A stretch of 64,000 bases of DNA, from positions 1 through 64,000 of IMG/VR virus record IMGVR_UViG_3300020048_000015. The stretch is one strand, 5' to 3'. The position numbers and the translations under genes were made by a program. Below are positions 1 through 64,000 of the stretch, piece by piece. A model generated the notes under the pieces. It worked only from the letters and a program-made list of their open reading frames with translations, was not told the DNA's origin and searched no databases. The DNA comes from a virus. Positions within the stretch are counted from its first letter, which is position 1; every line of letters starts with the position of its first letter.

Positions 1-19
1 AAAATAAATACAATATTAA

Positions 20-82
20 ATGAAGATTGAAGATATATGTAAAAAATATGGTATAAATACTGATAATTCAATAGATGCTTAG
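20..82 (+). pseudogene. Collapsed remnant of the LRR-family head (MKIEDICKKYGINTDNSIDA*)
   Basis: Matches the start of 3871..4320 (MKIEEICEYYGI...DGSID) with NYTIN deleted and an early TAG. Confidence 0.6.
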
Positions 83-576
83 AATGAAAAAATAGAAAAT
101 ATATAAATGAAGTATATTAAATTATTTAAGTAGTTCTTTATCGCAAACAAGGAATCTTTGGTCATTCCTATTTTAGCATCTTCTATGAATACGAACCTTT
201 CAAGTTTTCTCAAATCTAAGTCATCAACGGCTACCCAAGTTGATACATCTTTATTGTTATTAAGCCATTGTGTTATCTCTTCCATTCTAATTCTTGTGAG
301 GTCATTTGGAGACTTTATTTCACTGGATTTATCTGGTGTATATCCAATAGGAGATTTTATCAATCCTTGTCTTCTATAAAAACTTTGCATTTCAGATAGG
401 TTTATCCACAGCTTCCAATCAGAAGATACTACAATCTCACAGTCGGTTTCCGATATTATATCGTTTATATTCTTCACCGCATCTTTATTGAAGTCTTGAA
501 GTTCCGGATTTCCTGTTACCCAACATACCGGATCCAATCTCATTACTCCCTGATGATCAAGAAATAGTATCTTCAT
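79..576 (-). CDS. HAD-superfamily protein, Swiss-Army-knife RNA-repair-like (HAD_SAK_2 type)
   Basis: ILFLDHQGV, IVVSSDWK and WVAVDDLDL motifs. Confidence 0.75.
   Translation of the reverse strand: MKILFLDHQGVMRLDPVCWVTGNPELQDFNKDAVKNINDIISETDCEIVVSSDWKLWINLSEMQSFYRRQGLIKSPIGYTPDKSSEIKSPNDLTRIRMEEITQWLNNNKDVSTWVAVDDLDLRKLERFVFIEDAKIGMTKDSLFAIKNYLNNLIYFIYIFSIFSF
107..133 (+). pseudogene. Isolated N-terminal tag remnant MKYIKLFK*
   Basis: 8-codon ORF matching the MKYLKLFE motif, with AATATATA just upstream. Confidence 0.4.
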
Positions 577-3025
577 ATACAGGCTCGTATTTCTTCTGAA
601 TGAATCCTCCAGTCCATTCTACCAGTTCTTCAATAGTAGGAAGTGTATAAGCTAATTCACCTGGTGATTTAGTAAGGAATCCTTCAGATACTTTAACAAT
701 CGGTTGTTCACCTAATCTAAGGCCATTGTAGTATTCTTCTGTTATACCTTTAAACTCTTCAATAGGAGTTATAGTTCTTTCTTCTTTGACAAACTTCATA
801 TCCGATATAGGGTATATGTTGTTTAATCTTCTAGATGTAAGCATACCTTCTGCGAATATGTTTAAGTGTCTATTAGTTACAACATTGTATATCTCAGCAA
901 ACTCACCTTCTTCTTTACCTACTATCGTAACTAAATCACCTTTATCATTGAATGTTTTGGTTCCTATCGGAGTATGTTCATTAGGTATTGCATAAGTAAA
1001 CTGTCCTTTATCTAAGTTAAATATTCTATGTCCACCATCGTGTTCAAGATATCCCGATATACCTAATTTAGATCCATCACTGAATAGTATATTGACAGAT
1101 GGTGTCTTCACCATTTCCATTATCCATAATGGTTTAGCGGAATCAAATTGACCATCGTCAAAGTTCCATACTAAAAGATTATCTTCATAAGATATATCTT
1201 CTATGTTTTTCTTAGTTCCATTAAACATTGTTATCTTAGTTCCCTTAACAAAACAAGGTAAAATAAAGTAAAGATTAGTTCCATATCCTGTGCCTATTGC
1301 ATTGGTTGCATATGTTCTTACATATATGTATGCGTATGGATTTGGTATTGCGTAGGTCTGTGTAAATGTACCTACCGCAGTTCCTGTACCAGCTACTTTG
1401 TTATCTAATATGGTAGGATCCGGACTTGTACTCCATACGATACCTCTTTCAAGTATTGCTGATCCACCATCGCTTGTGATTGTTCCAGTGACTGTTGCAC
1501 TACTATTACTAACACTTCCATAACTATCAGAAGTAACCGTAGGTTCTGTCGCAACAAACCCTAATCTAAAGTCTAAAGGACCTATTGAACCAATCGCATA
1601 TTGCCCAGTTGTTGTCAATACTGATATTGTTATAGTATCATTTCCGGTAAGTGTAGGCGATGTTTTCAAAAAGTAAACACCAGCACCTGCTTTATATTGT
1701 TCACCTGTATTAAATATACTTATACTTGATATAGGAATATTTGTTGCTGATCCATTAATAGCAGTTACTTCTGTATGATTTATATTTGGATTAACACTTA
1801 AAGGATTGACATTCCATACTAAATCCACTATCCATGTAAAAGCATCACTCCTAAGAGAATATGTTATACCAGTTATTATACCAGGTGTTGCTGCTGTAAC
1901 ATCAATTGTTTTAGTTTTAGAACTTACACCTGATGTATTTTTAACATAAAGTGTAACATCATATGAACCACCATTTATAAATGCAACTTCTAAATTAGTA
2001 GTACCACCATATACTGGAGGTAATGAACCAATTGAGTTACCAATAATCAAACTAGGACGTTGTGCTTCATAAGAAACTAAAGACCAATCACCGGATTGAG
2101 AAGCATCATAACTACTATTAGATTGTTCATTTCCACTTATAGACCATGTGGTATCTGCTGGTTGATATCCATAACTTAGATTATCAAAGATAACAGATTG
2201 AGTTCCACCTACAGAATCAAATAATTGAACTGCTTTGAAATCAACCACAGGAATAGGAAGATTTATATCTAATCTATAAGTTTCTAGCTCATAGTTTATA
2301 AAGTAATTTCCATATGGTGATGCAGTAACATTATTAAAAGGAATTACTTGATTTCCTAATTCTATCCAACCATCATCTAACGGTTTAAAAGAAACACTAA
2401 CTGTTTTACCATTTAAGTAATCATTTACCCCAAAAGTTCCTATTCTTACACCTTCAAAAGGGGTTTCATTTATATAATCTAATCTAGTAGGTACTATAGT
2501 TTCATTATATACACCAGTATCTGATACAAAAATTGAATATGTATATCCATAATCTTCAGAGTAAAGAGAATATGTTCCTTCTAAAACATCAACATAGTCT
2601 TCATTAAGTAAAGAAATATACCCATCTGTAAAAGTCATCTGACCAAGATTTTGAGTTACTCCACCAAAGTCTAGAAATGTATCATTTATCGGTGTGTATG
2701 TTACATCTACTGTTTTATTATTTAAGTTTTGACTTTCTATTTCAATAGAAGATGGACTAAAAGAAATAACTTTATACTCTAAGTCATATCCTGAAATATA
2801 AATCCAGTTTATGTATTCTATAACCCTAATACTTCCACCACCAGCAGCTGGAGAAGTAGATGTATTATTAGATATACCTTCATATATACTAAATCTTTTA
2901 TTCCATTCTTTTCTAGCTAAATCTCTTTGAAGATTTATTTGGTCTAACTTAGATTGCTCTTCATTTATTCTTTGTGACCTTTCTAATTCTATTTTTTTAA
3001 GTATTTCTTCAATTGACTTTCCCAT
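557..3025 (-). CDS. Large virion/adhesin-like protein with an FnIII-like domain and a C-terminal Hint (Hedgehog/BIL-like) domain
   Basis: Beta-rich Thr/Ser/Gly body; ATVTGTITSDGGSAILERGIVWST...YVRTYATNAIGTGYG; Hint runs from P-CFVKGTKI (Cys591) to YNVVTNRHLNIFAEGMLTS. Confidence 0.75.
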   Translation of the reverse strand: MGKSIEEILKKIELERSQRINEEQSKLDQINLQRDLARKEWNKRFSIYEGISNNTSTSPAAGGGSIRVIEYINWIYISGYDLEYKVISFSPSSIEIESQNLNNKTVDVTYTPINDTFLDFGGVTQNLGQMTFTDGYISLLNEDYVDVLEGTYSLYSEDYGYTYSIFVSDTGVYNETIVPTRLDYINETPFEGVRIGTFGVNDYLNGKTVSVSFKPLDDGWIELGNQVIPFNNVTASPYGNYFINYELETYRLDINLPIPVVDFKAVQLFDSVGGTQSVIFDNLSYGYQPADTTWSISGNEQSNSSYDASQSGDWSLVSYEAQRPSLIIGNSIGSLPPVYGGTTNLEVAFINGGSYDVTLYVKNTSGVSSKTKTIDVTAATPGIITGITYSLRSDAFTWIVDLVWNVNPLSVNPNINHTEVTAINGSATNIPISSISIFNTGEQYKAGAGVYFLKTSPTLTGNDTITISVLTTTGQYAIGSIGPLDFRLGFVATEPTVTSDSYGSVSNSSATVTGTITSDGGSAILERGIVWSTSPDPTILDNKVAGTGTAVGTFTQTYAIPNPYAYIYVRTYATNAIGTGYGTNLYFILPCFVKGTKITMFNGTKKNIEDISYEDNLLVWNFDDGQFDSAKPLWIMEMVKTPSVNILFSDGSKLGISGYLEHDGGHRIFNLDKGQFTYAIPNEHTPIGTKTFNDKGDLVTIVGKEEGEFAEIYNVVTNRHLNIFAEGMLTSRRLNNIYPISDMKFVKEERTITPIEEFKGITEEYYNGLRLGEQPIVKVSEGFLTKSPGELAYTLPTIEELVEWTGGFIQKKYEPVYEDTIS

Positions 3026-3162
3026 AAGATATATTTTTTTTATCCGCTATGCTATGATTATATATATAATATTCCAATCGTCACATTTGTATAAAAGAAA
3101 ATTTAATCTAAACAGAAAAAATAAATTAAATAGTTTATTAGATTAAACAAAATAGAAATCCA

Positions 3163-3185
3163 GGATAATAATAGTATTATTATCC
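3163..3185. repeat. Inverted repeat GGATAATAATA-G-TATTATTATCC in the divergent intergenic region
   Basis: Perfect 11-bp arms. Confidence 0.7.
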
Positions 3186-3422
3186 CTCTTTATTTTTAAT
3201 CAAAAAAAATTTATTAAGATATCTTTTAAAAAAATATCCTTTTAATATACTTATTAAATTGCCATAATAAGAATCTTTAATCGTCATTTAATATTTAATA
3301 TTGATACTTCAGATCTATATATGAGGCTTATCTATGCCTATAAAATAGGACTTAATCATGCTCGGAGATTTACTAATCAATTTAACATATTATATATATC
3401 TTATCCAAAAACTCACTTTTAG

Positions 3423-3881
3423 ATGAATAATAACGAAAATATAAAAGATATTTGTAAAGAATATGGTATAATAAACTATACTATAAATGATGATTTGACT
3501 ATTGATGTAAATGGCAATGTTTATCTTAGTAGAATTGGATTAACAAAACTACCACTTAAATTTAATAAAGTAATTGGTTATTTTTATTGTTCTTATAATC
3601 AATTAACCAGTTTAGATGGTTGTCCTAAAGAAGTTGGTGGGGATTTTGATTGTTCTTCAAATAATTTAACAAGTTTAGAGGGTAGTCCTAAAGAAGTTGG
3701 TGGTTATTTTTCTTGTTCAAGAAATAATTTAACAAGTTTAGAGGGTAGTCCTAAAGAAGTTGGTGGTTATTTTAATTGTCATCTTAATCCATTACCACAA
3801 GAAGTAATTTATAATCCAAAAGAAGAAATTAAACGTTTGAATAGAGAAAAGAAACTAAATATACTATTAAATGAAGATTGA
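3423..3881 (+). CDS. 21-aa-repeat LRR-like protein, type A tail (3 repeats)
   Basis: Head ICKEYGIINYTINDD; repeats LTSLEGxPKEVGGxFxC; ends REKKLNILL. Confidence 0.9.
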   Translation: MNNNENIKDICKEYGIINYTINDDLTIDVNGNVYLSRIGLTKLPLKFNKVIGYFYCSYNQLTSLDGCPKEVGGDFDCSSNNLTSLEGSPKEVGGYFSCSRNNLTSLEGSPKEVGGYFNCHLNPLPQEVIYNPKEEIKRLNREKKLNILLNED

Positions 3882-4320
3882 AGAAATTTGTGAATATTAT
3901 GGTATACAAAACTATACAATTAATGATGATGGTTCAATTGATGTAGATGGAAATGTCAATTTAGCATATAAAGGTTTAACTATTATTCCATTGAAATTTA
4001 ATAAAGTGACTGGTTATTTCTCTTGTTCTGTTAATAAATTAACATCATTAGAAGGTTGCCCTATTTGGGTTGGTGGTAGTTTTCATTGCTATGCCAATAA
4101 ACTTGTTAATTTAATAGGTTGTCCAAGTTATGTTGGTGCTATGTTTAATTGTAATGACAATTACTTAACTACTTTAGAAGGTTGCCCATCTTATGTTGGT
4201 GGTTATTTCTACTGTCTACAAAACCCACCACTTCCAAAAGAAATAATGGATAATCCAAAAGCAGAAATATTAAGATTACAAAGAGAAGCAAAATTAAATA
4301 CCTTATTAAACTCGTTTTAA
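3871..4320 (+). CDS. LRR-like protein, type A (3 repeats)
   Basis: Same architecture; ends REAKLNTLL; overlaps the previous stop. Confidence 0.9.
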   Translation: MKIEEICEYYGIQNYTINDDGSIDVDGNVNLAYKGLTIIPLKFNKVTGYFSCSVNKLTSLEGCPIWVGGSFHCYANKLVNLIGCPSYVGAMFNCNDNYLTTLEGCPSYVGGYFYCLQNPPLPKEIMDNPKAEILRLQREAKLNTLLNSF

Positions 4321-4388
4321 GACACTTTTATTTTAATATTATACTAACCTATATAAAACTAATTAAAACTCATTAAATAGCCAAAAGA

Positions 4389-5030
4389 ATGATAAATATA
4401 AAAGAAATTTGTAGAAAATATGGTATAACAAATTATACAATTAATCTGGATGGTTCAATTGATGTAGTTGGTAATGTTTATTTAATACACGATGGATTAA
4501 CAGAAATACCACTAAAATTTAATAAAGTTTCTGGTGATTTTTCTTGTTCCAGAAATAAATTAACAAATCTAGAAGGCTGTCCTAATTATGTGGGTGATAC
4601 ATTTTATTGTGGTTATAATAACTTAACATCATTATATGGTTGTCCGAATTATGTAGGAGATGCATTTTATTGTGGTTATAATAACTTAACCTGTTTAATA
4701 GGCAGTCCTAATTATGTGGGTGATACATTTTATTGTGGTTATAATAACTTAACATCATTATATGGTTGTCCGAATTATGTAGGAGATGCATTTTATTGTG
4801 GTTATAATAACTTAACCTGTTTAATAGGCAGTCCTAATTATGTGGGTGATACATTTTATTGTGGTTATAATAACTTAACATCATTATATGGTTGTCCATC
4901 TCATATAGGTGGGAAATTTTATTGCTATGGTAATCCACTACCAGAAGAAATAAGGGATAATCCTATGGCAGAAATAAAGAGATTGAATAGAGAATCAAAA
5001 CTAAATCTACTATTAAATGAATATTTATAA
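4389..5030 (+). CDS. LRR-like protein, type A (6 repeats)
   Basis: Same architecture; contains exact 126-bp internal duplications. Confidence 0.9.
   Translation: MINIKEICRKYGITNYTINLDGSIDVVGNVYLIHDGLTEIPLKFNKVSGDFSCSRNKLTNLEGCPNYVGDTFYCGYNNLTSLYGCPNYVGDAFYCGYNNLTCLIGSPNYVGDTFYCGYNNLTSLYGCPNYVGDAFYCGYNNLTCLIGSPNYVGDTFYCGYNNLTSLYGCPSHIGGKFYCYGNPLPEEIRDNPMAEIKRLNRESKLNLLLNEYL
4581..4897 (+). repeat. Exact tandem repeat, 126-bp unit x2.5
   Basis: Units start at 4581, 4707 and 4833. Confidence 0.9.
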
Positions 5031-5469
5031 AATTTGTGAATATTATGGTATACAAAACTATACAATTAATCCGGATGGTTCCATTGATGTAAATGGTAAT
5101 GTTTGGTTGTTTAATAAAAATTTAACCAAACTACCACTTAAATTTAATAAGGTTTCCTGTAATTTTAGTTGTTCCGATAATAAAAATAACTTAACATCTT
5201 TAGATGGATGTCCGAATTATGTAGGTGGTAATTTTTATTGTTCTAATAATAAATTAACATCATTATATGGTTGTCCTAATTATGTTGGTGGTAATTTTTA
5301 TTGTCATAATAATGAAATAACCAGTTTAGATGGTTGTCCAAAAGAGATTGGTGGTAATTTTCATTGCTATAGTAATCCACTACCACAAGAAATAATGGAT
5401 AATCCAAAAGCAGAATTATTAAGATTAAACAGAGAAAATAAATTAAATATACTATTAGATGAATATTAA
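5017..5469 (+). CDS. LRR-like protein, type A (3 repeats)
   Basis: Same architecture; ends RENKLNILLDEY. Confidence 0.9.
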   Translation: MNIYKICEYYGIQNYTINPDGSIDVNGNVWLFNKNLTKLPLKFNKVSCNFSCSDNKNNLTSLDGCPNYVGGNFYCSNNKLTSLYGCPNYVGGNFYCHNNEITSLDGCPKEIGGNFHCYSNPLPQEIMDNPKAELLRLNRENKLNILLDEY

Positions 5470-5842
5470 AGAAATTTGTAAACTCTATAATATAGAAAAC
5501 TATAAAATTAATCCAGATGAATCTATTGATGTTGATGGTAATGTTATTTTATTTAATAGAAGATTAACCAAACTACCATTAAAATTTAATAAAGTAACTG
5601 GTGATTTTTCTTGCACTTCTAATCTATTAACAAATCTAGAAGGATGTCCGAATTATGTAGGTGGTAATTTTGGTTGTGTAGCTAATAATATAACCAGTTT
5701 AGAAGGATGTCCGAATTATGTAGGTGGTAATTTTAATTGTCATCTTAATCAATTACCAGAAGAAATAAGGAATAATCCTAAAGCAGAAATTTTAAGATTA
5801 CAAAGAGAATCAAAATTAAATATACTATTAGATGAATATTAA
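5459..5842 (+). CDS. LRR-like protein, type A (2 repeats)
   Basis: Same architecture; ends RESKLNILLDEY. Confidence 0.9.
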   Translation: MNIKEICKLYNIENYKINPDESIDVDGNVILFNRRLTKLPLKFNKVTGDFSCTSNLLTNLEGCPNYVGGNFGCVANNITSLEGCPNYVGGNFNCHLNQLPEEIRNNPKAEILRLQRESKLNILLDEY

Positions 5843-6235
5843 AGTAATTTGTAAACTCTATAATATAGTAAACTATACTATAAATCATGATGGATCCATT
5901 GATGTAGATGGTGATGTTAATTTATATAATAAAAGATTAACGAAAATTCCAATTAAATTTAATAAAGTAACTGGTTATTTTACTTGCTGTGATAATGAAA
6001 TAACATCATTAGAAGGATGTCCTAATTATGTTGGTGATAATTTTTCTTGTGTAGCTAATAAATTAGTTGTTATAGTAACAATCTAACCAGTTTAGAAGGT
6101 AGTCCAAATTATATAGGTGGATATTTTTTTTGTAGTGGAAATCCATTACCTAAAGAAATAATTGATAATCCTAAAGCAGAGTTATTAAGATTACAAAGAG
6201 AATCAAAACTAAATAGTTTATTAGATGAATATTGA
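5832..6235 (+). pseudogene. Frameshifted LRR-like gene, type A
   Basis: Frame breaks near 6066 after ANKL; another frame continues CYSNNLTSLEGSP...RESKLNSLLDEY* to 6235. Confidence 0.8.
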
Positions 6236-6587
6236 TGAAATTTGTAATGAATATGGTATAACAAATTATACAATTAATCCAGATGGATCTATTGATGTAA
6301 ATGGTAATGTTACTTTAAGATCAAATAGTTTAGAAAAAATAACCTATAATTCAATAGTTATACTAATAGGGGAAAATGATGATGGACTATCTATTGACCT
6401 AAATGAAATATCTAAAATAGATACAATCTATAAAGAAAACTTAAATGTAGTAGACTCAACTCTCTATCACTCCGGTTATAAAAATGGTCAAATTGATGCA
6501 GATAATAAAAAATACTTATGGAAAAAAGTAACCCAGGAAAATGGTGAAATAATTTATCTAAACAAATTTAAAACTTTATATGAATAA
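6225..6587 (+). CDS. Chimera: LRR-family head fused to an unrelated C-terminal domain
   Basis: First ~39 aa are the LRR head; the tail DSTLYHSGYKNGQID resembles 33421..33720. Confidence 0.7.
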   Translation: MNIDEICNEYGITNYTINPDGSIDVNGNVTLRSNSLEKITYNSIVILIGENDDGLSIDLNEISKIDTIYKENLNVVDSTLYHSGYKNGQIDADNKKYLWKKVTQENGEIIYLNKFKTLYE

Positions 6588-6827
6588 ATCATATAAATAT
6601 TATGGGCTATGAATAAATCAAAAACTTATGGAAATATTAGAACAAGAATCTAAAAATTCCGATTACGAAAAAGATTATTTTTAGAGGAAATCGAATCTTT
6701 AACTTTAGAATTAATCAAACGAAAAAGAAAACTTTAAAAGAATTTAATTCTGTTTAAAGAATTTTTGTGAAATTAAATTTTCTGATCTTTTTTAAACAAT
6801 TTAATCATTAAAATCAACAAAATTTCC

Positions 6828-6942
6828 GAAAAAACAGACATTTGGAAAAAACAGACATTTAGAAAAAACAGACATTTAGAAAAAACAGACATTTAGAAAA
6901 AACAGACATTTGGAAAAAACAGACATTTAGAAAAAACAGACA
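6828..6942 (+). repeat. Tandem array of 17-bp GAAAAAACAGACATTT(A/G), 6 full copies plus 1 partial
   Basis: Units at 6828, 6845, 6862, 6879, 6896, 6913, 6930; no spacers. Confidence 0.95.
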
Positions 6943-6943
6943 T

Positions 6944-7151
6944 ATGAATAAAATTGAAAATATAACCAATGTTCCTAATCAATTAGAGCCCGTATTAGCA
7001 CTAATAAACCACGTTGGAGAATTAGGATTATCTGAATGGTATGAAGTTGTTTATTATTACTTTGATAAATGGTATTCATATAGTTGGTAGTAAAACATTT
7101 GAAGATGGGGAGCAAGTCATTCGGTGGAAGTATTGTAAGGATTGTTTGTAA
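6944..7151 (+). pseudogene. Probable frameshifted small gene directly after the repeat array
   Basis: 48-aa ORF stops at 7090; another frame continues GSKTFEDGEQVIRWKYCKDCL*. Confidence 0.5.
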
Positions 7152-7178
7152 TGATTGCTGAAATCACAAATATATAAA

Positions 7179-7436
7179 ATGAGAAAATTAAAGAGAAGTC
7201 ATAAAAACTTAATGGTATTAGAAGCAGGTTATATCTATTGTAAAAGACATAACTTAAATTATGAAACATTTATTGATGATGTTTTTATGAAGGATGAATT
7301 TCACAGTGAAGAAGAAAGTGAATTTGATAAAATTTGTAAGGACTTACGATGTTATAAATATTTGGATTCATATAAGTTAATTGAAATAACAGATGATGAA
7401 TACGAAATGTGTATTGATGTGTTCGATAAAAATTAA
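7179..7436 (+). CDS. Hypothetical protein
   Basis: ORF track 7155..7436; first ATG at 7179. Confidence 0.6.
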   Translation: MRKLKRSHKNLMVLEAGYIYCKRHNLNYETFIDDVFMKDEFHSEEESEFDKICKDLRCYKYLDSYKLIEITDDEYEMCIDVFDKN

Positions 7437-7783
7437 CATAAAACATAATGAAAAGTAATTGAAAAGGGGCTTGATATTCTTATTGGCAAGAAAATAAATG
7501 TTTATACTTATCATTTACCAATTGCAACAATAACTATACAATATAATTTGGAAAAATACCATATTAACAGAAACAAATATTAGAATAATATCTAATATTA
7601 ATGTAAAAGATCTTTATTATAATAAAGAAAATATATATGTGTATGCTGATATTACAATGGAAGATTTTGATGTTAAGTTACCAATTGGTTTTCCTATTGT
7701 TGTATGTAATTCTGGGAAGAATTTTTCCATTGATTTACCTGATAGTTATTTCATTAATTTAAATTAAAACAAACAAAAAATAT

Positions 7784-7981
7784 ATGAATCATATAACAGT
7801 AATAAGAAACGAGAATGATATAGATAATATTATACTTAGTGAAGAACACAAATCAAACTTTAGAAAAATGTTTGTGAATTTCAGACAGATTGCTTATTGT
7901 GTAGAAAGTGGAGATATTGTTGCTGTAATAGATAAAGATGGTTATTTACAGGTGAATATACCTGGATATGAAAGTATATAA
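7784..7981 (+). CDS. Hypothetical protein
   Basis: ORF, coupled to the next gene. Confidence 0.6.
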   Translation: MNHITVIRNENDIDNIILSEEHKSNFRKMFVNFRQIAYCVESGDIVAVIDKDGYLQVNIPGYESI

Positions 7982-8357
7982 AAAAGAAAGTGTAAGAAAT
8001 ATGGATAGTTTAAAAAAGTTGTTTGATGAATTTCCAGGAATGAAAGAGGTAATGGAAAAATTGGGTCATTTAGAAATAGAATTTGTGGATGAAGAAACAT
8101 TTACTAATACGAATGGTGAGATATTAGATCTTCATTTTGAGGAATCTTTAAAATTAGCGTTTGACAATAAGAAAAAGATTGATATTAATTTAGTTTCAAA
8201 TGAGATTATTAGGCTTAATAAGATGAAAAATGAAATTGAGATAAAGTTATCTAATGAGAAGTTTTTGAAAAATGCAAAGGAAGAGATAGTAGTTAGGGAG
8301 AAAGTTAAATTAGAAGATGTTTTGTTTAAATTAAAAAAATTAAAAGAATTAATTTAA
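7968..8357 (+). CDS. Hypothetical protein, coiled-coil C-terminus
   Basis: ORF in an operon-like run. Confidence 0.65.
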   Translation: MKVYKKESVRNMDSLKKLFDEFPGMKEVMEKLGHLEIEFVDEETFTNTNGEILDLHFEESLKLAFDNKKKIDINLVSNEIIRLNKMKNEIEIKLSNEKFLKNAKEEIVVREKVKLEDVLFKLKKLKELI

Positions 8358-8363
8358 AATAGT

Positions 8364-8618
8364 ATGATAGAGATGAAAACTTTTAAAGATTTCGCATCAG
8401 ATACGGATGAGGGGAAACTGTTATTAGCAGCATTGGCTGTATTAACATCAATAGAACAAAAGGATATTCAGATGCGTAAGTGGGGTGGAATGGTGAATCC
8501 AGATGAAGCTTTTAAAAGAGTTGTTGAGTTGGCAAATAAAATCTTTTATGAAGAGGAGTGGATGGCTGAGGAAATTATAAGTAATAGGGATGATAAAATA
8601 TCAAAAATTATTGATTAG
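8364..8618 (+). CDS. Hypothetical protein with C-terminal tag
   Basis: Ends RDDKISKIID. Confidence 0.7.
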   Translation: MIEMKTFKDFASDTDEGKLLLAALAVLTSIEQKDIQMRKWGGMVNPDEAFKRVVELANKIFYEEEWMAEEIISNRDDKISKIID

Positions 8619-8623
8619 TAGAT

Positions 8624-9256
8624 ATGGTAGATAAGTATTTAGATAGATTAGTTATTCCTGAAGATTTCCTTAGTTATGGTTATTGTGCATTGAATGATGA
8701 TATGGGTGGTAGAATTATTGAAGATGTCATTGAGATATCTTTTAATAGTTTATATAAAGATTTATTGATATATTTTTATGATAATGGTGTATTGGATAGG
8801 TTTATTCCTGATAGTTTTAAAGTATCTGATGATATTATAAGTAAGTTGAGGGTATCAGTTGATAGGTTTTGGATTTATTCAATATGGGGTAGAGAGTTGC
8901 GAAATGTTGTGTATATCTTGTTTGATTTATTCAATCAATATATGAGGATGTATTATAAGGATGTATGTGATTATACATCTGATTGGCTTTATATTGATGT
9001 TGATATTATATTTATTAAAAAATGTGATATGGATATTAATAAGATGATGAATGATGTATCATTTTTAGGATATAATGTTGAATATAGACCATTTGTATAT
9101 TTTGAATCAAGGAAGAAGTATGTTGTGGTTGATAAGGATATGATAATAAAAGATAAGGGATTTGGTGATAAGTATAGTAAGAGTAGAGAAGATATAGTTA
9201 GTAATATTATTAGGTGTTGTATTAGGGAAAAGAAATTAGGAAAAATATTAGGATAA
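8624..9256 (+). CDS. Hypothetical protein with C-terminal tag
   Basis: Ends REKKLGKILG. Confidence 0.7.
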   Translation: MVDKYLDRLVIPEDFLSYGYCALNDDMGGRIIEDVIEISFNSLYKDLLIYFYDNGVLDRFIPDSFKVSDDIISKLRVSVDRFWIYSIWGRELRNVVYILFDLFNQYMRMYYKDVCDYTSDWLYIDVDIIFIKKCDMDINKMMNDVSFLGYNVEYRPFVYFESRKKYVVVDKDMIIKDKGFGDKYSKSREDIVSNIIRCCIREKKLGKILG

Positions 9257-9268
9257 GCAATTAAAAAT

Positions 9269-9613
9269 ATGGAAAAATACAAAAAAGGAACAAAGGTTAT
9301 CCTAAAAAATAACCGTGGATTTGAAAATCAAATGGATAGAAACAAATATAATAACATGGAAGTTACTATGGAATGGGTTCGTTTGAATGATGATGGAACA
9401 CTTGATATATTCTTCATTGAAGAAGATGATGGTCGTTATGAATGGTCATTAGATGATATTGTAATTAATATTAAAAGACAGGTAGAATATTTTCATTGTG
9501 AATTAGAAAGAATTAATGAGGGTTTACAAAATAGAAATATTGATGCAGATTCTGTAATTTCTATAACAGACAATGGAGTTTGGGTATCTGTTTGGTATAG
9601 GGTTAATGTATAG
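9269..9613 (+). CDS. Hypothetical protein followed by an out-of-frame C-terminal tag
   Basis: RRKKLGEILG* is encoded at 9612-9644 in another frame. Confidence 0.65.
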   Translation: MEKYKKGTKVILKNNRGFENQMDRNKYNNMEVTMEWVRLNDDGTLDIFFIEEDDGRYEWSLDDIVINIKRQVEYFHCELERINEGLQNRNIDADSVISITDNGVWVSVWYRVNV

Positions 9614-9640
9614 GAGAAAGAAATTAGGGGAAATATTAGG

Positions 9641-9667
9641 ATAAGCAAAATATTTTGCTTATCTTTG
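9641..9667 (+). promoter_or_regulatory. Hairpin ATAAGCAAAATATTTTGCTTAT overlapping a Bacteroidota-type -7 box TATCTTTG
   Basis: Palindrome at 9641-9662; TATCTTTG at 9660-9667, upstream of 9700. Confidence 0.55.
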
Positions 9668-9699
9668 TTTTTATTTAATTATTAAAATATTGAAAGTAT

Positions 9700-9975
9700 A
9701 TGAAAAAGTATTTAGTAGTATTATCAATTGATGTTGCTGATGAGGGTAATGTTGGGTTAATAACAATTCTAACACAGAAAGAGTTAGATGAAACGAAATC
9801 AATAAATACAGGTTTTGGTAATATTGATGGTAGGTGTATAAAATTTAACAAATCCAATGCTTTAGAAATTACAAATGAAGAAATAAAAGTGTTGAAAAAA
9901 TTTGGATTAACTGATTTAGAGTTTGGTTACTGTTCTTTATCGGAAGATGAAGATTATGAGGATGAAGAAGAATAA
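9700..9975 (+). CDS. Hypothetical protein, acidic tail
   Basis: ORF. Confidence 0.65.
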   Translation: MKKYLVVLSIDVADEGNVGLITILTQKELDETKSINTGFGNIDGRCIKFNKSNALEITNEEIKVLKKFGLTDLEFGYCSLSEDEDYEDEEE

Positions 9976-9985
9976 AAAACTATAT

Positions 9986-10369
9986 ATGGAACGTGTTATT
10001 TATTTACATCAAAAGAACATCAAGCAAGTTTCTTTGGAATGCAGACCGCAAGAAGAATTTGGTTTTGATTATGAAACCTATGATGATTATACTGAGCTTG
10101 GTGATCAGTTAAAAACTGATGTTGGTCTTGTGAACATTGTTGAATTAATTGATAAGTTAAAAGAGATGCAGTTACTTGGTTCTACACATGTTGCTTGTGA
10201 TTTCCATTGTCATCATGTTGAGTTGGACTTATATGGTGTTGAGTATCGTTTGGCTGATGATGTTGAGATTGAGGCATATCACAGTTTAAATAAGGCTAGA
10301 GCAGAGGAAATAAAGCAGTATGAGATTAAAATGTTGGAAGATAAACTTAAAAAACTTAAAGGTGAATGA
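9986..10369 (+). CDS. Hypothetical protein
   Basis: ORF 9923..10369; likely start MERVI at 9986. Confidence 0.65.
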   Translation: MERVIYLHQKNIKQVSLECRPQEEFGFDYETYDDYTELGDQLKTDVGLVNIVELIDKLKEMQLLGSTHVACDFHCHHVELDLYGVEYRLADDVEIEAYHSLNKARAEEIKQYEIKMLEDKLKKLKGE

Positions 10370-10495
10370 GAAAGATAGATGGTATAGTATTACTTATAAT
10401 AATATTTTTAATTACTTGTGAGTTGTTTAATGGTTATGACTGGCAGTATTGGGTAATAGCGATTTTAATGGGTATATATTCAAAAGAAAATAGAA

Positions 10496-10807
10496 ATGGG
10501 ATATAAATTAACCTTTAAATGTCAGATTAACAAGAGGAGTAAAGATAAAAAATGTAGGAGTTATATCATTTACTTTTTGAATGGCATTGAGATATTAAAA
10601 CAAAAGTTACCATTTGATACTGATTATGAGTTGGGTTGGCAGCATCAGACTGGTATAGAAAATGTCTATTTATTTAATGGTAAGATATATCAAAATAGGT
10701 ATAAGGATGATAAATTAAGATTTGTATCATTTCCTATATCAAAGAGTAAATTAAGTGTTCTTGGGTTTCCTAATGATTTTAAATTAGATTTAGAAAATGG
10801 AATTTGA
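10496..10807 (+). CDS. Hypothetical protein
   Basis: ORF. Confidence 0.6.
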   Translation: MGYKLTFKCQINKRSKDKKCRSYIIYFLNGIEILKQKLPFDTDYELGWQHQTGIENVYLFNGKIYQNRYKDDKLRFVSFPISKSKLSVLGFPNDFKLDLENGI

Positions 10808-11147
10808 AGATATGTTCAACTGTAAACCATCTGAACCAATCAGAATGGATAAAGCAGATTTTGTAGAAAAAACAAAATCTTTATTGGAAAGTCTGTACGA
10901 AATTTATTCTAAGGGATGGGTGCGTAGAGTATTAACAACCGATGAATATCAAGGTGAAACTGTTTGTGAGAACTGCAAGGGCTGTGGGGTATTCATTGAA
11001 AATGGGGAAGAGAAGGATTGTTATATAGATTATGAAATGGGCGATTGTTATCATCGGTTTTGTGATTATGAGCAGGTCGGGATGGACTTGGAATTAAAGT
11101 TGGATAATATTATTGATTTATTAGTAGTTAACGAAGTGATATGTTAA
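10797..11147 (+). CDS. Hypothetical protein with Cys motifs (possible Zn finger)
   Basis: CENCKGC...CYH..C. Confidence 0.6.
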   Translation: MEFEDMFNCKPSEPIRMDKADFVEKTKSLLESLYEIYSKGWVRRVLTTDEYQGETVCENCKGCGVFIENGEEKDCYIDYEMGDCYHRFCDYEQVGMDLELKLDNIIDLLVVNEVIC

Positions 11148-11896
11148 GAAATTTTCTAAGAAATATTAGAATCAATATGATTTGTAGGAAATATAATATA
11201 AGAAATTATGTTATAAATAAAGATGGTTCTATTGATGTATATGGTGGTGTTGATTTATCAAATAGAAATTTAGATAGACTGCCATTAAAATTCAATAAGG
11301 TTAGTAACTATTTTTATTGCAAGAATAATAACTTAACAACTTTAGAAGGTTGTCCTATTTGGGTTGGTAATAGTTTTAATTGCTATGATAATAAACTTGT
11401 TAATTTAACAGGTTGTCCAAGTTATGTAGGTGATGATTTTTGTTGTTCTAATAATTACTTAACCAATTTAATAGGAAGTCCAAAAAAAGTTGGTTTGAGT
11501 TTTTTTTGTTATAGTAATAAATTAACCAGCTTAGAAGGCGCACCTAATTATGTAGGTTGTCATTTTTATTGTTTTGATAATCAATTAAGTAATTTAATTG
11601 GTTCACCTAATTATGTAGGTTTTGAATTTGATTGTTCAAGTAATAATTTAACCAGTTTAGAAGGCTGTCCTAAAGAAATAGGTGATTTTAGTTATTATAA
11701 TAATTTAATAAGGGGAATAATAGGTTTATTTAATAACATTAAAATATATTTAGATTATCAAGAAACATATAATTTCCTTAGAAAAGATTCTAAAATTGTT
11801 AAGCATAGATTAGATGAAGCCATAAAAGATTATAATGAATATTATGATGATTGTGTTGAATTACCAGAAAAAATATATGGGTATGTTTATATTTAG
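11141..11896 (+). CDS. LRR-like protein, type B tail (6 repeats), N-terminal FLRNIRINMI
   Basis: Same head and repeats; tail YLDYQETYNFLRKDSKIVKH...LPEKIYGYVYI. Confidence 0.9.
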   Translation: MLRNFLRNIRINMICRKYNIRNYVINKDGSIDVYGGVDLSNRNLDRLPLKFNKVSNYFYCKNNNLTTLEGCPIWVGNSFNCYDNKLVNLTGCPSYVGDDFCCSNNYLTNLIGSPKKVGLSFFCYSNKLTSLEGAPNYVGCHFYCFDNQLSNLIGSPNYVGFEFDCSSNNLTSLEGCPKEIGDFSYYNNLIRGIIGLFNNIKIYLDYQETYNFLRKDSKIVKHRLDEAIKDYNEYYDDCVELPEKIYGYVYI

Positions 11897-12593
11897 ATAT
11901 GTAATTAATTTTCTAAGAAATATAAGAATAAATAGGATTTGTAGAAAATATGGTATAACTAATTATACAATAAATCCTGATGGTTCAATTGATGTAGATA
12001 ACAATGTTTCTATATCATATAGAAAATTATATAGATTACCATTAAAATTCAATAAGATTAGTGGTTGGTTTGATTGTTCTTATAACAAATTAACAAATTT
12101 AGATGGTTTCCCTAATTATGTTGGTGATTGGTGTGATTGTACCCATAATGAATTGACAAGTTTAGAGGGTGCGCCTAAAGAAATTGGTGGAAATTTTAGA
12201 TGTTATCTTAACAATTTAACAGATTTAAAAGGTTGTCCAAAAGTTATTAATGGATATTTTGATTGTTCTAATAATAAATTAACAAGTTTAGTAGGATGTC
12301 CGAATTATCTTGATGGTGGTTTTTCTTGTGGTGATAATAATTTAACAAGTTTAGAAGGGTGTCCAAGTGATGTTGGTGGTGTTTTTTTACATTCTTATAA
12401 TCCAATTTCACCAATAATAGATTTATTTGATGATATTAAAATATATTTAGAATATCAAGAAACATATAATTTCCTTAGAAAAGATTCTAAAATTGTTAAA
12501 CATCTTTTAGATGAAGCTTTAAGAGATTATAATGAATATTATAATAAAAATATAAGATTACCAAAATCATTTTATCGTTATGTTTATATTTAA
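11883..12593 (+). CDS. LRR-like protein, type B (5 repeats), N-terminal FLRNIRINRI
   Basis: ORF 11835..12593; likely start 11883; type B tail. Confidence 0.9.
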   Translation: MFIFRYVINFLRNIRINRICRKYGITNYTINPDGSIDVDNNVSISYRKLYRLPLKFNKISGWFDCSYNKLTNLDGFPNYVGDWCDCTHNELTSLEGAPKEIGGNFRCYLNNLTDLKGCPKVINGYFDCSNNKLTSLVGCPNYLDGGFSCGDNNLTSLEGCPSDVGGVFLHSYNPISPIIDLFDDIKIYLEYQETYNFLRKDSKIVKHLLDEALRDYNEYYNKNIRLPKSFYRYVYI

Positions 12594-12628
12594 AAAAATC
12601 TAATAAAATTATTTTATTAGATTTTTTT
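12592..12628. terminator. Bidirectional terminator-like inverted repeat between convergent genes
   Basis: 18-bp perfect arms with A/T tails. Confidence 0.7.
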
Positions 12629-12634
12629 CTATTT

Positions 12635-13363
12635 TTAAACAAAAGTTTTTAGTAATTCTAAGGCTTCTTCTCTATTTAAATCTTTTCCATATTTTTTATA
12701 AAAATTCTTAATAACAGTTCCTATTTCTTTTTCAGGAACACCTAAATCTTTTAGATCATTTCCTGTTATAATAGGTTCTTTTTTATAAGATTTAGGTAAT
12801 AGATTATTAAAGAATGTTTCTATATATTTAATAAAACCTGGATTATTTAGGGCTTCATTCCAATCTTTTATAATTTCATCATTTATAAAATTAAGTACTT
12901 TTTCTTTTAAATCATCATTATCTATTTCACGATTACCCTTTAATATATCATTTAATTTTCTAAAGTGTAGATTATTAGGTAGTGCATTTTTAAGATTACC
13001 CATATCGGTCAAACAAGGTATATAAATACTTACCCCAACAGACCAATCATTTATATGCATTCTTATTTGTGGATATTTATCAAGTCCAAGTCCTATATTT
13101 TTGAATGGATACCAAGATAAAGTATTATCAGGTTTTAAGATTTCGTTAAGACTTTTTAGTTTTTTTAATTTAAATCTATTAATAAATTCATTTGTTAACT
13201 TTGATACAACTTCTACTTTTTCTTTAGTTGTATATTTACTAACCAACCCAGTTACAATAGTTTTGAATAGATCAGTATTATTATTTAATAATAAATCTAT
13301 TATATTTTCTATTTCATCAATTTTTGATTCATTAAATAATTGATAATTTATTATATATTTCAT
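12635..13363 (-). CDS. N-tagged hypothetical protein; C-terminus resembles the tail of CCA-adding enzymes
   Basis: MKYIINYQLFNES; PIITGNDLKDLGVPEKEIG. Confidence 0.65.
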   Translation of the reverse strand: MKYIINYQLFNESKIDEIENIIDLLLNNNTDLFKTIVTGLVSKYTTKEKVEVVSKLTNEFINRFKLKKLKSLNEILKPDNTLSWYPFKNIGLGLDKYPQIRMHINDWSVGVSIYIPCLTDMGNLKNALPNNLHFRKLNDILKGNREIDNDDLKEKVLNFINDEIIKDWNEALNNPGFIKYIETFFNNLLPKSYKKEPIITGNDLKDLGVPEKEIGTVIKNFYKKYGKDLNREEALELLKTFV

Positions 13364-13364
13364 A

Positions 13365-13814
13365 TTATTCTTCTAATTTTTTTCTTTTTAAGATATAATG
13401 ATAACAAATATGGAAACCTATCAGATTAAGGAATATATAACCAAATATATTATATATGAATATAAAACCATAATAGTAACCAAAGATAAAAGATGATATG
13501 ACAGATAAATAAATACCCATTACATGAATGAAATTAGCGAAATGCCATATATCTGTTGTAAACACAAATATAGTTTGGAATAGATATTTAATATATTTAT
13601 TCTTATAATTATGTTTTCTAACCCAAGTATCATCTTTACAACCATAAAAACTATCTATTGGATATTTATTGAATATAGATTTTTTCCAATGTGGTTCATC
13701 AGAAACAATATCCGCAATTGCTTTACCTAAGAATACAAATATTACGGAAATATAGAATAATATTATTGCTACTATCATAATAAAAAATTTTTTAATTTTG
13801 GTTATAAGTATCAA
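13365..13814 (-). CDS. Membrane protein
   Basis: Hydrophobic segments; FTTDIWHFA motif. Confidence 0.7.
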   Translation of the reverse strand: MILITKIKKFFIMIVAIILFYISVIFVFLGKAIADIVSDEPHWKKSIFNKYPIDSFYGCKDDTWVRKHNYKNKYIKYLFQTIFVFTTDIWHFANFIHVMGIYLSVISSFIFGYYYGFIFIYNIFGYIFLNLIGFHICYHYILKRKKLEE

Positions 13815-14217
13815 TTGAATAATTGAATAATTCTTTATATATCTTTGGTGTTGATTTTTTATCCAGATCTAAAATTCTTGCACTTATTGTTTTCCTTTTA
13901 TTCTTTATCGCTTTATACAATCGATGATTACCATCTAATATAGATTTATATCTACCATTAACCTTTACTATTATAATTGGATATTTTAGATCGGCACTTT
14001 CAATACGCTCTTCTCTATTATTATAATCAGCATCAATAAGTATATCGGATATATCAGAAACTTTAATTCTTTTTGATTCAACTTCTGTTTTATCTAAGTG
14101 TTTAATAACTTGTGTTATTGTTACTTTCCGACCATCTGATTCCCACGATGTTTTCTTCCACGATTCTTTCTTACCTTCTTGAAGAGAGAAATCTTTAAAT
14201 CTTATAATGTTGTTCAT
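13792..14217 (-). CDS. ParB/Srx-like domain protein (N-tag-like start)
   Basis: ADLKYPIII...ILDGNHRLYKA. Confidence 0.75.
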   Translation of the reverse strand: MNNIIRFKDFSLQEGKKESWKKTSWESDGRKVTITQVIKHLDKTEVESKRIKVSDISDILIDADYNNREERIESADLKYPIIIVKVNGRYKSILDGNHRLYKAIKNKRKTISARILDLDKKSTPKIYKELFNYSIDTYNQN

Positions 14218-14223
14218 ATATTA

Positions 14224-14424
14224 TTACCATAATTTAATTAATTTACCTAATCCAAAACCGATTAGACCACCACCAACTATTGTTATAATAAGTGCTAAAG
14301 TAAAAGGTAGATTACAAACTTTCCAAAGATTGAATAGAATACCTACACTAAATGCCATCATTAATAGGATTGGAACTATTTTTGTCCAAATAAATGCCAA
14401 TATTCTTAAAATATTATCTTTCAT
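14224..14424 (-). CDS. Small two-TM membrane protein
   Basis: Two hydrophobic helices; TTTAATATATA upstream on the minus strand. Confidence 0.6.
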   Translation of the reverse strand: MKDNILRILAFIWTKIVPILLMMAFSVGILFNLWKVCNLPFTLALIITIVGGGLIGFGLGKLIKLW

Positions 14425-14465
14425 ATTAAACTTAATTATTTTTCTTTATATATTAAATACTTTAT

Positions 14466-14648
14466 ATGACAATTAAATTTCTTAATAAGAATATGTTTAG
14501 ATATATAAATAGGATCTTAACCAAACTACCACTTAAATCCAATAAAGTTTATGGTCATTTTTATTGTTTTGGTAATAATTTAAATACTTTAATAGGTTGC
14601 CCGAATGAAGTTATTCATTTAAAAAATTATTATTTTTTAAATGAATGA
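14466..14648 (+). pseudogene. Multiply deleted LRR-family remnant
   Basis: Stitched pieces FRY-INRI / LTKLPLKSNKV / FYCFGNNL / TLIGCP; the 5' part mirrors the 11883 start. Confidence 0.65.
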
Positions 14649-14711
14649 ACTTTTTTTAAAGTTACATTGTTGATTAGTTAGTAAAGCTATTTTAAAATTA
14701 AAAACATATAT

Positions 14712-15113
14712 ATGGAAAAGGTTAAACAAGAAATGAAATTTACAGTAAGTGATTTATTTATAGATTGTTATAAACTAATTAATGTCATTAACATAAATGA
14801 TAAAATTAGTTTATTGAGTAAAAGGGAATTATTATTGCTACTTATATTAGTAAGTGATACACATGACACAGAAAATAATATAGTATTTGATAATGTCAAA
14901 AATTATGAACTTGAACTAAAAACAGTATTGGAACTTTGGGATAGTAATAGTACAACTGACACCGATCTAATCTATCTTAGTGAAGTAACTGGTGATGCAT
15001 CAATTGATGTTTCAGTTCTTGTTGATAAAAATGATGGTATTCTACCAAAACCTTTAAGTGCAACAGAAGCACTTGTTTTAAGTAGAGAGATAAAAATTAA
15101 TGGTTTAATTTAA
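14712..15113 (+). CDS. Hypothetical protein with C-terminal tag
   Basis: Ends REIKINGLI. Confidence 0.7.
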   Translation: MEKVKQEMKFTVSDLFIDCYKLINVININDKISLLSKRELLLLLILVSDTHDTENNIVFDNVKNYELELKTVLELWDSNSTTDTDLIYLSEVTGDASIDVSVLVDKNDGILPKPLSATEALVLSREIKINGLI

Positions 15114-15127
15114 AAAATTCTAAAAAT

Positions 15128-16291
15128 ATGGAAATGTTAGAAATGAATAAAGATAATTGTAAATCTAAAGGTAATTACAAACCAGTTGATAAATTGGTCG
15201 AATTTATTTATGCAAAAGGTAATATAAACTTTATTACCAATATTGGATATATTGATGCAGGACAATTAACCGGTTTGGGTTTAGATGGTGTTAAACTAAA
15301 ACTAACTATATTTGATGATGGCACAGCTAACTTTGATGAAGTAATTGAAAATGGTGTTGAAAAAACTACATTCGAACAAAGAAGTAGACTATTGGAAACA
15401 TTTTCTGAAAAAACTATATCAAGTTTCAGAAATAGAATGGTCATAAATGAATTAGATTTCATTTCTGATGAAATTGATGGTAAAACTATGCCATTATATC
15501 TTGCTGTTGATTATGTTAAACCAATTGATAAATTAGCAGGACTATTTGATGATGATTCTTTAGAAATAAATGATGAACAATCTAATAAAATTGATATGTT
15601 GTTGTCATTATTTGATGATGATGATGTTGAAGATGAAACATTGGAAAACATTGAAGTTGAAGATGAAAAAGTTATTGATGTTGAACAAGTAGTTGAATCT
15701 AAATCTTATCTTGAAGATCAGTTTATTAAAATGAAACAGGATAAGATTGATGAATTATCTAAGCAATTAGATAATAAAAATAAAGATGTAGCAAAGTTTC
15801 AGCTTGAACTAAAATCTTGTGAGAAAAAGATTAATGATGCTAATGATGATATTAAACTATTGGAAGATAGATTGGATTCACTAAAACCAGATGTTGAATT
15901 TAATGGTTATTACTTTTTTGTTTCCGAAAGAACCAATGAAAAAATTGAACTACCACAAGATATTTATGACCTAATCAATAATAAAGTTTCTAAAGTAAAA
16001 GGAATTAATTCCGATGCTTTTATGAAATTATTTGAAAATGGTGAATATGTAATTAAAATTGGTGTTGATGCTATTGAAGAATATAAAGACTATACAAATC
16101 TAAGTGATGAAGTTGCTAAATCTTTAAAATCAATTGGTATTAAGTTGGATGACAATGAAAATCTTGTATATATTGGTGATATGGTTTGGGGAGAAATTGT
16201 AAACAAAATGATTAAAAAAGGATTCAAACAAAATCCTGAATTTGATAAAAATTGCGGATCAAATTCTTATAAACTAAAAGGCGAACAATAA
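15128..16291 (+). CDS. Acidic coiled-coil hypothetical protein
   Basis: 387-aa ORF with a central heptad-rich segment. Confidence 0.75.
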   Translation: MEMLEMNKDNCKSKGNYKPVDKLVEFIYAKGNINFITNIGYIDAGQLTGLGLDGVKLKLTIFDDGTANFDEVIENGVEKTTFEQRSRLLETFSEKTISSFRNRMVINELDFISDEIDGKTMPLYLAVDYVKPIDKLAGLFDDDSLEINDEQSNKIDMLLSLFDDDDVEDETLENIEVEDEKVIDVEQVVESKSYLEDQFIKMKQDKIDELSKQLDNKNKDVAKFQLELKSCEKKINDANDDIKLLEDRLDSLKPDVEFNGYYFFVSERTNEKIELPQDIYDLINNKVSKVKGINSDAFMKLFENGEYVIKIGVDAIEEYKDYTNLSDEVAKSLKSIGIKLDDNENLVYIGDMVWGEIVNKMIKKGFKQNPEFDKNCGSNSYKLKGEQ

Positions 16292-16310
16292 ACTAAAAAA
16301 TAAATATAAA

Positions 16311-17015
16311 ATGGAATTGGAACATTATAATGATTTTAAGAAATTTACTAATACAGAAGTAAAAGGTTTAACCCCATATATTCTTGAAGAAAGAGAAATG
16401 CGGGCTACACAAATGGATGTCTTCTCAAGACTTCTAAGAGATAGAATTATATGGGCTTCCGGTCCAGTAAATCAACATATGTCTGATATAATTCAAGCAC
16501 AGCTATTATATCTAGATTCAGTTGAAAAAAAGGACATAACACTTTATATCAATTCACCAGGTGGATCGGTGTTATGTGGTCTTGGAATAGTTGATGTAAT
16601 GAATTATATAAAATCTGATGTAGCAACTATCAATATTGGTATGTGTGCTTCAATGGGATCAGTATTGCTTTCATCAGGAACAAAAGGCAAAAGAGCATCT
16701 TTGGTGTTTTCTAAAGTAATGACACATATGGTATCAAGTCAATATGGTGGTAATATACAAGATACAACAATATCACATTTAGAATCACATAAATATAATT
16801 TTATGTTATTTAAAATGTTGGCTAAAAATTGTGGTAAAACATTCCAAGAAATGTTAGAATCATCAAGGAGAGATAAATGGTTTAATTCTAAAGAAGCACT
16901 TGATTTCGGATTGATTGATGAAGTTATTCTAACAGATAAAACAACACCGATTAATGATTTGATGATTGGATTTGAAGATTATTATAAGAGTGAAGTTATA
17001 AATACACCAATATAA
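16311..17015 (+). CDS. clpP: ATP-dependent Clp protease proteolytic subunit
   Basis: DVFSRLLRDRII, YINSPGGSV, GMCASMGS (catalytic Ser), VMTH. Confidence 0.95.
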   Translation: MELEHYNDFKKFTNTEVKGLTPYILEEREMRATQMDVFSRLLRDRIIWASGPVNQHMSDIIQAQLLYLDSVEKKDITLYINSPGGSVLCGLGIVDVMNYIKSDVATINIGMCASMGSVLLSSGTKGKRASLVFSKVMTHMVSSQYGGNIQDTTISHLESHKYNFMLFKMLAKNCGKTFQEMLESSRRDKWFNSKEALDFGLIDEVILTDKTTPINDLMIGFEDYYKSEVINTPI

Positions 17016-17069
17016 TCATTAGCATTTTATGTGCTGTATGGAATTATACTTTAATTTTATTAAGAAAAG

Positions 17070-17597
17070 ATGGATGTAATTAATGAAATAGATTTATATG
17101 AAGGCACAAACTTCAAGTATAGTCATAAATATTGTCATTTTACAAGATTAAATGATTTATATAAAGTAGGATCAAAACAAAACCAAAATAGTATAGATGC
17201 TATTTTTTCAGATGCAGTATTGAACAATGAAAAAAATTGGTACTGCATTCATTCGACACATAAATTAAATTACCCAGATAATTTCTATGATTTTTATAAT
17301 AAAATTAATAATATTGATGCTATAAGTATTCACAATTATTATTGTGAATACTTAATAACTGATGATAAACTATTAGAAAAAATAAAAACAATTGATGGTA
17401 TATTCACTTTAAATTTATATGAAACAAATAGTAATTTTTATAATCTAAATAAAACAAAAGCAATTGTTTATAAAATAGATAATAACATATTAGTTTTGAA
17501 GATAAATGAGTTTTTAGAATATAATAAAAATCATATAAGTTATATTTCTCTAATTAGAGAACTTAAATTAAAAAAACTATTCCAAGATGGAGAATAA
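17070..17597 (+). CDS. Hypothetical protein with C-terminal tag
   Basis: Ends SLIRELKLKKLF. Confidence 0.7.
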   Translation: MDVINEIDLYEGTNFKYSHKYCHFTRLNDLYKVGSKQNQNSIDAIFSDAVLNNEKNWYCIHSTHKLNYPDNFYDFYNKINNIDAISIHNYYCEYLITDDKLLEKIKTIDGIFTLNLYETNSNFYNLNKTKAIVYKIDNNILVLKINEFLEYNKNHISYISLIRELKLKKLFQDGE

Positions 17598-18867
17598 AAT
17601 AAAAGTTATAGAGTTATTTGCCGGTGTTGGTGGATTTAGAATAGGATTAGAAGGTTGGAATAATAAATCAGCATCATCAAATTACAAAGAAAAATTTGAA
17701 AGCCCATATAAAATAATATGGAGTAATCAATATGAACCATCAACCAAATTGCAACATGCTTCAATAGTTTATGAAAATAGTTTTGGAAAAGATGGACATC
17801 TTAATCAAGATATTTCTACTGTTGAAATTTCACAAATTCCAGACCACGATTTATTAGTAGGTGGCTTTCCTTGTCAAGATTATTCTGTTGCAACAACACT
17901 TAAAAATTCAAAAGGATTATTAGGGAAAAAAGGAGTTTTATGGTGGTCAATACATAAAATATTAAGTGAAAAAGAAAATAAAACAAAATATCTTTTTCTT
18001 GAAAATGTTGATAGACTATTAATCTCCCCATCTAAACAAAAAGGAAGAGACTTTTCAATTATATTGAAAAGTCTTAATGATTTAGGTTATGTCGTTGAAT
18101 GGAGAGTAGTAAATGCTTCTGAATATGGAATGCCACAAAGAAGAAAAAGAATTTTCATTTTGGCTTATTTGAAAGATACTACAATTTATAATCAAATAAA
18201 AGAAAAAAAAGATTGGCTATTAACAGATGGAACATTAGCAAATGCTTTTCCTATTAAATCTGAAAATATTTCAGATGCAACTGAATTTATATTAAAAGGT
18301 GATATAGTTGAAATTTCTGAAAACTTTAATAAAAATGGTAAAAAAGGAATGTTTGAAAATACAGGAATTATGGTTGATGGTGTTGTAACAACAATAAAAA
18401 CCAATCCAGATTATAAAGGAATGTATACTACATTAAAAGATATAATACAAAATGGTGATGTAGCTGATGAATTTTATATAAAAGGTGAAGAATTAAATAA
18501 ATGGATATACCTAAAAGGTCCTAAAAAAGAAATGCGAAAAAATGCACAAGGCTTTGAATATAATTATAGCGAAGGTGGTATGATTTTTCCAGATTCATTA
18601 GACAAACCTTCAAGAACAATTATAACAGGAGAAGGTGGAAAATCAGCATCAAGATTTAAACATGTTATAAAAGTTGACAAAGGTCATCGTAGATTATTAC
18701 CGATTGAATTGGAAAGATTAAATATGTTTCCTGATGAACACACAAAATTTGAAGGCTTTTCTGATACAAAACGAGCTTTTTTTATGGGAAATGCTTTAGT
18801 TGTTGGAGTAATTGAAAGGATTGGAATTGCACTTAATCAAAAAATTAATATGATTCCTCAGTCTTAA
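17587..18867 (+). CDS. DNA (cytosine-5)-methyltransferase, M.Sau3AI-like
   Basis: ELFAGVGGF, GGFPCQDYSVA, ENVDRLL.SP..Q.GRDF, QRRKRIF; family resemblance recalled from memory. Confidence 0.9.
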   Translation: MENKIKVIELFAGVGGFRIGLEGWNNKSASSNYKEKFESPYKIIWSNQYEPSTKLQHASIVYENSFGKDGHLNQDISTVEISQIPDHDLLVGGFPCQDYSVATTLKNSKGLLGKKGVLWWSIHKILSEKENKTKYLFLENVDRLLISPSKQKGRDFSIILKSLNDLGYVVEWRVVNASEYGMPQRRKRIFILAYLKDTTIYNQIKEKKDWLLTDGTLANAFPIKSENISDATEFILKGDIVEISENFNKNGKKGMFENTGIMVDGVVTTIKTNPDYKGMYTTLKDIIQNGDVADEFYIKGEELNKWIYLKGPKKEMRKNAQGFEYNYSEGGMIFPDSLDKPSRTIITGEGGKSASRFKHVIKVDKGHRRLLPIELERLNMFPDEHTKFEGFSDTKRAFFMGNALVVGVIERIGIALNQKINMIPQS

Positions 18868-18943
18868 TAAAAAAATTTTTAGAAAATTAAAAAAACAGTT
18901 TAAATAATTAATATATAATAAAAACATCAAAATAAATAACACT

Positions 18944-19606
18944 ATGGTTTTTACACAATTGATAAGAAAGAACATCAATAAAATTGATTATGATTTAAAG
19001 CAATTATTTGAAACAGTTAAAATTTCGGATAGAGCTTATGGAAATCAATTTTATTATGAAATAAAATCAAATTCCACTTTCTATAATCTAAGTAACTGCT
19101 TTGAATACAAAAAAGCAGAAGCTAAGGTGAAAATTCTTAAACAAGATTTGACACCGGATTTAATTACATGGTCTTATTCTACAAATCCAATAGATGAATC
19201 TGCTGATTGGATTGAAAGAACTTCACACATTGATAATATAGCTTTAGATATTTATAATATCGTTGCTAAAAAGATGATGGTTAAAGAATATTTTGGTACA
19301 TTAGAACCATTTTATAATTCTATAAATGAATCTAATCAATCAGTTGAAAAAGCCGAAACCATTGAAGATACTTTATCTAATATTGTAAAAGATTTAGGAA
19401 TTGGTGTTCAGAGTGTTGAAAAAACTATATTAGAACAGATTGAGATGTTTTCTGCTCCTGATCAAGTTATAAGAATACATACAAATAAATATATATCTTT
19501 ATCTGATATGTTTAGATTAGAAACTGTACTAAACAATAAACCTGGTGTAAACTTTACACTTATAAGAGAAAAATATATTGATGTTAACGTATCACCAAAT
19601 TATTAA
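18944..19606 (+). CDS. Hypothetical protein (late-motif upstream)
   Basis: ORF; TTAATATATA upstream. Confidence 0.7.
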   Translation: MVFTQLIRKNINKIDYDLKQLFETVKISDRAYGNQFYYEIKSNSTFYNLSNCFEYKKAEAKVKILKQDLTPDLITWSYSTNPIDESADWIERTSHIDNIALDIYNIVAKKMMVKEYFGTLEPFYNSINESNQSVEKAETIEDTLSNIVKDLGIGVQSVEKTILEQIEMFSAPDQVIRIHTNKYISLSDMFRLETVLNNKPGVNFTLIREKYIDVNVSPNY

Positions 19607-19641
19607 AAAAAAGTCAAGTTTTTAAAACTTGACTTTTTTTT
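19605..19641. terminator. Bidirectional terminator-like inverted repeat
   Basis: AAAAAAAAGTCAAGTTTT-T-AAAACTTGACTTTTTTTT between convergent genes. Confidence 0.75.
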
Positions 19642-19933
19642 AAGACTGAATCATTTGATCATCTTTAGGTTCTTCCGCCTTTGTTTCATTAGGCTTCTCA
19701 CCACTAATAATTTTTCGAACACCCAACAATGTTGTTCCAATACCAACCAATATAATTGATTGTGTAATGATGTCAATACTGTTAGTGAAGAACATTTTGT
19801 CAAGACAACCCATTAAGAAACATAATGTTCCAACTAATGATACTATAACACCAACAAATCCGGAACCACTTGTTTTTCCAGAATTGTTAGAAAATAGTTC
19901 AGCCCAAGAAAATTTAGACATGTTTACTTTCAT
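19640..19933 (-). CDS. Two-TM membrane protein (holin-like)
   Basis: Two TM helices, charged C-terminus, late motif upstream. Confidence 0.55.
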   Translation of the reverse strand: MKVNMSKFSWAELFSNNSGKTSGSGFVGVIVSLVGTLCFLMGCLDKMFFTNSIDIITQSIILVGIGTTLLGVRKIISGEKPNETKAEEPKDDQMIQS

Positions 19934-19960
19934 ATAAATATTTTATTTTATATATTAATT

Positions 19961-20524
19961 ATGGATATCAAAAAAATCTGCAAAAATTATAATATTTTTA
20001 ATTATACAATAAATCCAGATGGATCTATTGACGTGTATGGTAATGTTAAATTAACACATAGTTTAGAAAAAATACCATTGAAATTCAATAAAGTTACAGG
20101 TGATTTTTATTGCTCTAATAATAACTTAACATCTTTGGATGGATGTCCTAACTATGTTGGTGGTGATTTTTTTTGTGCCAGAAATAGATTAACATCTTTG
20201 GATGGATGTCCTAACTATGTTGGTGGTGATTTTTTTTGTGATAGTAATAAACTATCAAACTTAGAAGGTTCTCCAAAAGAGGTTGGTGGTAATTTTTGGT
20301 GTCTATATAATCAATTAACCCGCTTAATAGGTTGTCCAAATTATGTAGGTGGTAATTTTTATTGTAATGATAATCAATTAACCAGCTTAATAGGTTGTCC
20401 AAATTATGTTGGTGGTCGTTTTTCTTGTCTTAATAATCCATTACCACAAGAAATATTAGATAATCCTAAAGCTGAAATAATACGTTTGATAAGAAATGAT
20501 AAGATAAATTATATCTTAGATTAA
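19961..20524 (+). CDS. LRR-like protein, type A (5 repeats)
   Basis: Same architecture; ends RNDKINYILD. Confidence 0.9.
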   Translation: MDIKKICKNYNIFNYTINPDGSIDVYGNVKLTHSLEKIPLKFNKVTGDFYCSNNNLTSLDGCPNYVGGDFFCARNRLTSLDGCPNYVGGDFFCDSNKLSNLEGSPKEVGGNFWCLYNQLTRLIGCPNYVGGNFYCNDNQLTSLIGCPNYVGGRFSCLNNPLPQEILDNPKAEIIRLIRNDKINYILD

Positions 20525-20585
20525 GTAACTTTATAATACAAAACTATGTTGTGATCAATATCACTAAATAAACTTAAAAAAAAAT

Positions 20586-21233
20586 ATGAAAATAACAAAT
20601 ATAGAATTAATAAACAAGTTAAATAAACTTGGATTCAATAGTGAATATAATATACATGAAGTTATAAGATTTTTTAGAACAAAAGAGTTGTCATTTTCTG
20701 TTGATTATAGTTATCTTGGTAATTGGGAATTTTATATAGTAAATAATAAAACAGGATATTCATTTTATTCACCAGAAGTTTCCGACCCTGATTTATGCGA
20801 ATATCTAATGATTGAATATTTAACTGAATATTTTGAAAAGATAACCGACCCAAATTATGATTGGACTGAAACTCTTACAGAAGAACAAAAAGAATCTATT
20901 CAACGTGGTCTTGATGACTTAAAAGAAGGTAGAGTTGTATCCCACGAAGAAGTTATGAAACAAGAGAAAGAAGAATATATAATTTGTAGTGCTATTTGGT
21001 ATAAAGAATTAGAACTAAAAAGACCTGAAGTTCTTGAACCAAGAGGATTTAGACCATATAATGTTCATGTTGGGATTGTTTTTGGTGGCTTTCGACATAT
21101 GAATTGTATGTATCAAATGGTTGCTATAACAGGTCTACGTGATTGTGAAGCAGGTGAAAGTATACAAGGATTCTTAACTTCAAAAAACAGATTTGTTGAT
21201 AGGAAAGAAGCAGCAAAAATTGCAAATAATTAA
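20586..21233 (+). CDS. Mosaic protein with an internal addiction-module antitoxin-like segment
   Basis: LTEEQKESIQRGLDDLKEGRVVSHEEVMK between two unrelated domains. Confidence 0.6.
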   Translation: MKITNIELINKLNKLGFNSEYNIHEVIRFFRTKELSFSVDYSYLGNWEFYIVNNKTGYSFYSPEVSDPDLCEYLMIEYLTEYFEKITDPNYDWTETLTEEQKESIQRGLDDLKEGRVVSHEEVMKQEKEEYIICSAIWYKELELKRPEVLEPRGFRPYNVHVGIVFGGFRHMNCMYQMVAITGLRDCEAGESIQGFLTSKNRFVDRKEAAKIANN

Positions 21234-21269
21234 AGATAGAATAAAGACATTTATTAACAAACTATAAGA

Positions 21270-22259
21270 ATGGATAAAAATATAAAATATAAAATAGTTT
21301 CAATGTTTTCCGGTAGTGGTGGTCTTGATTTAGGATTTTTGGAAACAAATAGAGTAGATGTTTTATTAGCAAATGATTTCAACAAATATGCTTGTGAATC
21401 ATACAAAAATAATATTGGTAATCATATAATTTGTGGTGATATTAAAGAATTAACACAGTTACCAAAAGCAGATATTTTGATTGGTGGTCCACCTTGTCAA
21501 GCGTTTTCAACTGCCAATCCAAATAGATCATTTGATGACCAACGTAATTGGCTATTCAAGGAATATTCAAGAGTTTTAACAGAAGTAAATCCTGATATTT
21601 TTGTGATGGAAAATGTTTCAGGAATGATAACACTAGAAAAAGGAGCAGTCCTTAAAATTATATTAAAAGAATTTTCTGATAAAGGTTATAATGTTCAATA
21701 TAAAATTTTAAATGCTAAAAATTATGGTTCACCACAAAGTAGGAAAAGAACAATAATTGTAGGAGCTAAGATTTCAATAGATTCCAAATTTATCTATCCT
21801 GAATCAATTATTAACCCACCAGTATTTGGTAAATATGTTACTGTTGGTGATGTTTTACTTAATAACCCACTTAATTCACAAAGTAATAATCACAATTTTT
21901 CTAAATTATCTGAACTAAACTTTAAAAGAATAAAGTATATACCACAAGGTGGCTCTATGAAAGATTGCCCAGTAGAATTACAAAATAATTCTGACTTGAA
22001 AAGAGCAATGAAAAGGCTAAATTTAAATGATGTAAGTCCAACAATTGTCCATAATAATATGGATCACTACTATCACCCAACTGAAAGCAGACGTATTACA
22101 ATTAGGGAAATGGCTCGAATTCAAGGTTATCCAGATGATTATATCTTTTATGGACCAAAAAGTGAACAATCAAGACAGGTAGCAAATAGTGTTCCTATTC
22201 CATTAGGATTCAATATAGCAAAAAGCGTAATAAGTTATTTAGATGAATCAACAAATTAA
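21270..22259 (+). CDS. DNA (cytosine-5)-methyltransferase
   Basis: MFSGSGG, GGPPCQ, ENV, QSRKR, YRQVANSVP-like motif X. Confidence 0.92.
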   Translation: MDKNIKYKIVSMFSGSGGLDLGFLETNRVDVLLANDFNKYACESYKNNIGNHIICGDIKELTQLPKADILIGGPPCQAFSTANPNRSFDDQRNWLFKEYSRVLTEVNPDIFVMENVSGMITLEKGAVLKIILKEFSDKGYNVQYKILNAKNYGSPQSRKRTIIVGAKISIDSKFIYPESIINPPVFGKYVTVGDVLLNNPLNSQSNNHNFSKLSELNFKRIKYIPQGGSMKDCPVELQNNSDLKRAMKRLNLNDVSPTIVHNNMDHYYHPTESRRITIREMARIQGYPDDYIFYGPKSEQSRQVANSVPIPLGFNIAKSVISYLDESTN

Positions 22260-22403
22260 TAAAATATTTTTTAAACAATATAACATTGATTAATAGTTCA
22301 GGTAAAAAACTCGAATTAAAATCAGAGTAACTTTATAAAAAACTATTGGAATATTTTTTTATTCCAAAAGTTTTTTTTATATTTGTAAAAATTATAAGAC
22401 AAT

Positions 22404-23132
22404 ATGGATACACCATTTTATTTATTTGGATCAGAAGATTCAACAGATTATGATATATTAGTATCAATTGATGATATACCACAAAACATAGATGCTGCAC
22501 ATAACATATGTAAGCATTATAACAAAACTTTATCAGAAATATTCACTGATAAGGTTTTAAATTGTAACTTAGCCACATTTAAAGATGGTGAGATAACAAA
22601 TGTATTCAAAGGAACATGCGATGAATTAAACAATGTTCTATTCTATACATATAAAAACCATAAGCAATATTATCCCAACCCAATCTTAAAACCTATTGAA
22701 AGGGATTTAAATGAAAAAGTTTTAAGGGCAGCAAGATTTATACTAACAATCTTTTCAAGAACTGAACTTAGACCTGAAATAAAACCAGCATTAAGAGGAA
22801 ATTTAATTGATAAATTAGCTGTTCTTAAAAAGATTGATTTTGTTAAAATGACTGATTTTCCAAACAAAAAAGAAAACAAAGTTGATCTATACAAATCATT
22901 GGCTTTTCAGTTTGGACAAGTGTTTTCATTGATTGATGGCTTTGAAATGGATTCTTATGCTAAATCCGGAATAATTAAAAACTATCCTGATTTGAAAAAC
23001 CATCTTAAAAGACACTTTCTATCTGATACAGATTTAAACACCCTAAACAAATACTTATCAAGATTTATTGAGTATATAGAAACAAACTTATCAAGCCTAA
23101 GATTAAACGAACAAACAGATAAAAATGAATAA
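22404..23132 (+). CDS. Nucleotidyltransferase-like protein
   Basis: FGS..STDYDILV (GS-DxD signature); TATATTTG at 22378-22385 upstream. Confidence 0.6.
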   Translation: MDTPFYLFGSEDSTDYDILVSIDDIPQNIDAAHNICKHYNKTLSEIFTDKVLNCNLATFKDGEITNVFKGTCDELNNVLFYTYKNHKQYYPNPILKPIERDLNEKVLRAARFILTIFSRTELRPEIKPALRGNLIDKLAVLKKIDFVKMTDFPNKKENKVDLYKSLAFQFGQVFSLIDGFEMDSYAKSGIIKNYPDLKNHLKRHFLSDTDLNTLNKYLSRFIEYIETNLSSLRLNEQTDKNE

Positions 23133-23856
23133 ACAAGAATTAATAGATGTCTATCAAGACACACTTAATAAGATTAAAAAAATACCAATTCCATACAGTA
23201 AAAAGTATAAGTTAGATACTAACTTAGAAATTATGAGTGGTGGAAAAAAAGCGAATGTATTAGTTGAACCAATTGATACAGTTTCTGCTATCATCAAATA
23301 TTCAAAAAGTGGTAAGGTTGCTGTTTTAAATATGGCATCTTCTAAAAGAAAAGGTGGTGGTGTAATTAATGGAAGTAGAGCGCAAGAAGAATCATTATTC
23401 AGATGTTCTAACTTAGTCCATATACCTGATAATTATTATCCATTAAATTACAATGATTATATTTTAACAGAAGATAGTCATTTCATAAAGGATTTTAATT
23501 ATAATGATATGACACCAATTAAATGTGATGTAATATCAGTTGCTGCAATAAACTTAAACAATAATCACATTGATATAAAAGAAAAATATAATATTGATTA
23601 TGATGACTTGATGACAACAAAAATATATAATATGTTAATTGCTTGTAAAAACTGCAATACTATTATATTAGGTGCTTGGGGATGTGGTGTTTTTAATAAT
23701 GATCCAAAAGTTGTTTCTAAACTGTTTAAACAAACAATTGAAAAGTATAACTTGGATAGTTTATATGATAACATAATATTTGCTGTTATAAACGACCACA
23801 ATTCAGTGGACAACAATTTTAAAATATTCAAAGATGAATTTACTAGAAGCATATAG
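23125..23856 (+). CDS. Microbial-type PARG (TIGR02452/DUF2263 macrodomain)
   Basis: VLNMAS..RKGGG...GSRAQEESLFRCS; ILGAWGCGVFNND. Confidence 0.9.
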   Translation: MNKQELIDVYQDTLNKIKKIPIPYSKKYKLDTNLEIMSGGKKANVLVEPIDTVSAIIKYSKSGKVAVLNMASSKRKGGGVINGSRAQEESLFRCSNLVHIPDNYYPLNYNDYILTEDSHFIKDFNYNDMTPIKCDVISVAAINLNNNHIDIKEKYNIDYDDLMTTKIYNMLIACKNCNTIILGAWGCGVFNNDPKVVSKLFKQTIEKYNLDSLYDNIIFAVINDHNSVDNNFKIFKDEFTRSI

Positions 23857-24331
23857 AAAACATATTAAAACAAAAGATTGTCCAAATAATACAGATGTAT
23901 CATTTTCTAAACATTATGAGAAATTTGATTACATCAAATCAAATATCACTGTTGGTAATCTTTTTCTATATGAAAAAGTAGCTTATAGAAATGACGCTTA
24001 TACTATATCATATCCAAGATTAGCTATTCACATAAATCATTTAATTTGTGACCAAGCATTGGAAATTGAATATTATAATATTAGAAGATTAAATGAAAAT
24101 AATATTTATGAAACAAGACAAATAGATAATGTTGATTATAAATATCCAATTGCTGATTTACAATCTATGATTGATTCAACCATATTATGGTATGATAATT
24201 TATTAATATATGGTGTTTGGGATCATAAACCTAATTATAAAGAATTGAAAATTGCTTATGAAAAAACCTGGTGGTATCACAGAAGCATTGAAGAACTAAG
24301 AGATTTAACAATCAATAGACTTTTAAAATGA
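23834..24331 (+). CDS. Hypothetical protein with C-terminal tag
   Basis: Ends SIEELRDLTINRLLK. Confidence 0.7.
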   Translation: MNLLEAYRKHIKTKDCPNNTDVSFSKHYEKFDYIKSNITVGNLFLYEKVAYRNDAYTISYPRLAIHINHLICDQALEIEYYNIRRLNENNIYETRQIDNVDYKYPIADLQSMIDSTILWYDNLLIYGVWDHKPNYKELKIAYEKTWWYHRSIEELRDLTINRLLK

Positions 24332-25425
24332 CATTTATGGATTATAATAAAATATTTAAAAATGCTTTTAATGCCCAGATAAATGGGGATTATAAAAAAT
24401 CAGAATTACTTTATAACAAATTATTGAAAAATGATCCACATAAAAACATAAAAGCCAACATATATTATAATTTAGGCTTACTTATGATGAATATGGGAAA
24501 TTATAAAAAAGCTGTAAGTTATTTTGATGATTCAAATAGATTGATACAAAATAAACAAAATGATTGGAATAAATCATTATCACTCCTAAACTTAGGAAAG
24601 TGGTATGAAGGTATGTCTTTATATAATAACAGATATGCTAATGATAATTCTGTTAATATTACTTCTGTTAGATTCCCAAAATTACCAATTGAATTTATTG
24701 AAGATGCTAATAAAGCTTTAGATAAAAACTTGCTCGTGTTGAATGAACAGGGATTTGGTGATCAATTATTATTTTCAATTGTGCTTGAAAAACTATCAAA
24801 GATAGTTAAAAGTGCTACTATTCAGGTGTCAGAAGATACATTTGACTTATTTAGTAATATCTACAATTTTGATAATATTAAATTTGTAATATTTGAATCA
24901 ATATCATTAGAAGATGTAAATAAACACGATATGTATATTGGATTAGGAACAGTATTTTCTTCTTTATATGAACTTAATACTTCATCATTCAATGAAAATT
25001 TTTATAAAACACCAAATAGCAAAAAAATAGGTGTTTGTTGGGCAGCCAATAAAAAATCACCAAGTGCATCAAAGAGATCAATTGATCCAAAAATATTAAA
25101 GCAAATTGATTATGAATTAGTATCACTCCAATATGGATGTGGCGAAGAAATTGGCGTTGAAAATTACACACCAAAAAACCTATACGAATCCTGGAAAAGA
25201 ATGGATGGTTTAGATGCAGTAATAACGGTTGATAGTGTTATGGCACATATATCCGGTTTAAAAGGAATTCCAACATTATTAGTGATTAATAATAATTTTA
25301 TGGACTGGAGATGGAAATATAGAGATGTAAATGAAACTAATTATAGTATGTTTTATCCTATGGTAGAAATTGTGGATTCAAAAGAAAATTTAAATGATAT
25401 TTTAAATGAACTTTTGGAAAACTAA
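24328..25425 (+). CDS. TPR-repeat glycosyltransferase (GT9-like)
   Basis: TPR N-terminus; EQGFGDQL, IGVCWA, VSLQYG, DAVITVDSVMAHISG. Confidence 0.85.
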   Translation: MTFMDYNKIFKNAFNAQINGDYKKSELLYNKLLKNDPHKNIKANIYYNLGLLMMNMGNYKKAVSYFDDSNRLIQNKQNDWNKSLSLLNLGKWYEGMSLYNNRYANDNSVNITSVRFPKLPIEFIEDANKALDKNLLVLNEQGFGDQLLFSIVLEKLSKIVKSATIQVSEDTFDLFSNIYNFDNIKFVIFESISLEDVNKHDMYIGLGTVFSSLYELNTSSFNENFYKTPNSKKIGVCWAANKKSPSASKRSIDPKILKQIDYELVSLQYGCGEEIGVENYTPKNLYESWKRMDGLDAVITVDSVMAHISGLKGIPTLLVINNNFMDWRWKYRDVNETNYSMFYPMVEIVDSKENLNDILNELLEN

Positions 25426-25481
25426 TTTATATTAAAATTAGTTTATATCATGATCTTGCACCTTTTAAATCAAACAAATTT

Positions 25482-25862
25482 ATGGCATACATTTTAATCG
25501 CAATTTACATAATTGGAATATTCATTTCTTCATTGGTTAGAACATATTTAATTTCATATGCTAGACAAGCAAATTTTAGTGACATTTATACTAAATGGGG
25601 TAGATATCTTATGGATTTTGATTATTCATCAAATTTAATTTGGCCGTTAAATTTTTCTTGGTTTATCATATATAATATATTAAATATACCAAATATTATT
25701 CTTTCAAAGATGTTCAAAAATATTAAAAAAAGTGCCGCTGAAAAAGCAGAATTGTTAAATAAAGTTGTTGTTATGAAGTATCAATATGAATGTAGAGGCG
25801 AAGTTATATCAACAAACCAAGCAATAAGATTAATTAAATTAGAAGAAATTCAAAATAAATAA
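25482..25862 (+). CDS. Membrane protein with C-terminal tag-like end
   Basis: N-terminal TM; ends RLIKLEEIQ. Confidence 0.65.
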   Translation: MAYILIAIYIIGIFISSLVRTYLISYARQANFSDIYTKWGRYLMDFDYSSNLIWPLNFSWFIIYNILNIPNIILSKMFKNIKKSAAEKAELLNKVVVMKYQYECRGEVISTNQAIRLIKLEEIQNK

Positions 25863-25867
25863 TAAAT

Positions 25868-26173
25868 ATGAGATCATACAAAGAATTAAAAAGTTTATCA
25901 GACTCACAACAAGCATTTATAGATCATGTTACTAACAACTATTCTGATTTAATATCAGAAATAGGAACAGATTTTGGCGATATAATTGTTATGTTAAATT
26001 GTAAATTGATAAATCATTCAATATATTCTAAATTAGAACCACTTATAGATAAACACAAACTAAGTTTTGGTCTATCATATTATAGTGGTGATAATAGATT
26101 AATGCTTAGACATTTTAAAATTGGACCTATTAATTTTTCATTTAGTGAATTATGGGGTGATAATGAATATTAA
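25868..26173 (+). CDS. Hypothetical protein
   Basis: ORF. Confidence 0.6.
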   Translation: MRSYKELKSLSDSQQAFIDHVTNNYSDLISEIGTDFGDIIVMLNCKLINHSIYSKLEPLIDKHKLSFGLSYYSGDNRLMLRHFKIGPINFSFSELWGDNEY

Positions 26174-26534
26174 TATGAAAACTAACACACACATAACGGA
26201 GATTGAAGACAACACAGTAAAGTTTACCATGCAGATGGCTTTGGAATCAGGGTGTAGATATAGTCATTGGCTCACATCCGAAATCCGCAGATCCCCAAGC
26301 GGAGAAATTTTAGAAATAACTAATATTAAGGGAGTAAATCTAAAAGTTGGAGAAGATTATATTATAGACAAAGGCTTTTCAACTTCTGGAACTGTTGTAT
26401 TAGTTAGGATATTAGGCAGGGTTTTTGGAATTGTTGGTAATGGAAGAGGTTATACTTGGGAAACATCGTTGTATAGACTAACACCAACAGTGGAAAATAA
26501 CAGAGAAAATCTAATAAGTAAATTATTGGACTAA
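26163..26534 (+). CDS. Hypothetical protein with C-terminal tag
   Basis: ORF 26121..26534; ends RENLISKLLD. Confidence 0.65.
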   Translation: MNINMKTNTHITEIEDNTVKFTMQMALESGCRYSHWLTSEIRRSPSGEILEITNIKGVNLKVGEDYIIDKGFSTSGTVVLVRILGRVFGIVGNGRGYTWETSLYRLTPTVENNRENLISKLLD

Positions 26535-26537
26535 AGT

Positions 26538-26568
26538 TTTGTTTTTATAAATATTATACTTATCTTTG
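26538..26568 (+). promoter_or_regulatory. Bacteroidota sigma-A-type promoter
   Basis: TTTG (26538-41), 19 nt, TATCTTTG (26561-68). Confidence 0.75.
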
Positions 26569-26591
26569 TATTCAACCTTAAAACAAATACT

Positions 26592-27173
26592 ATGAAACTA
26601 TACAGACTTTCCGTAGAACAATTCATCAATAATGAATTTTATGAAAGATATAAAGAAAGATTCAATTCATTTGAAGAAGGTGAATTGTTTGTAAAAGAAT
26701 ATCTAAAAGAAAATAGTAACATAAATACAAAAAAGAAAAAGATAACAAATGAATCATTTGATGTAACATTTGATTTCAATGATGCAAGAGGATTTGTTTC
26801 AAAACATAGACTTAGATTGTATCCATTTGAACTAAAAACAGAAACCAAAACAGATACATTAGAACCAAAACTGAAGGAAGTAAAATCTAAGAAAGAAGTC
26901 AAGGAAGTTAAGCCTAAAAAAGAAATTCTTCCTAAGAAGGAACTTAAGGAAGCTAATATGTTATACACATATAAAAGACTTGGTATTACATTTAATTCTG
27001 ATGATGTTGATTTATCTAAAATAAAACCAATGGATTTGTTTGCAATTGCAAAAAATCTATTTAATAGTGATGGACTTAAAATGGAAAATCGCTTAATTTC
27101 AGAAGAACTAAATAAAATAAACAAAACAACAATTATTATTAAAAAACAAAAAGATAAAATTATAGCAATTTAA
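26592..27173 (+). CDS. Hypothetical protein with a KE-rich linker
   Basis: ORF behind a host-type promoter. Confidence 0.7.
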   Translation: MKLYRLSVEQFINNEFYERYKERFNSFEEGELFVKEYLKENSNINTKKKKITNESFDVTFDFNDARGFVSKHRLRLYPFELKTETKTDTLEPKLKEVKSKKEVKEVKPKKEILPKKELKEANMLYTYKRLGITFNSDDVDLSKIKPMDLFAIAKNLFNSDGLKMENRLISEELNKINKTTIIIKKQKDKIIAI

Positions 27174-27180
27174 CATAAAT

Positions 27181-28116
27181 ATGGAAAATCTTTCTGATGA
27201 AGAATATTCAAATATTGAAGAATTAATATATTCTGGAAATGTTGATAATACATTGATAGCCTTATATATGGCTAAAAATTTTCTTAATAAAAAAGATTTT
27301 GCTTATTTTATTTATGATCATTCTTATAGCATTAGAAAATATTTAGGATTTTCTGTTTATGGTGGAAAAACTAATCAGCAGAAAATAGTTGAAGAAAATC
27401 CTGATATACCTGAATTAAATTTATTTTGTTCTTATGCAGAAGTGAATGATGAAAATATAAGATTGATGTTGTATCATTCAAGTTTACATAAATACAAATA
27501 TAATTTTAAAAATAAGAAAATTTGGGGGAATTATCATCATGTTAATATAGCATATTCAGATAGTTTTATGAATCATTTTTCAAAAAATTATCATAAGTTT
27601 AATAGAAGTGATATACTTTCAATGACAAATTTTTGTCATTTATATCAAATTATTGACATATATGAATCTTGTAAATTGGCTGACATATTACATGAATCTG
27701 ATTACTATTGGTTATTTGATAAATGTAAATTGTTTTCCGGAAGAGATAGAGATAAACCAAATGATATATTCTTCAATAATATAATCAATACAATGATTAC
27801 TAAAAATTATTCAGAATCTACAAATTGGTTGAAATTTCATACATTTTTTACTGAAAGTAAATACATTGGAGAAGATGAATTATTTGAATATCTTAAATAT
27901 TCATCTATTAAAAGAAAGACTTTAAATAAAGTAAAAAACTATTTCTTTAATAGAGAGATTTCATTATCTGAAGTATATAATCGTAGTAGTGCAAAAAAAT
28001 CCAGAAGAACAATTTGGATGGAAATAATAAAAGATAATCCAAATAGAATTCCAAAGTTTGGTAAATCTAAACGTTTAGGTTTGATTGGAAATTCTTTTAT
28101 TTTTCAGGATTGTTAA
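27181..28116 (+). CDS. Hypothetical protein
   Basis: 311-aa ORF; N-terminal helix shared with 31098..31550. Confidence 0.7.
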   Translation: MENLSDEEYSNIEELIYSGNVDNTLIALYMAKNFLNKKDFAYFIYDHSYSIRKYLGFSVYGGKTNQQKIVEENPDIPELNLFCSYAEVNDENIRLMLYHSSLHKYKYNFKNKKIWGNYHHVNIAYSDSFMNHFSKNYHKFNRSDILSMTNFCHLYQIIDIYESCKLADILHESDYYWLFDKCKLFSGRDRDKPNDIFFNNIINTMITKNYSESTNWLKFHTFFTESKYIGEDELFEYLKYSSIKRKTLNKVKNYFFNREISLSEVYNRSSAKKSRRTIWMEIIKDNPNRIPKFGKSKRLGLIGNSFIFQDC

Positions 28117-28318
28117 TCTTCTTTTTCTTTTTAGGTGGTGTTATTTTAAAATTAACAACTTTCTTTTTATTTATCATAGGCAATCCATCTTCATCATTAT
28201 CAATTTCTTTTATAATGGTTTTTTTATTTTTAAATCTACCCATATAAATAACATCACCAACTTCAACTGGTATAGTTATTTTTTCAACTAATTCCTCAAA
28301 CGATAATATATATTTCAT
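28097..28318 (-). CDS. Small N-tagged protein
   Basis: MKYILSFEELVE; TTAATATATA upstream. Confidence 0.7.
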   Translation of the reverse strand: MKYILSFEELVEKITIPVEVGDVIYMGRFKNKKTIIKEIDNDEDGLPMINKKKVVNFKITPPKKKKKINNPEK

Positions 28319-28347
28319 ACTGTATATATTAATATAATTAAATAGAA

Positions 28348-28500
28348 ATGTATAGAGAAATTTGTGATAATTGTGGAAAGAAAAATTCTTTGTGTAAATG
28401 CTATCAAAGTGAAATTTATAAAATAATTAGATATATAGCTATATTTTTATTTATATTTATGGTTTGTTTATTTATTTTTATATCAATAAAGGCATTATAG
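28348..28500 (+). CDS. 50-aa Cys-rich protein with C-terminal TM (not in ORF track)
   Basis: MYREICDNCGKKNSLCKC...IAIFLFIFMVCLFIFISI. Confidence 0.45.
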   Translation: MYREICDNCGKKNSLCKCYQSEIYKIIRYIAIFLFIFMVCLFIFISIKAL

Positions 28501-28517
28501 AAAAAAAAAAAAATTAT

Positions 28518-28805
28518 ATGAAAAAAATATTTGAAAAAATAAGACAATATAAGCACCAACTTATATCATTTTTAATGGTTCGTGCTTTTCTACTTAGCAG
28601 TAAGAAAAGACAACAATACCTAATAATGAAAAATGCATCAATGTATGTTGGTCTACAAAACTTGGCTAAGAAATATGATAATATTGGAGATACAAGATCA
28701 TCAATGTTTATTAGTTCTGAATCATATGAATACTTAGGTAATTTTTGTCTATACTGTAAAGCAAAAGGTTTAGATTATAAAAAGACATTGGAAATGTATA
28801 TGTAA
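28518..28805 (+). CDS. Hypothetical protein
   Basis: ORF 28464..28805; likely start MKKIFE. Confidence 0.6.
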   Translation: MKKIFEKIRQYKHQLISFLMVRAFLLSSKKRQQYLIMKNASMYVGLQNLAKKYDNIGDTRSSMFISSESYEYLGNFCLYCKAKGLDYKKTLEMYM

Positions 28806-28951
28806 AAATAATAATGAAATTTAACTAAACAAAGATATAGTTTTCTAATATATATTCTAGCTGTTCAATAACTTATGTCGAATATCAATATGATGTTTTT
28901 GAGATTTATAAAGAATCTAAGATATAGGTATAAAATTAAAAAAGAATACAA

Positions 28952-29725
28952 ATGAAAACATTTAATCAAAATCCCAGTGCTTGGGTCGTGTCATCTATTG
29001 ACAAAGGAAGAAAATCTATTAAAAGTGGAAAAGTTTATTTAAAAGACAAAGAAGAATTTGAAATAGAATTATTCAATCCACTACAAGTATCTGTGCTAGC
29101 AGATATCAAATTAAACGGTTCATCCATATCTGAAAATGGATTGGTTATTAAACCAGGACAAAGAGTTTATTTAGATTGTTTTATCGAAGATAGAAAGAAA
29201 TTCATATTTAATACATATGAAGTTGAGAATTCAAATGAAGTAATTAATGCAATTGCACAAAACGGATTCTTAGAAGTAAATTTCTATAAAGAAGAAAGAA
29301 TTGTATTGAGAAAGAACTTTTCAAGAAGTAAAAATACTTTCTTTCCTAATCAATCAGGATTGGGGAATATGTATTCTTCCACTTCTTATAGTATTGATTC
29401 TTCTTACAGTAACTTAAAAGGATCTCTAACAACTACTAATTTATCAAATACAATTGAAACAGGAACAGTTGAAAAGGGTGGTAACTCAAACCAACAATTT
29501 ACATATGTTAATATGAATTTTGAAAAATATGTTGTTTCAACAACAATATTACAACTATTACCAGAAAGTAGAAAACCAATTGAAGCAAAAGATTTGAAGA
29601 AGTTCAAAGAAGAATCAATAAGTATAATTGATATGATTGCAAAATTAGGTGACTTATATTCAAATGGTTTATTAACAGATGAAGAATTTTCTAAAAAAAA
29701 GTCAGAACTATTATCTAAAATTTAA
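28952..29725 (+). CDS. Hypothetical protein with C-terminal SHOCT-like domain
   Basis: IAKLGDLYSNGLLTDEEFSKKKSELL. Confidence 0.75.
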   Translation: MKTFNQNPSAWVVSSIDKGRKSIKSGKVYLKDKEEFEIELFNPLQVSVLADIKLNGSSISENGLVIKPGQRVYLDCFIEDRKKFIFNTYEVENSNEVINAIAQNGFLEVNFYKEERIVLRKNFSRSKNTFFPNQSGLGNMYSSTSYSIDSSYSNLKGSLTTTNLSNTIETGTVEKGGNSNQQFTYVNMNFEKYVVSTTILQLLPESRKPIEAKDLKKFKEESISIIDMIAKLGDLYSNGLLTDEEFSKKKSELLSKI

Positions 29726-29818
29726 AATATTTTAAAAAAGAACAGCTAAAAAAAAGAAGGATTATATTATGTAATCTTTCTTTTTTTATGTATATTTACA
29801 TAGAAAAAAATTCTTACT

Positions 29819-30241
29819 ATGATAAACAAAAATCAATTGGATAATATCATTAAATTTTCTTTTTTAATGATATTGAATGAAAAATTACCATTACCAAGTT
29901 ATATTATTGAAAAATGGGATTCATTTATTTCAGTCAATACAGACAAGTGTTTTTATGATGTCAAAAAACTAAAGAGTTGTTTTTATTTCTTCTTAGAAGT
30001 TGAGTTAAATGATAAAGCCAAATCAATTTTATCATTAATATATGATATCACTACATTATATAAAAATGTCCCTGATGATATTATTCTGGATGATATAATT
30101 GAAGTTTATAAAAAATACATTGATATAAATGAAGTTGCTGATTATGAAAATAGACATATACACACAGTAATAAATAATTATATTGATAAATTTATAAAAA
30201 GAAATATTAGGGAATATAATTTATTACTTTTGGATATTTAA
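29819..30241 (+). CDS. Hypothetical protein with tag-like C-terminus
   Basis: Ends IREYNLLLLDI. Confidence 0.65.
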   Translation: MINKNQLDNIIKFSFLMILNEKLPLPSYIIEKWDSFISVNTDKCFYDVKKLKSCFYFFLEVELNDKAKSILSLIYDITTLYKNVPDDIILDDIIEVYKKYIDINEVADYENRHIHTVINNYIDKFIKRNIREYNLLLLDI

Positions 30242-30247
30242 TATATA
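30237..30247 (+). promoter_or_regulatory. Putative late promoter TTTAATATATA (representative)
   Basis: Same motif at 30786, 36423, 41565, 51020, 56369, 58340 and 61952, each upstream of an N-tagged gene. Confidence 0.65.
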
Positions 30248-30251
30248 ATAT

Positions 30252-30782
30252 ATGAAATATTTAAAGTATTATAAATTGTTTGAATCGGTAGAAAATGTAA
30301 AAATATATGATAATATAGATGATATTAATGATTATGACTATTATCAAATACCATTTTCTTGGTTTAAAGAACACAAAGAATTTGGCGATGATTATAAAGT
30401 ATATCTATTTGATAATTTTATATATGATTACATAACTGACAATGATATATCAATTGAATTAGAAAATGATATTAGTGATGTTGATTTATCTAAAGGTTGG
30501 GAATCAATTACATCACATTCTAAAAATAATGAAAGCAATATACACACTAAAAGAATTGCTAAAATAGTAGAAGGTTTATTAAATAATAAACCACTTATAC
30601 CTATATCATTTTGGATATCAGAAATTGCTTATCAATATGATTGTTATAATTTCATAGAAGATGGGAATCATAGATTAAGAGCATTACAATATCTAAAATA
30701 TTCACACTTCCCAGCTTATGTTTATGGAAGCCACGAAAAATTTGTAATTGATGAATTGAAAAATGAACCTAATATTATTTGA
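30252..30782 (+). CDS. N-tagged ParB-like domain protein
   Basis: MKYLKYYKLFES; IEDGNHRLRAL. Confidence 0.75.
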   Translation: MKYLKYYKLFESVENVKIYDNIDDINDYDYYQIPFSWFKEHKEFGDDYKVYLFDNFIYDYITDNDISIELENDISDVDLSKGWESITSHSKNNESNIHTKRIAKIVEGLLNNKPLIPISFWISEIAYQYDCYNFIEDGNHRLRALQYLKYSHFPAYVYGSHEKFVIDELKNEPNII

Positions 30783-30811
30783 AAATTTAATATATAAATA
30801 AAAAGATAAAT

Positions 30812-31108
30812 ATGAAACACTTAATATTATTTGAAAATTTTGAAGAATCAAGTGAAATAACAATAACAAGGGTATATGCTGATGAAAGAAGACCTTTTAA
30901 TCACACAGATGACCCAAAATATGATGTTTATTATTGTAAAACAATAAATGGTGAAGTTTTTGAATTGGATGGGACTTTAAAACCATATTATACTGGAAGG
31001 ACAACAGAATATGAATTCGAACCAGGTGAATGTTCTGACCAAGACTATTTTGATGAAAATTGGGAAGAAATAGAAAAAGAAATACTCCATAAACTTTATG
31101 AAAATTAA
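30812..31108 (+). CDS. N-tagged hypothetical protein
   Basis: MKHLILFENFEE. Confidence 0.75.
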   Translation: MKHLILFENFEESSEITITRVYADERRPFNHTDDPKYDVYYCKTINGEVFELDGTLKPYYTGRTTEYEFEPGECSDQDYFDENWEEIEKEILHKLYEN

Positions 31109-31550
31109 AAAATTCGAAAACTTCAACTACAAAGATAAAATATTTGATTTATTAAAATCAAATGACATTAATAATACATTAACTGCAATTGAAATTGCAA
31201 AAGGTTTAAATATATTAAAAGATGTATTACAATTTATTTTAAATGATACTGTTGAATACATTAAAGCTGATGAAGAAGAAGATTTTGACGAATGTACATT
31301 ATATATAGATAAATTAAATATTATAAAATTTGAATATATAGAAGATAGTGATGAATATAAAATTTATATTGTTTCACATACGTCAAGTCTGTATTTTAGT
31401 GTAGATATGGATTACTATAACCATCTTTTATTGCCCATCCGCAAAATTCGCTTCCGCCATATTAAATTGTGCATTGAAGATAGATATGGAATAAAGGTAA
31501 AAATAGTTGAAATTGAAAATAGACACACTAAAATAGATTCAAATTGGTAA
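31098..31550 (+). CDS. N-tagged hypothetical protein
   Basis: MKIKKFENF. Confidence 0.7.
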   Translation: MKIKKFENFNYKDKIFDLLKSNDINNTLTAIEIAKGLNILKDVLQFILNDTVEYIKADEEEDFDECTLYIDKLNIIKFEYIEDSDEYKIYIVSHTSSLYFSVDMDYYNHLLLPIRKIRFRHIKLCIEDRYGIKVKIVEIENRHTKIDSNW

Positions 31551-31556
31551 AATAAA

Positions 31557-32036
31557 ATGAAACCTAATGATATAACATATAAATTTGGAGCTATATTATT
31601 AGCACTAATAACACCAATAATATTAATACTAGTTGAAGGTTATAATATTAGCATATCTGCATATTGGACAACTAATATGCAGCCTTTATTTATTTTCACT
31701 AATGCAGTAACTTCTTATTATTTATTTTCTTCACCTAAATGGAGAATCCCATCATCACTACTCTTACTATTAACTGCATTTTCCGTTGAAGAGTATCAAG
31801 TTATACATAACATATTAGCAATATCATTCTTTATTATATCTTGGGTTTGTATCTTAATTGATAAAAGATATAGATTTTATGCAATACCTTATCTATTATC
31901 ATTATATTGGTATAATGGGGTAAATGATATGCTTATAACTGAAATAATAGCTGTTTATGTTTTATGTTTATATCATTCTACAGAACTAATTCATTTTAAA
32001 TGGTTAGATTATAAAAGAAAAACAAGACTTAAATAA
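31557..32036 (+). CDS. Multi-TM membrane protein
   Basis: Several hydrophobic helices; SISAYW motif. Confidence 0.75.
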   Translation: MKPNDITYKFGAILLALITPIILILVEGYNISISAYWTTNMQPLFIFTNAVTSYYLFSSPKWRIPSSLLLLLTAFSVEEYQVIHNILAISFFIISWVCILIDKRYRFYAIPYLLSLYWYNGVNDMLITEIIAVYVLCLYHSTELIHFKWLDYKRKTRLK

Positions 32037-32292
32037 ACTTAATTACCTTTAAATGTAATTCACCAGTTCCTTTTATTATTCTATGATAAACACCTTTTGG
32101 AATGAATATATCACTATTTATATTAATTGGTAATTCATTATCAATTTGAAATAACCAATCAGATTCATAAATTGAAACTATTAATCTATCTTCCCTATCA
32201 CGATGCCAGAGCAAAAGATTTTCTGGTGTATCTTCACTAAAAGTTCTAATAAAAGCATCATTTACTTTTTCTTCTTTAAATGGTAGTATCAT
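32029..32292 (-). CDS. Small cupin-like phage protein
   Basis: WHRDREDR...IFIPKGVYHRIIKG. Confidence 0.75.
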   Translation of the reverse strand: MILPFKEEKVNDAFIRTFSEDTPENLLLWHRDREDRLIVSIYESDWLFQIDNELPININSDIFIPKGVYHRIIKGTGELHLKVIKFI

Positions 32293-32297
32293 ATATT

Positions 32298-32747
32298 TTA
32301 AATATTATTTTTCCAAATAGGCATCACATCTACATTTGAAGGAACTTTATAATCTTTTGAATATATTTGAATTTCCGGAATAATGTATTCGGATTTAATA
32401 GAATGTTTAGTTCTACTTTTTAAATTTTCTATACAAGCATTTGGATTATTTTCAAACCATATTTCTTCCAAAATATAGTCTTTATGTTCGTATAATTTAT
32501 TTATTAATTTATTATAAAACCCATTAAATTTCAAATACTCTTCAAAATATGGGGAAGTTAAAATTATATCTGAACCAGCATTTAAAAGACTATCAATTTT
32601 ATCAAATGATGCAATATCATCTAATATTTCATATTGGTTATCAATATTCATAATTTTAGCAAGATGGCTTTTTCCTGATCCAGGAAGTCCATGAATCCAA
32701 ATAAAATGTTTATCAGAAAAGTCTTCAAAAAGTCTTAAATATTTCAT
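32298..32747 (-). CDS. N-tagged P-loop kinase-like protein
   Basis: MKYLRLFEDF; Walker A GLPGSGKS. Confidence 0.75.
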   Translation of the reverse strand: MKYLRLFEDFSDKHFIWIHGLPGSGKSHLAKIMNIDNQYEILDDIASFDKIDSLLNAGSDIILTSPYFEEYLKFNGFYNKLINKLYEHKDYILEEIWFENNPNACIENLKSRTKHSIKSEYIIPEIQIYSKDYKVPSNVDVMPIWKNNI

Positions 32748-32789
32748 TATTTTATTTTTCTGTGTATTTTTTTATTATAAATTTATTAA

Positions 32790-33368
32790 TCACCAATATC
32801 CAGGATATGTCTTTCCGGAAAATAAGTGACCAAATTTAGTTAGTCTACATGACCAATATGAAGCAGTGAGCTTATCAGATGGTTTCCATGACCTATCACA
32901 TTTGTGCCTTGCTGAAAATGCCTTTCTTGCTTTAGGATTACTTATTTTAGCAGTTAACCCACCTTTAACATCACCAAAGTTAACACATTTTATATTGCCT
33001 GTTTTTGGATTCTTTACGTAGACTTTATATTTCTTTGGCCCGGAACTACGCATTGGATGGTTTAAGTCAACTTCTTTTCCTTTATATTCAGCTTCATTTA
33101 ATTCATAAATATTTTCTAATGGTAAATCTAATGGAACTAATTCACCCTCAAATAAATCAAATTTACCAATATCACTTGATTCATATAATTCTTTATCCAA
33201 CTCACACAAATTTATTTTACCCAATTCAAATAATTCCCTACCTTCTTTTATAATATCAAAAAATGCTTTGGATCCAGGTCTATAAACATTTTCAGTTATT
33301 GGTTTATCATTTTGGAGATGATATTTAATAGATTCAGAATATTCATTAAAAAATTGTATATATTTCAT
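32790..33368 (-). CDS. N-tagged conserved phage protein
   Basis: Start MKYIQFFNEY; AEYKGKEVDLNHP...VNFGD...ARHKC...SYWSC. Confidence 0.75.
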   Translation of the reverse strand: MKYIQFFNEYSESIKYHLQNDKPITENVYRPGSKAFFDIIKEGRELFELGKINLCELDKELYESSDIGKFDLFEGELVPLDLPLENIYELNEAEYKGKEVDLNHPMRSSGPKKYKVYVKNPKTGNIKCVNFGDVKGGLTAKISNPKARKAFSARHKCDRSWKPSDKLTASYWSCRLTKFGHLFSGKTYPGYW

Positions 33369-33373
33369 AAATA

Positions 33374-33419
33374 AAAAAAGAGATTTCATTTATATATTAA
33401 TAAATGAAATCTCTTTTTT
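33374..33419 (-). terminator. 19-bp-arm hairpin whose loop carries the late-promoter motif
   Basis: Arms 33374-33392 and 33401-33419; TTAATATATA on the minus strand at 33391-33400. Confidence 0.65.
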
Positions 33420-33420
33420 A

Positions 33421-33720
33421 CTACAAATCAACATAAATATAAATGATTTTACCTTTATCATTTATAAACCTTTTATACTTTATTTTACCATTCATATAAT
33501 CAACTTGACCCTTTTTATAAGCTTCTTGATATATAGAATCAATATTTACTGGTTTATTATCTACAATGGTATTCTTAATTGAATTATAATCAAAAATATA
33601 TAAACCAACCACACCTATTATAACACCAATTAAACTAAAATATGTTGGTTTTATATCACCAGCCAAAGCATTTATAAAAAATGATATAGTAGATATTAAA
33701 ATTATAAAAATAAAAATCAT
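33421..33720 (-). CDS. Membrane protein
   Basis: Two TM helices, then YQEAYKKGQVDY. Confidence 0.7.
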   Translation of the reverse strand: MIFIFIILISTISFFINALAGDIKPTYFSLIGVIIGVVGLYIFDYNSIKNTIVDNKPVNIDSIYQEAYKKGQVDYMNGKIKYKRFINDKGKIIYIYVDL

Positions 33721-33722
33721 AT

Positions 33723-34151
33723 CTATTTAATTGCAAATTTAGATTTTATCTGATCAAGTGAATGAACAATCTGACTCATTATTTGGTCTTCAAATTCTTG
33801 TCTGATTATTTCAACCTTACCATCATACATTTTTATCAAACGTTCCCAATTTCTATCAGAAACAACAACATCATAATGATATACGTGATTCGTTATACTA
33901 AGCTTGTGGTTTTGAATAACCACAAACAAATCAAGTGTATCATTTTTAATATACCTTTTACCAGAAACAGGTGCTATAAGAAATTCAGAATCCGGATGTG
34001 TAATCATTGATCTTGTGATAGACATACAAATCTTCTGTGTCCTTGAAATTTCAACTTCTTCAAGGGATGAATTTCTTTGATTTAAATTTCGGTATTTAAC
34101 ATATAGTCTTTTAGACCATCTTTTAAAGAAAGATTTTATTCTTTTAAACAT
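33723..34151 (-). CDS. Hypothetical protein
   Basis: ORF 33723..34235; likely start MFKRIK. Confidence 0.65.
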   Translation of the reverse strand: MFKRIKSFFKRWSKRLYVKYRNLNQRNSSLEEVEISRTQKICMSITRSMITHPDSEFLIAPVSGKRYIKNDTLDLFVVIQNHKLSITNHVYHYDVVVSDRNWERLIKMYDGKVEIIRQEFEDQIMSQIVHSLDQIKSKFAIK

Positions 34152-34305
34152 ATTAATTTTTAAATTTTTGGGTAAAATTATTTTATATCTTCTTTTAATA
34201 TTTGTTGACAGTATGAAATAAATCTTTACGTTCAATTGGAACGTTTTTATCCCATTTTATATGTGCTTTTATAGCAATATCCAATGCTTCTGTAATAGAA
34301 AAAAA

Positions 34306-34620
34306 TTAATATGTGTCCACTTTATATAGTTTTACATTTTTCATTTCTTCTGACAATATATAATTAATTTCTCCGACAATATTAGATTTTGGATCCTTGC
34401 CACCAGAACGTAATTTTATAGAATCATCAAATGTTACATAAACACCTATTTTATTCCCAGAATCATGTCCACTTTCATCCTCTACTATTACACAATCTTT
34501 ACCATAGTGAAATTTTAAAGCATTCACAGCATCTAAAACTTCATCTATACTATTGCCTATTAGTTCATATTTACTTTGTAAGTAATTTTCAAATAAATTA
34601 ATGTGTTTTAACTTTTTCAT
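34306..34620 (-). CDS. N-tagged hypothetical protein
   Basis: MKKLKHINLFENY. Confidence 0.7.
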   Translation of the reverse strand: MKKLKHINLFENYLQSKYELIGNSIDEVLDAVNALKFHYGKDCVIVEDESGHDSGNKIGVYVTFDDSIKLRSGGKDPKSNIVGEINYILSEEMKNVKLYKVDTY

Positions 34621-34657
34621 AATATGTTTATTTAAATTTTAGGGTAAAATTTTAATA

Positions 34658-35338
34658 CTAAGCAAAAAGCATATATTCAGCAGTTTCTTTCCAAGATGCA
34701 GGGAAAGCTTTGATGATTTTAGAAACCATAATCAAAGTTCTGATATTAAGATTTGCGCTATCTTTATTTTCAGAAAGAAAAGACAAAGCATCTTTTTTGA
34801 TTTTCATATCAAAATCAGGCAGAATCTTTTCAAGAACAAATTTCATTCTATCAATTTTTTCGTCACCACTCATCGTAAGATCAACAGTCAAACTTCTTGA
34901 CAAAATAGCTGCATCAATTTTATTTTTACTTTTGTTGGAAATAAAAATGATACGACCAGTAAAGTCAAACTGTTGTGGGTATTGATCACTTTTAGTCATT
35001 TTTGCCATCCAAGAAATAGTTCTTTTTTCATAAGAATCCAATGCTGACTTAAGAATGTTAAGTGCAACCTTATCTTCCAAGATGGAATCACAGTCATCAA
35101 ATATAATCAATTTACCATTGTTTTCATATAGAGTGTTATACAAACCACGAGCAGTTGAATACCCTTTGAAGAAGATATAATCATCTGATGTCATATCATT
35201 GTCTTCAATTGTGCTTGTAACTGATTGTGTTTTACCCATTCCTGGATCACCAGTAACCAAAAGAGATGGTGTAAGGTTAGCAACAACCATTGTAGTCAAG
35301 TTATTAAGAATGTCAAATTTTTGATTGATATTAAACAT
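34658..35338 (-). CDS. AAA-family ATPase
   Basis: GDPGMGKT, IIFDDCD, IIFISN. Confidence 0.85.
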   Translation of the reverse strand: MFNINQKFDILNNLTTMVVANLTPSLLVTGDPGMGKTQSVTSTIEDNDMTSDDYIFFKGYSTARGLYNTLYENNGKLIIFDDCDSILEDKVALNILKSALDSYEKRTISWMAKMTKSDQYPQQFDFTGRIIFISNKSKNKIDAAILSRSLTVDLTMSGDEKIDRMKFVLEKILPDFDMKIKKDALSFLSENKDSANLNIRTLIMVSKIIKAFPASWKETAEYMLFA

Positions 35339-35365
35339 AGTGTTTAGTTTTTAGTGGTGATTGAT

Positions 35366-35497
35366 TTGTTGATACAAAGATAAGAACTATATTTCATAAA
35401 AACAAATTTATTTTTGAATATATTAAAAATAAAATATAGTTCTTATCCCTTGTTGTTGATACAAAGATAAGAACTATATTTCATAAAAACAAATTTA
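35366..35497 (-). promoter_or_regulatory. Duplicated 45-bp Bacteroidota-type promoter
   Basis: Identical copies at 35366-35410 and 35453-35497; minus strand reads TTTG-N20-TATCTTTG. Confidence 0.75.
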
Positions 35498-35530
35498 TAG
35501 TCATTTTTTAATAAAATTAATACTAACAGA

Positions 35531-36322
35531 CTAATTATAGTCTACCCAATTTTCAAAGGCATTCATAAAATATGACATATCAAAATCCTTTAATTCTTCC
35601 TGACAATTTTTAAAAACACCGGATTTACAGAAATAATTTAATGACTTTGTTATATTAATAGCATCTTCAACATTCATATGTTGTGATAAGCCTAATGTTT
35701 TGTTGTTTAATTTATCGTTTAACTCATTTCTCAACAAATTTATTTTAACTTCATATTCACTTACAACTTCCTTACTAAAGAATAAATCTTTCATAATAAA
35801 AATCAATTCGTTATTAATTAATCTAAAATTAAATTTCTTATTAATCATATCAAGTGAATAAAGAAATCCCCTTATTATATGCCCTAATCTTTTCTTTTTT
35901 AATTCATCAGATGCTTTTGATAAGTGTTTTAAATCTCTTTTAGCCAATCCTAAATAACTTCTTATTACAGTATATGTAATAAAACTATCTTTATAAGATG
36001 ATAACCATTCTAAATTTGTATCAATCAATGAATCAGATTGAATAACTTCAAAATTTATAGTTGAATCACCATTTATAGTATTTCTTATAAAAGTGTGCAA
36101 AGAAACAAAATTATGATCAACACCATCTTCTTTATATTGTAATTGGTGATTACTTACAATAGCTGATGTCAATTCGTTTTCTGATGTTGCATAGATATAA
36201 AGAAAATCTTTATCAGACTTTTCATTGTTTGTACCATACATATGACTACCAACCAATACTTTAGCAATGGTCGCTCTTTTTAACTTATCAAATAAGTCCT
36301 TATCATCAAAATGTATATTCAT
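35531..36322 (-). CDS. Nucleotidyltransferase (RlaP/Nuc-transf-like)
   Basis: LVGSHMYGTNNEKSDKDF; RSYLGLA. Confidence 0.8.
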   Translation of the reverse strand: MNIHFDDKDLFDKLKRATIAKVLVGSHMYGTNNEKSDKDFLYIYATSENELTSAIVSNHQLQYKEDGVDHNFVSLHTFIRNTINGDSTINFEVIQSDSLIDTNLEWLSSYKDSFITYTVIRSYLGLAKRDLKHLSKASDELKKKRLGHIIRGFLYSLDMINKKFNFRLINNELIFIMKDLFFSKEVVSEYEVKINLLRNELNDKLNNKTLGLSQHMNVEDAINITKSLNYFCKSGVFKNCQEELKDFDMSYFMNAFENWVDYN

Positions 36323-36453
36323 AATATTATTTTATTTGCCTTATTGAATGTTTGTGTATTTTTTAAAATACTTTTTTAAAAAAATAATCTTTATCTTATA
36401 TATCAAAAAATAAAATATTTTTTTTAATATATAATAAAAAAAGAATATTTATT

Positions 36454-36759
36454 ATGAAATTTATTAGAACCTTTGAAAGTTACGAACTTAATTCCACTTG
36501 TCCATCAAGAGAAGAAATGATTTCTCACCTATATGTATGTGGTTACAACGAATCTGAGTGTGGTGAAATGTCTATGGATGAGCTTGAAATGCACTATAAT
36601 AAAGAGGTTGGTGGAATGACATATGAAGCTAGAAAAAATAAAAAAGTAGCGAAAAAAGCAAGACCAGATTTTTTAGACTTAGATAAAGATGGTAACAAAA
36701 AAGAATCTATGAAAAAAGCAAGCAAAGATTCAAAAGAAGTCCAGGGGAGAAAAAAATAA
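36454..36759 (+). CDS. N-tagged protein with PDFLDLDKDG motif
   Basis: MKFIRTFESY; KKARPDFLDLDKDGNKKESMKKA. Confidence 0.75.
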   Translation: MKFIRTFESYELNSTCPSREEMISHLYVCGYNESECGEMSMDELEMHYNKEVGGMTYEARKNKKVAKKARPDFLDLDKDGNKKESMKKASKDSKEVQGRKK

Positions 36760-36790
36760 GACTTTAATTTATATATAAAAATAAAAAAAT

Positions 36791-37228
36791 ATGAGAAAAT
36801 TTAAATATATTAAATCATTTTTGGAATCAAGCCGAAGAACAGATATAGGTCGCCAAATCGAGCCTTCAACATTTAATGACATATATGATAGTCTTAAAGG
36901 TGAAGCATATTTTAAATTTGAAAATTATGAAACTTGGTCAACAGCATATCAAGATGATATAATTGAAGATGATGCAACTAATAGAATATTAGATAAATTA
37001 ACACCATCTGAGACATTTAATTCGTATGAAGAATGGAAAAATTCAAAGTGGTATAAACTAACAGAATTTCCGTTTTCCGAAAAAGATTGGACAATGGCTA
37101 GTGTAGATGACCAGAAACCTATAAAGTGGCAATCAACTGGTCATAAGTTACAAGCAGAGTTAATTTTTAATAGTTATTTAAAAAAATTCGGAAAATTTAT
37201 AGTTGTAGATTTAACTGATAAGGTATAA
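36791..37228 (+). CDS. N-tagged hypothetical protein
   Basis: MRKFKYIKSFLES. Confidence 0.7.
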   Translation: MRKFKYIKSFLESSRRTDIGRQIEPSTFNDIYDSLKGEAYFKFENYETWSTAYQDDIIEDDATNRILDKLTPSETFNSYEEWKNSKWYKLTEFPFSEKDWTMASVDDQKPIKWQSTGHKLQAELIFNSYLKKFGKFIVVDLTDKV

Positions 37229-37231
37229 TTC

Positions 37232-37481
37232 TAAAGCTGATGATAAAAAAAATCAATCTCAAGCGCAAGGTAAACTAAGCGATGGTCAAAAAAAACTTCC
37301 ACCTGCTTTACAAAAAGCTATTATGGTTAATAAAAAATAAGATTCGTCAGAAAGGAATTTTTTAATGTTGATCAAAGTATACACCATCTAGAAACCACAC
37401 CTTTACGTTCTGATAAGAATTCAAAGTCATATAAGTCTGATAAAGAAAATCTTTATCAGACTTTTCATTGTTTGTACCATA
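37232..37481. other. Non-coding patchwork of gene fragments
   Basis: Orphan tail KLSDGQKKLPPALQKAI; a deleted copy of 38455-38537; an exact 42-bp copy of 36197-36238. Confidence 0.75.
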
Positions 37482-37506
37482 TATTATTAATTTAATTTAT
37501 TAAATA

Positions 37507-37767
37507 TTACTTACTTTCTTTTATAAAAAAAATACCTTCTTTAAATCCTAAACTGGACTTTTCGTGGAATTCATATGTTTCAGGAAATTCATCAGAACGC
37601 ATTGGTCTTGTTAGATACCAAATTTCAGTTTCTTTCCAAGTTATATTTACCAATTTTTTACCTTTAGGCAATTCAAATGTTGCTGTTCCACCAAAATTCT
37701 TAACACGATCATTTTCATTACATGACATAAAAACAGTTAAGAGTAATAAAATAAATAATCTTTTCAT
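37507..37767 (-). CDS. Putative lipoprotein
   Basis: Signal ...VFMS-C; KNFGGT...KLVNITWK..IWYLTRPM. Confidence 0.75.
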   Translation of the reverse strand: MKRLFILLLLTVFMSCNENDRVKNFGGTATFELPKGKKLVNITWKETEIWYLTRPMRSDEFPETYEFHEKSSLGFKEGIFFIKESK

Positions 37768-37774
37768 ATTTTTT

Positions 37775-38044
37775 TTAGTTTTTTATAAAACAAGAAAACC
37801 TACCATTTACGTAGTCTTTGAACCATTTTTCTAAACTTGAAATTTTTTTCAAAAAATTTTCAAGTTTTTCTAAATCAAAGTTCAATTCAATATCATCCAA
37901 TAAAGCGTTAAAATAAGCTCTATCACTTAGAGAAAGTTTTTCTTCTTTAGAAGTTGATTTTATCAAAAAATCAATCTTTGATTGATTTTTTTTAAAAAAT
38001 TTAGTTCGTTCTTCAATTGAACGACAAGATATAGTTTTTTTCAT
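37775..38044 (-). CDS. Hypothetical protein
   Basis: ORF. Confidence 0.6.
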   Translation of the reverse strand: MKKTISCRSIEERTKFFKKNQSKIDFLIKSTSKEEKLSLSDRAYFNALLDDIELNFDLEKLENFLKKISSLEKWFKDYVNGRFSCFIKN

Positions 38045-38056
38045 TTATTAAATTTT

Positions 38057-38338
38057 TTAATATTCATCACAAAATCTATCACCATCAAGTTCTTCAAATA
38101 AGTTCTTGGCATTTTCGCATAAAACTTCAATAACTTCTTCATTTTCAGATAAAAATAGTTCAATATCACTATTTTCAGATTCAGTAAAATCAGATTTGTT
38201 CCAATCTATATCACCACAGTGAACGAATTTACCTTTAGATGCACCGGATTCTACCAATGAAAAATCCATAGCATTTGCTATAAATTCTACAAACAATGTT
38301 TCAACAGTATTTTTTATGGAAAATTTTGCAGTTATCAT
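38057..38338 (-). CDS. Acidic hypothetical protein
   Basis: ORF behind the 37-bp element. Confidence 0.65.
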   Translation of the reverse strand: MITAKFSIKNTVETLFVEFIANAMDFSLVESGASKGKFVHCGDIDWNKSDFTESENSDIELFLSENEEVIEVLCENAKNLFEELDGDRFCDEY

Positions 38339-38364
38339 AGTTATAGTTGGTTTAGATAAGTTAT

Positions 38365-38401
38365 ATATGTATAACCAATATTATTGGCAGAAAGTTCAAA
38401 A
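38365..38401 (-). promoter_or_regulatory. 37-bp repeated promoter/operator element, copy 1
   Basis: ATATGTATAACCAATATTATTGGCAGAAAGTTCAAAA on +. Confidence 0.7.
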
Positions 38402-38406
38402 AACTA

Positions 38407-38694
38407 TTATAATTTTGTATATAATCCGGTCACACTTGTGAAAACTTCTTGTAATTGATCAAAGTATACACCTTCTACCAAACGTTTTGTAGAAATCACC
38501 CCTTTACGTTCTGATAAGAATTCAAGGTCATATAAATCATTACAATTTAGAGTAATTTTCAACCATTTTGCACCAACAACATTTCTCCTTAGAGTCATTC
38601 TAAGCCAATTTTCGTGTTTTACAAATGTATGACTTCCTGTCATTGCGATAAATTTATTACCACCCAATTGCTGCAATATAGTTTGTGCTATCAT
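38407..38694 (-). CDS. Conserved phage hypothetical protein
   Basis: MIAQTILQQLGGNKFIAMTG...DLYDLEF. Confidence 0.75.
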   Translation of the reverse strand: MIAQTILQQLGGNKFIAMTGSHTFVKHENWLRMTLRRNVVGAKWLKITLNCNDLYDLEFLSERKGVISTKRLVEGVYFDQLQEVFTSVTGLYTKL

Positions 38695-38710
38695 TTTTTT
38701 ATGATTTTAT

Positions 38711-38747
38711 ATATGTATAACCAATCTTATTGGCAGAAAGTTCAAAA
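38711..38747 (-). promoter_or_regulatory. 37-bp element, copy 2
   Basis: 1 mismatch to copy 1. Confidence 0.7.
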
Positions 38748-38754
38748 AAAAAAA

Positions 38755-39201
38755 TTAATAACCATCATTATAATTTAAATCATATGTAATGTAATTCCAC
38801 ATATTTTCTTTAATATAAATTTCAACTTTTCCCTTAAAAGTTTTTTCAAGATTAGCTTTTAATTCATTTACTAAATGTCCACCACGTCCAATAAAAATAC
38901 CTGGTCGGTTCAAAACCATTGTAACATTTACAACATCGCCTTCTTTTAAAGCTGATACAAAAATAATATCTTTACAAGAAACACCACCTAATTTTTTTGA
39001 ATAAAATGTAGCAACATCATATGACGCTTTTATATTCAAAGAATTATATTCATTATCAGGAAACAAATTATCCAACTTAGATAAATCCTCCAATAATTCT
39101 TCTGTAACAGAAGGTAAAAAATTTAATTCTTTTGACTTATTTAAATAAAGCGAAAGTCTTTCTTTTAAAGACCGAACAAAATTATAATCCTGCTTATTCA
39201 T
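38755..39201 (-). CDS. KH type-II domain protein resembling the ribosomal protein S3 N-domain
   Basis: RPGIFIGRGGHLVNELK...KVEIYIKE (GxxG loop). Confidence 0.75.
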   Translation of the reverse strand: MNKQDYNFVRSLKERLSLYLNKSKELNFLPSVTEELLEDLSKLDNLFPDNEYNSLNIKASYDVATFYSKKLGGVSCKDIIFVSALKEGDVVNVTMVLNRPGIFIGRGGHLVNELKANLEKTFKGKVEIYIKENMWNYITYDLNYNDGY

Positions 39202-39222
39202 TTTTATCTATTTATTTTATGA

Positions 39223-39384
39223 TTAATTATATTTTGCTTTTCTATTGTAAGTTTTTGAACTTTTATGGACTTTATTAACAGAAGCGAATCCATGTGGATT
39301 CTTTTCAAGATAAACTTCTCTTGCACCACTTCCGCAAGCATCAACTAATATTTGTGTTTTAGACTTCTTATTGAAAGTTTTCAT
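39223..39384 (-). CDS. 53-aa basic protein (not in ORF track)
   Basis: MKTFNKKS...HGFASVNKVHKSSKTYNRKAKYN; directly behind element copy 3. Confidence 0.6.
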   Translation of the reverse strand: MKTFNKKSKTQILVDACGSGAREVYLEKNPHGFASVNKVHKSSKTYNRKAKYN

Positions 39385-39408
39385 AGTATTTGTATGTTTG
39401 AATGTTAT

Positions 39409-39445
39409 ATAGGTATAACCAATCTTGTTGGCTGAAAGTTCAAAA
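39409..39445 (-). promoter_or_regulatory. 37-bp element, copy 3
   Basis: 3 mismatches to copy 2. Confidence 0.7.
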
Positions 39446-39478
39446 GAAGAATAGAATTTTTAAAAATTCTATTCTTCT
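39445..39478. terminator. 34-bp perfect palindrome at a gene end
   Basis: AGAAGAATAGAATTTTT/AAAAATTCTATTCTTCT. Confidence 0.65.
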
Positions 39479-39690
39479 AATAAATTTTCTATTTTATAAT
39501 CTCGCCAATCTTCTAATGACATAAAATTATATTTTGGAATTCCCATACAGCAATCACCAAAGTAAACCCAACAATAAAAGTAGTTATTATCATATAAGTT
39601 ATTAACATAGATTTCAACATCATATGTTTTGCCAACTATTATTGGATAATTTGCAGCATCTCTACAAATTAATTTAAGTTTTACTATCAT
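39469..39690 (-). CDS. Small C-tagged protein
   Basis: Ends SLEDWRDYKIENLLEE. Confidence 0.7.
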   Translation of the reverse strand: MIVKLKLICRDAANYPIIVGKTYDVEIYVNNLYDNNYFYCWVYFGDCCMGIPKYNFMSLEDWRDYKIENLLEE

Positions 39691-39714
39691 TCATTATATA
39701 TCATTTTTCTACCA

Positions 39715-40236
39715 TTACATCTCAATAAAACCAAATGAATCATCAAGTTTTCCAGACATCATATTATCTAAATACTCCCACATACTTGCAGAAACACGAT
39801 CTGGTTGATAAATAGCATTTCTAAATTCCTTGTATTCCTTTTTATACATATCTTTCAGTCCACCATGTTCAACATTTGCAATTCTATCTGCCAATTTTAT
39901 TACAATAGCATCTTGATTCTGTGCTAATTTAGGATATGTCTTAGACTTTCTTTCCTTTCTATTACGTCCTAACTCATCAGTTACACAATAAACCATTTCT
40001 GCAACTTCATTACCAAAATGTTTTTCAATTTTACCATAACTTAATGCGCCATCTTCAATTGTATCATGTAGATAACCTGCTACAATATATTTTCCACCAA
40101 AACCAAATCTTTTTAAGACTGAAATAACATCATCAAGGTGTTTTTCATACGGGAAAATTTCATCATATACTTGATTTCCGTGTGCTCTTATTGCTACCAA
40201 TCTGGATTCTCGAATGTTTTTTTCTGTGTAAATCAT
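39715..40236 (-). CDS. HD-domain hydrolase, RelA/SpoT (Mesh1/SAH)-like
   Basis: AHGNQ..PYEKH, GYLHDTIED, IKLADRIAN. Confidence 0.85.
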   Translation of the reverse strand: MIYTEKNIRESRLVAIRAHGNQVYDEIFPYEKHLDDVISVLKRFGFGGKYIVAGYLHDTIEDGALSYGKIEKHFGNEVAEMVYCVTDELGRNRKERKSKTYPKLAQNQDAIVIKLADRIANVEHGGLKDMYKKEYKEFRNAIYQPDRVSASMWEYLDNMMSGKLDDSFGFIEM

Positions 40237-40251
40237 AATTTTTGATTTTAA

Positions 40252-40446
40252 TTATTCTAAAATTTTTTTAATTCTATTTTCCCGATATTCTTCTATTGTT
40301 TCAAAATAAAATTCCATAATAGATTTTGATATTTTCGTTATATATGAATCTTCAAGATATACATTATAATTACCATTTGTATCTTCTACAAAAATATATT
40401 CACTTCCAATAAAAAATGGATTCTTTTTACCTATCATCCTCATCAA
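40252..40446 (-). CDS. Small C-tagged protein
   Basis: Ends TIEEYRENRIKKILE. Confidence 0.65.
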   Translation of the reverse strand: MMRMIGKKNPFFIGSEYIFVEDTNGNYNVYLEDSYITKISKSIMEFYFETIEEYRENRIKKILE

Positions 40447-40669
40447 ATAATCTATCTATTTTTTCATTTCTATAAGATTCTAAATCTACAAAGAATTTTT
40501 TATCAATACTATGTCCACCAATAATATAAATATTATTTATAATATGTTCAATATTATATACACCACCAATCTTATATTTTTTAAGTTGGAATATAAAATT
40601 TGGAATACATGTGGCAGGATAGATTTTTTTGCAATACTCTTCAATATCAACAACACAAACAACCATCAT
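40427..40669 (-). CDS. Small C-tagged protein
   Basis: Ends DLESYRNEKIDRLF. Confidence 0.65.
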   Translation of the reverse strand: MMVVCVVDIEEYCKKIYPATCIPNFIFQLKKYKIGGVYNIEHIINNIYIIGGHSIDKKFFVDLESYRNEKIDRLFDEDDR

Positions 40670-40959
40670 ATAATATTAAACTCTATTATTTTTTTATTTG
40701 CCTTTAGTGCGCCAATAACATCAAGACATTCATTATATCCAACCAACCAAAATCTATATTCATATAGATTTTTTGTTGATTTTATAACATCCTTTACAGA
40801 TTCCATTGATATTCTATTACCTTCAACAATTTCTAAAGACTTATTTAATATATTTAATTTATCTTTTGTAGATAAAGCATCTATAACTTTAAGACCATCA
40901 CCCAATGTTGAATTGTTTGTTAACAAAGATATCAATCTATTTTGTTCATCTTTTGACAT
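40666..40959 (-). CDS. Hypothetical protein
   Basis: ORF starting MSKDEQNR. Confidence 0.65.
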   Translation of the reverse strand: MSKDEQNRLISLLTNNSTLGDGLKVIDALSTKDKLNILNKSLEIVEGNRISMESVKDVIKSTKNLYEYRFWLVGYNECLDVIGALKANKKIIEFNII

Positions 40960-40970
40960 ATTAGATAGTT

Positions 40971-41240
40971 TTATATTCCTAATTTTGTTAATTGTAATTC
41001 TCTATGTTCTTCTAAATTAATTATTCTTTCCCAGAGACCGGAATGAACAAAATGCAGTGTCCCATCTTCTAAGTTAGTTATACTACCTGTTATACTACCT
41101 GTTTTAACACCAAACCCATCATTTAGACTATCAATTCTGTATCTATCCCCAGGTTTGAAATGATAATCATAAGAACCACCTTGTTTACCATATTTAGCTG
41201 TATAAGTAGATTTAAAATAAACTATATCTCCTATTTTCAT
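40971..41240 (-). CDS. Small C-tagged protein flanked by 26-bp direct repeats
   Basis: Start MKIGD; ends NLEEHRELQLTKLGI. Confidence 0.7.
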   Translation of the reverse strand: MKIGDIVYFKSTYTAKYGKQGGSYDYHFKPGDRYRIDSLNDGFGVKTGSITGSITNLEDGTLHFVHSGLWERIINLEEHRELQLTKLGI

Positions 41241-41548
41241 TCTATTTTGTTTATCTTTTGACATATGATTTCATTAATTTTAAAAGAATAATCTTGTAAT
41301 TTATTTATTTTATTAATTATTATATGTAATTTTTTTAAATTACAATCATCATTATATAGTTCAACAAAACTATCTCTTATTTTGTTCCATTTTTTAGAAT
41401 AATCTTTTTTATACCCATTATATAATTCAGAAAAATTTTCATTAAGCAATAATTCTAACTTAGATTCCCTATCCAAAACATCAAAATTTTCCATATTATT
41501 TATTAAAATATTTATATAATCAAAATATCCTTTTATATATTCATCCAC
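41237..41548 (-). CDS. Hypothetical protein with an internal tag-like motif
   Basis: RESKLELLL. Confidence 0.6.
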   Translation of the reverse strand: MDEYIKGYFDYINILINNMENFDVLDRESKLELLLNENFSELYNGYKKDYSKKWNKIRDSFVELYNDDCNLKKLHIIINKINKLQDYSFKINEIICQKINKIE

Positions 41549-41597
41549 TTTATTAGTTTTGTTTTTTAATATATATATCTAAAATATAAAATATACT

Positions 41598-41837
41598 ATG
41601 AAATATTTGAAATCATTTGAAAATTATTCAATGAATACTGAACAACAAGAAGAAAAGAATCCACATCACATAACACCAAAAGAAGTTCCTGGTAGACAAA
41701 GACCACCAAGAGTCCAAGAGGAAGAAGAAAATAATCCACATCACACAACACCAGAAGAAACCCCAAGTAGACAAACTTCTGAAATTGATATGGATGATAT
41801 GGATGATATGGATGTCCCAAGTTATGGTTACTATTAA
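41598..41837 (+). CDS. N-tagged low-complexity protein
   Basis: MKYLKSFENY; NPHHxTPxE x2; DMD repeats. Confidence 0.75.
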   Translation: MKYLKSFENYSMNTEQQEEKNPHHITPKEVPGRQRPPRVQEEEENNPHHTTPEETPSRQTSEIDMDDMDDMDVPSYGYY

Positions 41838-41879
41838 TAAATTAAAAATGTCATAATATATTATGACATTTTTAATTTA
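41838..41879. terminator. 42-bp perfect palindrome between convergent genes
   Basis: TAAATTAAAAATGTCATAATA/TATTATGACATTTTTAATTTA. Confidence 0.75.
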
Positions 41880-42348
41880 ATAAAGAATCAATTTTAATGT
41901 TCCGAATAGTAGATTTGAATGATGAATTAGTATTCAAAAAACCATTTAAAATTATATTCTTTATAAAAAAACCATAATATAATAACTTTGTATCATATAT
42001 AGTATTATGTTCAATTTTTAGAAATAAATTTGGTTTTAATCTAATGATATAATAATCTTCATCAGTTTCTTTATAAAATACTTGTTCATACTCATACCCA
42101 ATATTATTAGGACTTGGTATAAATCCAATTTTTTTAAAAAAATCCACTACATATTCATATCTTGCATATTTATCAAACATCTTAGTTTCAGTATCATAAA
42201 GAAAAAACCTTGACTGAAATACATCAAACTCTTCAATTCCACCAATATAATATCCATCTTCATTAATAAAAATGAATTTTATATTATCTTCTAATATTGC
42301 TAAATTTTCACATTCATCAATTAATGTTTGTGGTATTTTTGATTCCAT
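41872..42348 (-). CDS. C-tagged hypothetical protein
   Basis: Ends IRNIKIDSLLN. Confidence 0.7.
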   Translation of the reverse strand: MESKIPQTLIDECENLAILEDNIKFIFINEDGYYIGGIEEFDVFQSRFFLYDTETKMFDKYARYEYVVDFFKKIGFIPSPNNIGYEYEQVFYKETDEDYYIIRLKPNLFLKIEHNTIYDTKLLYYGFFIKNIILNGFLNTNSSFKSTIRNIKIDSLLN

Positions 42349-42533
42349 CTATTATTTGTGTTATTTTTATAATTCACCATTTACCTATATCATAAAATCG
42401 ACCTTTGCTATACCAGTTTATGCATAAATTATCATCTAATATTTTATATTTTTAACGACATTTCATCTAATATTTTATAGATTCTACCATATGTTAAACA
42501 ATCTAAAACAAGGAATATACATATCTCTTTCAT
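42340..42533 (-). pseudogene. Decayed small C-tagged gene
   Basis: MKEICIF...LTYGRIY; frameshift at a duplicated KILD(E/D); ends FYDIGKW*IIKITQIID with TGA at the tag Arg position. Confidence 0.45.
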
Positions 42534-42585
42534 AAAACTATATATTTTATTTTATATATAGTTTATATAAAAATAAAATATTTTA

Positions 42586-43671
42586 ATGATTAATGGATAT
42601 AAAGATTATATTATTGAACAATTAAAAAAGGAAATAATAATATTATCAAATCAGATAAATGAATCAGACCAAAAGGAGTCGCTTTTGATAAGAAAATTAA
42701 CAGATTTAGTTAATTTTGTATTAGAAAAAGGAAATAATATAGGGATGCCTATATTAAAAGCATTTTGGGATGTTATTAAATGGAATAAATATATATCACT
42801 TACCCTATTTTCATTATTAATGTTTAAATTTGGTTTAACTGCTGAAGAAATATACAATAGCTTTGGTGAAAAAAGAGAAATAAAAGAACTTATAAATAAA
42901 GCTGACCAAAGTAATATAGGAGATGATCAAGTAAAACTAAGTGTTGAAGATTCTAAAATAAAAGATGACGAAATACTAAAAATAAATGACTTTATTGATA
43001 AGGCTAAGGATAAAGCACAAGCTCAAGATGATGTAGATGATATAGATTATCATAAAGGTGATTTAATAGACTTTATGAAGGCTGTTGCATTTAGAGAATC
43101 AAGTTGGGATCCAGGCGTTGTAAATAGCTGTGGGTTTATGGGATTATACCAAATGGGTAATGATGCTTTAAGTGATATGGGAATGGTTAAACAAGTTAAT
43201 ACTAAGAAATTCATATGGTCTAAACATGGTGCTTATAAAATATTTCCAATTGAAGATCAAAATAAAGCTATGATAAAACTAATGCGATTAAATAAAAAAA
43301 GACTTCAAAAACATATTGAAAAATATGTTGGCAGGACAATAAGTTGTGTTGTTGATGGAAATGAGTTAAATATACCGATTACCGAATCTGGACTATTAGC
43401 AGGCGCACATTTATTGGGCTCTGGTAATGTTATGAAATTTTTAAATTCTAATGGGAAAATAATACCAAAAGATGGCAATGCTTCTTCTTTACATAGAACA
43501 CCAATAACAGAATATATCAATAAATTTTCACATTATGATATGACACAATTAAATTATATGTCCTTAGAAGATATAGAAGATATAGAAATAATACCAGGAT
43601 TTAAAAAAGGATCTAAATTTAGGTCTTGGGTTAAATTAGACACCAATCAAAAATCACCAAATAAACCTTAA
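42586..43671 (+). CDS. Lytic transglycosylase/lysozyme-like protein (Flavobacteria-type)
   Basis: AVAFRESS (catalytic Glu), MGLYQMG, ITESGLLAGAHLLG. Confidence 0.75.
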   Translation: MINGYKDYIIEQLKKEIIILSNQINESDQKESLLIRKLTDLVNFVLEKGNNIGMPILKAFWDVIKWNKYISLTLFSLLMFKFGLTAEEIYNSFGEKREIKELINKADQSNIGDDQVKLSVEDSKIKDDEILKINDFIDKAKDKAQAQDDVDDIDYHKGDLIDFMKAVAFRESSWDPGVVNSCGFMGLYQMGNDALSDMGMVKQVNTKKFIWSKHGAYKIFPIEDQNKAMIKLMRLNKKRLQKHIEKYVGRTISCVVDGNELNIPITESGLLAGAHLLGSGNVMKFLNSNGKIIPKDGNASSLHRTPITEYINKFSHYDMTQLNYMSLEDIEDIEIIPGFKKGSKFRSWVKLDTNQKSPNKP

Positions 43672-43766
43672 AATAAAAAATCTATTAGCTAATAAACTAA
43701 TAGATTTCTTATTAAGTAAAGACATATTTATTTATATATATACTTAAAATTAGGAAAATTTTAGAT

Positions 43767-44525
43767 ATGAACATTAAACACAAAGTAATACAAGATTATC
43801 AATTTACAACAAATGATAAAAAAATAGTTATTCTAAAAATAGGAACAATTTTAGAAAACTATACTTATTCCAACAAGTCAACATTAGAAAACATAAAAAT
43901 GGATAAGGATATCATTGACAAAAACACATCTTTCTTTAAACAAATTGATTGGAAGGAAGAATTGAATTCTTTTATTAAAACAAACAAAATACCACAACCA
44001 GCAGTATTAACAAAAAAATTAGTTCCTTTTATTGAAGAAATGTTTATATTAAATAATATAAAATCAGATAATAATATTGACTTTGAAAAAGAACTAAAAT
44101 TTAAAGATAAAGAATTAACTGATACTAAAAATAAATTGGTAGTTTTAGAAACACAAATTAATGAAAAAATGCTTATATTAAATAATATAAAATCAGATAA
44201 GAATATTGACTTTGAAAAAGAACTAAAATCTAAAGATAAAGAATTAACTGATACTAAAAATAAATTGGTAGTTTTAGAAACACAAATTAATGAAAAAAAG
44301 AATTTATTCTATGATCAAGAATTGACTGAAAAGGAAAATAGATTATCAATTAAAGAAAGTATCTTAAATTCTTTTGAAAAAGAACTATTGGAAAAGCAGA
44401 AAAATATTTCAGAATTTAAAGATAAATTATTAATTAGGATAGTTGAACTGAAAAATATGGGATATTTAGATGGGAATATAAATGGTAAATCTTATACCCT
44501 AACAAATTTTATCAAAGGGATATAA
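43767..44525 (+). CDS. Coiled-coil protein with a 43-aa tandem duplication
   Basis: 129-bp near-exact repeat at 44040-44297. Confidence 0.75.
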   Translation: MNIKHKVIQDYQFTTNDKKIVILKIGTILENYTYSNKSTLENIKMDKDIIDKNTSFFKQIDWKEELNSFIKTNKIPQPAVLTKKLVPFIEEMFILNNIKSDNNIDFEKELKFKDKELTDTKNKLVVLETQINEKMLILNNIKSDKNIDFEKELKSKDKELTDTKNKLVVLETQINEKKNLFYDQELTEKENRLSIKESILNSFEKELLEKQKNISEFKDKLLIRIVELKNMGYLDGNINGKSYTLTNFIKGI

Positions 44526-44834
44526 TTTATCCCTTAGATTAATTAGTCTAAAAAGCTTATCCAATTTATATTCAGAATATTCTACAAAATTAAATTTCAA
44601 ATATTTAATAAAATTAAAATCTTCAACACGCTTATTACAAACATCAATATGAGTAGAAATAAAATTATATCTAATCATATCCTTTTCAATATCTAAATTA
44701 GATAAAATATTATTAAATTTAATTATTTTATTTTTTAATTCACCCAAAATAGAATCAACATCATGGCTTTTATTAACCATGATGTTGATTTGTGTATCAA
44801 TATGTTTTAATGATATACTATACTTACTTTTCAT
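44499..44834 (-). CDS. Hypothetical protein
   Basis: ORF coupled to the topoisomerase A gene. Confidence 0.55.
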   Translation of the reverse strand: MKSKYSISLKHIDTQINIMVNKSHDVDSILGELKNKIIKFNNILSNLDIEKDMIRYNFISTHIDVCNKRVEDFNFIKYLKFNFVEYSEYKLDKLFRLINLRDKLYPFDKIC

Positions 44835-46180
44835 TTCATTTTTTTCTTTAAATCACTTAAATCATCAATATACATTTTCTTTGGTTCAATCTTAGAAAAC
44901 TCTTCTATTTCAGTCTTCTTATCTTTATAATCACCTTTTAACTTTTCAAAAAGCTCTTTTGTTAATGACCATAATGGCATTCTTAATAAATAATCAAAGC
45001 TATCATCAACCTTTTCTAAACCCAAATTTTCTATATCTTTTATTATATCTTCTTTAGATCTATTTTTAATTTCCAATTTTCCATCCAATATAGCTTTTAT
45101 GAATTTGCCTTTGTTTGATAGAATTTTTAATTCCCTATTTAGCTTATCTAAAATGAACTCTTTTCGCTTAACATAAAAAGTTAATCTAAAGTTCACAAAA
45201 TATTCAATTATTTCTTTACTATTTTCAAATATTTTTAATTCACCAAATTCATCAAGCGTTGTAAAAATTTCAGTTGATGTTTCTTCCAACTTCAATAACT
45301 TAATTAATTTTTCTTCATCTAATTGCGCCAAAGTTTCCCTATTAAATTTGATTAAATAATTTACAGAATCTTTACAATTATCATCATAAGAAACAATTAC
45401 CTTATCATCAACCAATCCATCCAAAACAACTTCATACTTTTCATATGTCATTGATGGTGGCAATTCATCAATTCTAGCAGTAGATGTATTTACAATTTTT
45501 ACTATACCTCTTATAAACCATCTTTTATGATTATCTTTATCTTGTGTGTATGTACCATTGAAAAAATTACTATGTGGTGATACATCAACTATTTTTTTAC
45601 CTTTCAATAATTGTTCACAAGCATTTATAATATCAATAGGATTTCTATTTAAAATATTAGAAGCAAATCCAACTGCAATACCAGATGAACCATTAATAAG
45701 AATAGTCGGTATTATAGGCAGAAAATATTCAGGTTCAATACCAACACCTTCTTCTTGCTTATAATCCAATAATTCAAAATCTTTATAAAGCAACCTAAAG
45801 TTATTATTCAATTTAGTTCCAATGTAGCGAGGCGCTCCTGCCGTGGTACACCTGATCGATCCGAATTGACCATGTTCTTCTAATAATGACATATTATTTT
45901 TAAATGATTGCGCCATATTAATAATAGCAGATTCTAATGAACTTGAACCATGATGATAATAAGCTTGTGATGCTACACTACCAGCTAATTGAAAAACCTT
46001 TAATGGCTTTTCATTTCCAGTTCGCCATATATCATTACATATGAAAATTATTTTTCTTTGAACTGGTTTAAACCCATCAATACAAGATCCAATCGCTCTA
46101 CTTTCAATAGTATAAAGTGCGAAGTCTTTGTATTCCTGTGATAAGAAATCACTAATTGTCTTTTCATTAATTTTATCCAT
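44831..46180 (-). CDS. Type IIA DNA topoisomerase, A (T4 gp52/GyrA-like) subunit
   Basis: DGFKPVQRKI, YHHGSSSL, catalytic PRY, NGSSGIAVGF. Confidence 0.95.
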   Translation of the reverse strand: MDKINEKTISDFLSQEYKDFALYTIESRAIGSCIDGFKPVQRKIIFICNDIWRTGNEKPLKVFQLAGSVASQAYYHHGSSSLESAIINMAQSFKNNMSLLEEHGQFGSIRCTTAGAPRYIGTKLNNNFRLLYKDFELLDYKQEEGVGIEPEYFLPIIPTILINGSSGIAVGFASNILNRNPIDIINACEQLLKGKKIVDVSPHSNFFNGTYTQDKDNHKRWFIRGIVKIVNTSTARIDELPPSMTYEKYEVVLDGLVDDKVIVSYDDNCKDSVNYLIKFNRETLAQLDEEKLIKLLKLEETSTEIFTTLDEFGELKIFENSKEIIEYFVNFRLTFYVKRKEFILDKLNRELKILSNKGKFIKAILDGKLEIKNRSKEDIIKDIENLGLEKVDDSFDYLLRMPLWSLTKELFEKLKGDYKDKKTEIEEFSKIEPKKMYIDDLSDLKKKMK

Positions 46181-46279
46181 ATATTTATTTCTATATTAAG
46201 TATTAATTTTGTTTATTTTTTTTCAAAACATAAGATGCCATAATTCTATATATAGAAAAAATATATCTAATTTTATAAA

Positions 46280-48028
46280 ATGAAAAAAATAGAAGATAAA
46301 TATAAAGTATTAAGTCACATTGATCATATATTACTTAGACCACAAACATACTTAGGATCAAATAAACCACACACATCTATCAAATGGGTTTGTGTTGATG
46401 AAAAGATGCTTAAAAAGGAAATAACATACACACCATCATTTCTTAAAATATTTGATGAGATCATAACGAATTGTTGCGATGAAAATAAAAGAAATCCTGA
46501 TACATTAAATATAATAAAAGTAAATGTAGATAAAGATAATGGAATAATATCAATATATGATAATGGTGGCATTCCTATATTATTACACAAAGAACATAAT
46601 AAATATGTCCCAGAAGTTATTTTTGGAACATTGATGTCAGGATCAAACTATGATGATAATGATGAAAGAACAGGCGCTGGTGTAAATGGTTATGGTTCTA
46701 AATTAACTAATGTATTTTCAAAAGAGTTTGTTGTATCTTCTTGTGATGGCAAAAATAGCTTCTATCAAGTTTTTTCAAATAATATGAGGGATAGAAATGA
46801 ACCTAAAATTAAAAAGAATAAAACAAATCATACTGAAATAAAATACAAACCGGACTTTGAAAAATTTGGATTGGATGATATAAACGAAGAACATTATTTA
46901 TTAATATACAAAAGAGTTATTGATATTGCTGGTTGTAATCCATCAATTAAAGTTTTCTTCAATAATATAGAAATCAAAATTAAATCCTTTGAAGACTATG
47001 TTAAATATTATGAAACAGAATATTATATTGAATCAAATCAAGATAAGAGTTGGAATATAGCTATATCACATTCTAACGAAGGATTTCAACAAGTTAGTTT
47101 TGTAAACACAACTGAAACATATGATGGGGGAACCCATGTTGATTATATTTTAAATCAAATACTAACACAACTAAGAGAATTTTTTCAAAAGAAGCATAAA
47201 GTTGATGTAAAGCCATCTGAATTAAAAAACCATATTGCTATATACTTAGATGTAACTGTTGTAAATCCAATGTTTTCTTCACAAACTAAAGAAAAATTAA
47301 TAACAGAAGTTAAGGATTTTGGACACATTCATCAAATATCTGAAAAATTAATAAAATGGATATTAAAATCTGAAATAGTTAATTCAATATTAGACTGGAT
47401 TCAAAGAAAAAAAGAAGCTGATGAAAATAAATTAACAAGAGAATTAAATAAAAACATATCTAAAATTAAAGTAGATAAATTGATTGATGCAAAAGGAAAG
47501 ACAAGGAATCTATGTTCCTTAGCAATATTTGAAGGGGATTGTCTATCAGAAGATACTTTTATTAGAATTTTAAGGGATGGTGAATTTTTTGATATCCATA
47601 TAAAAGATACCAAAGTTGGTGATTTGGTCATAACACATAATAATAGTTTTTCTGATATTTATGCTATTTCAAAAAAAATTAAAGAAAAAGCAACAATAAA
47701 GCTAAAAGGACTTGATGATATTATATGTAGCCACGAACATAAATGGTTTGTATATGATTACATTAAAAATCAATTTTATTTCGAAGAAACTAAAAATCTA
47801 AAAAAAGATAAACATAAATTAGTTAAAAACTATTTAGCATTTACTGATGATTTACATAGGATAAATAAAATTGATAATAACATCATAGATATATTTATTG
47901 ATACCATAGAAGCTAATCCAGAACATAAATTTGCAGTATATGATAATTCAGATAATAAATTTAAAATGATAGAAACAAAAAACTTAAATAAAGACATACA
48001 TTTTTTAGTAAACACCTTCAAATTATAA
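46280..48028 (+). CDS. Type IIA topoisomerase B subunit, N-part (GHKL ATPase) fused to N-intein
   Basis: HILLRPQTYLGS, FDEIITN, GAGVNGYG; FEGD followed by intein CLSEDT at 47540. Confidence 0.93.
   Translation: MKKIEDKYKVLSHIDHILLRPQTYLGSNKPHTSIKWVCVDEKMLKKEITYTPSFLKIFDEIITNCCDENKRNPDTLNIIKVNVDKDNGIISIYDNGGIPILLHKEHNKYVPEVIFGTLMSGSNYDDNDERTGAGVNGYGSKLTNVFSKEFVVSSCDGKNSFYQVFSNNMRDRNEPKIKKNKTNHTEIKYKPDFEKFGLDDINEEHYLLIYKRVIDIAGCNPSIKVFFNNIEIKIKSFEDYVKYYETEYYIESNQDKSWNIAISHSNEGFQQVSFVNTTETYDGGTHVDYILNQILTQLREFFQKKHKVDVKPSELKNHIAIYLDVTVVNPMFSSQTKEKLITEVKDFGHIHQISEKLIKWILKSEIVNSILDWIQRKKEADENKLTRELNKNISKIKVDKLIDAKGKTRNLCSLAIFEGDCLSEDTFIRILRDGEFFDIHIKDTKVGDLVITHNNSFSDIYAISKKIKEKATIKLKGLDDIICSHEHKWFVYDYIKNQFYFEETKNLKKDKHKLVKNYLAFTDDLHRINKIDNNIIDIFIDTIEANPEHKFAVYDNSDNKFKMIETKNLNKDIHFLVNTFKL
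47540..48025 (+). mobile_element. Split intein, N-fragment (162 aa)
   Basis: Block A CLSEDTFI...VGD.V; block B CSHEHKW. Confidence 0.88.
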
Positions 48029-48029
48029 C

Positions 48030-48227
48030 ATCACCTTCGAAACAGACTTTTGGGTTAATCCAAACAATAAAGAAATTACTGCAAGTGAAGCATATCTTAA
48101 ACAAGAATTAAAATTAAATACAGCTAAAGAAAAAGGTTTTTTTATTTTGGAAATTTGGTCAGATGAAGATAACAAAGTAGATAAAGTATTAAATTTTATA
48201 AAAAATAATATAAATAAAAATGGTTGA
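48030..48227 (+). pseudogene. Remnant of a Vsr/DUF559-like homing endonuclease between the intein halves
   Basis: No start codon; FWVNP...TASEAYLKQELKLNTAKEKGFFILEIWSDE...KVLNFI*. Confidence 0.65.
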
Positions 48228-48351
48228 AAGTTTTTTAGAACTAATAGAAATTAATGATATCTTATTAGAAGATGAATATTTAAATATGGTTGATATATCA
48301 GTAAATGTAGAACAAAGCTTTTTATTATCAAATGGATTAATTTCCCACAAT
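48220..48351 (+). mobile_element. Split intein, C-fragment (44 aa)
   Basis: MVDISV..EQSFLLSNGLISHN followed by Ser+1. Confidence 0.9.
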
Positions 48352-48933
48352 TCAGCAATTTCATCATATCGGAAATATAGAAATAATGAAACACAAGGTG
48401 CTTTTGCATTAAGAGGAAAATTTATAAATGCATCAGAAGCAACTACACAGAAATTAATGGGAAACAATGAAGTTATTAATTTAATGGCAGCAATTGGATT
48501 AAAATTAGGACAGAAAGAATTATCAAATTTAAGATATGGTAAAATAATATTTTATTGTGATAGTGATCATGATGGTAGTTCAATTGTAGCACTCTTAATA
48601 AATTTTATGTATAAATATTGGCCTGAACTTTTTGATAAAGAAATGATTTTTAAAGCTGAAACACCAATTGTAGTGGTTAAAAATATTAAAAACAAAAAGA
48701 AAACATCATTCTATAAACAAGATGATTATAATAAATGGCTAGTTCAAATAAAACCAAAAGAATGGGAAATAGAATATAAAAAGGGATTGGCAGCATTACT
48801 TGATGATGAATATGCAGAGATAATAAATAATCCAATATTAACAAAAATAAAATCAGATGAAACATCTAAAACCCAACTAAATGTTTGGTTTGGAAAAGAA
48901 TCTGAATTGAGAAAAAATGAAATGTTGAAATGA
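48220..48933 (+). CDS. C-intein fused to topoisomerase B C-part (TOPRIM)
   Basis: After HN: SAISS...ALRGKFIN...YCDSDHDGSSI...YKKGLA. Confidence 0.93.
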   Translation: MVESFLELIEINDILLEDEYLNMVDISVNVEQSFLLSNGLISHNSAISSYRKYRNNETQGAFALRGKFINASEATTQKLMGNNEVINLMAAIGLKLGQKELSNLRYGKIIFYCDSDHDGSSIVALLINFMYKYWPELFDKEMIFKAETPIVVVKNIKNKKKTSFYKQDDYNKWLVQIKPKEWEIEYKKGLAALLDDEYAEIINNPILTKIKSDETSKTQLNVWFGKESELRKNEMLK

Positions 48934-49325
48934 CAAAACAATATCTATACAACCGATTATACGATACAGCTTTTATATACAATGACTATACATACAATTA
49001 TTTAGACAATAAAAAAATTCATATGCTTATAGATTCATATGGAAAGGGTGAACTAAATATAGATATTTACGAATTTAAAGATACAAATTTTGATTTTAAT
49101 AGTATAATTTTTATCATAATAAATCACGAAAATATACGAAAAATGCTTAGTGTTAAATTCAACAATTTTAAACAAACCTTTAATTTCAATCAAGTAAATG
49201 AACCATCAACCATATCATTGAATTTTTCTATAAATTCAATAGAAATTGAACAGGATTCAAATGATATAGACACAGAACTACCAATTATAATTAGAAACTT
49301 AAAATTGAATAATATTATAGATTAA
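48930..49325 (+). CDS. C-tagged hypothetical protein
   Basis: Ends IRNLKLNNIID. Confidence 0.7.
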   Translation: MTKQYLYNRLYDTAFIYNDYTYNYLDNKKIHMLIDSYGKGELNIDIYEFKDTNFDFNSIIFIIINHENIRKMLSVKFNNFKQTFNFNQVNEPSTISLNFSINSIEIEQDSNDIDTELPIIIRNLKLNNIID

Positions 49326-49327
49326 AA

Positions 49328-49357
49328 AGAATAAGCACCAAATTTGGTGCTTATTCT
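49328..49357. terminator. 30-bp perfect palindrome between convergent genes
   Basis: AGAATAAGCACCAAATTTGGTGCTTATTCT. Confidence 0.75.
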
Positions 49358-49878
49358 AATAACATATATAACTTTATTTCCCTTTCTAATGAAGAAATAT
49401 AATCTCTTATATATTCTTCTTTAACCAAGTAATAATCTTCATTATATGGCCAACTATGTCTTATTTTAAGGCATTCACTTTTAAAATGACTATATATACT
49501 TTTAAATAAAGTATGACAGTCATAATCATTCATAAAATTAATTAAATTTTTAATATAATCAAATTCAGAATTTATTATTAAATCAAACATATCCTTATCT
49601 TTTAAGATAGATAAATATTGATCAATTATTAAAGACAAATCTTCTTTACAAATCACACCAGTTATTTTCGGACTGCCAAAATAAAAATATATCTTATTCT
49701 TAAGAAGATATTTTAACAATTTAATCAAATTAGTTTTAGCCCTTAAATCTATTATAACCCAAACATCACCATCTATAATTTCCAATAATCTTATATTAAC
49801 CTTATTGAAATAATAAATCATATTGTTCGATATCTTCCAATTTGGATCTGTATTCGGCAGGAAAGTGTTTAAGTCCAT
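49351..49878 (-). CDS. C-tagged hypothetical protein
   Basis: Ends SLEREIKLYMLLE. Confidence 0.7.
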   Translation of the reverse strand: MDLNTFLPNTDPNWKISNNMIYYFNKVNIRLLEIIDGDVWVIIDLRAKTNLIKLLKYLLKNKIYFYFGSPKITGVICKEDLSLIIDQYLSILKDKDMFDLIINSEFDYIKNLINFMNDYDCHTLFKSIYSHFKSECLKIRHSWPYNEDYYLVKEEYIRDYISSLEREIKLYMLLE

Positions 49879-50203
49879 TCTTTTCTAAATTTCTTTTAAA
49901 TAATCTTTTATCATTAACCCTTGTATCTACACCATAAAAATCAGACCACCTTATTCGACTTTTAAATTTTCCTTTTTTCCCCCATTTATTTTTAGACTTA
50001 GTAGCAAAATGTGTAGTGAAATTTGTTTTAAAGAAAAAAGCATCTGATGTTCCTATTTTATCAAACCAATATGGATTATCCATAGGTATGTCATTTATAT
50101 CTCTGAATCTATAAAATGAATAGCTATATATAGACACTTTTAATCTTTTAATAACAATCTTTTCTTCACTATATCTTCTGATAGACCGTTTCATTGACTT
50201 CAT
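49802..50203 (-). CDS. Basic hypothetical protein
   Basis: ORF; 3' end overlaps the next gene by 77 nt. Confidence 0.55.
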   Translation of the reverse strand: MKSMKRSIRRYSEEKIVIKRLKVSIYSYSFYRFRDINDIPMDNPYWFDKIGTSDAFFFKTNFTTHFATKSKNKWGKKGKFKSRIRWSDFYGVDTRVNDKRLFKRNLEKNGLKHFPAEYRSKLEDIEQYDLLFQ

Positions 50204-50988
50204 ACTATCTTATTTAATACTTCGTTTAATTCACCTTTTGATATAGACCTTGGACCAACTGTTAAATCAACCCACTTAATATTATTTAATCTTTCTATTA
50301 CATTTAGAATAATATTTTTATCATCCAATATAATAAAATAATGTGATTGTTCAGATTTATCAGTATCTATAAATGCTTTTCCAGCATAAACACCAACCCT
50401 TCTAACTGACAAATCTGCTAAATTCTTATCCTTTGTATACTTAAACCCACTTTCTTTAGTGGAAACAATTTTATCACGTTTAATATCTTTCTTTTTCCAA
50501 ATTTGAAAAACACACTTTACATCATAATCATCACCATCTAATAAAAATGATTTTTCATCCAATATTTCTTCATACTCTAAATGATAATATTCTGGAATTT
50601 TATTTTTAACACTTGGTTTAGCAAAACTTAATGGTAAAATAAATGCTATAACATCAGCAAATTCTGAACACCTTTTTATAAATTTCATAGCCAATGAACC
50701 TTGCTTACCAAAAGGTGGATTAGATATAACTAAAATTTCACTACTGACGAAATTTAATTTTGTATAATCCCATTTAAGGAAATCTTCTTTTATAACATTA
50801 TCAATATGCGGTAAAATATCTATACCAATTTTATTTTGGTGTTCTATATTTAGATAGAAAGCCCCATCACCACAACAGGGATCTATAACAAGCTTATAAT
50901 CATCTAATTTAATTTTATTAATTAGATTTTTTGCCAAACTATGTTTTGTATAAAATTTATCTAAATCTGATTTTAATATTCGTTTCAT
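50200..50988 (-). CDS. Amino (N6-adenine/N4-cytosine) DNA methyltransferase
   Basis: IDPCCGDGAF (motif I), ISNPPFG (motif IV). Confidence 0.88.
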   Translation of the reverse strand: MKRILKSDLDKFYTKHSLAKNLINKIKLDDYKLVIDPCCGDGAFYLNIEHQNKIGIDILPHIDNVIKEDFLKWDYTKLNFVSSEILVISNPPFGKQGSLAMKFIKRCSEFADVIAFILPLSFAKPSVKNKIPEYYHLEYEEILDEKSFLLDGDDYDVKCVFQIWKKKDIKRDKIVSTKESGFKYTKDKNLADLSVRRVGVYAGKAFIDTDKSEQSHYFIILDDKNIILNVIERLNNIKWVDLTVGPRSISKGELNEVLNKIV

Positions 50989-51069
50989 ATTATATTTATA
51001 AAATAATAGTCCTTAGTTTTTTAATATATACATTAAAATATATAAACAATCAAATATATTAAAAAGTTC

Positions 51070-52077
51070 ATGAAATACATAAAAACATTTGAAGCATTAA
51101 AACCATCAACATTTAAAAAATATGTTAGTGAATGGAAATCTAATGAGTTAATACAAAATAGATATGAACCCTTATTTAAAGAATTAGGCAGTAAATATGA
51201 ACATGATAAAAAATATTATAGAATATATATACCACTTAATAAAATAATAAAACCATTTGAATTCATATCAAACACACATAGGGAAATATCAAAATTTTTA
51301 GAAGAAAATGATTGTATTATTTTGGATTATATAAATGGTGTTGCTAAATATAAAAGTGCTAAAAATAATTCTTCTATTGCAAAACTATTAAACAAGTTTG
51401 GTGAAAAAGAATTATTAAAAGACTTCATATCAGATGAAAGTAGAAAAGCTATGATAAATCCATCAAATGATATGATGATTGTATTATGCAGACATCCTTA
51501 TGATGTTGTTGGATCTGATACAGATAGAAATTGGACTAACTGTATGACACTAACACAAAAAGGTAGAAATATAAGAGTTGATAAACTTTCAACAGAATAT
51601 ATTTTATTAAAACAAAAGCTACAATTAGAAAGTGATGATAGTGATGAATATAATAGAATATTAAAGAAGATTGAAAATTTAGAACAAGACATAGAATTTA
51701 GAAAAACCCCAGGTGCTAATGTTGCATATTTAATAAATGATGTTAGATTCGGAACATTAAGTGCTTACTTAATTAAAAAGGATGATAAAAATATAGAAAA
51801 TCCATTAGCTTCAATAAGCATAAAACCATATATATCAACTAAATATATATGGAACACACCAAATATAGTTAGATTTATAAATAATCCAAATCAATTTGAT
51901 AATGAACCTTATGACGATGATGATTTAAAATATGATGATTATATGTTATTAGCAGATAATAAAATGTATGGGATGAACAATTTAAGTTTTAAGAGTAGTT
52001 TAAATGATTTATTGGATATGATAAATAATGATAAAGATAAGAATAAGTATATGTTGCACTCAAGATTATACATATAA
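51070..52077 (+). CDS. N-tagged hypothetical protein
   Basis: MKYIKTFEA; RHPYDV...WTNCM. Confidence 0.75.
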   Translation: MKYIKTFEALKPSTFKKYVSEWKSNELIQNRYEPLFKELGSKYEHDKKYYRIYIPLNKIIKPFEFISNTHREISKFLEENDCIILDYINGVAKYKSAKNNSSIAKLLNKFGEKELLKDFISDESRKAMINPSNDMMIVLCRHPYDVVGSDTDRNWTNCMTLTQKGRNIRVDKLSTEYILLKQKLQLESDDSDEYNRILKKIENLEQDIEFRKTPGANVAYLINDVRFGTLSAYLIKKDDKNIENPLASISIKPYISTKYIWNTPNIVRFINNPNQFDNEPYDDDDLKYDDYMLLADNKMYGMNNLSFKSSLNDLLDMINNDKDKNKYMLHSRLYI

Positions 52078-52113
52078 AAAAAAAGACCAAAATTTAATTT
52101 TGGTCTTTTTTTT
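52077..52113. terminator. Bidirectional terminator-like inverted repeat
   Basis: A8-GACCAAAATT...AATTTTGGTC-T8. Confidence 0.7.
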
Positions 52114-52681
52114 ATAATATTTGTTTAAGCATAAGATCACTAAAATCTTTAGGTTGGTATTTTTTAATATCATCTGACATCATTCTAAACACCATTTGCC
52201 CCATTTCTTCATTTCTACGAACACCTCTGCCATGTAAATTAACGAAATTATCAAAACCCATTTCAGTCATAGAATTTAAGGCGAAAATATTTGCTTCTTC
52301 TTCTAATTTTTTATAACCAATTATAAACTTATCAAAATCATTATTTACAACCGTATCATAATAATGTTCAGTTAGTCTACCTTCTCTATGTTGATCACAA
52401 TGTTTTGATTCGTGCAAAGCTAAGAATAATTTAAATATCCAAGGTGCTCCTTGTATTCTTGAATTTATTAAAACTCTATCAGTTCCAATAAAAACACCCA
52501 TTATTGGCTTTGTTGTATTAAATGGAAAATAGTTTAGTTTAATATCTTTTCTATTTATATTCCACCAATTTTCTATTGATTCTAATGGCTTACTTGTTTC
52601 TGCTATTTCCATTAGAAAGTTATTAATACTCATTTCCCCAGGAATGTTTTGATAATTTTCAAATAATTTTAAATGTTTCAT
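52112..52681 (-). CDS. N-tagged protein with a zincin-like HExxH motif
   Basis: MKHLKLFENY; ALHESKH...EEEAN. Confidence 0.65.
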   Translation of the reverse strand: MKHLKLFENYQNIPGEMSINNFLMEIAETSKPLESIENWWNINRKDIKLNYFPFNTTKPIMGVFIGTDRVLINSRIQGAPWIFKLFLALHESKHCDQHREGRLTEHYYDTVVNNDFDKFIIGYKKLEEEANIFALNSMTEMGFDNFVNLHGRGVRRNEEMGQMVFRMMSDDIKKYQPKDFSDLMLKQIL

Positions 52682-52701
52682 ATGTAAGTTTTTTTTTGTA
52701 A

Positions 52702-53871
52702 TTAATTACTAATTATTTTTATATGTGGATTTTCTAATATTATCTTTTTAAATATTGAATAATTAATAGCACATTGTATTCTTAATTGACCCTTACTATC
52801 TTTTTTAAATCTTAATTTAATTGGATAATCTTGTGTTATTAATGAAAATTCACTTCTATAATCTTCCCAACTTTTTTGTACATTACCAATAACTTTCAAC
52901 TTATAATTTAATAATTCATTATACATATTATTCAACATATCAAATGCTTCTGAACCTTCTGATAAATCAGGTAGATAAGATTTCCAAATATCTAAATCAA
53001 TATAAATAATATATTCTTCAATTACGTTTCCTATTCCATCATGAAATCCAATCGCAAGTATAAATCCTTTAACTTTATCATCATATATTCTTTGTAATGA
53101 ACCATCTATAAATTCCAAACCAGATATTCGTTTGAAATCACCCATGTCTATGGATCCACCTTTTCTAATACATTTTATATTCCAATATAAATCTCTTTTT
53201 AGTTTATTATCTACTAAACTAAAATCAACATCTAAACCATTTTCATTAATGACTGATATATATTCAGCTCCATTAAAATATTTAATATCAGCAGGAAATC
53301 TTTTATTTAAAAACCTTTTATCTAATGACCCATAAGCATCCCATTTATCAGGATTTGGCATACTATTAAGTTTATTTAATTTTATCAAATTTGATTCATA
53401 AACAAACCCATGATTTTGTCTTGCTCTTTGACTGTCATTAGAATTTCTAATAAATACAAAAAGATATATTTCCGAACCATTATCATTTAACTTTGAATCT
53501 TCAATTAAATAACCATTAAAATTATGTTTATTATTTTCTAATTCACCAATTTTTAATAATTCCGGTGCATCAAAATAATCTTTGTTTTTTATATCTTTAG
53601 ATGAAATTCTTATATCCCACCTTTTTTTATATTCAATTTGTTCTTCTTCAATATCATCTGATGCATTACTAAATGGTCTATTTTTAGTTGGTTCTAAGGT
53701 AACAAACATACAAAGTGCATATTCATCAAAATTATATGTTTCCATCCAATTTCTAATAATAGATTCATCATATATTGAACTTTCCAATAGACTTTTAATT
53801 CTAAATCTTCTTTGGAAAATATATAATTTTTTTTCTAAAATGAATTCAGAAAATTTATTAACTTTTAACAT
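52702..53871 (-). CDS. N-tagged protein, possible PD-(D/E)XK nuclease
   Basis: MLKVNKFSEFILE; QNHGFVYE...WDA...NIK. Confidence 0.55.
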   Translation of the reverse strand: MLKVNKFSEFILEKKLYIFQRRFRIKSLLESSIYDESIIRNWMETYNFDEYALCMFVTLEPTKNRPFSNASDDIEEEQIEYKKRWDIRISSKDIKNKDYFDAPELLKIGELENNKHNFNGYLIEDSKLNDNGSEIYLFVFIRNSNDSQRARQNHGFVYESNLIKLNKLNSMPNPDKWDAYGSLDKRFLNKRFPADIKYFNGAEYISVINENGLDVDFSLVDNKLKRDLYWNIKCIRKGGSIDMGDFKRISGLEFIDGSLQRIYDDKVKGFILAIGFHDGIGNVIEEYIIYIDLDIWKSYLPDLSEGSEAFDMLNNMYNELLNYKLKVIGNVQKSWEDYRSEFSLITQDYPIKLRFKKDSKGQLRIQCAINYSIFKKIILENPHIKIISN

Positions 53872-53975
53872 ATTCAACATTATTTTTTAAATATAAGTAT
53901 ATATAAAATCTATCAAATCTATTTTTTAAACATACATAATATATTATCATATAATTAGAAAATAATCTAAAAAAT

Positions 53976-54950
53976 ATGATAGTTGATCTTATTATAGATG
54001 GAAATTTTCTTTTAAATCGCTTAACATTTACACTACATAAAAATAATCTTTTATTTGGTGCTTTACACAAAAGTTTAGAAATGTCAATTGCTAATTACAG
54101 AAAATGGTATCCATTTGCTAATATTTATTTAGTTTCCGATTCTAAAGAAAAATCATGGAGAAAAAAATTAAACAATAATTACAAAGCACAAAGAAAAAAA
54201 GACAGTAACATTGATTGGGGATTTGTATTTAAAACATACAATGAATTTAAAGACCAAATAAAATCAAAAGGTGTTAGAGTATTAGAATCCCCATCAATAG
54301 AAGGCGATGATTGGATTTCATTCTTAGTTGAAAAATCAAATTCTGAAAAAAAATCCACATTCATTGTTAGTAATGATTATGATATAAAACAATTAATAAA
54401 TTATTCATTAGACCCACTTACAATAAATATAATGTCTAATGAAATGTATAATAAACAAAAGTTATTCTTACCAAAGAATTATCAATTATTCTTAAATTCA
54501 TTGAATAAATTAGATAATAATGATATTTTTAATCTAAATGATAACCACGAATTTATGTATCTTATGAAAACATTTACAGAAAAATATGAAGTAAATGAAA
54601 TTGATTCAATTGAATCTTTGTTTATAAAGCTTGTTGCAGGTGATTCATCAGATAATATACAATCTGCTTGGTCAGTAACTAAAAATGGCCGCAGAAGAGG
54701 AATAGCAGACAAAGGGGCTAAGAATATATTTGATGAATATGTTACAAGTTATGGTGATCCAAGTATAGAAGACCCAGACTTAACAGAAAACATTGCTGAT
54801 ATAATATGTGAAAAGAAAAAAGTACCTAAATCTTCTATTCCAGACATTCAGAAAAATTTAAAAGATAATATGAAACTTATATTATTGAAAACTTATAATA
54901 TGCCAATTGAAATAACACAAAAAATGATTGAGATATATGATTCAATTTGA
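53976..54950 (+). CDS. 5'-3' exonuclease / T4 RNase H-like flap nuclease
   Basis: IIDGNFLL, EGDDWI, SNDYDIKQL, GDSSDNI. Confidence 0.88.
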   Translation: MIVDLIIDGNFLLNRLTFTLHKNNLLFGALHKSLEMSIANYRKWYPFANIYLVSDSKEKSWRKKLNNNYKAQRKKDSNIDWGFVFKTYNEFKDQIKSKGVRVLESPSIEGDDWISFLVEKSNSEKKSTFIVSNDYDIKQLINYSLDPLTINIMSNEMYNKQKLFLPKNYQLFLNSLNKLDNNDIFNLNDNHEFMYLMKTFTEKYEVNEIDSIESLFIKLVAGDSSDNIQSAWSVTKNGRRRGIADKGAKNIFDEYVTSYGDPSIEDPDLTENIADIICEKKKVPKSSIPDIQKNLKDNMKLILLKTYNMPIEITQKMIEIYDSI

Positions 54951-55434
54951 TGATGATGAAAAAACGATAGAACTATATGGATATATTAAAAGAAATTTGA
55001 ATGGTTTTTACAATTATGATTTTATGGAAAAATTTAATTATAATATAACAGACGACTTCAAAAATGAAATATTTATTTATATTTATATAGTAGCAAAAAA
55101 TATAAATTATTCTCGTGGAATGGACCCAATAAAGTTTCTTCTTGAAAATAAGAATGTGAATTTTCTAAATTTTCTAAGAGAATTTGATTCAACTTTTAAA
55201 GAACATCTATTAATAAACAATAAAAGATCTAAAATTTTAGGAAAAGTATATAATTATACTACAAATAAAATTGAATATGAATTGGAAGATGGTAATTTTA
55301 TACCAGAAGATTTACAATTAAAAACAAAATTTAAAGTAGAATTCAATTGTAATGTATTTCCAAAAGAATATAGAAAGATTATTTATAAACAAGAAAATAG
55401 AGAAGAACAACTAAAAAATATCTTAGATGAGTAA
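54937..55434 (+). CDS. C-tagged hypothetical protein
   Basis: Ends REEQLKNILDE. Confidence 0.7.
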   Translation: MIQFDDDEKTIELYGYIKRNLNGFYNYDFMEKFNYNITDDFKNEIFIYIYIVAKNINYSRGMDPIKFLLENKNVNFLNFLREFDSTFKEHLLINNKRSKILGKVYNYTTNKIEYELEDGNFIPEDLQLKTKFKVEFNCNVFPKEYRKIIYKQENREEQLKNILDE

Positions 55435-55825
55435 AAACATATTAGAAATATCAAAAATTATGTTTAAAGATAGACATAAATGGAATACTGTTACAGATAA
55501 AGAAAAACAATTGTCTTTCTTTATCTACAACAGATATTTTTCAAAGAGATATCATTCATTAGCCCAACTATTAAATAGTAAAGAAATGGACTATGCTTTA
55601 GGTATGGATTTGATATATCATTATTTAAAAGACAAGCCTTATCCAAATTGGTTTTGGAGCAAGTCTGATAAAACTAAGGATAAAAATAAACTTTTCACGG
55701 AAAAAGATTATAAAAAATTAATGGAAGTATTTTCAATTAAGATGGATGAAGTTGAAATTTTAATAGAATATTATCCTGATATTGTTAAAGAAGAATTAGA
55801 TTATATAAACAAAGCAAATAAATAA
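55427..55825 (+). CDS. Hypothetical protein, possibly a T4 gp62-like clamp-loader small subunit
   Basis: FIYNRYFS...WFWSK pattern and replication-gene context; weak. Confidence 0.4.
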   Translation: MSKNILEISKIMFKDRHKWNTVTDKEKQLSFFIYNRYFSKRYHSLAQLLNSKEMDYALGMDLIYHYLKDKPYPNWFWSKSDKTKDKNKLFTEKDYKKLMEVFSIKMDEVEILIEYYPDIVKEELDYINKANK

Positions 55826-55827
55826 TT

Positions 55828-56364
55828 ATGATTATAGAAAAAGCAAAAAAATGGTTCACCATTAAAGTACAAAATAACAGAGAAAAAAGTATATCCGAAA
55901 AATTAAAATTAGATATGCTAAGAAATTACGATGAATACATCCAATTCCTTATTCCAACAAAAGGAATAGCTTCTGTTAAAAATGGTAAAAAAATAATAAA
56001 GGAACAAATATTATACCCAGGCTATCTGTTTGTAGAAACAAATTCAATTGATAAAGTTGAACATTTAGTTAAAGGAACAACTGGTGCAACAAATGTTTTA
56101 AAAGACAGTAATGGTAAACCGACACCAATGAAAGATTCTGAAATAGAACGAATACTTGGTGAAAAAGAAGTTATCAAAGCTATGATTGAATCATCTTTTA
56201 TAAAAGGTGAAAAAGTTGAAATAATAAATGGTCCATTTACAAGTTTTATTGGTGTTGTTGAGTCAGTTGATAATGAAAAAAATAAAATAAAAGTAGAAGT
56301 TCCTATCTTTGGTAGAAACACAGTTGTTGATTTAACCACAAATGATATAAATAAATGCAATTAG
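55828..56364 (+). CDS. nusG: Transcription elongation factor NusG
   Basis: NGN domain WFTIKV...YPGYLFVE; KOW domain GEKVEIINGPF...IFGR. Confidence 0.93.
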   Translation: MIIEKAKKWFTIKVQNNREKSISEKLKLDMLRNYDEYIQFLIPTKGIASVKNGKKIIKEQILYPGYLFVETNSIDKVEHLVKGTTGATNVLKDSNGKPTPMKDSEIERILGEKEVIKAMIESSFIKGEKVEIINGPFTSFIGVVESVDNEKNKIKVEVPIFGRNTVVDLTTNDINKCN

Positions 56365-56382
56365 AATTTTTATATATAATAT

Positions 56383-57120
56383 ATGAAAATTAAAAAATAC
56401 AAAGATTATATATCAGGTGGATTAGCTGATAAAATGAATATTAGCGATATCGCTAAAAAACATAATATACCCACAAAGGATTTAAATAAACAATTAGCTA
56501 AAGGAATAAAAGTTGAAATGGAACATACAAATGATCCAAAGCAGGCAGAAGAAATTGCTTTGGACCATTTGTATGAATTTCCTGATTACTATGATAGATT
56601 GGAAAAAATAGAAGAAAACTTAATAAATGAACAATTAGATTTTAATATAATACCAACTAAATACACAGATATAAAAATATCTTCATTATTTATTATTAAT
56701 AAACAAGATACTATTTATAGATTTATAACAGACAAAGATAATTCATATGATGTATATTTTTCCTTAACATTAGAAAATAATCAACTATTATCTAATAATA
56801 TTGAACTATATAAATACACAAAATCATATATACCAACTATTTATTTTTCATTGACTAAAAGAGGATTGGATCCAAATAATTTTGATAAACTCACAAACAA
56901 TGATGAATTATTTGAAGTTATGGGAAAAGTTATGTTTCTAATAATTGAATATATTAATAAACATAACTATACAGTATATTCCATTGGAGAAGTTGATTCT
57001 AAAAAATATAAATTATATTCATATTATTTATCCAATATAAATTGGCTATCCTTATTAGAAGGAACATCAAAAAATTATAACAATAAAAAATGCTACTATT
57101 TAATAAATGAAAACAGGTGA
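56383..57120 (+). CDS. N-tagged protein with a DUF5661-like domain
   Basis: GIKVEMEHTND...EIALDHL.E.PDYY. Confidence 0.7.
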   Translation: MKIKKYKDYISGGLADKMNISDIAKKHNIPTKDLNKQLAKGIKVEMEHTNDPKQAEEIALDHLYEFPDYYDRLEKIEENLINEQLDFNIIPTKYTDIKISSLFIINKQDTIYRFITDKDNSYDVYFSLTLENNQLLSNNIELYKYTKSYIPTIYFSLTKRGLDPNNFDKLTNNDELFEVMGKVMFLIIEYINKHNYTVYSIGEVDSKKYKLYSYYLSNINWLSLLEGTSKNYNNKKCYYLINENR

Positions 57121-57346
57121 TAGAATTAAAATAATATATGTTTGTGCGCCATTTATTAATTATGATTTTTTGGGAAAAGAATCAACTATAACAGTAACAG
57201 AATCTGGTCTAATATATTTGGATGATTTTGACATATTTATAAGTCAACGACTTATAAAATTAATTGATGATGAACAAGAAGAAATTGAAAATAATGTTTT
57301 CATACCAACAATTGAAGCAATGACTGAAATAAAAAAGACTGATTAA
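57107..57346 (+). CDS. Hypothetical protein
   Basis: ORF. Confidence 0.6.
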   Translation: MKTGDRIKIIYVCAPFINYDFLGKESTITVTESGLIYLDDFDIFISQRLIKLIDDEQEEIENNVFIPTIEAMTEIKKTD

Positions 57347-57367
57347 TTTAATTAATCAGTCTTTTTT
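57331..57367. terminator. Bidirectional terminator-like inverted repeat
   Basis: AAAAAAGACTGATTAATT-T-AATTAATCAGTCTTTTTT. Confidence 0.75.
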
Positions 57368-57371
57368 ATTT

Positions 57372-58289
57372 TTACAAAAAATCTTTTCTATACTTAAATA
57401 ATGATATATCTTTTTGTTTACATTCCAATTCAATATCAACATCAAGACCACACATATCAAATTTTTCGTGCAGAAAATCAGCATGTGCTGCTAATTTTGA
57501 TGTGCCATCTTCATATAGTTTTCTTGAAGAAGAATGATGACACAATGGCTTTATATCTTTCCAAGTTGATGCGCCTAACATAAGTGTATCAGACCAAGAT
57601 ATATTATCAGTATGACATTGATAATGTAAACTATCAACAATTATAGGTATGCCAATTTTCTTATATATCATATTATGTAACATATTAACTGAAAATTGAT
57701 TTACACTATCATCATTTTCAACAGTTAATCTTTTTTTAGTTGATTCTGATAAATATTGAAAGTTATTACAAAATTTATCAGCAGCATCTTGTAATGTTGG
57801 CTTTGTAGTTCCTATATGTATATTTATAGAATAATATGGATTCATATCTAATCCCATATAATCCAATATTTCTGAATGTTTGTTTAATTCACTAATTGTA
57901 TTTTCAACAACTCTATCATTTTCAGAAGCCAAAACATTAAATTGACCAGGATGGAAACCAATTCTTATATTATTTGATTTAACTAACTTTCCAATTTTAA
58001 TTAAAACACTTTCTATTTTTTTAAAATTTGGTAGGTCAGTAAAGTTAAAATGACTCATCCAAGGAAAAAGATCTGATGATAATCTATATATATGGATATT
58101 ATTTCTAACATTCCATTCTAATATTTTTAGAACATCAGTTAGATTTAACAGTGCTAATTCGGAAGCATAAGATATTCCTTTGCTATCAAATGTCTTTTTA
58201 ATCATACCACGATTAACAGTAATTTGGTCTTTTTTAGATAAGTTTTTATTTAAACTTAAATTAATACAACAATAACCTATATTTTTCAT
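57372..58289 (-). CDS. uvsE: UV DNA damage endonuclease
   Basis: IGYCCIN, YRLSSDLFPW, GFHPGQF, LTVENDD, HHSSS, HADF; TATCTTTG upstream at 58308-58315. Confidence 0.92.
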   Translation of the reverse strand: MKNIGYCCINLSLNKNLSKKDQITVNRGMIKKTFDSKGISYASELALLNLTDVLKILEWNVRNNIHIYRLSSDLFPWMSHFNFTDLPNFKKIESVLIKIGKLVKSNNIRIGFHPGQFNVLASENDRVVENTISELNKHSEILDYMGLDMNPYYSINIHIGTTKPTLQDAADKFCNNFQYLSESTKKRLTVENDDSVNQFSVNMLHNMIYKKIGIPIIVDSLHYQCHTDNISWSDTLMLGASTWKDIKPLCHHSSSRKLYEDGTSKLAAHADFLHEKFDMCGLDVDIELECKQKDISLFKYRKDFL

Positions 58290-58356
58290 ATTTTTTTGTT
58301 TTATAATCAAAGATAAAAAAAAATTTCCAAATAAAAAAATTAATATATAGAATTAT

Positions 58357-58875
58357 ATGAAATATTTAAAATTATTCGAAAACTTTAATAAATCAGAGAT
58401 TGATGAAATTTGTAATGAATATGATATAAAAAATTATATTATAAATCCGGATGGAAGCATAGATGTAGATGGTAGTGTTGATTTAGCATACAAAAGACTA
58501 TCGGAACTTCCACTTAAATTTAATACAGTTAGTGGTGGTTTTAATTGTTCTAATAATAACTTAACTACATTAGAAGGTGCTCCTAATTATGTTGGGAAAA
58601 ACTTACTATGCCAAAATAATAACTTAACAAGTTTAGATGGGTTTCCAAATGTTGTAGGTGGTGAATCTTGGATACTATATAATCCTATACATGAAATCAC
58701 ACGTTTATTTGGCTATACTAAAATATATTTAGAATATCAAGAAACATATAATTTTGTCAGAAAGGATTCTAAAGTAGTTAAATATTTATTTGAAGAAGCA
58801 TTAAATGATTATAATGAATACTACAATAAAGAAGTTAAATTACCAGAAGAAATATACAGATATACTTATATCTAA
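58357..58875 (+). CDS. N-tagged LRR-like protein, type B (2 repeats)
   Basis: MKYLKLFENF + head + repeats + type B tail. Confidence 0.9.
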   Translation: MKYLKLFENFNKSEIDEICNEYDIKNYIINPDGSIDVDGSVDLAYKRLSELPLKFNTVSGGFNCSNNNLTTLEGAPNYVGKNLLCQNNNLTSLDGFPNVVGGESWILYNPIHEITRLFGYTKIYLEYQETYNFVRKDSKVVKYLFEEALNDYNEYYNKEVKLPEEIYRYTYI

Positions 58876-58893
58876 ATAAAAATAATAATTTAA

Positions 58894-59451
58894 ATGAAAA
58901 ACGATAAGATATATAAATATCATGAATATCTAAAAGAAAATCTATTAGATTCACCAGAAACCTATGTGGAATCAGCATTAAGAAAATTAGAAAATAGAAT
59001 AAAATCTATGTTTGATGTTGATGAGAAAGGTGATGATGTTAAAAAATATGGCGTAAAATCAGATATAAACAGAAAAGAAAAAGGTGAATTATCATTTAGT
59101 GACTTAGGTTTAAATTTAGAAAGTTTAGAACTATCCAAATATTCTAAAACACAAGATAATTTAAAACTTAAATTTTCTGATGAACAGTTCCTATATGATA
59201 TAACATTTTCAATTGATTTAAAAGATGCAGTTCCAAAAGATAAAGAAAGTGATTTTTCTGAATCAGATATTAAAAAATGTCAAATTAAATTTAAAAAATA
59301 TTCAACTGATGACTTTCAATTAGTAGCAGGACCTTTAACTAAAACAGATGGTTTAGATAAAATAGATGAAGAATATTTAGTAAATATAAAGATTGAACTT
59401 GATGAAACATCAGGTGATGAAGAAGATGAATTTAAAATAGAAACAGAATGA
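58894..59451 (+). CDS. Hypothetical protein (N-tag-like start)
   Basis: IYKYHEYLKEN. Confidence 0.7.
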   Translation: MKNDKIYKYHEYLKENLLDSPETYVESALRKLENRIKSMFDVDEKGDDVKKYGVKSDINRKEKGELSFSDLGLNLESLELSKYSKTQDNLKLKFSDEQFLYDITFSIDLKDAVPKDKESDFSESDIKKCQIKFKKYSTDDFQLVAGPLTKTDGLDKIDEEYLVNIKIELDETSGDEEDEFKIETE

Positions 59452-60032
59452 AATATTTAAAATTATTTGAAAATTTTAATCAATCAGAAATTGATTATAT
59501 TTGTAGAAAATATAACATTCAAAAATATACAATAAATCTTGATGGATCTATTGATGTAGATGGTCATGTTAATTTATACAAAAAACAATTAACTGATATC
59601 CCCCTTAAATTTAATAAAGTTTCTGGTTTTTTTGATTGTTCTGGTAACAACTTAACAAATTTAATTGGGTGTCCAAATTATGTTGGTGATTTTTTTAATT
59701 GTGCAAATAATCAATTAACAAGTTTAATAGGCTGCCCAACAGAAATTTGGCAAGGTTTTGATTTTGGATTCAATAAATTGACCAATTTAGAAGGTGTTGC
59801 TAAAATTATTAATAAACATACATGGTATAGTGATAATCCAATAACACCAATAATAGATTTATTTGGATATGATGTTAAAAAATATTTAGAATATCAAGAA
59901 ACATATAATTTTTTAAGAAAGGATTGTAAGATTGTTAAACACTTATTAATAGAAGCATTGGAAGATTTCAATACAGAATATAAAGATAATGTTGAACTAC
60001 CAGAAGAAATAGAAGGATATACTTATATATGA
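59448..60032 (+). CDS. N-tagged LRR-like protein, type B (3 repeats)
   Basis: MKYLKLFENF + head + repeats + type B tail. Confidence 0.9.
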   Translation: MKYLKLFENFNQSEIDYICRKYNIQKYTINLDGSIDVDGHVNLYKKQLTDIPLKFNKVSGFFDCSGNNLTNLIGCPNYVGDFFNCANNQLTSLIGCPTEIWQGFDFGFNKLTNLEGVAKIINKHTWYSDNPITPIIDLFGYDVKKYLEYQETYNFLRKDCKIVKHLLIEALEDFNTEYKDNVELPEEIEGYTYI

Positions 60033-60736
60033 AACACTTAAAACTATTTGAAAACTTTAATAAATCTGAAATTGATGATATTTGTAAAAAATATGGAATA
60101 AGAAACTATATAATAAATCCTGATGGGTCTATTGATGTTGATGGTGATATTAATTTAGTTAATATAAATCTAATTAAATTACCACTTAAATTTAATATAG
60201 TTTCTGGGGAGTTTGATTGTCGTGGTAACAAATTAACTTCTTTAGAAGGTTGCCCTAAAGAAGTTGGTGGTGATTTTTCTTGTTATGCTAATCAATTAAC
60301 TAGTTTAGAAGGTTGCCCTAAAGAAGTTGGAGGTTATTTTGATTGTGCAAATAATCAATTAACCAGTTTAATAGGTTGCCCTAAAGAAGTTGGTGGTTAT
60401 TTTAGTTGCACTACTAATCAATTGACATCTTTAGAAGGTGGTCCAAGTAAAGTTGGTGGAAGTTTTTATTGTCAGCGTAATAAATTAATCAGTTTAGATG
60501 GACATCCAGAAGAAATTGGTAGTTCTCGTTGGTATTATAATAATCCAATTTCACCAATAATAGATTTATTTGATGATATTAAAATTTATTTAGAATATCA
60601 AGAAACATATAAATTTTTAAGAAAAGATTGTAAAATTGTTAAACACCTTTTAGATGATGCTTTAAAAGATTATAATGAATATTATAATAAAAATGTAGAA
60701 TTACCAAAAAAAATTAAAGGATTTTGGTTAACATAG
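60029..60736 (+). CDS. N-tagged LRR-like protein, type B (5 repeats)
   Basis: MKHLKLFENF + head + repeats + type B tail. Confidence 0.9.
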   Translation: MKHLKLFENFNKSEIDDICKKYGIRNYIINPDGSIDVDGDINLVNINLIKLPLKFNIVSGEFDCRGNKLTSLEGCPKEVGGDFSCYANQLTSLEGCPKEVGGYFDCANNQLTSLIGCPKEVGGYFSCTTNQLTSLEGGPSKVGGSFYCQRNKLISLDGHPEEIGSSRWYYNNPISPIIDLFDDIKIYLEYQETYKFLRKDCKIVKHLLDDALKDYNEYYNKNVELPKKIKGFWLT

Positions 60737-60776
60737 AACTATATACTTATATTTAAAAAAAAATAATAAAACTAAA

Positions 60777-61166
60777 ATGAAACACATTAAAAAATTTACA
60801 AATTTTATAAATGAAGACTTGGATCCAAATTGGAAATCATCTGATGAATTTGATACATCAATGACAAATGATACAGAAGAAGATGATGATATTATTGATG
60901 ATTTTAAAGATGAAGAATTAATTGATGATTTTGAAGATGATTATTATAATCACAAAGAAAATGATTTCGTATATGACTACGAAAAAAGAAAAAAACAACA
61001 TCAAGATTTTGATGATAATTATAGCTCACCTGATCTTGATTATGTAGATTTATATGGTGATGATGATTTTGATGATTACAATGATGATTTAGGATTTGGA
61101 TATGAAGAATTTCAAGATGACCCTGCTATAAATAGCAGAAAAGATAAACCAAACAAAAACTTTTAA
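60777..61166 (+). CDS. N-tagged, highly acidic low-complexity protein
   Basis: MKHIKKFTNFINE; Asp-rich. Confidence 0.75.
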   Translation: MKHIKKFTNFINEDLDPNWKSSDEFDTSMTNDTEEDDDIIDDFKDEELIDDFEDDYYNHKENDFVYDYEKRKKQHQDFDDNYSSPDLDYVDLYGDDDFDDYNDDLGFGYEEFQDDPAINSRKDKPNKNF

Positions 61167-61194
61167 TTATTTTTTCATAAAATAAATAAAACCA

Positions 61195-61710
61195 ATGAAT
61201 AAATTTAATATTGTAACTAATCTACAAATAAACTATAAGTTTAAAACAAGTAGCCACTTTATTGTTAATTTAGGATTAGCAATAACTAAACAAGATAAAG
61301 GTGGTAGAAAACTTAATGATTCTGATGAGTTTGCTTATTATTATAATTTAACATATGATTCAATTGCCCATTCACAAGGAAATATAGGCAATATAAATTT
61401 TTATTTAGATCTTAAAATTAAAGATAATACTATTATATTTTTCTATGAAAAAGAAAAATATACATATAAATATGATGAAATAATGATATTAGAAAATGGT
61501 ATTGATTTTTATTTAGGACACTTGATTAAATTGACCGAAATTGCACATAATGATAAGATTGAATTGAAAATTGAACCTAAATCAATTACTAAAAAAGAAG
61601 AACAAATGATAATAAACCTTTTAAATAAAGGCAAATTATCATTTGAAGAAATTGCAGATGTTGTTGAAGTTGATTTAGAATATATTACTAAACTTTCAAA
61701 GACTTTATAG
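61195..61710 (+). CDS. Hypothetical protein with a C-terminal HTH-like segment
   Basis: LSFEEIADVVEVDLEYI. Confidence 0.65.
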   Translation: MNKFNIVTNLQINYKFKTSSHFIVNLGLAITKQDKGGRKLNDSDEFAYYYNLTYDSIAHSQGNIGNINFYLDLKIKDNTIIFFYEKEKYTYKYDEIMILENGIDFYLGHLIKLTEIAHNDKIELKIEPKSITKKEEQMIINLLNKGKLSFEEIADVVEVDLEYITKLSKTL

Positions 61711-61935
61711 GAAAGCAGATAGTAATGAAAAAATATATATTTTTTCGTATTCTTCCAAATCATCATAATCAAATTCTACATCCAAATCACCAATAAAGTT
61801 ATGTAATATAATAGAATTATCTTCTTTTACATATTCAATTGAATGAATATATAGAAATCCTAAATCTATTTCTACATATAATTCATTCAATCCAATACCC
61901 AAGATTTTTATTATATTTATAAGTTCTTCTTTCAT
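61705..61935 (-). CDS. Hypothetical protein
   Basis: ORF. Confidence 0.6.
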   Translation of the reverse strand: MKEELINIIKILGIGLNELYVEIDLGFLYIHSIEYVKEDNSIILHNFIGDLDVEFDYDDLEEYEKIYIFSLLSAFL

Positions 61936-61983
61936 ATATCTATATATTTAGATTAATATATAATAAAAATATTTATAGCTAAA

Positions 61984-62976
61984 ATGATTTTAAAATACAA
62001 AGATTATCTATTAGAATCTTTATTATTAGAAAGTGAATTAATTCTATCTGATGATTTCATTGATTTATTAAAATCAATGAAATCTAGTAAAATAAGAGAT
62101 TTTCTACTAATAAATTTAAGTAAAAATGATAAGCAATTAAGTTTATTTACAAATGATCTTAATTTAAAATATAATTATTTAGATATATCAAAAACAAATA
62201 ATGATGAAGTAACATTCACATTAGATAAAAAAGCAAAGGAAATAACTGGTGATATATGGGATTCAAATAGAAATCCAATTAAAATAGGAAGAGTTATAAA
62301 TTCTATAATAAAATCTAATGATCTTAATATTTCACCAAAAGAAATTGAAGATTTCATAAATCTATATAAATCATCCATTGATAAGAAAAATAATCAATTT
62401 TACTATTTTGATATAGTAAAAGGCGAAGATATTAAAGCATACTATAAAAAAGAAAACTACAAAGAAGTAAAAGGTGAAACAAATTTGATAAAATCTTGTA
62501 TGAATGAAATGGATAGCAATATATTCAATATGTATTCAAATAATCCAGATGTATGTAGCTTAGTTATATTATATAGTGATGATGATAGAGATATAATAAA
62601 AGGTCGTGCATTACTATGGAAGACCACATCAAGAGAAATGGTTTTAGATAGAATCTATACACATTATGATTCTGATATTAAACTATTTCAAGAATATGCT
62701 GAACAAAATAATTGGTTTTATAAAGAAACACCAAAAGGAACTATTAGATTTATATTAAATGGTGATTTAAAAACTAAAATTTTCCAAGTAGAAGTAGAAG
62801 GTAGTTATAACTATTATCCATATCTCGACACATTTAAATATTATAATGGCGCTTATAGATTTCTAACCAATAGAGAACCTAGAGCAAGTGATTATGAAAA
62901 TGAAGAGGAATTTCTTGATGAAGAATGGATTTGCTTAGATAGTGATGAGGGTGAATTTTCTGAAGTTTATATTTAA
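61984..62976 (+). CDS. N-tagged hypothetical protein
   Basis: MILKYKDYLLES; KIGRVIN...SCM...GRALLW...DRIY. Confidence 0.75.
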   Translation: MILKYKDYLLESLLLESELILSDDFIDLLKSMKSSKIRDFLLINLSKNDKQLSLFTNDLNLKYNYLDISKTNNDEVTFTLDKKAKEITGDIWDSNRNPIKIGRVINSIIKSNDLNISPKEIEDFINLYKSSIDKKNNQFYYFDIVKGEDIKAYYKKENYKEVKGETNLIKSCMNEMDSNIFNMYSNNPDVCSLVILYSDDDRDIIKGRALLWKTTSREMVLDRIYTHYDSDIKLFQEYAEQNNWFYKETPKGTIRFILNGDLKTKIFQVEVEGSYNYYPYLDTFKYYNGAYRFLTNREPRASDYENEEEFLDEEWICLDSDEGEFSEVYI

Positions 62977-63091
62977 ACTTTATCATTTAAAATTATATAA
63001 AAGTATATTGATTAATTAAAAATCTGACAATATGTCAGATTTTTAATTTGGTATAAAAATTGAAATTAATTAATTAAAAAAAAAACTTAAT

Positions 63092-63664
63092 ATGAGCAAA
63101 AGTAACAAAATTATTGGAATTGATCTTGGGTCATATAATTCGGCTGTTTCTATTTATGATGGAAACGAAGTTAAAATACTACCAAATTCGGAAGGTAGTC
63201 TAACCACTCCTTCTTATGTAGCATTCACCAAAGATGGAATTAAAGTAGGTGAAGCAGCAAAAAGACAAGCGGCTACAAATCCAGAAAAAACTATCTTTAA
63301 TATTAAACGATTAATGGGTAAAACATTTGATGAAGTAAAAAATATCAAAAGACCATATAAAATCGTAAATGCTGATGGTAGAGCTGCTATCCAAATTGAT
63401 GATAGAGTATATACACCCGAAGAAATATCCGCAATTATTATTCAGAAAATGAAAAAAACTGCTGAAGAATATTTGGGACAAGATGTTGAAAGAGCAATCA
63501 TTACAGTTCCTGCACACTTTAATTCAGAAGAAAGACAAGCTACTAAAATCGCTGGTGAAATCGCTGGTCTTAAAGTAGAACGTGTTATAGCAGAACCAAC
63601 AGCAGCTATTTTAAATGTAGATTCAAAATCTGAAAAGGTATATGCAGTCTATGATTTTGGTGGT
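63092..63664 (+). CDS. dnaK: Hsp70/DnaK, exon 1
   Basis: [30 protein letters not shown]; then TAA and intron core. Confidence 0.93.
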
Positions 63665-63976
63665 TAATTTTAGCCTCCAGTTTAAAAAAACCCATTAAAT
63701 TGCTGGAAAGTCTTTAGAGTCAACAATACTACAACGTAATTTGTAAAAATAAGCGTGAATGTTAAAAAATTGTTGAATTAGATAATCAGCAGCCAAGTGA
63801 CCATTAAAGTGGTTAAAGGTTCAACGACTACGAAAAGTAATCTAAGTCTTAAATGATATGATGAAATTCGCAAGAACAGTGGGAATGTTTCAACCACTAA
63901 GAAACATTAAGATATAGTCTGGGCTTATATGAAAGTATAAGAAGTTAAGATAAAGAGCTTAACGATAACAAAACCG
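63665..63976 (+). mobile_element. Group I intron (IA-like, 312 nt, no ORF)
   Basis: P AAATTGCTGGAAA 63697; Q AATCAGCAG 63784; R GTTCAACGACTA 63819; S AAGATATAGTC 63909; P3 CCCATT/AGTGGG; P7 GACTA/TAGTC; P9 GAAA loop; terminal G. Confidence 0.9.
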
Positions 63977-64000
63977 CAAACAATGGATCTATCAATTGTT
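63977..64000 (+). CDS. dnaK: DnaK exon 2 (runs off the window)
   Basis: In frame: QTMDLSIV, aligning to the Hsp70 GTFDVSIL motif. Confidence 0.75.

Follow-up and report, generated by a model that had tools for sequence, protein, structure and literature searches.

An ORF-less group I intron predicted in the dnaK gene of an uncultured huge phage

Results

The interrupted dnaK gene

The dnaK gene described here is very probably interrupted by an ORF-less group I intron of the phage IA type, which would be spliced out to restore a DnaK of 614 amino acids. The gene begins close to the end of the window, by which we mean the whole analysed stretch of 64,000 nucleotides, that is, the first 64 kb of a viral contig of 182,728 bp with 25% G+C. 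A sequence-only reading had placed a group I intron inside a phage dnaK gene, and our analysis supports that reading together with its proposed boundaries. The features of the gene, the intron and its relatives are compiled in Table 1. The analysis shows to which family the intron belongs, how it folds and covaries, where exactly its borders lie and that intron-less alleles exist; catalysis, splicing in infected cells and the history of the ORF we infer.

Exon 1 is 100% identical (191/191) to residues 1-191 of an uninterrupted DnaK, P0002. From 63977 onwards, exon 2 forms an open frame of 423 codons plus a stop (63977-65248), consists of Hsp70 sequence and matches residues 192-614 of P0002 at 418 of 423 positions. 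The sequence-only reading had the frame stopping right after DFGG and resuming as QTMDLSIV, and had named as a refuting outcome a downstream sequence that does not continue as Hsp70 in this frame; the exon 1 frame does end there, at the TAA, and the Hsp70 frame continues to contig position 65248. The intron is thus inserted directly after the GG codons of the DnaK motif D-x-G-G-(G/Q)-T, the ATP-binding glycine loop. Because the first codon of the intron is TAA, unspliced RNA would yield only a fragment of 191 amino acids.

The two halves could in principle be expressed as separate polypeptides without splicing, exon 2 being translated from the Met two codons in, and in several assemblies gene callers do report one ORF of 191 aa and another of 421 aa. 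We regard this arrangement as very improbable, as the break lies inside the phosphate-binding loop of a single domain, a full group I ribozyme sequence stands between the halves, and uninterrupted alleles correspond exactly to the joined sequence. In annotation, the two ORFs should be joined into one 614-aa DnaK, which is the product expected from an intron that is spliced out.

Inverted repeats followed by T-runs flank dnaK closely, one ahead of its start region (window 63020-63047) and the other behind its stop codon (contig 65258-65290, beyond the window), so that dnaK looks like a single transcription unit. A scan for consensus terminators found nothing inside dnaK or the intron, and the flanking inverted repeats were not called either. 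In this DnaK clade, Gln or Cys takes the place of the third glycine in the phosphate-binding loop D-x-G-G-G-T (DFGGQT, DFGGCT; window 63977-63979). Across 240 related loci, the loop reads GGGT in 219, GGCT in three and GGQT in two, with no match in 16. At window 63119-63139, the protein has DLGSYNS where most DnaKs have DLGTTNS; the loci named for the loop and DLGSYNS variants of the clade are L096, L098, L102, L176 and L179.

Table 1 Features of the interrupted dnaK gene, of its intron and of related loci. Positions are those of the window unless a locus is named.
Feature	Position	Strand	Details and basis
dnaK exon 1	63092..63664	+	191 codons, N-terminal part of nucleotide-binding domain, ends DFGG; ORF list
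P1, 5'-exon strand (two Gly codons)	63659..63664	+	pairs with 63673-63678; Rfam alignment and MFE fold
Group I intron, 312 nt, ORF-less	63665..63976	+	RF00028 match; precisely absent from intron-less alleles
In-frame TAA stop	63665..63667	+	first three intron bases; read from sequence
Internal guide sequence (P1 3' strand)	63673..63678	+	G63673 wobble with U63664
P3, 5' strand	63691..63696	+	pairs with 63878-63883; MFE fold
P4-P5 domain	63701..63791	+	P4 63701-06/63786-91; P5 63710-13/63780-83
P5a	63721-27/63769-75	+	peripheral extension at 63728-63768
P6 and P6a	63792..63820	+	P6 63792-94/63818-20; P6a 63798-804/63809-815; MFE fold, covariation
P7, 5' strand	63826..63830	+	pairs with 63915-63919, five Watson-Crick pairs
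P7.1/P7.2-type extension	63831..63877	+	47 nt between P7 and P3'; closing helix 63831-34/63867-70; Rfam insertion
P3, 3' strand	63878..63883	+	MFE fold, covariation
P8 hairpin	63884..63908	+	8 bp, 63884-63891/63901-63908, 9-nt loop
J8/7 and P7 3' strand	63909..63919	+	J8/7 63909-14, P7 3' strand 63915-19; invariant core block in all relatives
P9.0, 5' side	63922-23	+	pairs with 63974-75
P9	63924-30/63935-41	+	GAAA loop
P9.1	63944-49/63958-63	+	Rfam alignment, MFE fold, covariation
P9.0 3' side and terminal G	63974..63976	+	P9.0 63974-75, terminal G63976; 3' splice site after 63976
dnaK exon 2, start	63977..64000	+	QTMDLSIV...; runs past window to contig 65248
P8-loop ORF family	L226 1311-2432; L332 2086-3192 (-); L308 7411-8529; L263 3619-4725; L280 3492-4664		369-391 aa
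First-site (DxGG) dnaK loci	L263, L270, L273, L280, L288, L307, L308, L226/L314, L316, L332, L356, L358		
Second-site dnaK loci	L272, L276, L278, L320, L349, L354, probably L293		30 codons downstream, after ...LGG, before EDFD

The phage and its record

The phage comes from an aquatic or marine habitat, and none of the sequencing runs on record as containing this stretch is an RNA run. The proteins of the dnaK exons (P0122 and P0125 in cluster look-ups) are also placed on a contig of 353,919 bp, so that the phage has a genome of at least 354 kb, of which the 182,728-bp record covers a part; CheckV rates the record 84% complete. It encodes a C5 DNA methylase, both subunits of a type II topoisomerase, a DNA polymerase, a Clp/Lon-like ATPase, a lysin domain and a weak T4 gp23-like fragment, and no RNR gene was found in this fragment. 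Among deposited phages, the top DnaK matches (59-63% identity) belong to the uncultured huge phages LR756502, LR745206 and LR756501, with genomes of 634-735 kb and uninterrupted dnaK genes.

Fold and class of the intron

A covariance-model search, which the sequence-only reading had proposed as a check, matched a 451-base query to the Rfam family RF00028 (Intron_gpI) at 65.7 bits (gathering cut-off 50 bits; E 1.4e-16), with the alignment extending over the whole model (positions 1-253 of 253). With longer queries, namely Rfam on 4 kb (window 60000-64000) and RF00028 on the whole 182-kb record, no match was returned, though the intron is present in both. The speed filters of Infernal lose this 65.7-bit intron in 4-kb or whole-record searches, and not in 451 bases; its composition is borderline for them. 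Intron counts in A+T-rich huge phages that derive from default scans are probably too low. The 182-kb record may itself hold further introns missed by such scans.

The minimum free energy (MFE) fold obtained with ViennaRNA independently gives P1, P3, P4, P5, P5a, P6, P6a, P8, P9 and P9.1, with a z-score of -2.69, and none of 100 shuffled sequences folds as well. The P7/P3 pseudoknot lies outside what the folding tools model. P7 holds the guanosine-binding site in group I introns; here its strands are fully complementary and invariant in all 18 relatives, and hence show no covariation. P1, P3, P7, P8, P9 with its GAAA loop, P9.1, P9.0 and the terminal G63976 were all recovered where the sequence-only reading had put them.

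P1 is formed by five of six possible pairs, with a U63664-G63673 wobble at the 5' splice site and one U-U mismatch. Wherever P1 was checked in dnaK and RNR relatives, including those that carry ORFs, the same mismatch was present, and the design of P1, in which the 5' exon and the guide meet in a U-G wobble, is the same in all 13 interrupted dnaK loci inspected. P2 is absent: only 12 A-rich bases (63679-63690) separate P1 from P3, and the Rfam alignment deletes P2. In contrast, the related intron of locus L226 has a P2 hairpin.

Compensatory double changes were found in 27 of 47 predicted pairs when 18 family members, chosen through a shared motif, were aligned with MAFFT and evaluated with RNAalifold. 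With the exception of a single P6a pair, every predicted pair of P3, P5a and P6a covaries in these sequences, and each pair of P5a is backed by 5-9 compensatory sequences. All six pairs of P3 covary both in this alignment and in a three-way comparison of close relatives. The latter comparison comprises 62 pairs in 12 helices, of which 28 changed on both sides with pairing kept and three contain a non-canonical cell, a count that leans towards structure because the helices were placed by eye. The helix closing the P7.1/P7.2-type extension also covaries among the three relatives. The core blocks J6/7-P7 and J8/7-P7' are identical to those of 17 relatives.

In the Michel-Westhof classification, subgroup IA is defined by the extra P7.1/P7.2 elements between P7 and P3' together with P9.1. 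Judged by its predicted helices, the window intron is of the phage IA type (IA2-like), with a P7.1/P7.2-type extension and P9.1 and without P2.

Splice sites and intron-less alleles

The 3' splice site had been doubted in the sequence-only reading, as splicing there produces GGQT instead of GGGT. The site is nevertheless correct according to uninterrupted relatives and a metagenome contig. P0002, an uninterrupted DnaK of 614 amino acids (191 + 423) with 99% identity, shows that the exons join without gap or overlap. Uninterrupted DnaKs at 99%, 76%, 74% and 70% identity read DFGGQT, so GGQT is native to this DnaK clade; three other uninterrupted relatives read DFGGCT. The terminal G63976 aligns with the terminal G of the RNR and dnaK relatives. 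Owing to the missing P2 and the weak P10, the 3' site rests on this comparative evidence, on P9.0 and on the terminal G. P10 amounts to at most three A-U pairs (63668-71 with 63978-80) that are not conserved in relatives, and was not relied on. Alternative in-frame 3' sites after G63949, G63955 and G63964 were rejected; they would add 4-9 residues that are found in no relative.

One contig of the marine run X3 joins 63660 to 63977 via four replacement letters, with F-G-G-Q-T kept. This contig carries GGA GGA in place of GGT GGT, and because of these two synonymous differences it represents another allele and not a spliced copy. A second X3 contig (record 19) and a 1,994-base contig of run X2 (record 10) each span the whole intron with zero differences. 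Together, the X2 and X3 contigs establish that the intron is real DNA, that its borders are exact and that intron-plus and intron-minus alleles coexist. Its presence is sporadic, with both allele types found at 99% protein identity and within one run.

The De Bruijn contigs that break at the intron borders in X3 could also be explained if an intron-like repeat had been set into dnaK by a faulty or chimeric assembly. We give this explanation almost no credence, since the contigs from two studies cover the intron and both flanks without a difference, the same arrangement is present on the 353,919-bp contig, and unrelated assemblies have homologous introns at this very site.

Decay of the element deserves more weight, even if it is unlikely. 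The intron would then be a relic, descended from a group I intron and no longer splicing, and this dnaK copy a pseudogene split in two. Such a fate would suit an element without endonuclease ORF and P2, with a weak P10 and a mismatch in P1, and the intron-less alleles in the same population mean that the interrupted allele could be a dead end. However, all core helices are intact, the core blocks are those of the 17 relatives, and the P1 mismatch recurs in the relatives checked, ORF-carrying ones among them. Both exons are open and match the uninterrupted allele almost residue for residue (191/191 and 418/423). Moreover, at least three runs, belonging to two studies, contain the interrupted allele, whose contig depth in X3 is above that of the intron-less contig.

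Distribution of dnaK introns

We compared 240 related dnaK loci taken from IMG/VR and metagenomes; L226 alone is interrupted at this site, and the other 239 are not. The L226 intron, of 1,457 nt, lies at the same codon boundary (DCGG/GTHD), is 91% identical to the window intron in its 3' third and contains a 373-aa ORF in the P8 loop. A search with the exon 1 protein returned at least 14 clusters of N-terminal DnaK pieces with 58-85% identity. Of 14 such clusters, nine end exactly at the GG codons, and five continue for 5-7 residues to Ala-Ser, which is translated guide sequence. For the contigs of P0002, P0003, P0013, P0047 and P0106, interruption is read from the protein ends only.

The J8/7-P7-P9 block matched at least 108 stretches in IMG/VR. 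Of these, at least 19 belong to loci with an interrupted dnaK, 12 at the site of the window intron (first site) and seven at a second site (Table 1). Two pairs of first-site loci have near-identical exons and differ only by the ORF, namely L307 (320 nt) with L308 (1,452 nt), and L316 (324 nt) with L314 (1,457 nt). In bacterial and archaeal genomes, the block matched 38 times, and only one match adjoins a dnaK exon, on a contig of 1,320 bp binned with a Bacteroidetes MAG. Four interrupted dnaK genes, those of L270, L280, L307 and L308, reside on short IMG/VR contigs with the label GVMAG (giant-virus MAGs). Either the dnaK intron is present in nucleocytoviruses as well, or these contigs are DNA of huge phages that was binned with giant viruses.

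The literature that we searched, with incomplete coverage, nowhere names dnaK or Hsp70 as the host of a group I intron. The sequence-only reading had considered a chaperone host unusual, which holds insofar as no published case was found; in sequence data such introns are not rare, as many uncultured viral contigs have them.

Intron-encoded ORFs and relationships within the family

The ORF list contains no plus-strand ORF of 30 or more amino acids inside 63665-63976. In the 182-kb record, which is a fragment, no homologue of the intron ORF of the relatives was found, and nhmmer searches with the intron or a three-sequence profile detected no other member of the intron family. The J8/7-P7 decamer recurs at 26256, where it does not mark an intron.

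In a tree of 20 intron cores, the window intron is sister to the L332 intron with a support of 98/96. L332 is interrupted at the same site, its DnaK also reads DFGG/QT, and its intron carries an ORF of 368 amino acids in P8. The ORFs of five first-site introns constitute one family, with 29-37% identity to the L226 ORF, and all five contain invariant D...E-x-K residues and two CxxC pairs. No Pfam family matched them above cut-off; the weak matches are all PD-(D/E)XK nucleases. In an AlphaFold model of the P8 ORF, the C-terminal domain is predicted with confidence, and its best PDB match in Foldseek is I-Bth0305I (3r3p; probability 0.98, E 0.07, 13% identity). TnsA is also near this domain in the PDB; the E-values are non-significant. 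The P8 ORFs are probably an undescribed family of PD-(D/E)XK homing endonucleases.

Given the PD-(D/E)XK-like ORF of its closest relative at the same site, the window intron most likely descends from a homing intron, or is the partner of one, and either lost the ORF or never received it. We would place it at the ORF-less stage of a homing intron, a placement drawn from the family and not from this copy. The cargo differs by site: it is PD-(D/E)XK-like at the first dnaK site and GIY-YIG at the second, where the intron measures about 1,146 nt and its ORF matches PF19835 at 31.4 bits; neither the RNR intron inspected, that of LR756504, nor the window intron carries any.

All dnaK and RNR relatives have the 5'-exon hexamer GG(T/A)GGT in common, and the first dnaK, the second dnaK and the RNR site (...GGG) share only these six exon bases, which pair with the guide. 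The three kinds of intron group together with weak support (84/88), the tree does not resolve the order within this group, and the AU test does not reject a single clade of first-site introns (p 0.22); neither result demonstrates intron hopping. In the dnaK gene of the window phage itself, the hexamer of the second site is present (contig 64055-64060, outside the window), and the site is empty. Tentatively, and with some doubt, one may imagine that a ribozyme sub-family colonised new genes by guide matching, through reverse splicing, and that endonucleases were captured separately thereafter. The shared hexamer fits equally well a trivial constraint, whereby a guide works only behind that hexamer.

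Proposed splicing pathway

In the pathway that we propose, dnaK would be transcribed as one pre-mRNA, in which the intron then folds. A free guanosine bound in P7 would attack after U63664, which is held by the U-G wobble in P1. The 3'-OH of the freed exon would in turn attack after the terminal G63976, and the exons would be joined as GGU/CAA, giving a translatable message for the 614-aa DnaK (...DFGGQTMDLS...). Given the weak P10 and the absent P2, the intron might require high salt or the help of a protein to be active in vitro, which is a guess on our part.

Discussion

With dnaK, a chaperone gene, invaded at the heart of its ATP-binding loop, is added to the host genes of phage group I introns. 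When huge phages are annotated automatically, such a gene comes out as two "partial DnaK" ORFs and the intron goes unnoticed; Rfam-based scans failed here unless given less than 0.5 kb. The matched set of intron-less, ORF-less and ORF-carrying alleles at one site provides material for the study of homing, ORF loss and ectopic spread. The same use can be made of the sister introns at two other sites, where only the six guide-pairing exon bases are common.

That conserved phage genes can contain group I introns is textbook knowledge. The window intron is well folded, belongs to a family that is common in phages and resembles, in its DNA, introns of Staphylococcus, Bacillus, Lactococcus and Listeria phages. 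The introns of T4 td, nrdB and nrdD (sunY) and of orf142 in the Staphylococcus phage Twort are of subgroup IA2. Like these, the window intron is borne by a phage, interrupts a conserved gene for a protein where the motif is itself highly conserved, and has the common core including the J8/7-P7 block, a P7.1/P7.2-type extension and P9.1. An in-frame stop near the 5' splice site and a sporadic presence among close relatives are further shared traits. In contrast to the T4 and Twort introns, its host is a chaperone gene and not a gene of nucleotide metabolism, replication or structure, and it has neither P2 nor an ORF.

The class I RNR intron of the uncultured huge phage LR756504.1 (L006/L095) is 74% identical to the window intron over its whole length. 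Both introns have the same helices with compensatory changes, lack an ORF and P2, and share the 5'-exon hexamer, the type of guide and an aligned terminal G, whereas the host gene and the 3' exon differ. In L006 (1500-3300, corresponding to LR756504.1 at about 437.8-439.6 kb), two elements stand next to each other in the RNR gene: an intein-like insertion that keeps the frame and is accompanied by a separate HNH-type endonuclease ORF (phrog_681/559), and, a few codons on, the sister group I intron. The record is without annotation. The likeness to I-Bth0305I, the homing endonuclease of a Bacillus phage intron, is weak and concerns the P8 ORF of the relatives, an ORF that the window intron does not have.

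Short group I introns in huge-phage genomes were described in 2026 for the 'Jug' phages of the gut, in which 136 genomes contain 2,513 such introns (PMC12880540). Their hosts are terL, nrdD and DNA polymerase genes; splicing was confirmed by metatranscriptome reads for about half of the introns tested, and the phages have homing endonucleases that include PD-(D/E)XK types (PMC12880540). Neither dnaK, Hsp70 nor chaperone occurs in the text of that paper (PMC12880540). The window phage resembles the Jug phages in combining a huge-phage genome with a short group I intron; its intron measures 312 nt and comes from an aquatic or marine setting, compared with an average of about 206 nt in the gut phages (PMC12880540). 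Set against these systems, dnaK as a host and the hexamer GG(T/A)GGT shared across three sites are modestly new. As far as its sequence allows it to be read, the window intron would be ordinary in mechanism, and it is the host gene that is new.
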